Source of the DNA: Antedon mediterranea
Taxonomy: Eukaryota; Animalia; Echinodermata
DNA length: 64,000 nucleotides
Assembly (NCBI RefSeq): GCF_964355755.1
Contig: NC_092673.1
Location: forward strand, 26,285,648-26,349,647
Direction: 5' to 3'
Under the pieces are notes generated by a model. The model was not told the DNA's origin. It searched no databases and saw only the letters and a list, made by a program, of their open reading frames with translations. Shown one piece after another: positions 1-64,000 of the stretch. Position 1 is the first letter of the stretch. Each line of letters starts with the position of its first letter. The position numbers and the translations under genes are program-made.

Positions 1-1540
1 TATATTACAGATCTTTGCACTATTGCGACACCTGGAATTCAAATGTTCCCGAAATTTACTAACGATATTTAAAAAAAAATTTGTGCCTGGGATGCTAAAT
101 ACAAAATGACATGAAATCAAGAAACCACCTTAAAGTGGGATTATATGGCTACCTAGCTCGGTTGGCACACTAAGATAAACTTCCATTTTAAATGTATTTA
201 GTTCTCTTTGAAGTTCGTAGATTGAGTTGCAATACACGCATACAAATATGGTAATTTTTTCGAGCTTGAGAGTAGGGAAATTTAAAAGTTCTTGGATTGC
301 ATACCGGAAACGTTAAATTAGCCTTTAGTGTCATATTATGCACAGATGTTATTCCTGGAAATACATAAGTTCAGTTCAATAATTCATTTTCTAATCAATG
401 ATTACGGAATCGATAGCTTTATATAGCAAGTCAAAAAATCTTTGATGTCGGTTTAAAAAAAGTTCAAATAACGTATCGGGTTTCTCACTTCAATTGACCA
501 CGACACGGTACTGGATATGCCACACGACATTTTATCTTTGTTTTATTTTGTAATTTAAAAAATCTAAGTTTTTTTGCAAATTCATACACTTTTATTATTG
601 CATGGACATCTATAAAAGTTGCGTAAATTATGAATTACATCATTTATCCAAACCATCATCCTGCGTAATCCTCTTGTAAACTCAATTCGATCGATTGTGC
701 ACCCAATGAGTGTAGTGTATTTTCAAAATTCAAAGGAAAATTATTTATATCATAATTTTTATAAAACCTACCACCATGACACTAGCCTTATACTGTCATA
801 GTTCAGCTGTGTTCATCTACTGGCCTTCTTTTTTCCTTTCTTCTTTCGTTGTTGCTCTTGTTCGCAGTGTAGAAATTACAAATAGAATGCCGGCAATAAT
901 TGTCAGCTCCATCGTGTATTAGCCAGGAATATTTCTTAGGCTACAATCTGTGCTACCATAAGACGCATTGTCGCATTAACTATAGGCCAAACATCAGCTT
1001 GCATGGGCATATTAGGTTACTACTAGTCAGTTGCATATTTGCCACAAGACTATCCAACTCTCCATATGTACCACTCAAAACCCCAAACTGAATTTTCTTG
1101 AGATTCTAAATGTCTCAAATTTTTCATTTAAGTGCATTGGCAATACCAAAATTACAGGAGAACCATACATAACAGGCAAGCCCAATAGTGTCCGATATTT
1201 GGAGTGTTGACTATACTACTGTAGGCAGTAAAGTTATGCCACAACTACCCCTACTGTTGTTGACTACTATTGAGGATGTGCATTACTAGCCCTCACCCTA
1301 TGTACACCACTACATTTTGTTTTTTAGTCGAGTCACAGTCTACTACCCCCAAGCCCTTAATGCGGCGAGGCCATAACCTAAAAGCCATACCCTATGGGTA
1401 GTAGACCGCAACAGCACTTGTCATGTTAATTTGGACATTCTCATACACCCATTGTTGTCACGAATCAACTAAAAAACTAAAGATGTTTTCCCTCTCTGTA
1501 AACAAGTACCATGAAGTTATTTCTCCATGCAAGTACTAAC

Positions 1541-4500
1541 CTTATTAAAAATTGACCGACCGTTGAGGGCGTCCATAGCTGATTTTGCTGCAATGTGGTT
1601 TTCAAATTCGACAAAACAGTACGGGTCATTACCAAGATGCTGAAATCAACAAGAATAAGGAAATAGATATAAATTAGTCAATTTATAACTTTCAATGCAT
1701 ATTTCAACAAGGATGGTGAGATTGATGCATGAACGATTTCATTATATAGTATTTATAAAGATTGTATGTATCACATATTTGAGGAAATTACCAAACATGG
1801 GGAACATATGCCTAAACCCATGAATTATTGTTACTCAATGCTAAAAAGAAGACCATATACCATTGGCTTAACAGGTATACATACAATAACAATCCCACCG
1901 TAAAAAACATTTGTGTTCAATGAAAGGAGATATTTTCTAAATTTAGGAACAGAGTATCTCCTGCTCAAGTATAATTCCACCCAAAAACTTTTAAAACTCA
2001 GACACAACAATTACACAATTGTTAATGTAAAATGTAACCCATTAATTATTGCCGATTTGTTTTTTTGCCGGGTCCACTGGGATTCAGTCATATATGGTAC
2101 TATAGTGAAAGCCTAAGTTCTATTCAATAAATGATGATTTCTGGCAACTTGTTTTAAACTTAGAAATGCATCCGTTTTTCAAATCATTCACAGCATTTAA
2201 TAATTTACATTCATTCCAATTCACTTTGTTTCATATTGTTTTCCCGACTAATTGGCGATGATAAATCTAGCAGTACATGTATTTCATTGCAACAGTAAAT
2301 TTGTAAATAAATTTTTAGAATATAGTTAAGTAATTTTCTGATATTATTTTCATTCAATTTCTAGAATTTCTTTTATTCATCCACTATTTAAAATATCATT
2401 CACGTTGTTCGGTCATCAATTTAAACTGCTATTTTATGTTCTAAATTTAGAAAGTATTACATCAATAGTATCCAAGAATTATTTGAGGCATGGTTTAGGT
2501 AAACGCTTATCAATTTGTCGATTTGAAATAATCTTGTTGAACTACTGTGTGAACAAGGCATTTGGGAGCTTTCAATTTGCGATGACCTACGACCTAACTA
2601 GGTCACCAGGACCTAAAAACCATTAAAACTGTTGTTAGGTGTAGAATGAGGACACACGTCCCAACATCCTTGCATGGCCACAACAAATTAACATGACATA
2701 ATTGGGTCGTCACAAATTGAAAGTTCCCCATTATTTTAGTAAGGTCTACCAACATACTATAGGTGAGTGTACGCTAGTGTAGGCGCAAACCCAAATTTGT
2801 ATTTGTGTGTGTGTACTGAGAGCCCAGTCCATTACATGGCAACAACCTAGCATGTCTTTAATGAATTTAGTTGGTTTAACACACAACACTCACTTGTTGC
2901 TTTGTATGCAACACCCTTCAACCAACAATGTTTTAAAAAAAAAAAATAGGAAAGGAATAAATAGGAAAATATATCAATTATGAATTAAACAAATTGATTT
3001 ACTACCTCAACCATTAACGTTGGCCAGGGATTATGACAAACAATTCCTGTAATGAAATTATTAAAATAATGAATTTGACCGTAGATTTGTAATGGGCAGA
3101 TGTTGGTGTGATTTAATCCCATTTTTATTTCTTCCAAAAACTCTTTATTAAAGGTCTTTTATTCAAACTTTTTTACATTGTCAACCTAAGAAACATTACC
3201 TTTAACAGACCCTCTAGTATTGTTTAATACTTTTTAAGCTGAAGCCCATTTTGTAGCTTATTAATATTTTATCAAAAGTCAATGATAAATATTGTTATTC
3301 ACTAGTAATTAATTAATGTTAGATGAAATGTGATGACTTGACTGATCAATTGTTGTTGTTAATGTGATTAGTATAACATCATGTTACAGGGCATTGTTAG
3401 TAATAAATGACATATTTAAACACGACACACACAAGTAAACTGTTAATAATGCATTTTAGTATAGAATATACAGAGTACATAAGTATGGCGGTGAAAACAT
3501 TTGTTTTCGATTAGTAATTTTATGACGATTAGAAATTCACAATAACACTGATGTCTTTTTATAGTCCTGATATAATCAATATTAAGTGGTTTGGAGGTGG
3601 TGTCCACACGGGTTTGCGCAGGAGTTTTGGGGTATGTCAGGGAAAAATTTCATTTTAAAATTTTGTTTAGCAATATTGCTAATCAAACTAATTTTTGAGT
3701 CGAGAAACATGGTTTTGTATTGTATTTTTTGCTATACAATTTTCAAAATGTGTAGCAATAAGGTTGTTTTGTATAGCTTTTTGCTATGCTACACTGGCGA
3801 AATTATTCCCTGTATGTGTACAGTTTGTGCAGTTTATACCCATGTTAGCATACATTCTTAAAAGTAGTGTATTGTGTATGAAAAGTCTACAAAATATGTG
3901 AAACATACGATTCACATTGGGTTTTAAAGAAAAGTATAGTAAATGCATATAAAAAAAGGTTCAAAATAAATATTTGACAGCGAATACAAACTTTGTTGTA
4001 TTTAGGCTAATCAAAGACATTTTTTAAACCAATATTGTAATGAATTCTGGCAGGTACGCGGGAGATGATCAAACTAGGCCAACGGAACGAGATAAACGGC
4101 AAGAATAATTTGATATTCAACTAAGCTCAAAGAACTTAGCAGATGTATCGAGAACGTTGTCAGTCTACAACCTATTCTAAAGGTAATAATAACCAAGTTT
4201 ATAAACTGATTGAAATATTTGGATCATAATTGTTGCCATGATGAATTAACAATACTCAACCAATTCATAGAAAATACCTACAAGGCGTACTATATACATT
4301 AACTAAAGAGAGGAGAGGAGATAACGTGAAATCGGATACTACGAAACTGTCAATGCGTTGTAACCTACTGTATGTCAGACATTGTGATTAGCAAGAATGA
4401 CGGATATTGCATTAAAATTCAACATCAAACAATGATAGCGTCGACTGCAGGTTTTACGACGCTTGTTTTGCCCATAATGTATCCCTTACGAAATCAGAAT

Positions 4501-7500
4501 TCACATATGATAAATAATTCAAAATGTACATAATTATCCTTACAAATACCAAATTGCGGAAACATGAGAAAAATGCTCAGAGAATAATTAAACTTTAAAT
4601 ATTCTTTTAAACAATTCTAAAAAAATTCACCCTATCATTTTTATAATAAGGGGGATTTGCTGCAAATGAGAAGCTCCTCTTCAAACAAGATCTTTTTACA
4701 TTAAGCTCTGTCTACACTATCAAACTTTATGTGACAAAAATGTGATGTGCCCATATATGGACATGATGATATCATATCATCATATTTGTGCATATCACTA
4801 CCATACAGTATTTGGGCACATCACACTTTTTTGTCAAACTAGTTTGATAGTGTAGACAGAGCTTCACACTAGCACTTGATCAATTTTAAACAAATTATAA
4901 GGCTAGCGTAGATATAAAATGGGCTGAAACATCGAACAACGTTTGACAAAAACATAATTTTATATCTGAAAAAGGAACTATAGAGGGCAAGAAGCTTGAG
5001 GGTTTATTCTAAATTTTACAAAAGACTATAGATGGCAGCAAACACAACTAATACCTAATCACACACAATTATAAGACGTGGACTTATCCAGGTGGGGATC
5101 TTCTCGTCAGTTCTGCCGAGAAAAAATGTAACATTTTAGAATCGTACCAAGACTCGGAAAACACAAACAGTTCAAACAATAAATGATTAAAAAAGAACTA
5201 CATTTAAATGTTTAATATTTTTTCACTATACACTTTTATTGTATGGTAATGAAGTAATATAATTTGGCATAAAATCCTATTTACAACCTTGTATCAAAGA
5301 TGGTGCAAATATTTAGGATTTACGATACAATAAAATTGTTTTTCATCCAGATTTTTTAATGAAAGGATGCGCCAATTTTGAAGATCTACAATCAAAATGA
5401 AACTAATAATTGCTAATTTATACAGACGCCTTTGTTGATTTATAATTACCATAAAGACATACATTTTGGTAGATGGTTATGACATTATTCATTATCATCA
5501 ACACACAATGCGGGAAAATGCGATGCAATCGTCATACCTTTTGTTGCTATATACCAGGCAACATACTGTATCGTTCGTTATCTTTTCTCAATGTCAATCA
5601 ATGTTTTGTATTTTGTATATGTCCAACACAATGCAATAAATAAATAATTCACTATTATAAGCGAATATCCATGTTGTTAAATAATTGTCGTATTCGATTG
5701 GGAACTTTCGTTGTCAACGTAAAGATTCATTGAGTACTTTTTGTATTCGAATTGTAAATTTGTGCTCAACAGAAAGTCATTCGAATAGAAAACGTACCTA
5801 TGTCACAAACACTTGTTTTGACTGAAGGAGGCATCAACGCAACAATCGCAGACCATAACAGCTTTCAAAAGACTCTGCGTCAAATTTAGAAGCCAGTTCG
5901 ACTTTTTGGATGTAATTGTGCTGGGCAAAGGTGGATGGAAACTCCCACATTTACAGTCCACGCCTACAGCTTATTTTAAAGTCTTCCAACCAGCCTAATT
6001 TTACGAAACACCCACCCAAAATGTGGGTACCTGAAAGAACTATTTGTTCCGACCCCACTTTTTGACACACTATCCAAAGTATCGATAAGCAAGCCTGCGA
6101 GCTACAGCGATTTTAATTGCTTTTGCTTATCCTTGCCTCCTTAGATTTCCACCTGTCTTGTTTTTGTTACCTTGTTTTAAATGCATTTCGATTTTAAAGG
6201 CTAAATAAAGAATGAATGAATGAAATCCATAGACTTCTCTATAGCTACAACCATGCAAATTCATGTGGAAACATTCCCATGATCAGGATTTTGCTTTGTA
6301 ATTTTAATTCAGTCTTCGGAGGACAACAGCTTTTGTTAAACTACAGTAAAAAATATTCTATTACCTTTGTTAGTATTATTGAATGGAAACCAGTGCGTAT
6401 GATAATTGTAAGTCACACTAATCTTAATAAGTATATTTACTTTGTAAATTTAATAATTCATTTCATCATATTCAAGGAAAACATATGGTACATGTTTTAT
6501 GTAAACGTTGTATACTTACTTCACTGATGAGTTTACAGTTCAAACAAGTTCCAATGGCACCAAACAGCTGTAGTATAAGATCTTCAGTCACCTCCCTAGC
6601 CAAATTGCCGATGTACCTTTACAATTAAAGTTACATACAATATTATCATATCTTTTAGTTTTTACATTAAGTGCACATCATCTCATGACTACCAAATTAA
6701 CCTTCCTGATTTGTGACAAACAAGATGTAAAACATTTTATGTCTACATGAATGGAAAAGGTTTGACAAGACAATGAGCATGTGAAAGCTTTGCGATCATG
6801 GTATGCGGGACAATGAGCATGTGAAAGCTTTGCAATCATGGTATGCGGGACAATGAGCATGTGAAAGCTTTGCGATCATGTTATACAGGAAAATGAGCAT
6901 GTGGAAGCTTTGCGATCATGGTATGCGAGACAATGAGTGTGTGAAATCTTGCAACCAACATCTTAGGATTTCACAGGCCAGTTCCATGAAATTGTACAGA
7001 AGCCAACATAAGAATCACAGGTTCCCAAATGAATGAGAACAGTTTAGTAATGACTATACTTTAAATGGCATTAAAAGGCTGTTTGGTAGACTCTATAGCC
7101 CTGTGGCTAGTATTATACTTCTTTCTCATATAATTGATTGCATGGAATATAAAATAAATAAAAGAATACATGCTGATTAATTCAAATGTATGAATACATC
7201 ACATATTCAGTTATTATTATGCTTCACATTTGCTCTAGAAATTTAGACTAGTAGTTTACATACTGCAGGATAGGCCTGTAACTTCATACTGGAGATTTCT
7301 TAGCTGAAGTCTAGCGTTCAATGCTTACTCCGGCATTGCACATACCACTGTAAATGTGATGGGCTGTGTTTAAAGTAAAATAGACTTTCCAGAACAGGCT
7401 CATTTTATATTGATCAGAGTAATAGGATGAGAAAATTTTATATTGATCTAAGTAATAGGATAGGCAATTGTTATATTGATCTAAGTAATAGGATGGACAA

Positions 7501-10085
7501 ATTTTATATTGATCTAAGTAATAGGATGGGCAAATTTTATATTGATCTAAGTAATAGCATGGGCAAATTATATATCTTGATCGAAGTAATAGGATAGGCC
7601 ATTGTTATATTGATCTAAGTAATAGGATGGGCAAATTATATATCTTGATCTAAGTAATAGGACAGGCCATTGTTATATTGATCTAAGTAATAGGATGGGC
7701 AAATTATATATCTTGATCGAAGTAATAGGATAGGCAATTGTTATATTGATCTAAGTAATAGGATGGACAAATTTTATATTGATCTAAGTAATAGGATGGA
7801 CAAATTTTATATTGATCTAAGTAATAGGATGGGCAAATTTTATATTGATCTAAGTAATAGCATGGGCAAATTATATATCTTGATCTAAGTAATAGGACAG
7901 ACAATTGTTATATTGATCCTAAAGTAATAGGACAGGCAATTGTTATATTGATCCTAAAGTAATAGGACAGGCAATTGTTATATTGATCCTAAAGTAATAG
8001 GACAGGCAATTGTTATATTGATCCTAAAGTAATAGGACAGGCAATTGTTATATTGATCCTAAAGTAATAGGACAGGCAATTGTTATATTGATCCTAAAGT
8101 AATAGGACAGGCAATTGTTATATTGATCCTAAAGTAATAGGACAGGCAATTGTTATATTGATCCTAAAGTAATAGGACAGGCAATTGTTATATTGATCCT
8201 AAGTAATAGGACAGGCAATTGTTATATTGATCCTAAAGTAATAGGACAGGCAATTGTTATATTGATCCTAAAGTAATAGGACAGGCAATTGTTATATTGA
8301 TCCTAAAGTAATAGGACAGGCAATTGTTATATTGATCCTAAAGTAATAGGACAGGCAATTGTTATATTGATCCTAAAGTAATAGGACAGGCAATTGTTAT
8401 ATTGATCCTAAAGTAATAGGACAGGCAATTGTTATATTGATCCTAAAGTAATAGGACAGGCAATTGTTATATTGATCCTAAAGTAATAGGACAGGCAATT
8501 GTTATATTGATCCTAAAGTAATAGGACAGGCAATTGTTATATTGATCCTAAGTAATAGGACAGGCAATTGTTATATTGATCCTAAAGTAATAGGACAGGC
8601 AATTGTTATATTGATCCTAAAGTAATAGGACAGGCAATTGTTATATTGATCCTAAGTAATAGGACAGGCAATTGTTATATTGATCCGAAGTAATAGGACA
8701 GGCCATTGTTATATTGATCTAAGTAATAATATCATGTGAAAGCGCTTAAAGAACATGTACATTGAATATAAAGATAAGCTAGTAAATTAAAATTTAAAGT
8801 AAGGATTATGGACGACTCTGCAGTTTTATATATTAAGGCAAATTACCAAGGATAACCATACAGTAAATGAATTCATTCACTATCCTTCTTAAATGTATAA
8901 ATTCTGTTGATAACACAAATATAAACAAGGTGCTCTACATAAACAAAGTCTTATTACAAGTCTTTAGGAACAAATATAACAAGACTTGAACCCTTAACAA
9001 GTGGATTATTAGCGGAGGTTCATAACCACCAAGCTACTGTACAACTCAAGCAATAGCCTTGTTCCACTGTATAACTGCATTGAGGATGACAATTTTAAAG
9101 ACAATGAATGAACAGTTTTCATTAAAAGAAATTTAAAGAAAATATATATTTTTTTAATAGTCCTAAATATTGATTTCAATATTGTCAAATTCTATTTCTA
9201 TTCACACCCACTACTGAAAGCAACCTGTAGCCTAAGACTAGGCTTTTGTAGAATGAGCACTTGATTGATGAGATGGTGAAAAGGTAATTTGTATCATTTT
9301 CGCACACATTTTAAATTTGTAATTCCTCGCATAATTTCAAATTGCTAAAATTGCGCAATAATTTTCCTTGCACAATTTCAAAAGGAAATCATTGTGTAGT
9401 TTTAAAAACCAAATATAAAGACTAAAGTAAAAAATCTAACGTGGTACTTGATTTATGATAAATATTTTAAACTATCTACCTAGACTTAATTAAAATTGAA
9501 AGTGTTAAGATGATATATACAGCTGCCCAAACATTTTAAGTCATTGACGTTGCATTAAAAATACATATGGCTCAGGAGATAGAGAAAGTCAACAACACAA
9601 ACGACTAGGCCTAGCCGCTGTTCCCGCCGTTATGTATAGACTAGGTAGCTAGTATGCCCGACTAATGTGTAAAAAATATGTCGATTATAACGGCACTAAA
9701 ACTTGTACACAAAGCAGAAAATTTAAATAAATCACAATAAAAATAATAAGTGCATAGGGAATATTAATCACACCATATGTAGTACATTCGGTGATTAACT
9801 TACAATACTCTTTGCTTATCATCCTCGCCGTTGTTACCGAATTCTGAAGGCAAAATTCTTCCGGGTCCGCCGCCTCCAGCTCCACCACCATCTCCACTCA
9901 TCCTACCACCATGGTTCTAAAACGATAGATTTTTACGTCAAATTAACAACACTTTTAAGCTGAATTTGTGATCAATGTTTTCCTGCAAATATACATCAAC
10001 TTACCCTTTGTCCTTGGTGTCGATCAAAATGTCCATTTCCTTGGTAGGAACCATATTGATATTGGTTTGCGTTGAGGAAAGCCAT
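1541..10085 (-). CDS. TIAL1: TIA1/TIAR (nucleolysin) family RRM protein, 5' part; gene continues beyond the left edge of the window
   Basis: In-frame GT-AG exons 10085-10005, 9916-9804, 6616-6520, 1639-1541 give [130 protein letters not shown]. This matches TIA1/TIAR RRM1 (LYVGNLSRDVTE.LILQLFSQIG.CK.CK...NDPYCFVEF). TIA1 versus TIAL1 cannot be distinguished; likely a co-ortholog. Confidence 0.93.
2563..2730. mobile_element. MITE-like element with terminal inverted repeats
   Basis: GGGAGCTTTCAATTTGCGATGACC ... GGTCGTCACAAATTGAAAGTTCCC imperfect inverted ends, about 170 bp, non-coding. Confidence 0.6.
4704..4863. mobile_element. MITE family A (PIF/Harbinger-like), copy 1
   Basis: TIR AGCTCTGTCTACACTATCAAACT ... 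AGTTTGATAGTGTAGACAGAGCT with internal TGTGATGTGCCCA inverted pair; flanked by TTA/TCA; four more copies in the window. Confidence 0.85.
6769..6950. repeat. 40-bp tandem repeat, about 4.5 copies, in a TIAR intron
   Basis: Unit CAATGAGCATGTGAAAGCTTTGCGATCATGGTATGCGGGA starting at 6771, 6811, 6851, 6891, 6931. Confidence 0.95.
7403..8727. repeat. 33-36-bp minisatellite, about 1.3 kb, in a TIAR intron
   Basis: Unit GCAATTGTTATATTGATCCTAAAGTAATAGGACAG; heterogeneous left part, near-identical right part. Confidence 0.97.
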
Positions 10086-10124
10086 TTTTCGATATTTTCG
10101 ATTGAGGATGATGGCGTTGAACAC

Positions 10125-10150
10125 GAGGAACTTCCTGTACGCATGCGTGT
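10125..10150 (-). promoter_or_regulatory. Probable TIAR proximal promoter (ETS and NRF1-like motifs)
   Basis: ACTTCCTG (CAGGAAGT on minus) and palindromic ACGCATGCGT 45-65 bp upstream of the ATG at 10085. Confidence 0.4.
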
Positions 10151-11194
10151 ATATGAATTATGGGACTGTTGGTTTCTCGTTCTATAAAAAAATGAAATAC
10201 TGCCCTCATTCTTACATAAAACTTGTCAAGCAAATTAAATATCGCTCGATATCATGCTTTGAACCCCAATTTTTCAATTAAAAGCCAAACGCGCTAAATA
10301 TTATGGGCAAAAAAGACAAATCTTGTACATGAAAATATCAAACACATTAATATAAAAAATAAGATGTATCCCAAAATAAAATCAAACCAAAGCGAAATAA
10401 ATCATTGTCAATGGCTCAACAGAAATGGAGAACGAACATCAATAGTTTAAATACATTACAATTCCTAATAATAAATTTAAAATTAATAAAATCTAAATAT
10501 ATGAAATACATTGACCTATGAGTTAATTCAATTTGAATTGTTTTCTCAGTACGTACTACTTACCTTACCTTGTCGAATTTGAAATTTAACACCATGCCGT
10601 CAATATTACTTTTAAACAGTAACATTGTCCTCTTTAACTTTCTAGCTACCTCATTAGTCTCCAATATCTACAGAGTGCTTTCGGGTCAAAGAACATGTTT
10701 TGTTTGGACTACTGTAGGCCTAAAGCTATAATTGTTTTTAGTCCTATACTACCGGACTCAATTTGTTCAACATGACAGTATACGCCCGATTGTGATAAAT
10801 CTTTCTTTTTGTTTTCGCTTACTTAATTCATGGACTTTAAATTTAGTCCATGCTTAATTTCCCATTTCACGGTTATCGGTTAAAGTAGTCGAAAATGCAA
10901 AATGTTGATTTTACCTAGCAGACAATAAACAACATACATGATACATGATATCAAACAATATTGATTGATTTTATTGATAAAGACAACATAGATCCGGATG
11001 GGCTTGATCGTTTCGGAATAATACAGTGTAAAATTTCGTTCAAAAGATTAATAAAATCAGACTTTTATATTTTCAATTTATTTATAAACGAAGAACAAAA
11101 GCAATTATTTCATGTATAAAATGACAAAATAAAAGCAATTGCAGTATTCCAAAAGAAAAAAGACAAAATAAACGGTCACATTTAATAAAAATCC

Positions 11195-11492
11195 TATTGC
11201 GTGCCACGTACTGACATTTTTTCCAAAGCGTTCAGATATAGTGATTGGTCAATATTGCGTGCCCCGTACTCACAATTTGTTTCAAAGCGTTCAGATAATA
11301 GTGATTGGTCAATTGCGTGCCCCGTACTCACAATTTGTTTCAAAGCGTTCAGATAGTGATTGGTCAATTGCGTGCCCCGTATTCACAATTTGTTTCAAAG
11401 CGTTCAGATAGTGATTGGTCAATTGCGTGCCCCGTACTCACAATTTGTTTTAAAGCGTTCAGATAGTGATTGGTCAATTGCGTGCTCCGTAC
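11195..11492. repeat. 55-bp tandem repeat, about 5.5 copies
   Basis: Unit GTGATTGGTCAATTGCGTGCCCCGTACTCACAATTTGTTTCAAAGCGTTCAGATA. Confidence 0.95.
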
Positions 11493-11696
11493 CTTTCTCG
11501 CATTGCGTCTTATGGCAACTAAACTTCATGCCATATCAATCAACCATATCCAACTTCAATCAGCCCTACCAACTCAACTCACCAAATAAACATAGTGCAC
11601 ATTTATATGATAATTATATCCGCTGTCTGCGATCATATTGATGAAAAAAACATACAATTAAGCATACTTAAGTGTCATTTGTCGCGTGACATTAAT

Positions 11697-12830
11697 ATTT
11701 ATAGCGAAGTCTTTAGTAAGGACTGACGTACTCACACACAGTACCTGGTACTCGAGCTAACTTATTGTATCCTTTTAAAAAGGGTATATATTGTGTTGAA
11801 TCGATGTGACTATATTTTATAGCGAAGTTTTTAGTGATGGCTGACGTGCTGGTACTCGAGCTAACTTATTTTATCCCTTTAAAAAACGTATCGTGTTGAA
11901 TCGATATGACTGTAGTTTTATAGCGAAGTTTTTAGTGAGGGCTGACGTGCTCACAGTAAGTACTGATACTCGAGCTAACTTATTTTATCCTTTTAAAAAA
12001 CGTATATATTGTGTTGAATCGATGTGACTTATTTTATAGCGAAGTTTTTAGTGAAGGCTGACGTGCTCACAGTAAGTACTGATACTTGAGCTAACTTATT
12101 TTATCCTTTTAAAAAAGGCACGGTATATATTGTGTTGAATCGATGTGACTGTATTTTATAGCGAAGTTTTTAGTGAAGGCTGACGTGCTCACAGTAACTA
12201 GACCTACTGGTACTTGAGCTTACTGACTTTATCCTTTTAAAAAGGTATATATTGTGTTGAATCGATGTGACTGTATTATTTTTATAGCGAAGTTTTTAGT
12301 GAGGACTAATATGCTCACAGTAAGTACTGGTACTCGAGCTAACTGATTTTATCCTTTTAAAAAAGGTATATATTATTATTTTGAATCGATGTGACTGTAT
12401 TTTATATAGCGAAGTTTTTAATGAGGGCTGACGTGTTCACAGTAAGTACTGATTGATACTCAATCACATTGTGTAGGACAGGACAAGCTAATTGATTTTA
12501 TCTTTTAAAAAATGCATTGTGTTGAATCTATGTGACTGTATTTTATAGCGAAGTTTTTAGTGAAGGCTGACGTGCTCACCACACAGTAAGTACTGGTACT
12601 CAGTCACATTATGCAGGACAGGACGAGCTAACTGATTTTATCTTTGAAAAATGCATTGTGTTGAATTGACGTATGACTGTATTTTATAGCGACAAGTGAG
12701 GGCTGACGTGCTTACAGTAAGTACTGATACTGGAGGTAACTTATTTTATCCTTAAGGTACATAATAATATTGTGTTGAATCGATGTGACTGTATGACAGT
12801 GAAGGTTTTAGTGAGGGCTGACGTGTTCAC
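11697..12830. repeat. Diverged 105-140-bp tandem repeat, about 10 copies
   Basis: Recurrent TATAGCGAAGTTTTTAGTGAGGGCTGACGTGCTCACAGTAAGTACTG...GAGCTAACTTATTTTATCCTTTTAAAAA...TTGTGTTGAATCGATGTGACT. Confidence 0.93.
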
Positions 12831-13086
12831 AACACAGGAAACATGATCTGAAAGTGTTTTATTAACATTTAAATTATTTTTTCTTCATAGAAGTCTATCA
12901 TTGTGTTACATGTTGTTGTTGTATTTCTTTGCCATATTTTTGTCAGTAAGTTTGTGTTTCATTTATTTAGGCCCTCCTAAAGTCTCGTCATCACCGGATA
13001 GTGTCCCCATTCTATTTTGGCCAAGTTTAACTGATTGTTGTCATCGGGAACAATTTATTGACTTAAAAAAACATCCACCCTGTTAA

Positions 13087-13422
13087 AGATGTATTGTCCT
13101 CCCCCCCCCCCCCCCCCAAAACATGAAAAATAAAGATTAATTAAATCATACTTTGAATATGTTATTTAGTTGTTTTAATAATATTAATCACTTCCATAAA
13201 AAAAATTGTTTTACATATAAATTGAGAAAATAAATGGTTAAATTCAACCAAAAACCCACTGGCTGATAGCAAATTTTTTGCTTGAAATTACAGTTTTTTC
13301 AGGTAAATACATTTTTTTTGATCCAATTTTTGGTCAAAGTGGATAACTATTATTTTACACTAAAATGGCATATTCAACAACAATTTTGTTAAGAATTATT
13401 TTTTCAGAGGGACAATAGATAT
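13087..13422. mobile_element. Non-autonomous TTAA-target DNA transposon (Kolobok-like), degenerate copy
   Basis: TTAA-AGATGTATTGTCC left end and GGGACAATA right end; internal sequence shared with 25615-25916 and with fragments near 11160 and 17045. Confidence 0.65.
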
Positions 13423-13801
13423 ATAATGTTAATTCGTCCTGCCTGCGTTGGAAACAACAATGGTTACTGAAAACAAAATGTTTTGCAGGTTGTTGACAAA
13501 CAAACGTTTTAGCTGCTTGCTTCATTCTTGACGTTCAACAATCTCTGACAATGGATTTATGTATTAATGGTAAGGATATCTCTGACGTCAATTCATTACC
13601 AAGTATAATTTCATTTTCTAGATTATGAGATTTCAATGATAAAGAATAACACGAGACAAGCTTGGGAATTGGGCCTTTATCACACACTGGGCATTCATCA
13701 TACGAATTTCAAATTAATAATAAATTAATGGGACCCACAAAGTTAGGAACTTAGCAAACAGTGGAATCGGGAAAACATGATATAGGAATTGGAGAGTAGG
13801 C

Positions 13802-13993
13802 CGGGTCTATTAAAACGGGTCTATTAAAACGGGTCTATTAAAACGGGTCTATTAAAACGGGTCTATTAAAACGGGTCTATTAAAACAAGTCTATTAAAAC
13901 GGGTCTATTAAAACGGGTCTAATAAAACGGGTCTATTAAAACGGGTCTATTAAAACGGGTCTATTAAAACGGGTCTATTAAAACGGGTCTATT
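13802..13993. repeat. 14-bp tandem repeat (CGGGTCTATTAAAA)n, about 13.5 copies
   Basis: Directly visible, near-perfect array. Confidence 0.97.
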
Positions 13994-14877
13994 ATCGTAA
14001 AAAAGGCAATTTGCTGGTTGATGTCCATTTACACCTACATCATTAGCAATATACGATAATTTAATAAAAGACACTTAAATTAGTAATAAGGCAGAGTTTC
14101 AAATGTTTTGAAAATATTGCTAGGTAACATCAACGATGGTTTTTAAAATTCAACAAAGCAAAACGAATATAATATTAGACTAGATCGCAAAGGTTTATAC
14201 ACAATTGTATTAATTACTGTATATCTCTATACAAACACACTAATTATTATTATAAAACGTATACCCTTTTGTTAATATTTATTACTTACTGAGTCAAACT
14301 GTTTATTTTGTAGTCCTTCTATTTGTTCATGGTTAGTTAATAATAACAATAATTATTGTAATTTGCACATCAAGAAGAGATAAACAACTTATTTTTCAAT
14401 TTAGCAACTCATCAGTGTGGGCGTCGTTAAAAATGTACGATTTGCACTGTCATGTTTAATATAAATAGGAGGAACATAATTAGCCTACTGTAAGAATCGC
14501 ACAAAATGAACTAGGCCTAGAATACAATAAATTCGGCTGAGCCAACGAATTATATGTAGCTTCTCTAATTTATATCGAAAGAAACATTTAAACAAATTAA
14601 ACATTAGACCTATGTCCTACTACCACTTGCTAGATGATTTAGACCTAATTTCTGTGGTTATGTTAAAGGTTAGATAATTATTTCGTAAGTGCTTTCGTGT
14701 GTGTTAAACATTTGAACGAAATGACCGAAACGAACCAGCCTACACCACTCGTTTTAGAATCAATTTATATAATTATGCTCATCAGAAATAAAATTCAAGG
14801 TTAACTAAAAAAGTTATTGGTGATGTCATTTTACAAACCTATTGCTAAGTATCTATATATATTTTTTTGTAGGGTCG

Positions 14878-15825
14878 ATGGAAAATTCGACGTCACATCA
14901 ATCATGGATGTGTCATGTGACGATAAGAGTGGTGCAAGGTCTGCTTGGAAGTTTTGCTTTTATTGGAAATATTTTTACGTTGATAGTTGCAATGTTTACA
15001 AAAGAAATACGGCGAAAACAAAGCAACTATTTGATATTGAATTTAGCCATGACAGACGCGGCTATTGGTGCAGTTTGTGCCATTTTAGGAATTTACGGCA
15101 TTAAGAAAAGTGTAGGCCTAAATTTTATTATTGAGTCGGTTCTGGTATGTTCATCATCAATTGTTATTATACTAATCGCCAGTGAAAGATGTTTTGCAAT
15201 CATTTTACCATTTAAACATCGTCGTTACGTCACGAAAAAGGCATTGGTTACCGTAATATGTCTAGACTGGTGCGTAATATTGAGCATAATACTGACGGTT
15301 TATTTACAAACTGATTTAGGAGATGCGTACATCATTTTAAATTTGGTATCCGTTTCTATTCTGTTATGTGTTTCACTATTAAATGCTCTTATATATCTTG
15401 CAATCATTTTAGCCGTGAGACAAAATGCAATACGGATTAGAAACACGGGTAATGTGTTCCAGCGCAGTGAAAGAAAACGAAACATAAAAATGATCATAAC
15501 GTTTACATTGATTGCTGGTATTTTGATCGCCTGCTGTATTCCATATGCTGTTTCTTTTATTATTTTCTATTGCTTAGATTATAAAAAAAAAACATTCAGT
15601 CAAAGTGAGCTTATTGAAGTTATTTTTATAATTAAATTATTGACTCCGTTGAATTCGGGGATAAATACGTTCGTTTACTGGTGGAGAATCACAGAGTTTA
15701 GAACAGCTTACATACGAGCTATCAGAGGAATATTTTGTTGCGCCAAAATGACAAGGGTGACAACATTTAACCGTGTTTTAACAATTAGAAGTATCCTGCA
15801 GTTGGACCATGCCGGTTTGCAATAA
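14878..15825 (+). CDS. Orphan rhodopsin-family (class A) GPCR, single coding exon, 315 aa
   Basis: Seven hydrophobic segments with GN (TM1), NLAMTD (TM2), SERCFAIILPF (TM3/ICL2), W (TM4), CCIPY (TM6), NSGINTFVY (TM7). The ATG at 14878 follows a polypyrimidine-AG acceptor ending at 14872; the ORF-track start at 14842 is a TTG in the intron. Confidence 0.9.
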   Translation: MENSTSHQSWMCHVTIRVVQGLLGSFAFIGNIFTLIVAMFTKEIRRKQSNYLILNLAMTDAAIGAVCAILGIYGIKKSVGLNFIIESVLVCSSSIVIILIASERCFAIILPFKHRRYVTKKALVTVICLDWCVILSIILTVYLQTDLGDAYIILNLVSVSILLCVSLLNALIYLAIILAVRQNAIRIRNTGNVFQRSERKRNIKMIITFTLIAGILIACCIPYAVSFIIFYCLDYKKKTFSQSELIEVIFIIKLLTPLNSGINTFVYWWRITEFRTAYIRAIRGIFCCAKMTRVTTFNRVLTIRSILQLDHAGLQ

Positions 15826-17416
15826 GTGTTATAGCATACAACATGTTTAATCCTGTTGGATTATAGAATCTCTATACGACATCGAAAACTACTTAGTTGC
15901 ATGGACAACATTAAGAAATAAAAGTGCACATTAACCGAAAGTGCATTATTGATTTCGTAGAACACTGGTAATGTGGATGGTGTTTGTATCAGCGAAATAC
16001 GTAGACACAAATTGTTAAGAACAAGGCCATATACATGGCTGCAGTCGCGTGCTCAAGTTAGTGCTGACCGACCAACCGACCAACCGACCGACCAATACGT
16101 AGACACAAATTGTTAAGAAAAACTAAAATGTTATTCACTGAGAACAATTGTTTATTAACAATACATTGCAATATTTTATATCGTAAATACAAATTGTAAG
16201 TAGTAGTTGTACCATGGTGACATCGGGTATATGAAGCGTCTCACATACGCACAGAGCCAAAATCGCATCTTGGACTTGCACAGTGTATGGACTCTAACCT
16301 TACGGTTTTCATTAAATATATCATTGCATTCTATCATTCTAAATATCTAACTTTCTAACTTTCGCATTCCTCTTTTTTCATTTCATCCTTCTTATCTTGG
16401 TGAAAAGGGAGGATACTACATTTTCCTCCCTATAGCCTCTCCACTCGAACACAAATAAGATCACAAATAAGATAGTTGAACAAGAAAATTTTAATCATGT
16501 ATTTTACCGCCATTTTTCATTTTTACATTTTAATTAACATCGTATCTAAAATTTTAATGAAAACAAATATGGTTAATACCGTACTGAATTCAAGCATCTT
16601 ATTATGTAAATATACCTGTATTTTAACTACTTTAAACACTTACTTTTAATTGTCACAAATGTACTTATATGTATATAATATATTCACCAATGAGAATTTA
16701 AATAAACGTGAGATGAACTCACACAAGACAAAAAAAAAACAATACATTGCAGCTTGAAAAATGTTTCAGAACTTTTTCAGAATTTACTGGGATGACGTAA
16801 ATAACTCCCCATAACTCGTTGTTGTTACATCCACAGATTATATATTCTTTGGTTATATGTGCCTTCAAACCAACATCTATTACTTTTCTTACTATGCGTG
16901 TATAGCAGCTATTATATATATTTTAACTAATTATTTATTAAGATGTGTACTGTGCCCAAAAGCATGAATAAATCAGACTTTGAATTGTGCAGTAATAAAG
17001 TTAATTACTTTAAAAAACGGGAGAAAAATGGTGTTTGTTTTACTTATTAAAAGACAAAATAAACGGTTACATTTAACCAAAACCCCTTGGCTGGTAGCCA
17101 GACAATTTGAATATTTTCTTGCTTGAAATGACAGTTTATTTCAGATGGAAAACCTTTAATGAAAGAAAATCACATGTTGCCATAGGAACTAAAACCAATG
17201 TTTATTTCAATTTCTAATTACAATATCTTCTATAATAATGTAATTAAAATATTTTATAATTTATTCTAACTATTTATTTTACAAACGACGCATAATCTTA
17301 AAGAGTAAGTCCGGGAATGATTTGATAATTCTAATAAAAAAATATTTTCTCTATAAAGCATTGTCCAAATTTATAAACATAGTTTTTAGTCATTAAAAAT
17401 CAACGAATAAATAATA

Positions 17417-19411
17417 TCATTGAGGTATTGCAACTAGCCGGACATCAAGCATACAAAATTTTGACCGGCACGTCGGACACGGTGATTTTCCCGCCATCCA
17501 TTGCTGCGGGCTGTCTTGATTCTGGCGACTAGCGAACCACTTGCTCATACAAGTGAGGCACCACATGGGACGACAGTTGCATGAGACACAGTCTCCTCCG
17601 TTATCCTCATCGCACCGTTTGGTTAACTTGATGTTGGCTTGAACTTGCATACAGCCTATACAACTAACAGGCGCCTGAAATAAATGAATAAATGTATAGT
17701 GTCATAGTGTATAAATTAACACAACAAAAACACAAAGAATCACATCTGATTCTTCTTTTCGCTTAAAGGGTGAGGGTAGCTTATAATCATTTCAGTATAC
17801 AGTAATTATATCTTCGAATAATTTTACATAAATGCTGACCTCTGACCCAGCTGTTAAACGATACACTCCATTTGAAATCACTTGTTCTCGGAAGGCTTCT
17901 GAGAATCGCTCTGTTAATGTTTCTTGTATAATTACATTACGAACATTTATAATCGGTGTTCTTAATTTGGCCTTGAAATCACTGTATTCTGCTGCATTTA
18001 TTCTAAATTAAAAAAATAAAATCATCAACATGAACATTATCATGTTAAGAGACAACTTATGTGTGTTATCAACTGAATTCTCCTTCAGTTGAAACTGTTC
18101 AAACAGAACCAAATTTAGAGAGTGAATGCTGGAGTGAATGTGAATATCTGATCACACAAGGAAGAGGGGAATGCAGTGGATCTTTTCCTGTTGGTTGTTG
18201 GCTGCTGTGGGGGCCCTAGATGACCTAATCCTAATTTCACCACTTCTGTGGATTTTATATACATTTACATGTTGCTGTCTAAACTAAAATAATGAAAAAA
18301 TACCAAACCTAAAGATAATTGGTACACAAAATCTGTACATAAAGCAGGTGTTGTACAAGAATAGGTTTTATTTTTTTAGAAAAAGATCACCTAATAATTT
18401 GAGTGGGTTTATACACAATATACAACAACCAACTATACCTTATAACAAATGGAGATATATTTTGATTTACACTGAGCACTTTAAGCGAAATAAATTGTAC
18501 TCCAACTGGACTTTCATCGGTGTAGTTAAAATTTTGCGATTCTAATGTATTTAAATGTACATCTTCTTGCTGTGCTATATCCAATGTATACGCAGACGTC
18601 TGCAAAACCCATGAATCGGTCACGATTACACGCCTTCCCGGTGGTCCTGTTTGAAATTTATCAATTCGTCTGAATTCTACATCGATCTGTGCTGCAATGG
18701 ACTGCCATGAATCGCCATGATGGCCAACTCTTACTGCAATTGGATGGGTTTTCCAGTCATTTCTTGACCAATAAAAATAAAGTAAACTGGCCACAATTGG
18801 TAAAATAACTGAAATTACAGTAGCTATCTGCCAGGTAAAAGGTAACTTCCAAGGTTGTAATATTATGTCATAATTTGATAAACAAAAGCAATACCCAAGA
18901 AAATACCCTAAAAAAATAAAAGACATTAGAATCTATTAAATTCACAAAGCATTTGTTATAAACATACCAGTAGCTTACGCCTGATGCGAGTAAAGTACTC
19001 TTAGGACGTGCGGCGGCGGCGGCGGATTGCTCTGATCTGAAAGGGGGATTTCCCATTACATCATCCAATCATATTCGCACAGGTTCTACATTTTTTCGTA
19101 TTATACTGTATTGCTTGGGCCATCGCAAATATGTGTGCAAGTAGCAAAGAACAAATTATTGAAATATGTTTATAAATATATAGTCAATAGATATATGAAT
19201 AGTTACCTAGAGGTAGAATCGAGTGAAATAAGATTGTTGCAGTAGATCTCTTGATGTGGTACCGTACAAAATCAAGATTTTCACTGCCCAGCCATTCCGA
19301 GAAAATATTCTGAATTGTCAAGCCTGCTGAGCGGAATTCGTTGGGAGGGACAACTAAACATAAACATATTAACATATATGCAATAGTATAGATAACCTCC
19401 TCAGATGCCAT
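17417..19411 (-). CDS. TMEM129: E3 ubiquitin-protein ligase TM129 (ERAD), 364 aa
   Basis: Exons 19411-19207, 18907-18439, 18002-17840, 17674-17417 join in frame. Motifs PPNEFRSAGLTIQN..WLGSE, EFRRIDKF, RVIVTDSW and the C4C4 RING CIGC..C..C.CRPMWC..CM.KWFASRQ..CPTCR..FC.LDV are characteristic. Probable non-coding first exon ends at a donor near 19494. Confidence 0.97.
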
Positions 19412-19494
19412 TTATTTCCCTGGAAGTATAAATAAATAATTTAAAAGTATTTAAAGACCTTGTACTATTAATAGTAGGTAGTAGTAGAATTTAC

Positions 19495-20108
19495 CAGAAC
19501 CCAACACAACAGACGAGTGCGAGTGTTGTACGTCGTGTGTTGACTTCCTTTACTTCCGTCGTGGTCACTGAGCGTGCGCAATAAACCGTTGCATTATTTT
19601 CACCTTTTTAACGAAAATATTTATACCAAATGCTTATTGTTCAATTGCATTATTATTAATATATAATATTTTTAATTATAAAATAATAAATTTAAGTACT
19701 GAGCTCGTTAAATAACCTAAAATAGTTTGCAAATATTTGGCCACGTGGATTAACTGTTCATTACGTCATGGCAAAACATTGAAATATTTCGTTACCCTTT
19801 ATTTTTATCAACATTAATTTTGTAATAGAATAACAAAATCTGATATATTAGTAATTTTCATTAATTTTACATACAAATAAATAATTTATATATATTTTTT
19901 TATTTATAATTTTACTTTTATAATGTTTAATAAATTTATATTTATAGGTTTTAGCACTTATGTAAGAGTTTTACGCATGCATGACCTTTGAAACGTAAAC
20001 ATCGGAAGATCAAAATATTATTTTTCCAGTGAGAAAGTTCGAAGCCAAGTTCTCTGCGATGTAATTCGCTGTGATTTAAAGTTTTTCGCAAGGCATTATC
20101 CTTTTTGT
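19495..20108. promoter_or_regulatory. Bidirectional promoter region TMEM129 / PERK
   Basis: Divergent start codons about 700 bp apart (19411 minus, 20109 plus); ACTTCCG near 19552, GGCCACGTGG 19739-19748, ATTACGTCAT 19760-19769, CGGAAG near 20004. Confidence 0.65.
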
Positions 20109-23100
20109 ATGTATAAGCGGGAGTTTAAATCAATGTTCTCAAACGTATATTTGTTATTATCCTACGTTGTGCTTATAGTAGCTATTAAACCCAACTTTAG
20201 TGATGTAGTGTCCGACGACCCTGTTGACGTTGTTGAAAACCGCCACCAACAGCAGCAGCAGACAGGGCCAGGCGGGTCTGGTGACTATGCACCCAGGCCT
20301 GGGCCTTGGTCTATACCAGATAATGATGGAGCTATTCCAATGCCTCATTATGTTAAAGACTTTCAAACTTGTGCATCTTCGTCGGCATATACTGGGTATG
20401 ATATGAATTTTAGTTTTATTTTTTAATATATACATACATTTTTTATAATACATTTTAAGTAATAATTTAATGAAAAAAAAAATGTTTTTCTTGCGTGTGT
20501 ATTTTTTGTGACAATAATAAAGATATCTTCTATCATTATTGTGGTCGACTGAATTATGGATTGACATTGTCTTAATTCTGTTTGACGGGAATGGTTGAAT
20601 ATGACATACTCGTCTAACTTCTTGAGTGAAACCTTAATACAAAAGCCTGATTTATTCATAGTTTTTAAATAAATGTTGACATGATAGAGTTTAAATTTCT
20701 TTACATACAAATGAAGAATATCATTGTTAATAATATTGAAGAAAAAAAGTTATGAAATTGAAAAGTTTTATTTTGTTGACTTTACCATAAATTACAGTGG
20801 CAACATGTCACTCCAGGGGTAACAAGACACCGACAAACAGAATTACTATTTTTAATCAGAAATAATATATCCTTAATTACCATTGAATATGGATGCAATT
20901 ATATGAAAGCAGACAAAAATGGAAAAATGTAAAAACTAGTATTTTAGAGAACTTACCTTGATTTTATTTCATTCAATGTTTTAGTATATGCAATATTTTC
21001 ATTTATCTATACAGTACAATTTTAAATATACAATATGTATAATGTATTTTTCACTAATTATTTCATCAATGGTTCTTCTATTATAGCTTCATCTGTATAG
21101 CGTCTACTGTATATCTTTATTTATGCCAAATATGTATCTTGATTGTTTTAAGAATGACATTTATTTATACTATTATTATTAATAATACATTGGTTTGTAA
21201 ATGAATACGTTCATAAATACATGTTAAGTCATGTTAATGAAAATGAGAAGAAATTACAATAAAGGTGGAAAGAAAGAAAAAAAAAAGAAATAATGTATTT
21301 GTAGCAAAATATACTATTTAATTTTATATATTTGATGATATTCATTAAATTATTCATAACCTATGAATATATCCATTTCCATGTAAATGTACGGTATTAG
21401 GAATTTCTTTATTAGACAGTATTTCGTAATCAGTACTTTAGATGGACAAATTAATCAGAAATAATATATTTGCAGCAAAATATACTATTTAATTTAATAT
21501 ATTTGATGATATTCATTAAATAAATCATAACCTATGAATATCCATTTCCATGTAAATACCCTAAAAGGGAACATGCCCAAATGTTTTTACTCCGTTTAAC
21601 TAGTTACTAAAGGAAACTTTGTGTTTTTCTTTATTAGACAATATTTCGTTATCAGTACTTTAGATGGACAAATTCATGCACTAGGAAATAGAGGCAACCT
21701 GCATTGGAGTGTTAACACCAATCCAGGTCCCTTGATATCATCAAGTATTCAGAATTTACAGGTAATTGAATTAATTTCGCAATATATTAAAGATGTATTG
21801 TCCCTTGAAACACAAAAAATGAAAAAAAAAATATTCTAAATTTAAATTGGCCATATCAAAGTAATATTAAAGTTATTCACTTTAAGTCGAAAATTCGAGC
21901 CAAAAACAACAGTTTACGTAATTAACAGGTAAATTAATTAGATTACATTTTGTCTGAGAAATCGTCGCAAGCGAAAGTAAACAAAGATTTCAAACCATGA
22001 GTATGTATTATGCATGATGCTAATTAGGATTGTTTACAACTCATCACGGTTGAGAAGGTGGTTTCACACAGATCGCGAGGAAGTTTTATGATTATCCATA
22101 CAGAGTAGCCAAACAAGCGCATTGCATTATGGGATATGTTTTGATTGAAAACTTTGACTGGAAGTCAAAGTTATTCTTTGAACAAAAAAACATCTGTATT
22201 TCGGTTAAATTATTTTTTTTTGGACTAGTTTTTGGTGAAAGTTAATAACTATTATGATACTTCAAAATGACCCACTTTTTTTCGAAATAAAAAAAAAAAC
22301 TTTTTTTGGGAATTAGTCAAAGGGACAATACATCTTTAAAGACATTGCTAGTCTCTTGGTTTAGTTGCTTAACTACGTTTGTATACAACGAAAAGTACTC
22401 ACCATTATACTAGTCTTTTAGTTGTATGCAGGTGAAGAATATCATTATTACATCTATCGTCCAGTCTCTGACTTATTTAATTGATTCTCCCTTTTCCAAC
22501 GTAGTCAATGTTCCAATTAAGTACGCACTTCAGAGTGCATCCAGGTGTTAAGAACGACGTGCTGCGCTGTGGTCTTTCTAGCGGCAATACAATATACTGT
22601 AGGTTACCTATAATATTGAAAGTGATTTAAAACTTAATTACAATACATAATTATTATTACTAATTGTATTCAACGTAAGTCATATTCTTTATATTTGTTT
22701 TTTTTTTATCATATTAAACAATTATTCTACTGTAGCTACTGCTTTGCTCTTTAGCCTGTTTGCCAGTTGTTTAGCAAGTCTGTTTCTGGGAAATTAACAT
22801 TGCAGTTACTGCTGCTTAAATTTGAATAATTAAAAACTAACTACTGTATTTTTGTTTTTTTAGTTCTCAAACAATGATGGCATATATAAGATAGTTCCCA
22901 TGCTTGATGGAAATATATTTAAATGGGATGGAAGCAGCCTTGAAAGTGTACCATTCAATGCTGAAAGCCTTCTCAGTGCATCGTTCAAACTCAGCGAAGA
23001 TATTACGGTTGTTGGTAGCAAGGAAAAGACTACCGTGGGTATTAACGCCCACAGTGGAAAGGTAAATACAGTTGTAGATTTACTGTATTGTTTTTAGATC

Positions 23101-26100
23101 AAAAATTGGGTGTCAGGAGAGATAAGGGCCAAACAACATAACCTAATTTCCTATTATTTGCATTGTAATTTAAATTCTTCTTTATTCACCAATAGCAAAA
23201 ACAAATTGGAGCAAACAAAATAGCTTTTCCTAGTTGAGGGTTTGCCACATACTAAGAAATACATTTACTTCGAAGAATAACATAGAAATACCGAAAGCAA
23301 TACATATCAATGAAATTAACAAACAGTAAAAAAGGACATAAACAAAACAACAACAAAAACCAAGAGATGGGCCACCATAAATCAGTATCTTGATAATAAA
23401 ACGTTTTTAACAAAATTATTTTTACTCTAATCTTTATATCTAAAGGCAGGTTGTTCTAAAATATTGAATTTGAAAAATTAAGGGGAAGGATGAATCTATT
23501 ATTTTAACCACAACATAAATACACAATCTCAATAATTTCGTGCCTTAAAGTTTATGACAATTTTTTAATTTGACTTCATTAATTTTTTTTAGGTACGATA
23601 TACATGTTCATCAGGAGGATGTAAGATGCTTGGAGATGACCAAGTGACGGATGACGAAGATTTAATTGTAGTGGAACGGAAGCAACATACAGTCAGAGCT
23701 GTAGAGCAAAGAACAGGGATAGAAAGGTACATATATGCCATATCACTATATTTTATTTCTTTGAATATTTATTGTTTCTCCTTTAAGTATTAAAAAATAA
23801 TGAATAAATTAATCTACTACTATTATACCTGTTATTATCATGTGAATTTTATATATTATTTAATTATATACAGGGTATATAGTCCGTAGCCAGAGGAGTT
23901 TGAAAGTTTGAATGTCCCCCTTTTAATACCCCTTTCACACCAAAAGAAAAACTTTTGATGTGAAAAGCAAAATCAAACAACTCCGGGGTTCAAAACAGCG
24001 GCGTTTAACAGCTGAACCTTCTCCAGAGGGCGAACTGCGGGGAAAGGTACCAACATCAAACTCCAGAGTTTTTAGGTCAAAAGATCATCATCACATGATC
24101 AATAATTGCTTTAGTTTTATTTCAAAATACTTTAAATTTATAAAAAATATATAGCAGGTCTAAAAAATAAGAAATAGTATAATCAAATAATATATGACTT
24201 TTGAAAATAATTATTAAATATTATCAATTAAAAGGATTCAGAGTTTCTAAAGTTTCTTCAGCTGAGAGGTATAATCCGGAGGTAGGTTATGCAGAGTAGG
24301 GAAAACATCTGACCAATTATTTGGGTTTTTTTTACAGATGGAACTTCAGTGTAGGCCAACATGATCTGACGTTTTTGGAAGGAAACTTTCTCCACAATGA
24401 CGATTTGTTTGTAGATGACGATGAAGCCAACACATGTGTGGAAGGAATGGAGCATGACTTGGCATATGATAACCCTATCCTACGTTTCACCGTGTCCACT
24501 GGTCGAGTTTATGCATTTAGTAGCAGTGATCCCTCTCAATTGTTGTGGGTTCATGAGGTACAGTAGGCATGCCGCCTTTTAGATGTGGAAAAGTAGAATT
24601 CTCTCTTTCAAAGGAAACATTTCTATTATTAAAATGTATACATTATTTTCTGCGTTACATTTACTCTTTTAAAATAAATTGATAATATATTGGTTTGTTT
24701 GGAATAATGGCCCAGACAGAATTAAAAGAAGCGTTATTGTCCGCACAATAGAAGAAGGCTGTCTAAATATGCCACATTTCACCTTCTTTAGTCAATCCTT
24801 AAGTCAATGGATTAAAAAAATTGTAAAGGAAAATGAAGACGTTAAACGGAAAGACCTTTTTTGGCTTCATATATATACAAGCATTTTGATGGAATACAAA
24901 TGTTTAAACATTTGTTATAGTTTTGTACAGTTAGAGATCATTAGAACTCAACAAAACATTTATTTTGTCAAATGATATTTAGTTTAGAAAATACAAAGGC
25001 ATTCAACCATCATTAAGTCATTAACTATCATTAGGTCAATAACTGCTAATTATGCATATATATTTTAAAGTAGTCATTGAAAATATCTACCTTTTAAAAC
25101 GCCCCAATGAGCGACTGGTCTTTCCTTCAAGCATGAACCATATTATCATAAAAGTCTTAAGTTTTAAATAGTACACATATTTTTCTATCAACAGTTTGAC
25201 AGTGCAATAGCCCAGGCATGGTCATTGAATGATGGTCAGTTTGACCAGATTGATATGTTTGACAGCAACCATATACCAGCCATCTCAACAGAACAGAGCA
25301 GCTACTTACCTCCTCATATTCAACCTCAGCCAATGATGTACCTTGGTAAATTATGTTTGACATCACCCGATTCTCTGTATTATATATCCACATATGGAAT
25401 AATTTGCCCAGTATCATGGGCAAAATCTGTAATACACTGTCACATGTGATGATTAAAGTTAGGCTTATGATACATGCATCACATATGTAACACTGTATTA
25501 TAGTTGATAGCAGGTTCCCACTTCTGTGTTGGGACATTGGCCCATGGTTTCCTCTTTTAAATAAATATATAGCATTCCCAATAAAATTGAGTAGTTGCCG
25601 TATGATATTTTTCAGATATTATATATGAATCCCCCAAAAACATGAAAAATGAAGATTCATTTAAAAAAAAAGACATTGAATAGACCATTTTGCAATTTTA
25701 ATGAAGTTAAGCACTTCCGTAGGAAAAAATATATTAAAAAAATAATATTTTCACTTATAAAAAGACAAAATAAATGACGAATTAAATTCAACCAAAAACC
25801 CATTGACTAGGCTATACCTACCAATTCTTGGTCAAAGTGAATAACGGTTATGTGACATTAAAAGGCATATTCAACAAAACATAAATAAAAATTTTTTTCA
25901 GGGGGACAATATATCTTTAACCAATTGAATTGGAATATATTTATATTTTAAAAATAGTATAACCCAGTAATTGTTCACATTTTTATTATTATTATTATCA
26001 TTCATATAGGTACATATAAAAATCAGCTTTATGCTCAGTCATCTGAGATGTTTCAAGAAGAGCTGCCGTATGGATCAAATGCATTTGCTTATGTTAGGCC

Positions 26101-29100
26101 TGCAAATAACAAGCTGATAATATCTGGACACAGGGTAATGTGGCAGCCATACCAGTCAACATCACAGCACAGAACACCAAGTATTCTACATATACAGGCT
26201 AATGACATGCTTGAAGAAGAAAGTGAACACACCAACCAAGACACCAAGATCTCCTGGAATGACTACCCATTTGGTAATTAATAATTCATTAGGGAGGTTT
26301 CGCAACGCTATGAATATGATAATGAAAACGGATACGTCACACACACGTATTTGTTTTCGTAAAACAAGAAAAAATCTGTTTCGCATGGCAACGAAATATT
26401 GAGGGCGCCATCCAAAATATGACTGCGGTAAATTTGAACGAAGCGCAGTTGCATGTTGCTTGGCTGCCTGGGACTAGCGTAACATCAAAGCGAGTGAGGA
26501 CTTTAAAAAATGCTATTTATCTGCTATTACGAATATGACTGGTGATATTCGTCAACACGAATATAAAATAGGGATCAGCTCAAAAGTTTCACAAATGTGT
26601 AAGGTATCCATTTTCGTTATTGTATTCGTAGCGTTGCGAAACTAGTAGGAAATGCTTTTCACAATATGAATCTGACTTCTTATCTTTACAAAGTTAAATT
26701 CTTTTTCTAGATATGGGTTATTACTTGTTTCGATCTCAGACACCAGCTCAGTACATGATCAGTCAGAGAAATCCCAGAATTCATCTCATTGAAAATGAAA
26801 GTCAAACTGAAGAAGGTCTTGATAACGTAATTGTAGCATCTCTCTGGAATTGGTGGTAAGTTATCTTAACTAACTGAAAAATATAATTGGTAAATAAACG
26901 GAATTATATTTCAAATGATATTTATTTTTAAATGAATCCCCATTGTGTTAAACAATTCTCAAACATTTTTACAAAAACCACCTAAGTTCGCATTGTACCA
27001 CCTGATCCAAATAATGCATGTCACATGATAAGTAATCAACCAATTTATTGGCAAACAAAACCTTTCATATTGTAACATAAATCAAACTAATATTGACATT
27101 AGTACTGAGCCATATCCTTCCTTATTTATAAAACATTGTTTTATTTTCTTTTTTCTAGGAAGGAAATACTAGCAACTAGTTTCTTGTTGTCTTTAGCAAT
27201 GCAGTTATTTCACTCACAGTTTAAAAAGATAGCCAGGGCCAGGAAAGACAGTAACTCAAGCCAGGGGGACTCATCTGACAAGCCAGATGCAGCGGAAGAG
27301 GTCCAGGCTAGCCAGGTTGTCCCTGACAGTCCTACTTTGGTCTATACTTCAAGGTACAACCTACAAAATAGTCATTGCACTCATTCAGTAGTGATGCTAA
27401 TGTCAAGGGTCAAACTCCTATACTAGGTCAACATTTCTACATTCAATACATCTTCACATGTCTGTCCTTTATTTGTTTCCTCTTCTTTGTTCCTTTGATG
27501 ATATTATAGCCTACTGCTAAAGGAAAAACTTCCACTCCTATTCCCCCTTTTCCTTGTTTTAACATTTCTAAAAATGCATAACCATTCACTCTCAGTTTTG
27601 TAGGTAAAGCTAAGAAATAATTTTTCTGAAAGATTTTAATCTCTTTTAGCTTTTTACTCATTTAAAAAAAAAATTCTCTTGCTTATTTCATTAATATGCC
27701 ACAATAATGTTTTGTACTTTTCTTATTTTATGTAATAAGGTATTTGAATGATTTTGAGCATCAGGAATGTTTAGGAAAAGGTGGATTTGGCATTGTTTTT
27801 CAAGCTAAGAATAGAGTAGATGAGAATGAGTACGCTGTGAAAAGGATAACACTCCCAAATAGGTATTTTATTTTTATTTAGTATTTTATTATGGTGTTTT
27901 CTATATACAAGTACAAAATGTGTATCTTACATACCTGACAACCAACTTACAAACCAATCTAAACAGCACTTTATTGTATAGCATACCTCTACCCATACTT
28001 AAGTCTTTCTAGCTGATGGAGATCTACGAGGCAAATCGTTTAAATAAAGATTAAACAGCATAATAATGACATAAATTTACTGTCTAAAGAATAAAAGTAT
28101 GATATATATGATTACTATAGATTAGAGGCACGTGAGAAAGTACTGCGAGAAGCTAGAGCTCTTGCGAAGTTGGATCATGTCGGAATTGTGAGATATTTTA
28201 ACTCCTGGCTTGAGGAACCTCCTCTAGGATGGCAGGAGCAACAGGATAATGAGATTTGCTCTGAAAGGTAAGTTTAGTTTATATTTCTTTGTTTTTATCT
28301 GTTAATCGTTTCAGTCGTATATTGCCATTTAAAGAATTATTTCTCAAGTGAGTTGTGACTTGAATGAATTTCCATTTTTGATGATGACTTCAACACAATT
28401 CTTTTGCAGTGAAACTGGACTGTCCATTCAATTGTTTTCACCAGACAGCAAGCTAGTACGAGATGAAGATAAATTTAACAGACAAACATCTTCTGACGAT
28501 CTTTTTTCCAAAGCCAAAGAAGATGATTCTGCTATTCCTGGTAACTATGGTGATAATAACACAACAACGGATGATGCGGGAAATGAAAATACTGGATTTA
28601 ATGTTGGAGAGTTCGAGGAGGATGAATCTTTTAGCATAATTTTCCAAGAAGAATTGGAAGACAATCCTGCTGGAGATATCCGGAAAGGTTCTGAAGGTTT
28701 TGAAGTAGATAGTTTAAGTTCTGACCAATCAGAGGATGTTGATACACCTCTAAATGTACCATTCCAAAACTATGGCAAAGATTCATTTGGATTCAATGCA
28801 GACGCCGAAGACACTAGCGCATCATTCCAAGTGGTTTTTGAACGTTCCAACGGTGCTGGAAATGAAAGCGACCAATCGGAAGAAAGCGAAAGCAGTGAAT
28901 CACAACAGACGGTTACTAAAGAGTCACTAGGGACCAACAGCCCAAGGAGTTCGTTCTCTAAAAGGTCGGAAGCAAAGGAAGTGAGAAACCTGGAAAAAAG
29001 ACCAGTTGCCAAAGTTTATTTGTACATTCAGATGCAGTTATGTCAGAAAGAGACTCTTAAGGATTGGTTATCAAAGAACACATTAAATCGCAATAGAAAC

Positions 29101-31487
29101 AGTGTACTTCATATGTATTCACAGTTAGTGGATGCCATGCACTATGTTCATGGTCTAGGCTTAATCCATCGAGACTTAAAAGTAAGCTCAAACTTTACAT
29201 GTGTTTTTAGTAGAAAAGATAAGAACATAACAATTAGTTGAAATCATCATCAAAATATTGCTTTTCTATAATAAATTAAATTGTGTTGATTATCGAGTAC
29301 AGTATACAAATGGAACATGACCGTAATTTCATTTTGATAATGATAACCTTTTTTAATAGCCTATAATAATATCATTTTTCCTTTTGTTTATAATATGTAT
29401 TGCTTCCTTCTCTGAACACTGACAGGAAATGTGTTTAAAAGTTGTTGAACCCTGATAATGTTAAATTCCAACTCTTAATACTGTTAGTCTTTGTGTCCAG
29501 TGCTATGAAATTAATAAGAAAGCAGGTCCCTAAACAAGAGCTAGATTTAACCTTTATGCAACCTGCTCACTGGAACTTGAGTCGTTATTGAGAAGACTTG
29601 TTCTACTATCTTGGACAGGAAAACCATCACCATTTATGGCAGTGCCCATGCTTTAACCACTTGTCCAGTTGCGACTTGTCTGGCTTACGATAAAAATAAA
29701 AAATCCCAATACCAGAAATGAAAATGTTTTAGTGCCATATTCCGAATGCAATTTCAATTATATGGAAGAATATTGAATCTCTTGATAGAAAAAATCTAAT
29801 AACAATTTTTTTCTTTTAATAACGTAGCCTTCAAATATTTTTTTCTCAAATGGTAAAACCATAAAAATTGGTGACTTTGGATTAGTAACAGCCATAGATA
29901 CACAAGTGTTAAATGTGCAATCGCCAACAACTGAGAAAGAAAACAAAGGATTTGGGGACCAACGACATACAAGCCAGGTTGGAACACAACTTTACATGTC
30001 TCCAGAACAAGTAAGAAGGCAATATCGTTTTTATAGCACATCTGGGTGTATCCTTGCCATTTGATTGGTTAATTATGCATCATGTGCCATTGATTATTTT
30101 GCACTAAAGCGTGGTTCCCACTAGCGACGCAACGCAAGGACGTAACGCAACGCAAATGAATTGACCAATCACAAGCGATGGCTTATTCGCTTGTGATTGC
30201 TAACTGTCTATAACTTCGCTTGTCATTGGTTAAAACGCTTGTGTTGCGTTTACGTCCTTGCGTTACGTTCTAGTGGGAACCAAGCTTAATGAATGATGGA
30301 CAGAATTATTAAACAGCTTTTTGTAAAAATATTTTGCAAAGGTTGTTGACTGATCCATGTTAAAAAAACAACCTGTAGTGAGGGTGCAGCTTCTATAGCT
30401 TGACTAAAGAGAGCTGACTTATTTTCAACAAAACCAATTTATTTAAAAAAATATATAATGTAATGCTAGTTATTGTATTTAATATTTATAGCTTGAGGGC
30501 AAGACATATGGAAGCAAAGTTGATATTTTTTCAATGGGGCTGATTTTCTTTGAAATGCTGTTTCCATTTTCAACAGAAATGGAAAGAATAAAGGTTGGTT
30601 ATTGACAAAAATTTAACTTTGTTATCTTTAGTCTAGGTGAATTTAAAATTGTGGCCAAAATTACGTACTGCCAATAAATTTTTTTTAAGAAACATGTTCC
30701 AAGTAACTCAACAATATTTATTATTTTGATGTTGATGGATTTTTAATTATAAGTTAGCTGTGTGCTTCAGTGTACGACCAGTTCAATACTGAATATCAAA
30801 ATGTGGCAGACTATGGGTGCTTGACCTTTGACAAGATCGCCTAAAATTTATGATTTTAGTAGTACGGTACGGTACGTAGTATTGTACATCCAGTATACAT
30901 TATATTCAAGGCTTTAATGGACCTTTTTTTTCAGACCATGTCAGATGCCAAGAAATCGCTGTTACCTAAACGATTCACAAATGAACTTTCAAATGAGGTA
31001 ATTTTTTATTTGTTTATAATTTCTGTTTCCAATTAAATTATTTGTGTCTCAATCAATTTTTGTGATACTATTTAGTAACAGGTTGTGCTTATCAATAATT
31101 ATGTTCAAACAAATTTGTGAAAAAATAGATTTGAAAGAACAACAATGTTTATATTCAAATAAGTTTTCAAATCTATTTTAAAAGAATTGAGAGTGGATTA
31201 AACAAAAGTTGATTGACTGCCATTGGACATTTGCAATGGTTGTTGCCTATAATTGCATGGTTCAGTTGCTTTCTATATGGTATCATGATCTACATTTTGT
31301 TTTTATCAATGCATTTATCATTCAGGCAATGTTGGTTAAATGGCTTCTATCCCGAGAACCAGACAAAAGACCCGATGCCGAGGAACTGATGGGTAGCGAT
31401 CTGTATGCTGATGTTTATGAAGATTATACACCACCACATCCAGTTGCTAGGAAACGATATTCTTCAAACAGCACCTCTTCCTCATAG
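20109..31487 (+). CDS. EIF2AK3: eIF2-alpha kinase 3 (PERK), 16 coding exons, about 1089 aa
   Basis: Exons 20109-20395, 21638-21761, 22864-23061, 23593-23726, 24338-24557, 25195-25345, 26010-26273, 26711-26855, 27159-27353, 27740-27862, 28121-28267, 28410-29181, 29828-30010, 30492-30593, 30935-30997, 31326-31487 are phase-compatible. Signal peptide, luminal ISTLDG / VPMLDG / WNFSVG motifs, WWKEI TM segment, kinase LGKGGFG, YAVKRI, long acidic insert, [39 protein letters not shown]. Confidence 0.97.
21791..22335. mobile_element. Non-autonomous TTAA-target DNA transposon (Kolobok-like), 545 bp, PERK intron 2
   Basis: TTAA-AGATGTATTGTCCCTTG ... CAAAGGGACAATACATCT-TTAA: TIRs starting AG with TTAA duplication. 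Superfamily inferred from TSD and termini. Confidence 0.85.
25615..25916. mobile_element. Kolobok-like non-autonomous element, degenerate left end
   Basis: Right end GGGGACAATATATCT-TTAA; internal similarity to 13087-13422. Confidence 0.6.
26291..26646. mobile_element. MITE in PERK intron 7
   Basis: GTTTCGCAACGCTATGAATATGATAATGAAAACGGATAC ... GTATCCATTTTCGTTATTGTATTCGTAGCGTTGCGAAAC inverted ends. Confidence 0.75.
30108..30286. mobile_element. Harbinger/Tourist-like MITE, 179 bp, PERK intron 13
   Basis: TAA-AGCGTGGTTCCCACTAG...CGCAAGGACGTAACGCAAC / GTTGCGTTTACGTCCTTGCG...CTAGTGGGAACCAAGCT-TAA; long TIRs with TAA duplication. Confidence 0.9.
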
Positions 31488-33939
31488 TCTTCGTAATGTA
31501 TTCTAAATATAGTTTTTTATATTTTTTTGTACATTCTAAAGTTTATAGTTTATCTCAATAAGAATAACTTTTGCTGAATCTTTTAAAGCACTTATTTCAA
31601 TTTAATTTGAAATGTATTGTATCCCAAAAGAAGCTGTGCTTATAAAAGGTTAGCTTTGATATCCTGATGGAATATGTATTGTTAGTGTTTGTGTTTTCTA
31701 CCTAGACTTTCAATCCTCCCAGAATTATATATGTTCTGAAAATGTGTTTGTGTGTCTCTGAGCCATTATACCTGGTAGATGGTATATGATCATACATTAA
31801 CTCATTCACTCACATATTTTTAAAAATTTCAATATACTGGAACTTTCAGAACGGAACTAGTATTATGTGCTGTCATGTTATGGTTAATTCTAAAACAATT
31901 CATTTCATTAGAAAGTTGTATACTACACCCAAACTGAGAGTTAAATTATATTTTGTAGTTCTTGTGCATGCCATAGGCACTATGCATAGCTGTTTGAACC
32001 CCTGTTTAATTTGATTATGAAGGTAGGATGTCTCTATGGCTTTTCTTTAGAAATGTTAACTCTTTAGAAATAATCTTTTTCTTAACTTGAATTTTAACAC
32101 ATTATTTAACTACAAACAAAAATAAGGAAATCATGGTTAAACTTTCGAATGGTATTCTTTTAGTTTTCTTATTTCAAACCAAGGTTTGTACCAATTAGAT
32201 TTAAAGCCAGTAACTTAATGTGTAATATTTGTCACTATATGGAATTAACAAAATGTAGGGAAAAAAATAATAAGACGTTATTTCAAATGAAATAATATTT
32301 ACATGAATTTCATAAATTTGTATGTAGGCATTTATCATATATTATGAGAAAAAAAACACCGGTTATATAATAAAGGCGATTAGTTTACGATTATGAATAA
32401 TTTATTTAGCTCCTTTAACATAGATGATAATATATTTTTGTAAAAGCTATACAATACTGACACATCAAGAAACCATGCATTATGCCGTTTAGTAAGTTGT
32501 AATGCCATTAAGCATTCAAGCTGTTAGAATCACTGTTATAGCTTTTACACAAAAAAAGTCATGTTTTATATTTTGTTACTCTATTGATTAAATTATTTAT
32601 TCACTAATCATGGTGTATTTAAGGCAACAATTTTAAAATTAGTAAAATTATTATGTTTCAGTATTCTGTTTAAATTATAAATGGTGTTTATACTTATATA
32701 ACTTATTAATTTATATAATATGGTGTTAATATTAAAAGTATATAAAACTAGGATAGGCACTTGAAAGACCAAAACCACGTACAAATGGCAATGTTAACTA
32801 AATATGTGATGTCTGATCTAAAAACATTATTAACAAAAATTAAATAGATAAATCATTTGATATCAAAATGCATTTATTAACCATTGAACAAGATAATATC
32901 TCAAATAAGTATAATTGTACTAAAACATTGTTAATCTGTTCTGCCTCCAATGGAGGACCAATGTGGATTAGAACTATATTATACAGGGCACAGAAAAATG
33001 GTAAATTGTTTTATTTAGTTCAGTCATTTTAAAGATATTACTCTCAGTAATTAGAACGTCAGCATTTTAACATACCAATACATAATCTGTATTTTAAGTT
33101 TGAAATATTCATGTTATAAATGAAGTAATTGTTTTATTTTTGCCCTTTTAGGGGAAATGTATCTATGAATTATTCATAGCAGCTGTAAATTATTGTACAT
33201 ATATGCGTACTACTGTTTATCAGTAATAAAATGAAAATTTAAAACTATCTGTTGTTTGTATAAGTATTGTTCCTCTTTATTTAAACGTTTCATGAATTTT
33301 AAAGTACTTATATTAAAAGAATTAGCTGAAGAATTACATACAGATTAAAATAAAATCACCTGAAAATATTGCAATATCATTTTCCACATTTTCGAACAAA
33401 ATCAACCATGTAGATTCACTAATGTAAGGTAAGTTTTATGATTCCATTTGGTGACAAATTCAATGAATTTGGGTATTCAAATTTCTACTAGTCAGTTCTA
33501 GGACTGTTTTTGCTATTTACTAATTGGTCAAAATAATTTATCTTAACAAAAACTGCTCTGTTTGTATTATCAATTCCACTAGCTTATGTATCATTTTTTC
33601 ACACAGACTATAGTTATAGTACTTCAATTTCAGGAGTACCTATCAATTTAGTAAAAAATAACTTCTTGGAATAAATATTGTTATTGCTTATTTAACAAGA
33701 TCTTAAACTACCTGATAATATAATTATTTAAAATAATTTGGAATAAATTAATTAATTTAACATTTTAAACAAATTCATTTTTTCTTTATAACAAACAAAT
33801 AGGCCTAGGTACAACTTAATATTAAAATTTAAGTTAACAGTGAGAGAGGTTGAGTTTTAAACATAAAAAACTAAAATATTTATCCAATAATATTTATAAT
33901 TTATAAATAATTTAACATATTTATTCAGGGAAACAAATA

Positions 33940-34474
33940 TTATTCCATCATAGGCTGTTGTTTATTCAGGTCATCTTTGTTGCGTTCGTGTATGGTACTT
34001 GAACATTTCTTGCAGCTTTCATCCATATTCCTGAGAGAATCCATCTTATGTGGATTGAAAGTTGTTGCCAAGTCTATATTTAGCAAATGTGATTGTACTG
34101 TAAAACAAAATAATACATAATTGAGAATGCATGACCTAGATTGGAAACATAAGAAGAACTAAAAAAAAAAGAAACATATTGACCTCAAAGTTAATGATAG
34201 ACCATCAAAAGAGAGTCATGGAAATGAATGCATGCAATGTCTACACAAATGAATGAATAGTGTAATAGATAATGATGATCAAATCAATTCATCTAAACAG
34301 TATATTTCAATTCACAATTTAGATTTGTAACCTATTTTGTAAAAGTTAAATACTGAACTTACAGGTCACTCTATTTAAAAATTCCTTGTTTTTTGCTAGC
34401 TGTCGATTTAATTCTTCAAGAGTTTTTGCTGCTGAATGATGGTTGTAACTATTTTCTGCATGCGAGCTGTCCAT
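33940..34474 (-). CDS. SYCE3: Small helical protein, SYCE3 (synaptonemal complex central element 3)-like, 89 aa
   Basis: Coding exons 34474-34363 and 34097-33940 (phase 1, gtaagt/ttttacag) give MDSSHAENSYNHHSAAKTLEELNRQLAKNKEFLNRVTLQSHLLNIDLATTFNPHKMDSLRNMDESCKKCSSTIHERNKDDLNKQQPMME. Collinear by eye with recalled mammalian SYCE3 (K.L..LN..L.K, Q.....D, NP, S.R......C). Acceptor at 34550 and donor at 35178 imply an upstream non-coding exon. Confidence 0.68.
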
Positions 34475-34604
34475 CTTTCATATCACAGATTAATTTAGTC
34501 AACATTCACAACTTAACTGAAGAAATTATCATTGGTAATTAATGACTTCCTATAAAAATATAAAGTTATACAAATTATATAGGCCTACCTGCACATTAAT
34601 ATGA

Positions 34605-34740
34605 ACTATCAAACTATTTTGACAAAAAAGTGTGATGTGCCAAAATACTGTAGTGATATGCCAAAATATGGTAGTGGCATGTGATAGGACATGTCCAAAT
34701 TATGGGCATATCACATAAATAAAGTTTGATTGTGTAGACA
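34605..34740. mobile_element. MITE family A, partial copy
   Basis: ACTATCAAACT...GTGTGATGTGCCAAAATA...AAGTTTGATTGTGTAGACA, homologous to 4704-4863. Confidence 0.75.
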
Positions 34741-35971
34741 TATTATAACCTAGCTTTTTTAGAGTCTTTACTCTTAAATAGTTAGTTTACTACTACCAGG
34801 TAGTCTAGACAAGGCCTCCTTCCCTCTACTCTCATTCTAGTATAGATAGACAGGCCCTACTACTAGCTAGCTTACTACACTAGGCCTAAACTACTACTAG
34901 GGCCTAGTACTAGCCTAGGCTAGTTAGGTCTAGCTAGAGGCTAGCCTGGCCCTAGCTAGGCCTGACTTAGCGGTAGAGGCTAGGCTAGAATGTAATTGTA
35001 AGCTGATACTAAAATAAAAGTCGGAATTTATTTTAATATATTGATTATTTCTAAATAAACGTTTTACTAAGCCTACGTCTAAATGTATTAGGTTTTAATA
35101 CGAAACTAGCTAGGCTAGGCCTAGACCAGGTATCCAACAGAATAAAAAAAACACTAGGCTAGGGTCTAGGCTACTTACTGATGAAAAAGTTTTCTTTTGG
35201 TTACTCGTTGATGGCGCTCTGCTTGTCAATCTTTTTTGCTGCTGCACGTTGCTGCTGCATCTATTTATCTGCCTGATGCCGCGCAAGACAGTACTTCTTT
35301 CTTTGCACATCGATAATTCACCGTCAAATATGCAATTACATTTTTAAAAATATAAGAAAAAAATGTTGTTGATCCTATACTTTACATGCATTAATGGAGA
35401 TAATTTTTACACCATTTTTTTCTATGTAGGCCTATACACAATGATCATAGCGCCAACGCGACGATAGTAACTTTTTTTGTCAGCAGACGACGGCTGGTCG
35501 AACGAGACTCGACTACACACAGGTGGTTGTTTTGTTGTTGTCAGTGTGTTTTTCGAGGCTATTGTAACCGTATTGTTCTTGCTTATTTAAAAATAATAAG
35601 AACTAAATTATCAATAGATATGGTTATGAAAAGTACACAATTTTAATTAAGGCTAGCCTACTTGTCCTAGACACATCTTAGTTAGGGCCCTAGGCTGGGC
35701 TAGTAGGCTACCAATACCGCCGTATTTATTAACTCAGATCAGACAGGCTGTGCGTGCACAGAGTGCTGGCTACCTAACCTCCTACCTTGGCTAGGCCTAA
35801 ACTAGATAAACATAGGCGGCGGCCATATGATAGCCTAGGCCTAGTTCATTAAAATAAAAGATTGAGTTTGAAGGTTAACAACATTTTAGATAGTCCCTAG
35901 GCCTACATTTTTTTTCAGTAGTGGCAGCTTTCTGTTTATTTAGGAAAATAGGTAGCTCTAACTAAATAAAC

Positions 35972-38900
35972 ATGGATTTAATGAGATCTCTCAGCAGTGC
36001 CTCTGTGCTAGTTGGCAAAAGGGCAGCAAGAAGTGTTTCTAGCTTCCTTGGTATCTCCTTGGAAGACAATCAATTGGAATTTTGGCAACACAAGTTTACA
36101 ACTAAAGCCAAGGTATGATTCGGAATATAATACTAGGCCTAGTACTGCATTTTGTAACGGTGTTAAACAGGTTTTTGATGAAAAAAATATTAAACAATTA
36201 TTATCTCGGCATAAAAAAAAACCTTTTTAAAACAACATTTAAAAAAAATTAATATTTTGTTATTAAATGTACTAATACTATTCATTGTAAAATTTTATTT
36301 GGGCTGTCCTTTTATCATCAGTTTTATTTATTTTTAAAACAATTTTTTTTTTTTTTTTTTGCAGAATAGACAAATTGCTCCCTCATTACTCAACCTTCTT
36401 CCAAAACGTTTCAATAACTTTGAGTTTGAAAAAATAGATAATGAAGAAACTACTTTTGGAGTTAAAAAAATCACCACTGCAGTCAGCGCTCCAAATCAGA
36501 ACAATGAAAAAGAGATGAGAAAAGGTACATGTTCAAAGAGTTACTCGGATAGCTTTGTTACGCATCATTCGCAACCTACTCAAGATATAATTCCTAATAC
36601 ACAATCTGAATGTAGGAATATTGTTTCTGAAAATCTGCAAGACAATGACGGAATTGATAAAGAAACAGCCAGTGTAGAAAGTCAGAAGAATAGCTTAATA
36701 TCTGTTCGATTTCATCCTAATGTTGATGAAAATGAGAATTTCAGCAAATTTCAAGCAAAGAAATACAATCCGGATTTGGTAATTGATAATGGTGATGATA
36801 TAGTAGTTCTAACAGACAATAGCAAGACAGACATTGAGCCATCAGGTAGTTTTAAGGATGTCGTAGGAGTACGGGAGTGTGACAAATGTAAGGGAGACTT
36901 GGAAAAGCTTAAAGAGGTTGTTAGGTTGTCCAAGCAGTCAAATGAGATTTTTCACAAACAATGGGTAATTGTGTTGTCAAATTAAAATTTTTACGAATAA
37001 TGACTAATTTCTTAAATTTAGGTAATTATACTTAAAATATTGGTAAATAAATAAAAATATTATATAATAAAATTTACATAAAATCTATACTCTTTTAGGA
37101 TTAGATTTTATGATTTGTTGATTTATCAACATTTCCAACCACGAGATCAATGGCCTCAGTGGCTCTAATTTGTCTGCCATACACCACAACCACACACAAC
37201 CTTGGATGTATATAAATTTGATACCCCCATGCTTGGGATGGCCTAATAAATATATTGTTTTCCCTAAAAAATCTGATATTCTGAATGTGCTTTTTTGTGG
37301 GGGTGGGGGTGGTAAAAAAAACTTTTGAACTTTTTAGAAAAGTCTGTTGTTAGCTGAGTCGACTGTAGTGTACGCAATATAGGGGCGCTACTGCACTTTC
37401 GCACCTAAAACTGGGCATAAGACTCGCAGCGGGTAAATGTTTTTGAATTGGTATGGTTGATAGACTGTGGTCTGAAAGTGCAGTAGCACCCAATATAGAT
37501 TAGTTTACAGCACCCGATGTAGCCATACAACATACATATTGTGCCAAAGTTTATTCATAAAATATTTTTCTTCAACAGGTAGAATCTTGGATGAGACTTC
37601 ACGAAGAAGTTAGTTTAAAAGAAGAAAAGTGCAGTGTAGAAGTCGAAGCTACTGGCTTATCGAAGGATAATAAGAATAATGAAAGTTCAATTGTAGTGAC
37701 CCCAGCTGACCAACAAGTTTACAAAGACCACAAGCCTATCTTCTCGACGTTTGTCACAGTTACGCAATTGTTTGTGTTCTCTGTTCTGTGCTACTTTGGT
37801 GGAATTGCACCAATTGGTGTTACACAACAACTAACTTATGCGGAGGGAGTAAAAACATTTATTGGAACAGAAACAATATCTGTATCTACGTATCCTAATG
37901 TATGGATCGGGCCAAATGCAAAATATTGGATAGGTACAGCAAATGTATAGTATTTTTTATACTACTTATGGTTTCATAAATCGTCTGTTTCTATGAACAG
38001 GATTTCTTCTTTTTCTATAAATACAAATTTGCGAGTTCTCATCATTTGGAAATTGACTAAAAAAAACAACAAATTAACCACATATTTTATTGGTTGTAGA
38101 ATTATTTTTAGATCCACCACTGTGAATATTTTTACAATTTTTTTTTTCAGGAGTTGGGGCAATGTATTCACCCTGTATGCGCAAAGATCATTTTATTAAG
38201 ATTGAATCTGCTAAAGATAACCTCTATTATCGGAATGAACCACTAGGATGCTGTGAGATAGATATACGCAATACAGCCGGTACAACTACAGAAAAAGAGT
38301 GCCAGAAATTGACTTATGGTATATGTATAATTTGATTTAATTATTTTAAATAGATGTAGGCCTTTTGTTATCAGAATGTATTTATCTTTTCTCCTCACTG
38401 TAGATCATAAAAAATGGGATTTCAATATTAAAGACAGGTAAGATCTAGTGAGAAAGTATAATTAAAGCAGAGAAACCTCTAGTTTATGACAACTTTATGT
38501 GATCACATAAAAATTCTGCCCAGAAGAATACAATTATTTTGGGTTACACACACTTTTTAGGCATTGGTCCTGATTCGCCAGTGGTTATATTCACGCAAAA
38601 TCTATTCTTCTTGCTGTATTTTCTGAATTTACATACGATACAGCATGCGTGTCATAGCTTACTTTCTATTTCATTTCAACAATTTAATGATTTTGCTGTT
38701 GAAAAGTGAGGGGAACAATCACCCACTAAAAAATACGTTAAGGGGGTGGGGGTTTATGTCCTCTCCTCCCCCTGGATCTCTGCCGGTTCTGTCAAACTAT
38801 TTAATAGAAACAATTTCGAGAGACTAACACTCTTTATCTTTTATATTACACTAGGTGTTGGGACATGGAGTTTGCCTGTATGCAGCGCTAGGATGGCTGG

Positions 38901-41087
38901 GTCAAACTATGTAGCTCATACCATCAGGCCTTGCTGCGTAGGCTTAACTGGCAGATGTGAAATGCTAAGCCATGAACACTGTGCGATTCTTCATGGAACT
39001 TATCACCAACGTGTTTATGAGCATTGTAGCCAGGTATACAGATGTTAAGTTAACTGTAGTTTTAACTAGTCAACATTTTAGTGTATTATTAAATAGATCA
39101 CTATATTTTAAATCTACCTTAACATGTGTAAAGTCAGTAAAAAGCCAATCTTTCTTTTAGCAGTATAATGTTTATTTGGATACTAAACTTTTCCAAGAAA
39201 CTGTTTTACATTAAAAAACGTGTTTAAAAACAAAGAAAAACTGTGACACTAATCATACAAGGTGTGCTGTATAACTTCACTTAAATCCTATGGTCTTAAT
39301 TTAATCATGGTGTTAGCGTAAACAATTAAGAAGCAAAGAATATTAAACATAATTTATATTGATATTTTATTATTATAGGTAAATTGCTTGGAAGATATAT
39401 GTACACTAGGCAAAATTAAAGTAAAAATTAACACAGGTAGGTCAATTTTGAAAATAAATTGATCTGGTCGTTTTCAATGTAATGCTAGTGCTGCAGTTGA
39501 AAATTTGTCCAAGAGAGACAGAACGTTTAAATATTTGATGCTGTGATTATACTGTGAATCACTGAGAGTGGACGAGGATCCATTATTTTTGTATTATTTA
39601 TACTGGGTGACCTCTTCATTTAAAGATTGGTCTCAGTTATGATCAGTGGCTGTGACGTACTAGTACACCGGGGTACCTCCCCTCCCCCCACACTCGTCTC
39701 AAAAGATGTACTAGTCACATGAGCTAGATGTGTACACTGGACCTACAGTTTATATCCTTCCTTATCTGTTAGACTCGTTCTACCACCAGAACCATGAAGC
39801 GAGTAAGCCTTGCCGATGTTATGGCTATGTATTTACAGTTCCACTGTCTTAACCACGCAGTCACTCACTCATTATTTATTGTGAAGCTTCAGGCTTTCCA
39901 GTGTGTAGGCACTGGCATGAGAATGTATTGTCAATTAAACTTTTTGGTTGTATTTGACAGATGGTAGATTGAACTATTTACTAATATATTCTTTCTTCTA
40001 CTAGATGCTCCAAATCAATGGTGGAGATTTTTTCTGCCTCTTTTCTACCATAATGGAATAATTCATATTCTACTTACTTCTATTGCTCAGTGGATTATAC
40101 TTCGTCCAATTGAAGCTATTGCTGGAGGTGTCCGAGTGGCCATCATATATTTTACGTGTATCTTTGCCGGAAACTTGGTAAGATTAATTTTACTATACTT
40201 AATAAGTACTACTGTACAGTTGAATATTTAGTACTGCTGGCAAATAAGTACAGCTGGCAAATAAGTACATTTACCAAATAAGCAAATCTACCAAATAAGC
40301 ACATATACCAAATAAGCACTGCTGTTGAATAAGAATGTAATAAGTACTACTGCCAAATAAGCATTACTGCTGAATTTAAAGCACTACTGCTATTCTACTG
40401 CTAAATAAGTACTACTCTAAATAAGTATTGATGCTTGATAGGGCTTCCGAATAAGCACTGCAGCCAGTTAAGTACAGAGAAAGGGTATAATACATTTGTT
40501 ATGGTTCTGTCTATTCTAACATTACAGATTGTAATGGCATAATAAACGCTTATATTTACTGTATAACAAATTGTTTGAATGACAATATTATTGTGTTTTG
40601 TACAATTTATCATTCCTTCTGTATACAGATGTCTGGTATTTTCATACCATACATGCCGCAAGTAGGAGCTACATCAGCTGTATGTGGATTTCTTGGTGTT
40701 ACGTTCATCGAAATTATCCAGTCCAAAAATCTCACGCAATCAACATTTGTTGACTTCATAAAAACTTTAACAATTCTTGCTGTTTTCCTTGTATCTGGAA
40801 CATTACCGTTTGTGGATAACTTTGCACAGATAGGCGGTTTCTTAACAGGTATTGTAACTGGTATCATATTTCTACCATACATTGTGTTTGGTAGATGGAA
40901 TGTCATGCGAAGACGTCTACTGGTGTGTGTAACTACGCCTATCCTTTTGTCTTGGTTTTTTATACTAATAGTGATGTTTTACATTGTACAAAGCAGTGAA
41001 TTTTGTAGCTGGTGTCATTATTTAAATTGCATTCCTTATACAGACTCTATGTGTAATCATACTTGGCTAACATACAAACCTTTTTAG
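35972..41087 (+). CDS. Inactive rhomboid (iRhom/RHBDF-like) protein, divergent, about 710 aa
   Basis: Exons 35972-36112, 36365-36964, 37579-37933, 38151-38318, 38855-39033, 39379-39436, 40005-40177, 40629-41087 join in frame. NVWIGP..GAMYSPCMRKD, RPCCVGLTGRCE..HCSQVNCLEDIC (iRhom homology domain), PNQWWRFFLPLFYHNGIIH, GTLPFVDNFAQIGG, CSWCHYLNCIPYTDSMC. Confidence 0.92.
37377..37497. mobile_element. Short inverted-repeat element (MITE-like), iRhom intron 2
   Basis: TATAGGGGCGCTACTGCACTTTC ... GAAAGTGCAGTAGCACCCAATATA. Confidence 0.6.
39600..39870 (-). mobile_element. tRNA-derived SINE (MetaSINE-like), iRhom intron 6
   Basis: Minus strand begins GAGTGACTGCGTGGTTAAGACAGTGGAACTGTAA (A-box/tRNA-like head), has central GGATATAAACTGTAGGTCC and an A-rich tail; a more degenerate relative lies near 29540-29670. 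Family name is inference. Confidence 0.55.
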
Positions 41088-42276
41088 GAATTACTGTATA
41101 GACATGTAACTTTAATTTTAAGCGATACCTAATCTGTTTGTGTTTAACTGACTTTAACTTAATTGTTTGAGAATATCGAAAAAAAATGTCTGTATGTATG
41201 TAGATGAATTTATAAAAATGCATTCAGATTTTAGGTTAAAATTTATTTTTTTTGCAGTTGTGTTTTATAGAGGTTGATAAATATCACACCATTTAAATTA
41301 ATTGTGTTACTTACACATCTACTGTATTGTTAATATTGATGTATTATAACATGAGTTTATTTAATATTTCACATAAGAGAAAATTAATATTTTTTTTCAG
41401 TTCTGTTCAGTCAGTACTGAATATAAGCAATTAGTATGGGGGGGTTTTTAATATGTACAGTACAAAAACAACAACAACAAAAACAAAATTGGCTTTCAGT
41501 TTCAGGGTAAAACTACTTCCCTGTATTATTAATAATAAAAACCCACATTTAATAGTTCTGGTTTTTACAGAGTTTTGAAAATAGAGCAGTATACAAATCC
41601 AAATTTGCTGATGTCATTGTTGCATTAAGACGTATGTTAATGTCGACTGAACACTCTAAACAAAATCATCACAATGCTTTTCTTTTATTGTGACATTCCA
41701 TGAAAAATCAATATTGTGAACATTGTTATTAAGATGTGGATTTCATTGATTCGTACACAAGCAGTCGGAAAAAAGTCACAAGCTGCCAACAATTCGTTCC
41801 GATTCATTTGATCTGTTGTACCACCATCTTGTAGTAATACCGTCACAAAATATACATTGTACTGTACTTATGTATTAAAATACATGTTGTGTTATAATAC
41901 AAAAATATAATTTGTATTTTGTGTTAAGATATGATAGTATCATACAGCTTTAACTGTGAGTAGTCTTTTGTTTGTCGTAATCCTTAACAATTTATATACT
42001 CTAGTCTAGCCTAGCTAGTATTGTGCAATGCCTGACGGCTACTACATCCTGTCTGAAAGCTCACACAGGCGGGTTCAGGCACAGTCACAATGGGATATAA
42101 ATAGGATACATTACTAATACTAGGATTAAAAATTGCTTACACATATACTGAGTACTACAATACCTGTTAGTAAAACCTTTTGTTTCAATAATAATTTATA
42201 TATTTTAGCTTGTACAATAGACTGAAATGTATTTTCTATTAATGATGTTTTATTTAATAAGGTACAGTATTGATTA

Positions 42277-43716
42277 AGTATTATAACTGAAGTTAAGAAA
42301 CCACTGATATTATAACTGAAGCTCAGGAAACCACTGATATTATAACTGAAGCTCAGGAAACCCAACTGATATTAATTATAACTGAAGTTAGGAAACCCAA
42401 CTGATATTATAACTGAAGTTAGGGAACCCAACTGATATTATAACTGAAGTTCAGGAAACCCAACTGATATTAATTATAACTGAAGTTAGGGAACCCAACT
42501 GATATTATAACTGAAGTTCAGGAAACCCAACTGATATTAATTATAACTGAAGTTAGGGAACCCAACTGATATTATAACTGAAGTTCAGGAAACCCAACTG
42601 ATATTAATTATAACTGAAGTTAAGGAACCCAACTGATATTATAACTGAAGTTTAGGAAACCCAACTGATATTAATTATAACTGAAGTTAGGAAACCCAAC
42701 TGATATTATAACTGAAGTTCAGGAAACCCAACTGATATTAATTATAACTGAAGTTAGGAAACCACTGATGTTATAACTGAAGTTCAGGAAACCCAACTGA
42801 TATTAATTATAACTGAAGTTAGGAAACCACTGATATTATAACTGAAGTTCAGGAAACCCAACTGATAATAATTATAACTGAAGTTAGGAAACCACTGATA
42901 TTATAACTGAAGTTAGGAAACCACTGATATTATAACTGAAGTTAGGAAACCACTGATATTATAACTGAAGTTAGGAAACCACTGATATTATAACTGAAGT
43001 TCAGGAAACCACTGATATTATAACTGAAGTTAGGAAACCCAACTGATATTAATTATAACTGAAGTTAGGAAACCACTAGCTGATATTATAACTGAAGTTA
43101 GGAAACCACTGATATTATAACTGAAGTTAGGAAACCACTGATATTGAAGTTCAGGAAACCCAACTGATAATAATTATAACTGAAGTTAGGAAACCACTGA
43201 TATTATAACTGAAGGTAGGAAACCACTGATATTATAACTGAAGTTAGGAAACCACTGATATTATAACTGAAGTTAGGAAACCACTGATATTATAACTGAA
43301 GTTCAGGAAACCACTGATATTATAACTGAAGTTAGGAAACCCAACTGATATTAATTATAACTGAAGTTAGGAAACCACTGATATTATAACTGAAGTTAGG
43401 AAACCACTGATATTATAACTGAAGTTAGGAAACCACTGATATTATAACTGAAGTTAGGAAACCACTGATATTATAACTGAAGTTCAGGAAACCACTGATA
43501 TTATAACTGAAGTTAGGAAACCCAACTGATATTAATTATAACTGAAGTTAGGAAACCACTGATATTATAACTGAAGTTAGGAAACCACTGATATTATAAC
43601 TGAAGTTAGGAAACCACTGATATTATAACTGAAGTTCAGGAAACCCAACTGATATTAATTATAACTGAAGTTAGGAAACCACTGATATTATAACTGAAGT
43701 TAGGAAACCCAACTGA
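42277..43716. repeat. 29-35-bp minisatellite, about 1.4 kb
   Basis: Core unit ACTGATATTATAACTGAAGTTAGGAAACC with +CA, +ATTA and +C length variants. Confidence 0.97.
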
Positions 43717-43860
43717 ATCTACACTCAATTTTCTTCATTATTAATTTATACTGTAATTTTGCTTCATGTCAAAAGTCTCATTATGAAGAAAGAAAAATTG
43801 ATAGGAATGGAAAATGGGAGATTATAACAGTCCACTTTAACACACTTCACATTGAGAAAG

Positions 43861-46800
43861 ATGGACAAGCCAGGTAGGCCTACAGTTTTTTTGTAACAAT
43901 CAAGGCCTGCACCTCATAAAACAGCCTGGAGTGGAGCTTTAAAATATTATAACAATCGTCGTTTACAGCCTAATAATATATGTTTTTATCCTCTTCTATT
44001 GGCATATGATATTTGGATGCTCAGGGTACCTGTCTTTGTTAAACGTTAATTTTAGTAAGCTTTCTTTAATCTTTGTTTATTTATATTGTAGAAGAATATG
44101 TAATTGATTATAAAAGATCACATAGGATGTGGAGTCATCTAATGAGTATTGCTGGCGTGACCAGCTGTTTTTTGGTAGAAAGGTAAATACTTTTATTTAT
44201 ACATATTTACTACAGATTTGTTGGAGCTGCTGGTCGAACTCTGTGAAAACATTGCTAAAAAAGATGTCGAGATGCTAAGAGTCCTTTACAGAGATTTTCC
44301 AGTTTCTATAACACAGTTAGAAGGTGCTGGGTCTGCATTTGATATATTCCGACTCCTTGAAGCACCTGGTCTATTGACGCCTACTAATATCAATATTTTG
44401 ATTCAAACAATTGAGATCACAGGATTGGCCCATTTGAAGATGATAATTGAAAGGTATGCGACTTACCCTGTCACAGTTGAAATCGACATGTTTTCTAAAT
44501 TTCGTCAAGATGTGATCGATCTTGGAAAAGGCTTATCAGTTGAAGAAATTCAAAAGATCTGTCAGATATACGGATGTAGCTTTCGTTTACCATGGAAATT
44601 GATTCAACATCTTGAGAATAGCAGTGTTCTAACTAAAGAGACGTTGCCATCTTTTCTTGATACTTTGAAGTCAAGCCAAGCAACTAAAGGTAAGTCAATT
44701 CAAGAAATACCTTACCACCTCATACACCCTAAATTGGTTGTGAAATGCAAGAATAGTAAAACTGTACATCAAACAAATTGCAAGGTCGAAAAACCACATG
44801 CTGGTGAACCGAAAATGAAAGCTCTGCAAGTTACTGTAACACCTCATCGGTACTGCATTTTTTCATGTTTAACTCTTAACGGTACTGCATTTTTTCATGT
44901 TTATAAATATTTTTACAAATGTTGTAAATTTATATTTCATTTAATAATACATGGTTGTCTTGTCGTCTCATCTATATTCTCTCTCCAGCTTGTTTGTCAC
45001 TGAAGATCATACAAAGCCACACAAACAAAACAAAATTTGAATTTAACCATTATTGTCTCTTAAATATAATATAATAAAATATTATTTCTTTTTTAAATAT
45101 TAATACTAGATTTTAACAAACTGCTTTCGGATTTGTCTGAAGCTATCGAAAACAAGAGTAAAGAATATGTAAGTATGTTGAAGGTTTTATGCGCAGACCA
45201 TGTCAATGTTCAGGCAGACTTATGGAAGGCCAAAACTGCATTTGATGTATTCAAACTACTTGAAGAAGCAGGCTATTTGAAGACAACAGATATCTCTATT
45301 CTGCATGAAATGATTGTAGTAACAGGACTGGACTACTTGAAGGAGATTATTGAAAGGTATATGCAGCCATACCCAGACCAAGTGAGTGTCATACATTTTT
45401 CAGCACACCGTCACAATATAATGCATCTTGGAAAAAGCCTTTCCAACAAGCGTCTTCGTCGAATTTGCTGCAAGTATGAAGTTCCATCAAATCACCGCTC
45501 TAGATGGAAAATGATCAAATATCTTCAAGAAAACGATCGTCTTTCAGAAGAGAATATTTCAATGTTTCTTGATAAACTAAAACAAAATGAAGGTGAGTAG
45601 ATGTGGTCGAGTTCGGTTTACATAAAGAAAATAAATGACTTAAGTTCACTTTCTCTCTGGAAGTTTCCCCCGTCCACAGGCTAGCTGTAATCACCTAAAG
45701 CATTCATACGCTTTTACCAATTATATGGCGCACCAGCATAACCTTAGTAAAGTTTTTTTTTCAGAATCCGAGAGTGTAACACTAGTGAAATTCAGACGTA
45801 ATCAAGGTAATATTCTTGTGAAACTTCCCTAGTGATAATACAAAATGGTTATAATCTGGACTAGGCCATAAATAGTCCAATCGCACTTGAGAAACTCTTG
45901 ATTTGTTTTTTTTTTATAATGATGTTTTAAAATTAAATTTTGAATAATAATTATACTTTCAGACCAAACAATCAGGGATTATTTGTCATCCTGGATGAGG
46001 AGGTTGTATAAAGACGAGAACAAAATGACACCAGCCATCTGGCACGAAGGTCACACAGTAGATGTTACAAGTCTGTTTACAGACCTCAACTTGCGGCAAG
46101 TTGATGGTGACATGGTAAAATCTATTTCTATACAAGAGGAAGGTAGACCTACCATATTAAAAGAGGTGTTAGGTTTTATGAAGTCCACAGAGGCATGTAA
46201 GTTGCTTATAACAGGTAAAGGTGGAATGGGAAAAACCACCCTGCTTAAATATATTGCTCATAATTGGGCTACTGGTGTTGATGATACATTTTCTGATAAG
46301 TTAATCTTTCTGATAAATGTTAGAGATTTACACGCAAGAAAAACGATTGTAGATGCTGCTGTGAAGACAATTATGCCAGAAACTTTTAGACAAAACACCA
46401 AAATTCAGGAAGATCCTGTAAAGGTATTGGAAACATTCATAACAGACCACGATAATGAATTAGTTCTTTTGTTAGATGGCTTAGATGAGTTGGAAGAAGG
46501 TGCTACGAGTCCAATATTTTTGTTTAAAAACCTAGAATTAAGAAAAAGCAGTGTGATACTAACATCTCGTCCTGGAAATACTGCTAAGTTTGAACAATGC
46601 TGTAAAGCACACATTGAAGTTAAAGGATTCAACGCAGCTAGCATACATGAATTCATTGGTAAATATTACAAATCATGTAATAAAGTCGACCTGGGTCAAC
46701 AACTGGTAAGAAAGTTTAACCTGGATTCTATCTGCACCCATATGCGGGGCGGAAGTAACAAAGAAGCGTTTGAGTTATGCTCATCACCATTTTTGTTGCT

Positions 46801-49800
46801 CAAAATTTGTACAATCTGGGAAGAAAAACGACAACTTCCAACTGATCTGTCTGATCTTTTCAAAGATCTGATTTGTTGCATTCTAAATCAATACAGAAAT
46901 AAATCTGGGAGTGAAGCTTCAGAGTGTATAGATGAATTTGATAGAATTCCAGAGAATCAGAGGGTTGCTATTTTAGCTTTGGGAAAGTACACGTATGAAG
47001 GCTTAAAAACAAATAAACTGACAATTGATCGATTTCTTTTGAAGGAAATGGTGAAGGATGATGAGTTAGTTAAACTAGCACTTGAACCAGGATTTGTTTA
47101 CAAAGAGAACCCAGTTGCTCATGATGATCTCAAACAGATTTATACACCTCCGCACAAGTTGATCTCAGAGGCAGTAGCAGGATTCTACCTTTCTGTCCAG
47201 ATTGATAATGATACTCTGGATGCAGACGAGTTCCAGATATTAAGATCAAACGAGTATTTGCATATGACAAGGATATTTGCAATAGAGTTCTTAGGTGTCA
47301 ATGCTGGTGAATTGTTGAAGCATTGGTTAACAAATGAAGCCTCTAATTACTTCTCATTAGCACAATATTTTAGATATGTTAAAGAGAAATACAAAAAAGA
47401 TGTGCTTAATAACCTGGATAAAGTCATGTCACCTCCAATGAGAAGAAAATGTTCTGAAATGCGCGAGACATTTAGAATGGTTCTATGTTTTCAGAATGAA
47501 GACGGGCAACAAAACCTGGGTAAACATGAACATTTATTACAGATGATGAGCGACTGCTTTGTTAAATACGAAAGCAAACGTGAGAAACTTGTCCAGCTCA
47601 TGTTATCACAAAAATCTACAGAGACTATAGATGTTCTTACAAGTTTAGTCCACATTTTAATCATGATAGACGGACTTTATGGTAGTCACTTTTGTATACA
47701 CAAATCATATTTTGAGTATCTAGCACAACTGACTGATGATGATATTAATGTTCTTACCGAAAAAATGGAAGAAATTAAGTTCACATACAGTTCAGATAAG
47801 TTTAGTTTTGATAAGTTTAAAGCACCTAATCAAAAGAAGCTGTTAAGTTCTAAGTTTGTTAGCCATGTGCTAAATACCAGCAGCAATTTGAGATTCCTGA
47901 CTTTAAATTGTGTGAAGGGTTGTACATTGAATGCCGTTTTTTCTGATCTCAACAATGACAAAGAATCATTCTTCAAATTAGAATACATTTGTTTTAGAAA
48001 CAATGATTTAAGTGATTTCGATGGTTTATCACTAGTAATCTTATTTCAGACCACTCCAAAATTGAGAGAACTTGATATGAGTGATTGTAATTTATCTGGT
48101 GGGATTGTTAATACAGTTGTCAACGAATTAGAAAGTCGCCAGATAAAATTATTCTTACCTTCACTGATAGTATCCCACAATTATTTTGAAGATACCGATG
48201 GTGCATCTTTTGCTACTTTGATTAGGTTTGCTCCTGAGCTTAAATATCTAGATATCGGGTCTTGTTCTCTGACTACAAAGTTTTTAAGTAACTTGTTGGA
48301 TGAATGTGATAGAAATGGAGTTCTTCTCAGCGATCACTTACTCAACCTAACAGGCAACAAATTTGTGGATATTAATGGTGCATCACTGGTTAAATTGGTA
48401 AAATTGAGTGGGCAATCGTTCAAATGGAACGATTACAGTCTTTCAGTGGCTAACTTTGAAAGTCTTCTTTCATATGTATGTGAAATCGATTGTAGAGTTA
48501 CATTGCCATGGACAAAGTTGAACATAAGTGGACTTGACCTAAGCTCAATAATTGCAGAAGCATTAGCCTGTTTATTTGAGAGATCTCCCAACTTGTGCAA
48601 ACTTAGTATGGACAATTGTAATCTGTCTGGTAGTGTTATGAGTGATGTATTAGACAATTGTGAAGCAAATGGTGTTGTATTGAAAGAGAACATCCTTAGT
48701 CTGAAAGGCAACAATCTATCGGACATTGATGATATGTCACTTTCTGCATTGTTAAATTTGATCTGTCTGTCTGACAACACAAGGAAAGGTAGACGAGATA
48801 GAATGGATTCATCAATAGATCATGAAACCTTTCTTCAATGGAGCGATTACTCTTTTTCAACTAGTAACCTAACGGGCATGATAAATGTAAGCATGCTGGA
48901 TTCTGATGATCCATTTTCATGGAGACGATTGGATTTAAGTGGTAACAACTTGGCTTCTATCACTGGCAACATGTTTGTTACTTTGCTCAAGCTGTCCCCG
49001 CAACTTAATTATCTTAAAATGAACAATTGCAGTTTGTCAGGTAAATGCATCAAAAACATATTAGATGAATGCGAGAAGAATGGTATCAAGTTAAACGGCA
49101 ATATTAGACTGAGTTTGAAAAGCAATGACCTGTCTGATATTGATGATGTCACACTTGTGGAAGTCGTGGGCTTCAGTGGTAAATCTTTTGAATGGAGTGA
49201 ATACTCTCTATCCTCTACAAACCTTCGAGACTTTCTAAGTAGAGTTCATGACAAATTGATGTGGCAAAATTTGGATTTAAGCGATGTTGATCTTAGTTTA
49301 TTGGAAGCGAAATCATTATTTGATCTTTTCAAAGTCTCACCAAAGTTAAAAGTATTCAATATGAATAGATGTCATCTGCAGAGCAATGTGTTGGCAGATG
49401 TTTTCAACAGATGTCAAGAAAGCAACATGATTTTGAGTTTAACTGATCTGTTTTTGAAGGGCAATGATTTCCATGGTCTTGATAGCGACACATTTTCTAC
49501 ACTGACACGGTGCATTCCTGATCTAGAGAAACTTGACATGAGTGATTGTAAACTCACCTGCAGCATCATGAAAGACCTTCCGATGTCATCTTCAAACAAA
49601 ATCCAATTGAAGTCATTACAAGCCATAAACTTATCTGGTAATAACTTCAAAGAGCTTACAAAAGCAGTAATTACTACCTTCTCTAACTGTTTTCCTGCAT
49701 TGGAACACCTTGTAATGAGAAGTTGTAATCTACCAGTTGGCATGGTGCAATATTTACCTGAAATGGCATCAAAAAGGAATATTCCCCTAACGTTAACATC

Positions 49801-50449
49801 AATTGACATCGGAGGAAATGATCTTAGCAAAGTTAAATGGGCGACATTCTCTTCACGCATTTCCAAGTCAACTCAACTTAAAGTCGTTAAGTTAGATAGT
49901 TGTCACTTGCCAAGTACCTTTCTATATGACATAGAAAGAGTTTTCTCAAGGAGAGAACTTAAGTTAAGGTTGACCGATATATTCCTGCATCATAATGATT
50001 TGAGTAACTTGAAAAAGGATGTGGTAGTCTCAATATTGTCAGCACTTCCTAGCCTGATGCGTTTATATTTAGATAACTGTAATCTAAAAAGTAAAGATTT
50101 GCTGGCATTAATTGAAGCATTTTCAGAGATAGGATCAAGACGGTTACTTCGTGTATTCAACACACTTCGACTTCACAAAAACGACTTTAGTGACATTGAT
50201 GGAATGTCACTCGCTTTGCTGTTTAAATCTGTATATTCTCTGTGTTCCCCATATTTGTTGAGTTTTATCCCCCAACTCGTGATACTATCATCTTGTGGAC
50301 TAAATGATGGTATTATTGTGGATATGGTCAACTCATGGCAGGTTGAGACAAATGCTTTTAAATTGACAATTGATGATAACAACATTGCTGATAAAGATGC
50401 AATTAAAAGAAAACTGAAGGGCATCATTGCAGAACTGGATGATTTTTAA
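43861..50449 (+). CDS. NLR-family protein: (DED-DED)x2 - NACHT - LRR, about 1818 aa
   Basis: Phase-1 exons 43861-43873 (MDKP; start least certain), 44216-44689, 45110-45592, 45963-50449. DED-like LL.EL.E......L..L....AFD.F.LLE..G.L...NI..L; Walker A GKGGMGKTT, Walker B LVLLLDGLDEL, VILTSRP, CSSPFLL, HKLISEAVAGFYL; many LxxLxLxxCxL / LxxNxL LRRs. Confidence 0.92.
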
Positions 50450-51819
50450 ACTGAGATTAAGAGTCATCTAAGGTAATTGATATGAATTAAAATTAGGCCA
50501 GCACTGTAAAAGCATAGCATGAAATTTTTGGTATGAAGTCTGTGTACAATGGGTGAATGGTAATTCTGTATTTGTAACTATAGGCTCTCTGTTGTTGATT
50601 TTATGAAGTATACAATTGTGAGCTAAGTAGCTTTAGTAACAATAGTCAGCTAGTTCGTTAAGTTAATATAATTACAACATTTTTTTGTAAGTGTCAGAAA
50701 TGGAAATGTTTAGTTTCTAAATAACTTATGCATGCATTTTAGTTTAAATAGGATATAAGAAGCATGGCATTTACTTTTTCATTTGTTTGTGCAACTTTTT
50801 TATAATGGGTGAAATGGAAATACTTTAAGGTACTTTTATAATTGTTTTTATGAACAGTGGGGTGACAGTGGCAAGTGTAGCATTAGCAGTTACATATAGT
50901 CAGATAGTTACAATTACTGTTTATCAATCAGACATATGAAAATATATATTTTATGAGTAAACCATGGAGCTATAAGTCAAAATCATTATTGTATTTATTA
51001 TTACACATTATTTATATAGTAGAAAATTAAGATTAAGAACTTATTTGTTATTATATATACTGCATATTTCATTTATTACTTTATATGTTAATAATAAATA
51101 ATATTGACAAACACTTTTGGATCAGTGGCAACACACTCATTAGTGGTGCAGTCAACTTAAACTACATACAAATAAACATTATAAACCAAACATGTACTGT
51201 ATGTACACTCAACGATACATACATAAACATTAAATACAATAGTAAAACAAAACCAATGCAGTGGCTCCTTAACTTTTGACTTTATCTTTTAACTTTTTAA
51301 ACTTTTTTTTTAGCAACAATGCAAATTACCTCTTTTTTAACTCAGATCTTTTTTCCCAGGCAACTTCAAGAAAATGTTTACAATATTTATCACATGCTGC
51401 CAAGACAGCTTTACTAAGATCCATGTTAATGTCCCCCCTAAAACTAAAATTGTTTTTTAATTAACTATATGTATTTAAAATATTCCCATGTTGCACACTG
51501 ACTCATCCAAAATTAAGGTCATTATTATTAAACACATTGTTATTGTATCATTATTATAATGTACAATATAATCTCTCCAAGGAAACAAATATATGACATT
51601 TTGTATTTGTTGTTAATTTATATTGAAAATAAAGTTTTTGGTTGATGCATTGATAGGAATTTGGTTACGATATGTACCGGTAGGTCAAATTATTTTCCTA
51701 TAGCTGATTGGCTAATAATAGCAACAAACAATGCCATCATCATCCATATTATTACCACACGTGACGTACACGGAGTCAGACGCACGACACGCGTTTTTCT
51801 TCATTTTAGCTTCAACATT

Positions 51820-54432
51820 ATGGCAAACAAACGTACTAGAAATCGTAAAAAATTCAATTACAATGTAAACAGAAGAAAGAAATGGAAAAAAATGACCAAA
51901 CAGCCAACAATATTGTGGTAAATGAAATAAAGTTTGAATACTTATTACACTTTTTAGGCTAGGCCCAGAGAGAGCTATATAGGTAGAACAGGTCCAGGCT
52001 GTTTGAGTCAAGAAGTGTAGTAACTAGGGGGTCTACTAACCCTCTTAGAAACATATCGTCTTAGTAAGTAGTAGCAGTAGACTACCTTTGGTAAGCTCTA
52101 ATAGAGTTTGTGGTAACATTTCAGTGATTTAATTTATCTATTAATATTATACTATTTAATGTTTTTCTCCTGGCTGGTAGTGAACAGATTAAAAAAAACT
52201 GGGACCCAAAAAAGACAGTCAAAAACAACATGAAAGATATGGGGCTTTCGTATGACCCAAATGAATCTGTACCTATGCCAAAGACAAAGGTAAGAACAAT
52301 TGAAATTCTTGATTTTTCATGTGGCAATACATAATATTTACTACGATTAAGAACTGTGTTCTTGATGTTATTATTTATAAGTATTTGTATAAAGTTTGCG
52401 GTACACCACATGTATTAGTTCTGAAAAAAACTGTGGAGTTTCTCGACGTTTCGATCAATATGCTTTGATCGTCCTCAGGAGTGAGAACACAGAAAGTCCA
52501 GGAAACTTTCAAGAAACTCAACAGTTCTTTTCAGAACTAACACGTGGTGTACCGCAAACTTTATATCAACATTTGATTTCGCCATGCAAACCTTCAAACA
52601 GTATATTTATAAGTAATTACTGTTTTAGTTTAATGCATGTTTTTCTTAATTTAGGGACTGTTAATGAAAAAAGTCGGCCTTAATTGTAACAATAACTACT
52701 GGTTTATTTTAGACCAGATCAGTCACTGCAGTAACTACAGCATGTTTTCTCTTTTTATGGATACTTGCAGTAAAATAATTTTTCCATCATCCCTTATTTG
52801 ATTAAAAAAAAACTATTAATCATATTGATTATAAACTTGTTTTTTTTAACAGGATGTGATGAAACCAAAACATTTAAAAGAATCTGAACAAATGGATGTT
52901 GATAATCAGCAGATGAGAAAGAAGAAAAAAACTGACCCAACAAAACTTCATGTTGTTGAAGGTGAAAAAGAAATAATATTTGCCAGTCTATGCGCTGTAC
53001 CTTCTGTACTGCTTATTTACCCAGTAGCTCGAAAAATGGTCAGTTTGTATGTGCTTTGCAGAGGTCGTCTTCAAATGGAAGACAACCTTTTTCCTGGCAT
53101 ATGGCTAATGCACTTGTCAATTGTATGACCGACTATACAACCCCAATGTGTGTAACCATGGTGCACCTATTTTAACACATTGTGACCATGTTGTTCATGA
53201 TATGGCGGGTGAGAAAGTGACGGACATTAACACACCATTGTTAATAATGTGACGTACCATTTAGGTTTTTTGAGGTTTGATGCACCCCTGCGTCAATAAT
53301 TATTAGTAAATGACGGAGTGTAGTGGTCATACAATTGAAAAGTGCATAAAATAACAAGCAATCTTTACTTGGTCAGATTTTTTGCCCTACTCTGATGTAA
53401 TTTGTACTTTATACTAAGTACATTGAGAACACTTGCGGAAAAAATTTGCAAGTAATTCTTGGGTAGGAGTAGGGGCAAAACCAATTACTCAACTCCCTGA
53501 CGCAAAGATAGTCCACAGTAGTGAAACATAATTACAACCAATATTTAGTGATTCTATTTATGTTTCTGAGGAACAATAAATGTCCAAAATGTTGTCCCTA
53601 ATTGGAGACATCTTGGTTTGATAAAGATATATCACCCATGTACTACAAATGAATTGAAACATTACAGTACATATAATCTATCAACCTTATTTTTTTACAG
53701 AATTAGAAGATATATCCAAATTACCTACAAATCCTAAAAACACAATAAGGTTATCTGTGCCTGTCGTTCAGCGTTGTGTTTATATGCTGGATAAGTATGG
53801 AGAGGATTATAAGGTTTGTTTTGGTTATTTGATTTTCATTTATTGGCCTAAATAAAAAACAACATTCAAAAAGAAAAACTTTATTATCTCCAACAATCCG
53901 GAGAAATTATACTCTTGCAATCAAACATACATAAAAAAAATAGATATAAAAATTTAAAAAGAACAATGAAGAAGGTAAACAAAAAAAGTTACCTTTTATG
54001 ATCTTCATTCAAGAAGAAAATACTTTTAGCAACAAAAGAATCACAATAGCTTTTGGTAACAACAGCAAGAACTTCTCATACGTCTACTTCTGAGGATAGT
54101 AGGACTGATCATGAAGGGGATGAAGTTTATCAATGTTAATATGACAAGACAACTGACTCTGTAAAGAGAGTCAACTGAATTCAAGCTTCGTTAAATGCAA
54201 TTGCTCCCCATCCTGTTAAGCAATAACCCCACTAATAACATTTTCAAATTCTGATATCAAACTACAAACAACGTGTATTTTTCAGGCAATGGCAAGAGAT
54301 AAAAAGAACTATTACCAAGAAACACCTAAGCAAATTAAACAGACAATAAACTTGTTTAAGAAGATTCCATCACAGTACAACGAGTACCTAAAATCAAAGG
54401 AAAGTAACCAGGAGGAGAGTATGGAAACATAG
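51820..54432 (+). CDS. NOP16: Nucleolar protein 16, 191 aa
   Basis: Exons 51820-51917, 52181-52289, 52853-52961, 53701-53813, 54286-54432: KFNYNVNRRK..PTILC..IKKNWDPKKTVKNNMKDMGLSYDPN, YMLDKYGEDYKAMARDKKNYYQETPKQI. Confidence 0.96.
52388..52600 (-). mobile_element. Penelope-like element remnant: 55-bp inverted arms around a hammerhead motif
   Basis: Arms 52388-52443 and 52512-52565 are reverse complements; the loop contains the hammerhead motif listed separately. Confidence 0.6.
52442..52481 (-). ncRNA. Minimal type I hammerhead ribozyme motif (Penelope-type)
   Basis: Minus strand CTC-CTGAGGA-C-GATCAA-AGCATA-TTGATC-GAAA-C-GTC-GAG: CUGANGA and GAAA boxes, 6-bp stem II, palindromic ACGT stem III, GUC site, 3-bp stem I. 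Confidence 0.65.
53109..53346. mobile_element. Harbinger-like MITE, NOP16 intron 3
   Basis: TAA-TGCACTTGTCAATTGTATGACC ... GGTCATACAATTGAAAAGTGCA-TAA. Confidence 0.8.
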
Positions 54433-54473
54433 GCGGCATTGCATAGTATGTATGTTGGCTTACAGTTTAAAAT

Positions 54474-54720
54474 GAAAGCTGGAAGGAGGGGTATGAAGAT
54501 ATAGACTGCAGTATCTACATAGAACAGTCAGTGATATGTTGGCACAGTTTATGGTATTTAAAATACTGTAAGACAAAAGGAAAGCTGGAAGGAGGGGTGT
54601 GAAGGCAGAGACTGTACAGTGTCTACATAGAACAGTCGCTGGTATATGGTTATTAGTTTCTCTGGCATTTCAAACAAGATGGAAGGAGGGATGTGCAGAC
54701 TTGTACATAGAATAATCCGT
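54474..54720. repeat. About 105-bp diverged tandem repeat (about 2.5 copies) downstream of the NOP16 stop
   Basis: TGGAAGGAGGG...CTACATAGAACAGTC recurs near 54480, 54586 and 54680. Confidence 0.8.
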
Positions 54721-54806
54721 GGAATCGTAGGTGGTTGGTATTGGTTTTTCTGGCATATCAAACAAGAATGAAGACAACACTGTACTAGGAGATGGGATTC
54801 AAGTTT

Positions 54807-54928
54807 AGCTCTGTCAAACTTTATGCGACAAAATAATGTGATGTGCCCATATATGGACATGTCATATCACTACCATATTTGGGCACATCACACTTTTTTT
54901 GTCGAACTAGTTTGATAGTGCAGACAGA
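54807..54928. mobile_element. MITE family A, internally deleted copy
   Basis: AGCTCTGTC..AAACTTTATG..ATGTGATGTGCCCATATATGGACATG..AGTTTGATAGTGCAGACAGA. Confidence 0.8.
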
Positions 54929-55579
54929 TGTTTTACATCAAAAGATTCTCAAATGTAGAGGGGCCTGATATTAAAAGTATATGCTACCTTTGTCCATCAA
55001 GTTATTCCTGTGGCTATTGTTTTTATCCAATCAGAAACATTTACTATTAATAATTGCTATAACAAATAATACTGACAACAGTTTCATCACATCACCCATT
55101 ATTTATTGCTCCTTATACCAAATTACATTCATTTACGTGATATGTAAATTCCATAGTGAATGTTAAAATATAATACTAGATATACATAGAAAAATAAAGG
55201 AATATAGGCATCCAAACAGACTAGTGGAATCATATTCAATGCATTATTCATTATTTGTATAATTCCTCTGTCCTTGTACACCAACGCAGCATCAGATATA
55301 AAGAGACAATAAAAACTTTTTTTGCAATTAAACTTGTATAATACTGTAATTTGTTGCATTTTTAAAGAAATATACAGAATAAATGTTGGAAGACAAAAAC
55401 AGTAACCACTGATATACATAGATTTTTAAAAACGGCATTAATACCCATTTTAGACATAATTTATTGCACTGTCTTCATTACCTAATAAGAATATTTGTAT
55501 TTTTCGTTATTTGGAAGATAAATGCTCAGCAAAAAGGGCTTGTAAATTGATTTCTAGTCACAAAAACAGTATAAACTGC

Positions 55580-55681
55580 GTGCGGTCGGGGGATAGTTTA
55601 CACAGATACCCAGTAGAAGAGAAAAATGCTGGGTGCGGTCGGGGGCTAGTTTACACAGATACCCAGTAGAAGAGAAAAATG
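55580..55681. repeat. Tandem duplication, 53-bp period
   Basis: GTGCGGTCGGGGG(A/C)TAGTTTACACAGATACCCAGTAGAAGAGAAAAATG occurs twice. Confidence 0.9.
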
Positions 55682-56337
55682 AAACGTACATATAGACATT
55701 GCAGTTGAGAGTAAGTGCCAAACCCTTTTTTTGTCCTTTCTAATAAGTGTGAGACATAATGCCAGTGAAAAAATTGTGCAGTAAAACAATTTAAATACAG
55801 TACTTATATACTTGCAAACTTAATTATATACCTTTTTATACTCCTGCCTAAATAAACAGGCAACTTTAATAAACAGTAAATCTTTGTTGATTACAATTCT
55901 GGGAATTTTTACACAATTTTCATACGGATGATTCCATTACATTTCCTGGGTGATTATTTGTATACATTGCACTAATTATAGTTTGATTAACGTAGTATCA
56001 ATAAGCTTCTTGGCAAGCAATTTTTATTGCAAATTTGTTTAAATCAATACAGTAATTCAATTTTATCTATGATTTATAAACTAATATATTATCTCTAGTA
56101 GGATATACCAACAGTGTTGTTTTCCAGTGAAAATAATGTGGAATCTACTCAAAAGACCACCTATATGTCGTAAATACTAGATGATGTAAGCTTAGCCTAA
56201 ATATGTTTCTAAACTAATAATCGTGCAAATAAAAGATTATTATACAATGTATTGCTATACGGAAAGAAAAGAAAGATTACAATTGATATCATTTTACTTG
56301 AAATAAATTTAATATTTGTTTTCGTGAAATAACTAAA

Positions 56338-59300
56338 TCAACGTTGGATTGGATTAGCCAACTCTTCAATTCTTGGAGGACATCGCCCTCTTTTAGCAGC
56401 TTCACTTACGACAAAGGCATCTGGGTTAAATTGCAAATGATGCATCGTATCGCGCATTATTGGTCGTGCAAGTTCAGTTGTTCTTGAAGTAGCGATGGCT
56501 CGCTTTGCTGACCTTTTAACCTCCCATGCAATCGATCGTGCTGGTAGGTAGCCGTCGACTAAACTCTTTGGTTTTGAAAGTTCTAGTTGTCGAGGCGATA
56601 TTGAGGCTTTCATAACAGAGGAAGATACCTGTTTCAAATAAGAAAAAATACTGAAACTGAGATGGAACTTTATGAGAAATAGACCAGAATCAAGTAAGCT
56701 GGAAGAGACCGTTGCATGTCTGGTAAGGGAGTGGAAAGTGTTGAAGACAAAATGAACAGGAAGTGACCAATGTCTGGAAAGAAAACTGGCTAGAATGGGT
56801 TATAAAGAAGGTGTTTGAAATGGCAAGAAAAGACACCAATTCGTTCTGATTGTCTGAAGGGACAGAGGATTACACATGCATTCAAGTATAGTGCTTTACA
56901 ATTTTAGTATAATTTAGTTTATTTAAATAAATATTAAGCATATAGTTTTATACCCTTTCCACATCTGCAAAATGTAACAAGTTGTAACCAGGTTTGCATA
57001 ATGTGAATTAATACAATTTTGAGAAAAACACTGATATAAATACCCTGGTATTAAACTGACCAATCATAGTAATCAAATAGCGTGCAACTACGCTTTCCTT
57101 CCCAGATTTATCAGGGTTCGCGTATGCGTATAATAAATCGGGATATCAAACCTGGTTACAAGTTGTTACAATTTATACAGATGTGAAAAGGGTATAAAAT
57201 GCTATATATTTTGAATGGAGGTAAATGGCATTTTATGGTTGATAACTTACTGGCCATATAGAATCCCTGAATGGTCCTTGTGAGCGTGCCTTTGGATTGG
57301 CAAGAGTCTCAAGCCTTGCAGATGCCACTGCTCTTTTTGCGGCAGCTCCAACTGTAGTTTCAATCTGGAATAAAAGGCAATTACTTTGAATTCCATGAAA
57401 TAACATGTTAGCTGGGGATATTATTACAGACTGGTTAAGTTAAAACTATAAAGCTGTCTACACTATCAAACTTTATGTGACAAAAAAATGTGATGTGCCC
57501 ATATATGGACATGATGATATTCATAGAACCACCATATTTGGGTATATCACTACCATATTTGGGCACATCACTACCATATTTGGGCACATCACACTTTTTT
57601 GTCACACTAGTTTGATAGTGTAGACAGAGCTTTAGAAGCTCAACTAGTTACTGGCTATTAGCACAGATGGCCGGCCGTGTCAATAGCCTCATGCTTCCTC
57701 AATACATTACCTCACGTGCGGGCAGATAATCCCTATGTGGTGTTTTTGACCGAGCTAACATTTCTAAATGTTCTTTTTCTGCAGCTTGTCTAGCAGCATT
57801 GCTGACGGACCAGATAGGAGACTCTCGTCCACAGCTGAAGGCATGCTTGGCTCTGTATTTTTGAAAAATAATTTTAAGGTGAAATCTAGTATTTTTAATG
57901 AACAAAATTATGATTCTTGGTGATAATATATCTAATCTTATATCCCTTTCAAGTTTCACATCACCTAGTAAAACTCTGGAGTTCACAAACAACAAACACA
58001 CACCATACAAAATGCAGGTGTTGATGCCCTGTGTTTATATTCCATAATTAATCAAAATTTGTAAGTGGCTGATATCCCAGGGTGGGCTTATATTTAAGAC
58101 ACTATGATTAATAATTCATTGAATTATACACATTATGACAATGATTCTCTTACCTGTCCTCTCGATATGCAACAGGAAGTTTCTTAAACTGTGACAGATT
58201 TGTTAATCGTTTGGAGCCATTTGACCTCATTGCTAGTGGGCTCACCTCCAAAATTACAGAGTTCCGCCCACAACTGTACACATGAATGTGTCTGAAAAGA
58301 GGAAGAGGGAAATCATTATTTGTATAGTGTAATGTTAAAATTCTAAAGCTCTGTCTACACTATCAAACTAGTTTGACAAAAAAGGTGTGATGTGGCCAAA
58401 TATGGTAGTAATATGCTTAAATATGGTAGCGAGATGACATCATATCCATATATGGGCACATCACATTTTTTTGTCACATAAAGTTTGAAAAGATAGAGCT
58501 AGATAGAGTATCATCAAGATATATCAAGATAATCCACTACTCTGAAGTGAGCAAGCATTAAAAAATGCACCATGGGCAGAATGTGTAATATAGATGGCAC
58601 TTACTTTTTCCCATCTCCTGGATTTCGAAAGTCTTTCTTTGGAGTTGAGAGCTGAGATAACCGTACAGTTGGTTCAGCATTGAGGGCACCATTTGATAAC
58701 GGCCACATCATTTCTTGGTTTCCCCAAACCAACTTTGGTCTATTTCAAAGAAACATGATGGTGTACATTGATTAGAAATTATCCCCAAAAATGTGAATTT
58801 ATCATTTTATTTTATGATTTATTTTTTATCACAAATTCCAGATCAGGATTCCTCCCAGAGTGTATGATGATTACTGCTGGTGGTTCATCATGCTAACAAT
58901 ACCACACAATCTAAAAATAGTAAGTATAATACAGTAGGTTTGGGTCTGGCTCAGCAGAGTACTGTACTAAATTTTTAGTAGTTACTCAGAAACATTTTAT
59001 TTACAAAGAAAAGTATTTTACTGCCCTCAGGAAAAACTCTTAGGGACCGTTTTATAGAATAATTTAACTTTAAACATTACATCATCACAAACCTTACTTG
59101 CTTTTAAAAAAAATTCAAGAAATATTCATCAATATTCATTAGATTGTTAATAAGTTTTTCCCTATGGCGTTTATATCTCACTTTTTCTATTGACACTCAA
59201 CTAAAAATCTGTGGCCTTTTTTTATAGTTTTTATGTTTTACCAAGTACAATGTAATTTCTTTTGGAAACTCATCTCTTAAGCCCTTTTTTGGCTTACTTG

Positions 59301-61131
59301 AGAATCCACACAATGATTGTAACAAGGTTTGTTTTTTTCTAGAATGAAACAAGGAGAGTACAAAATACAAAAACACCATAGTTAATGAATACGGGTTGGC
59401 TGTAGTTTTTATATATGCCTGGATAATAGGGAAATAAATGAGAGTATCTTACCCAACTGATGTTAGCCAGTTTGACTTGCATGTTTTGGGAGTAGCTAAA
59501 TATATACATCTTTCCCTAAAATAAAGAAATAAGTACCAAATACAAATCAATCAACATTTCAAAAGTTTATGCAAAAAACTAGTAGTATGAAGTTGTTTTG
59601 AGCAACTCTACATTGTAACCAAATATTTGACCCTGCATTTATTTAAGACTAGTGTGCAAGTTGGAATACTACTAGCCTAACAATAACATTATTCAAAATT
59701 TGTATTTAAGCTTTCCTACCGTCCTCTGAGATCCTGATTGTTTCTACTCTGTGGTTCACGATTTATCAAAACTGGAAGATAAAGCAAATCAAAAATGTAA
59801 TGACCAAGACAATAGAATACCCTACAAGAAAAAAAAAGTTTCTTCAGATTCCTTTATGATTTAAACTTATCAATATTACTGCTTATTTCCTTTTATCTCC
59901 CCAAGCTAGATTTTCGGCATAATTATATGTTGCACTTATTTTAATTAATGTGAGGAGCATTGCACACATTTATTATGTTGTAGCAAGACATTAGTAATTT
60001 ACAATTTAAGATAGGACATGAAATTAAGCTTAGCCCTTCATTTCACCATTTTTAGACCCTAATCTCTCCCCCCCCCCCCCCCATCATAATTCCTGGATCC
60101 GCCACTGGATGTTGTAAGTCTGTGATATAAATGCAGGCCTTGACAATTATGGCAATAAAAAAGGTGTTATCAGGTTTGAAAAACAACAAAATTGACATAC
60201 ACCAATCAAAGGTAATTTACAAGGTGTGCTTGGAAACCTTAGAATTGAAAGGGTATCCTGTAACCATGTCTAAATCCAAATATTGATTTGAAGAACTGAT
60301 GCTACAGTATCTCTTTGATAAAACATGTTTAGCTTATTGCTGGTACTAAGGATCTTTTGAACACCAATCAATATTTTAGTAATGCATTGATTAATCAAAG
60401 TTCTTTTATTTAATTGCACTTGAATATTGATCTTTTTTGTATTGTGTTACGTCCATTCCAATTCAACCATTGCGTTAGGCCAGTTATTTTAAACCAGGTT
60501 GGGAAAATAAGATTTGGGACGTCAAATAATCAATGAGTCACTTATTTAAGATTGACTTTATTGTCAAATAATAATAATTTGGTTTCTTCAAGGGGGCGTC
60601 GATAACATTTACAAAAAGGTAAAATTCTAGGCATATGAATGATGTAAAAAGTTGTACGGTAACAACTATACAATATTAATTATTGTCATTTTAACAAAAA
60701 CACATTGTGTGCATTTTTTTCCCACAATTCCTTTCCACTATAGCCTATCATAATTGTGCCATGAAGCTCCTTACAATAATTTGCGATCTGCGATAAACCT
60801 TATTCTATTTATTATCCTACTAGGCCTAGGGCCTAGTATTATTAACAACACTCCGATCCTACTTCTTGGGCTGGACTCCTGAGTCCTAGGGTTTAGGTTC
60901 TACTAGGCATAGTTAGGCGAGGCATATTATTTTATAGGCTAGGCCTAGGGCCAGGCGCGCCTACCTAGAGAGGGCCTCTAACTAGGCCTATAGGCTCTAG
61001 CCTAGGCTCTAGCTACTCTATCTAGCTCGGGCCAGGCCTAACTAAAAAAAGCCCTTTTGGGCCTTTTTACATAGCGGCTAGGCCTATGTCTAGCTTATTA
61101 ATTAGGTCTTTTTACCTTCAACATCCGCCAT
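56338..61131 (-). CDS. THEG-repeat protein (testicular haploid expressed / sperm microtubule-associated protein 2-like), about 316 aa
   Basis: Exons 61131-61116, 59771-59720, 59515-59453, 58739-58605, 58291-58154, 57852-57711, 57364-57251, 56628-56338 are phase-compatible. Repeats of W.VS..A..A..S.RL..LA.PK, plus WGNQEMMWPLS and SCGRESPIW. THEG versus THEGL not resolvable. Confidence 0.9.
56951..57194. mobile_element. MITE with long TIRs in the last intron of the THEG-like gene
   Basis: TACCCTTTCCACATCTG..TGTAACAAGTTGTAACCAGGTTTG ... CAAACCTGGTTACAAGTTGTTACA..CAGATGTGAAAAGGGTA; TTA/TAA flanks. Confidence 0.8.
57452..57631. mobile_element. MITE family A copy
   Basis: Same TIRs and internal CACTACCATATTTGGG subrepeats as 4704-4863. 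Confidence 0.88.
58347..58500. mobile_element. MITE family A copy, opposite orientation, damaged right end
   Basis: AGCTCTGTCTACACTATCAAACTAGTTTGACAAAAAAGGTGTGATGTGG...CATATATGGGCACATCACATTTTTTTGTCACATAAAGTTTGA. Confidence 0.85.
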
Positions 61132-61561
61132 GCTCACTGTTAAATACTATATTATAAATGCATTATAAAATTAACATTCTGTAGGGCTATTTACACACGT
61201 CCTTTTCCCGTCGATAGTGGACGTGTCGTGTGTGTTGTGGAGGGAGATGACAACTTTTCTAGCTCTCTCAGCTGCTGCTTAATCCCCTTGGATACAGGAC
61301 GCGCGGTCTTAGATACCACCAACCCGCCGCGCGTGAAGTATACTAATTGTAGAGGGCGCTATAGTTGATACATACACAGAGAGCCATATAATATATGGCT
61401 CTGTACATACACCACCTCCATTTAGTACTAATAATTAAATTCACAAAAATCGGATTTGGAAAAAAAAAATTACCCAATCAATTATTGAGTAATTTAAAGT
61501 ATAAAAAATCAGATACCAAGAGATAGACTCTCAAATTTGTATCCATTATTTTACGTGGTAG

Positions 61562-61665
61562 ATGCATCCATTACACCCATGGAGTAAACTCCATGCATCC
61601 ATTACACCCATGGAGTAAACTCCATGCATCCATTACACCCATGGAGTAAACTCCATGATTACACC
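61562..61665. repeat. 31-bp tandem repeat, about 3.3 copies, with internal palindrome
   Basis: Unit ATGCATCCATTACACCCATGGAGTAAACTCC; contains CATGGAGT-AA-ACTCCATG. Confidence 0.92.
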
Positions 61666-61965
61666 ACAATGGTCACAGCAACATTTTTATATCCCCTGTA
61701 AAATTTTCCATTCTTTTTTATTATTTCAACAATATTTTACGAGGTAGATGAAAAATAAAAAATAATCATTCATGTTTGAAACAACAGTTACGGTAATAAA
61801 AAACGAAACCTAAGCATACAAAAATTGTAAATTCAAATTACTTTTTATTTGTAGTGTTGCAGTTCCTGGAGTTTACATTTGCAATAGACTCACTGCATCT
61901 TTGCAAGCCATGATTACGGTATTATAATTTATACAATGTTTTAGCGCACATTGTCAATGTATTTA

Positions 61966-64000
61966 CTATGTTCTTAAATGAGCTATTAATTCATTAACCG
62001 TTGTAAACTTCTTTCTGCAGGTTTTACACTTATATGGGCTTTCTCCGGTATGTACCCGTAAATGTATTTTCAACAAAAATTCAAAACTAAACTTGATTCC
62101 ACAATGTTCACACATAAAATGTTCTTCTCCTGATGTGTGTATTAACAAATGTTTTTTTAACTTTTTCTCATCTGTTAACTTTTTCTCACAATATTCGCAT
62201 TCATATAACTTGTCTACTGTATGAAGAGTCAAATGTTTTTTAAAACTTCGCCGCTGAATATATTTCTGCCCGCAAAATTGGCATTCATATTTACCTAAAT
62301 GCACTATTAAATGTTTGTTTAAATCGCACTTAGTTTTATATTTCAATCCACAATGTTCACAATCATGTAGCCCTTTTCTTGCGTGTTGTGATCGAAAATG
62401 CCTTTTCAAACTTCTGATGTTTTTAAATCGCATTCTACATCGACTACATCTGTGAGATTTTATGCCGGTATGCATTCTTAAATGCGCTTTTAAGTGAATA
62501 AAAAGTTTCAGCGTCTTTCCGCAATGTTCACACTGATAACGATACAATTCGTCACATCTATTGGACGAGTTGTCTTCATAATGTACCATTGATCCCGCCA
62601 GTAAATTTTGTTTGTATTGACAAGAAAATCCGTCCATTTCATCTGTGTGTATCTTCATACCATTACTATCTGTATACTTTATCTCTTTACATATTTCATC
62701 CTCATTGCATGTTCTCCAATTTGCTTCTAAACTTTTGATATTTATGTCTTTTTTATTAACTTCAGATTCACATTCTTCTTTCTCTCTTAACTGTGTTGTA
62801 AATTCTGTATCATTAATTTCTTTATTTTGCTTTGGTTGTTTACTGTTACCTGGCAACAAATCTGATATTAAATTGTTTGTTGTGAGGTTTGGTTTCTGTC
62901 CATGCTGATTAAATTGACATGAAAATTCATCTTTTTCATTTGTGTGTGTTTTCAAATCAGAGTTCATTAAACTATCGCAATTTATGGAATTCTCTCCAGA
63001 ATCTTCTTTCTGTTTTCCAGAGTGCATTTTCAAATCCTTACTATCTGTATTTTTTGTTTCTTCATTATTGCATGTTTTCCGATTTGTTTCCAAACTGTTG
63101 GTCTTTGTAATTTCTTTTTGTTTAGAATGACTTTCTTCTTTGTTTGCTAACTGTGTTGTAAATTGTTGTTTTCCTTCACCTGGCAACAAATCCGAGATTA
63201 AATTGCTAGTATTCGATGATGTTTGTTCATCAGTGTGTACTTTCAAATGTATTTTTAAATCGCTACTCTCCTTAAATATCTCCTTACAATGTTGACTTTC
63301 ATTTATTTTCTCTGTATTCGTCATCAAATGTATTTTTAAATCACTACTCTCCTCGGATATCTCATCAGAAAGTTGATGTTCCTTCAATTTCTCTGTATAT
63401 GCTGTTGAATTATCTTTTAAATCATTCATTTCTGTAAACACTTCATCACAATGTTCATGTTCTTTTAATTTCTCTGTATATGTTGTTAAATGCTCCGATT
63501 TTAAATCATCACTCTCTATAAATTCTTCGTCACAATGTTGACGTTCTTTCAATTTCTGTATTATAGTTGTTCCCAATTGTTGTTCACATTCCTCGTCCTC
63601 TGATGAACCTTCCTCTGCAAATTCCATAGATTGGTTTCTTTCTTTTTCTTTGTAATGTTCCTTTTTTAAATGTTTATTTAGTGCGCCTTTTAACTTGTAC
63701 TTATTCCCACATTCTTCACATTCATATGGCATATCTTCTTCTGTATGTGTTTTCAAATGCATTTTTAAATCCCTGCTGTCTAAGAATATCTCATCACAAT
63801 GTTGACATTCTGAGAATTCCTGTTCAAAATCTTCGCCCTCTGATGATGAACTTTCCTCTGAGAAATTCTCAGAATGCGACTCTACTCTCATGGATTTCTC
63901 CAATTCATTTTCTGTACAATGTTTCTTTCGGATGTGTCTATTTAGTGATCCTTTTAACTTATACTTATTTCCACATTCTTCGCATTCATGTGGCATATCT
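61966..64000 (-). CDS. C2H2 zinc-finger protein, 3' part; frame is open to the right edge of the window
   Basis: At least 676 aa; CxxC-12-HxxxH fingers at both ends with HTGESPY / HTGIKSH linkers and an acidic middle. True start probably lies outside the window. Confidence 0.92.
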   Translation of the reverse strand, partial: DMPHECEECGNKYKLKGSLNRHIRKKHCTENELEKSMRVESHSENFSEESSSSEGEDFEQEFSECQHCDEIFLDSRDLKMHLKTHTEEDMPYECEECGNKYKLKGALNKHLKKEHYKEKERNQSMEFAEEGSSEDEECEQQLGTTIIQKLKERQHCDEEFIESDDLKSEHLTTYTEKLKEHEHCDEVFTEMNDLKDNSTAYTEKLKEHQLSDEISEESSDLKIHLMTNTEKINESQHCKEIFKESSDLKIHLKVHTDEQTSSNTSNLISDLLPGEGKQQFTTQLANKEESHSKQKEITKTNSLETNRKTCNNEETKNTDSKDLKMHSGKQKEDSGENSINCDSLMNSDLKTHTNEKDEFSCQFNQHGQKPNLTTNNLISDLLPGNSKQPKQNKEINDTEFTTQLREKEECESEVNKKDINIKSLEANWRTCNEDEICKEIKYTDSNGMKIHTDEMDGFSCQYKQNLLAGSMVHYEDNSSNRCDELYRYQCEHCGKTLKLFIHLKAHLRMHTGIKSHRCSRCRMRFKNIRSLKRHFRSQHARKGLHDCEHCGLKYKTKCDLNKHLIVHLGKYECQFCGQKYIQRRSFKKHLTLHTVDKLYECEYCEKKLTDEKKLKKHLLIHTSGEEHFMCEHCGIKFSFEFLLKIHLRVHTGESPYKCKTCRKKFTTVNELIAHLRT

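Follow-up and report, generated by a model that had tools for sequence, protein, structure and literature searches.

Positions 33940-34474 of a 64,000-nucleotide stretch of Antedon mediterranea DNA (the window) encode an 89-residue protein from an invertebrate family. We propose with good confidence that this family is a likely orthologue of vertebrate SYCE3, with a predicted meiotic role as a small adapter of the synaptonemal-complex (SC) central element. The SYCE3 identity suggested for this gene in an initial annotation is backed by the match of a family profile to mouse SYCE3 (PDB 4r3q) and by a shared intron; the link of the window protein itself to SYCE3 is transitive, because the spliced product was scored only against family profiles.

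Gene model and family membership

The window is intron-rich animal sequence of 33% GC, and the candidate gene and all of its elements lie on the minus strand. Coding exon 1 (34474-34363, 112 nt) begins with an ATG at 34474, contributes 37 codons plus one nucleotide, ends at a GTAAGT donor, and covers the short N-terminal segment and the greater part of predicted helix 1. The 265-nt GT-AG intron (34362-34098, 3' end TTTTACAG) interrupts codon 38 in phase 1 and is followed by coding exon 2 (34097-33940, 158 nt including a TAA stop codon), which encodes the end of helix 1, a loop with conserved P53, and helix 2 with C66-x-x-C69. The 89-residue spliced product contains no internal stops. Among 15 open GT-AG options with the same ATG and stop, ranked against a profile built without the window sequence, the 34363/34097 pair scored highest (78.2 bits versus 71.0 for the next), and the alternative pairs between ATG and stop were rejected for their lower profile scores. 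The two-coding-exon, 89-residue reading frame with canonical splice sites that had been described initially is thus real. Its start is uncertain because the ATG is directly preceded by an AG and the N-termini of many relatives extend further, and the gene may have an upstream coding exon. A candidate AATAAA polyadenylation signal at 33925-33920, 15 nt 3' of the stop, was read from sequence only and is weak in this AT-rich region.

Other haplotypes carried three coding substitutions (one silent, D57E, and M88V), all off conserved columns, and no coding indels or stops; the three indel rows all fell outside the exons. Such low counts do not permit a test. No RNA run listed contained the gene, and a look for tissue data on its relatives gave none. 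In one probable same-species RNA run, a contig links two segments of the kinase gene next to the candidate; the same run had no contig over the candidate exons and carries no information on expression.

Searches of Pfam and PDB sequences with exon 1 alone or exon 2 alone did not find SYCE3, a word-seeded homologue search with exon 2 found no homologue, and exon 2 had no usable match in the Atlas, a language-model search. Exhaustive phmmer comparison of exon 2 with 1.84 billion representatives identified six proteins of 70-113 residues at E ≤0.001, and the clusters that they represent contain Magallana gigas K1QER4 and Ptychodera flava XP_070540928.1. Two rounds of profile searching then accepted 23 of 157 and 51 of 1034 candidates as family members. 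The named members, all labelled 'uncharacterized' or 'hypothetical', come from a chiton, bivalves, gastropods, sea urchins, and one hemichordate, and include the gastropod proteins Haliotis rufescens XP_046365190.1 and Pomacea canaliculata XP_025095783.1 and the sea-urchin proteins Strongylocentrotus purpuratus XP_011671655, Lytechinus pictus XP_054766059, and Diadema setosum XP_072177453.1. No vertebrate SYCE3 or other vertebrate protein was present among the 51 word-seeded family matches.

The window gene belongs to this mollusc/echinoid/hemichordate family. Profile A3, built from seven spliced invertebrate relatives without the window sequence, scored the spliced product at 78.7 bits in an ungapped match over residues 6-79 (74 residues), compared with a maximum of 9.6 bits for shuffled controls (0 of 2000 reached 78.7) and 6.2 bits for the reversed sequence. 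Two of the seven A3 members came from the exon-2 search, which makes this profile circular for exon 2; exon 1 was used in no profile-building search, and exon 1 alone scored 14.9 bits against A3 (equalled by 0 of 2000 shuffles), with a pairwise hhalign E of 1.6e-4 at 50% probability. When A3 was compared with 2819 six-frame segments of the window, the candidate exon frames ranked first (E 1.4e-16) and second (exon 1, E 0.001). A profile of 11 named molluscs, with no member from the first exon-2 search, scored the whole product at 68.2 bits and exon 1 at 13.3 bits, values that none of 1000 shuffles reached in either case. The corresponding values for a profile of three sea urchins were 39.0 bits for the whole product (0 of 1000 shuffles) and 1.4 bits for exon 1 (37 of 1000 shuffles), and this profile does not back exon 1 alone. 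Over kept columns, the window protein was 22-36% identical to family members, with which it shares the same ungapped core, loop motif, and CxxC; most members differ from it in having longer, variable termini. The placement of the window protein was not recovered in a tree of 22 invertebrate rows, where its end branch (0.88, compared with a median of 0.67) was not flagged as long.

Homology of the family to SYCE3

Homology of the family to SYCE3 is supported by a profile search of the PDB, repeated sub-threshold Pfam matches, a language-model search, and a common intron position and phase. First, in a search of 177,635 PDB sequences, the best match to A3 was mouse SYCE3 (4r3q), at E 3e-7 over residues 8-80, and the next match was at E 0.38. 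The same entry was top for profiles A2 (E 1.1e-4, next 0.046), A4 (E 3.2e-8, next 0.86), and A5 (E 6.5e-6, next 0.99). The near gap-free register that the initial annotation had drawn by eye is also the HMMER register against 4r3q, with one gap in the loop. SYCE2 (PDB 6R17) and other central-element coiled coils are likewise short helical SC proteins, but they matched weakly (E 0.63 for the Ptychodera protein, 4.6 for A2); the SYCE2 match was not significant, and the larger profiles A3, A4, and A5 did not list it at all. In pairwise comparisons, the Ptychodera protein matched 4r3q at E 0.07 and SYCE2 at E 0.63.

Second, the Pfam family PF15191 (Synaptonemal_3) matched 11 of 21 full-length members at E ≤0.1, with a best value of 1.1e-5; the other ten, including all three named sea urchins, had no match at this threshold, and no member of the 21 reached the gathering cut-off of 27 bits (top score 25.6). 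Any other Pfam family matched at most four of the 21. Stray matches to zf-LITAF-like and Phage_T4_Ndd were rejected as sub-threshold and not recurrent. Of the profile check proposed initially, one direction succeeded, as the family profile leads to mouse SYCE3, but the reverse matches from PF15191 all fell below its cut-off. Third, when residues 40-113 of the Ptychodera protein were used to search the Atlas, the three best clusters carried PF15191 (scores 0.91, 0.89, and 0.87); four of the ten best family-bearing matches share the top family, a fraction below the tool's own benchmark and treated by it as a warning, although that benchmark had not been measured on parts of proteins. Below the SYCE3 clusters, the Atlas list also held C4orf46 (0.86), BORCS7 (0.81), BORCS8 (0.76), and GCN5L1 (0.75), which are possibly generic small helical proteins or reflect a remote link of SYCE3 to BLOC-1/BORC subunits.

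Finally, the family and mouse SYCE3 have an intron in common. Mouse Syce3 is described as having two coding exons (PMC3102746), and a repair oligonucleotide that spans its acceptor contains a T-rich tract, an AG, two bases, and then the Q38-A39-T40-W41 codons (Supplementary Table 1 of PMC7614228). Translation of the bases 5' of this AG does not give the residues found before V37 in 4r3q, so the layout of the acceptor puts a phase-1 mouse intron within codon V37, a position read by eye from the acceptor side only. Alignments place mouse V37-Q38 on L38-Q39 of the window protein, whose intron splits codon 38, and the comparison with vertebrate SYCE3 that had been suggested initially thus found the same aligned codon and the same phase 1 as in mouse. 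Within the family, seven pairs of relatives' gene calls, one spliced and one read-through, were matched by similarity, and in all seven the two sequences begin to differ at this codon, with the intron position taken from proteins rather than DNA. The intron match lends independent support to SYCE3 homology; position and phase are unrelated to protein composition. As a separate observation on these gene calls, five from one lineage (P0001, P0015, P0018, P0020, and P0021) have an in-frame intron of ~15-18 codons at the conserved position that the gene caller read through, and P0016 is the spliced form at that position.

Predicted structure, proposed role, and alternatives

The window protein resembles mouse SYCE3 (4R3Q/6H86) in length (89 versus 88 residues), in its two coding exons and phase-1 intron in the aligned codon, in its near gap-free alignment over residues 8-80, and in its two predicted helices around a proline loop. 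Mouse residues L18, N22, L25, Q38, D45, N52, P53, S58, R60, and C69 are kept in the window protein, and mouse P53 aligns with window P53. Across the 21 relatives, L26, L43, D46, T49, P53, C66, and C69 (window numbering) are invariant, and mouse D45, P53, and C69 are invariant in all 21 and in the window protein; the invariance of the loop is partly a product of search seeding on loop words. Differences from mouse SYCE3 are the sub-cut-off standing of the family in Pfam and, in the window protein, a loop that is one residue shorter and changes at Y11 (H12), L15 (A16), W41 (L42), Y44 (I45), and F66 (C66). The helix-2 CxxC that includes this last change is present in 21 of 21 relatives, and mouse SYCE3 has the second cysteine only. 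Two positions also set the window protein apart from its relatives, namely T50 in the loop (Q in 21 of 21) and A16, where most relatives have M or L.

The aromatic W41/Y44 and Y11/L15 surfaces, a functional feature of the mammalian protein, are absent from the window protein, and the replacement of the vertebrate W and Y reported initially holds at both positions. Residues at the W41 position are hydrophobic in 20 of 21 relatives and those at the Y44 position in 21 of 21, with an aromatic side chain in none; the Y11 position is Y in 6 of 21. Loss of these surfaces marks a variant and is compatible with orthology, and the lateral self-assembly surface likely differs from that of mouse. An AlphaFold2 model of the abalone member, calculated with a 21-row alignment, had helices at 8-56 and 59-87 with a break at the proline (mean pLDDT 87, pTM 0.44); the helices published for SYCE3 span residues 10-48 and 55-85. 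A Foldseek search with this monomer model gave no match, and a wide search returned nothing more specific than long generic helices (best Z 6.7, rmsd 6.1, 85 residues aligned). A single-sequence model of exon 2 had helices at 9-12 and 15-45 with a pLDDT of 72.

By analogy with the mouse and human proteins, two helices (~11-49 and 55-80) on either side of the P53 loop would form an antiparallel four-helix dimer. Opening of the loop would then produce an extended chain along the N-terminal coiled coil of SYCP1 in a 2:1 complex, and this chain would remodel the SYCP1 lattice and recruit SYCE1-SIX6OS1 and SYCE2-TEX12. Extended SYCE3 is reported to bind the SYCP1 core with this 2:1 stoichiometry, to remodel the lattice, and to recruit both of these partner complexes (PMC7614228). 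In the same source, the W41/Y44 surface is needed in vitro for higher-order assembly and, according to a figure title, in mice for SC assembly, and a WY mutant of SYCE3 retains SYCP1 binding and loses assembly (PMC7614228). Because the WY mutant still binds SYCP1, loss of W and Y need not abolish the adapter role. As a conjecture, the CxxC near the middle of helix 2 might link two chains, either by binding zinc between them or by forming disulfides.

Three alternatives bear on this proposal. Coincidental resemblance to SYCE3 among short coiled-coil proteins is largely refuted and, in our estimate, has almost no remaining probability: the pairwise matches are weak, the Pfam matches are all sub-threshold, and a heptad pattern alone can match short helical proteins, but E 3e-7 is six orders below the next match in a PDB library rich in coiled coils, the matched residues include the non-heptad D45, N52-P53, and C69, and the position and phase of the intron do not depend on protein composition. 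It is only slightly less improbable, and still very unlikely, that the family is SYCE3 and the copy in this species is silent or decaying. T50 at an otherwise invariant loop glutamine, A16 where most relatives have M or L, and the lack of any observed spliced transcript would fit such a copy; the frame is open, the splice sites are canonical, and both exons retain conserved residues, all of which argues otherwise, as do the end branch, which was not flagged as long, and the haplotype substitutions, which avoid conserved columns and include no coding indel or stop, in numbers too few for a test.

More weight, albeit still at low probability, attaches to the idea that the family is homologous to SYCE3, as an ancestral or sister small helical protein, and does another job, perhaps metal binding through the CxxC, with SC recruitment confined to vertebrates. 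SYCE3 is the sole clear PDB match and the commonest Pfam match, the intron is common to the family and mouse SYCE3, and the partners are present, as SYCE1, SIX6OS1, SYCE2, TEX12, and SYCP1 are all reported outside vertebrates (PMC13693662), each of which favours the SC adapter over another job. The other-job explanation draws on the missing aromatic W41/Y44 surface, on a CxxC that is invariant in invertebrates only, on the C4orf46, BORCS7, BORCS8, and GCN5L1 entries also listed by the Atlas, and on Nematostella mutants, which show role changes in conserved SC proteins (PMC13693662 and its preprint).

Evolutionary range and genomic surroundings

Published work dates SYCE3 differently. PMC4132317 (2014) reports that Fraune et al. 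concluded SYCE3 to be vertebrate-specific, and PMC13693662 (Science Advances, October 2026) and its preprint, which used blastp and tblastn, list SYCE3 as missing in Nematostella; the SYCE3 alignment in PMC13693662 is titled 'from vertebrate species' and the others 'various metazoan species'. The literature view cited in the initial annotation, that SYCE3 is a vertebrate addition, therefore stands in these sources, and the Fig. S5 tree of PMC13693662 may bear on it. No report of an invertebrate SYCE3 was found in the literature covered, which ran to October 2026 and included few subscription journals, and passages of PMC12706140 and PMC8598163 contained nothing further on invertebrate SYCE3. 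The five supplementary files of a scallop gonad transcriptome paper contained neither the scallop locus identifier nor SYCE3. The Ptychodera protein already bears a precomputed PF15191 mark from automatic annotation, and the top Atlas cluster is 55% PF15191, consists mostly of chordates, and takes its automatic name from a Timema protein, which hints at insect members. Some invertebrate members may thus already stand unremarked in databases.

The range of the family contradicts the published dating of SYCE3. Because the family includes protostomes (molluscs), its origin is likely bilaterian and older than the deuterostomes, and SYCE3 likely dates to the protostome-deuterostome ancestor. The deuterostome origin put forward initially would accordingly move back to that ancestor, as many molluscs carry the family. 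Of the mammalian central-element proteins, only SYCE3 is still described as confined to vertebrates in the sources covered. If the family is truly orthologous, then the whole central-element set would date at least to the bilaterian ancestor, and the absence of SYCE3 from fly and nematode would reflect loss or divergence. The family also gives a better profile for cnidarian searches, and its natural lack of W41/Y44 would allow the idea that this surface was refined in vertebrates to be tested directly. A broader reading, which we regard as tentative and somewhat doubtful when taken as a whole, is that SYCE3 is an ancient part of the animal central element with a cnidarian orthologue, that it was missed outside vertebrates across a gap not bridged by BLAST, and that an ancestral form without the W/Y surface used its invariant CxxC as a zinc or disulfide clasp between chains, exchanged in vertebrates for aromatic lateral assembly.

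Genes marked elsewhere in the window by Pfam matches are TMEM129, a protein kinase that we read as PERK-like, a gene with a rhomboid domain, one with DED and NACHT-LRR matches, a GPCR, and a gene for a zinc-finger protein. Four of the window's open reading frames were absent from the protein collection searched. At 31324-33579 (plus strand), contigs of the probable RNA run X5 extend beyond the last exon of the kinase gene to ~33579, and the 3' UTR of this gene may converge on the 3' end of the candidate gene. The palindrome TAGGCCTA occurs in 18 copies in the window, compared with 0.5 expected; eight copies lie at 34580-36141, upstream of the candidate gene and toward the rhomboid-domain gene on the opposite strand, and others lie at 60821-61086. 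The 34580-36141 cluster suggests a common head-to-head promoter region for the candidate and rhomboid-domain genes. Short repeats present in many copies, where contig depth is very high and loose ends are numerous, were seen at ~30105-30289, 34605-34740, and 39594-39716, one of them ~130 nt upstream of the candidate ATG. An NLR-like immune-receptor gene at 44179-50446 (plus strand) consists of one or more DED exons followed by a 1501-codon frame that matches NACHT and LRR.
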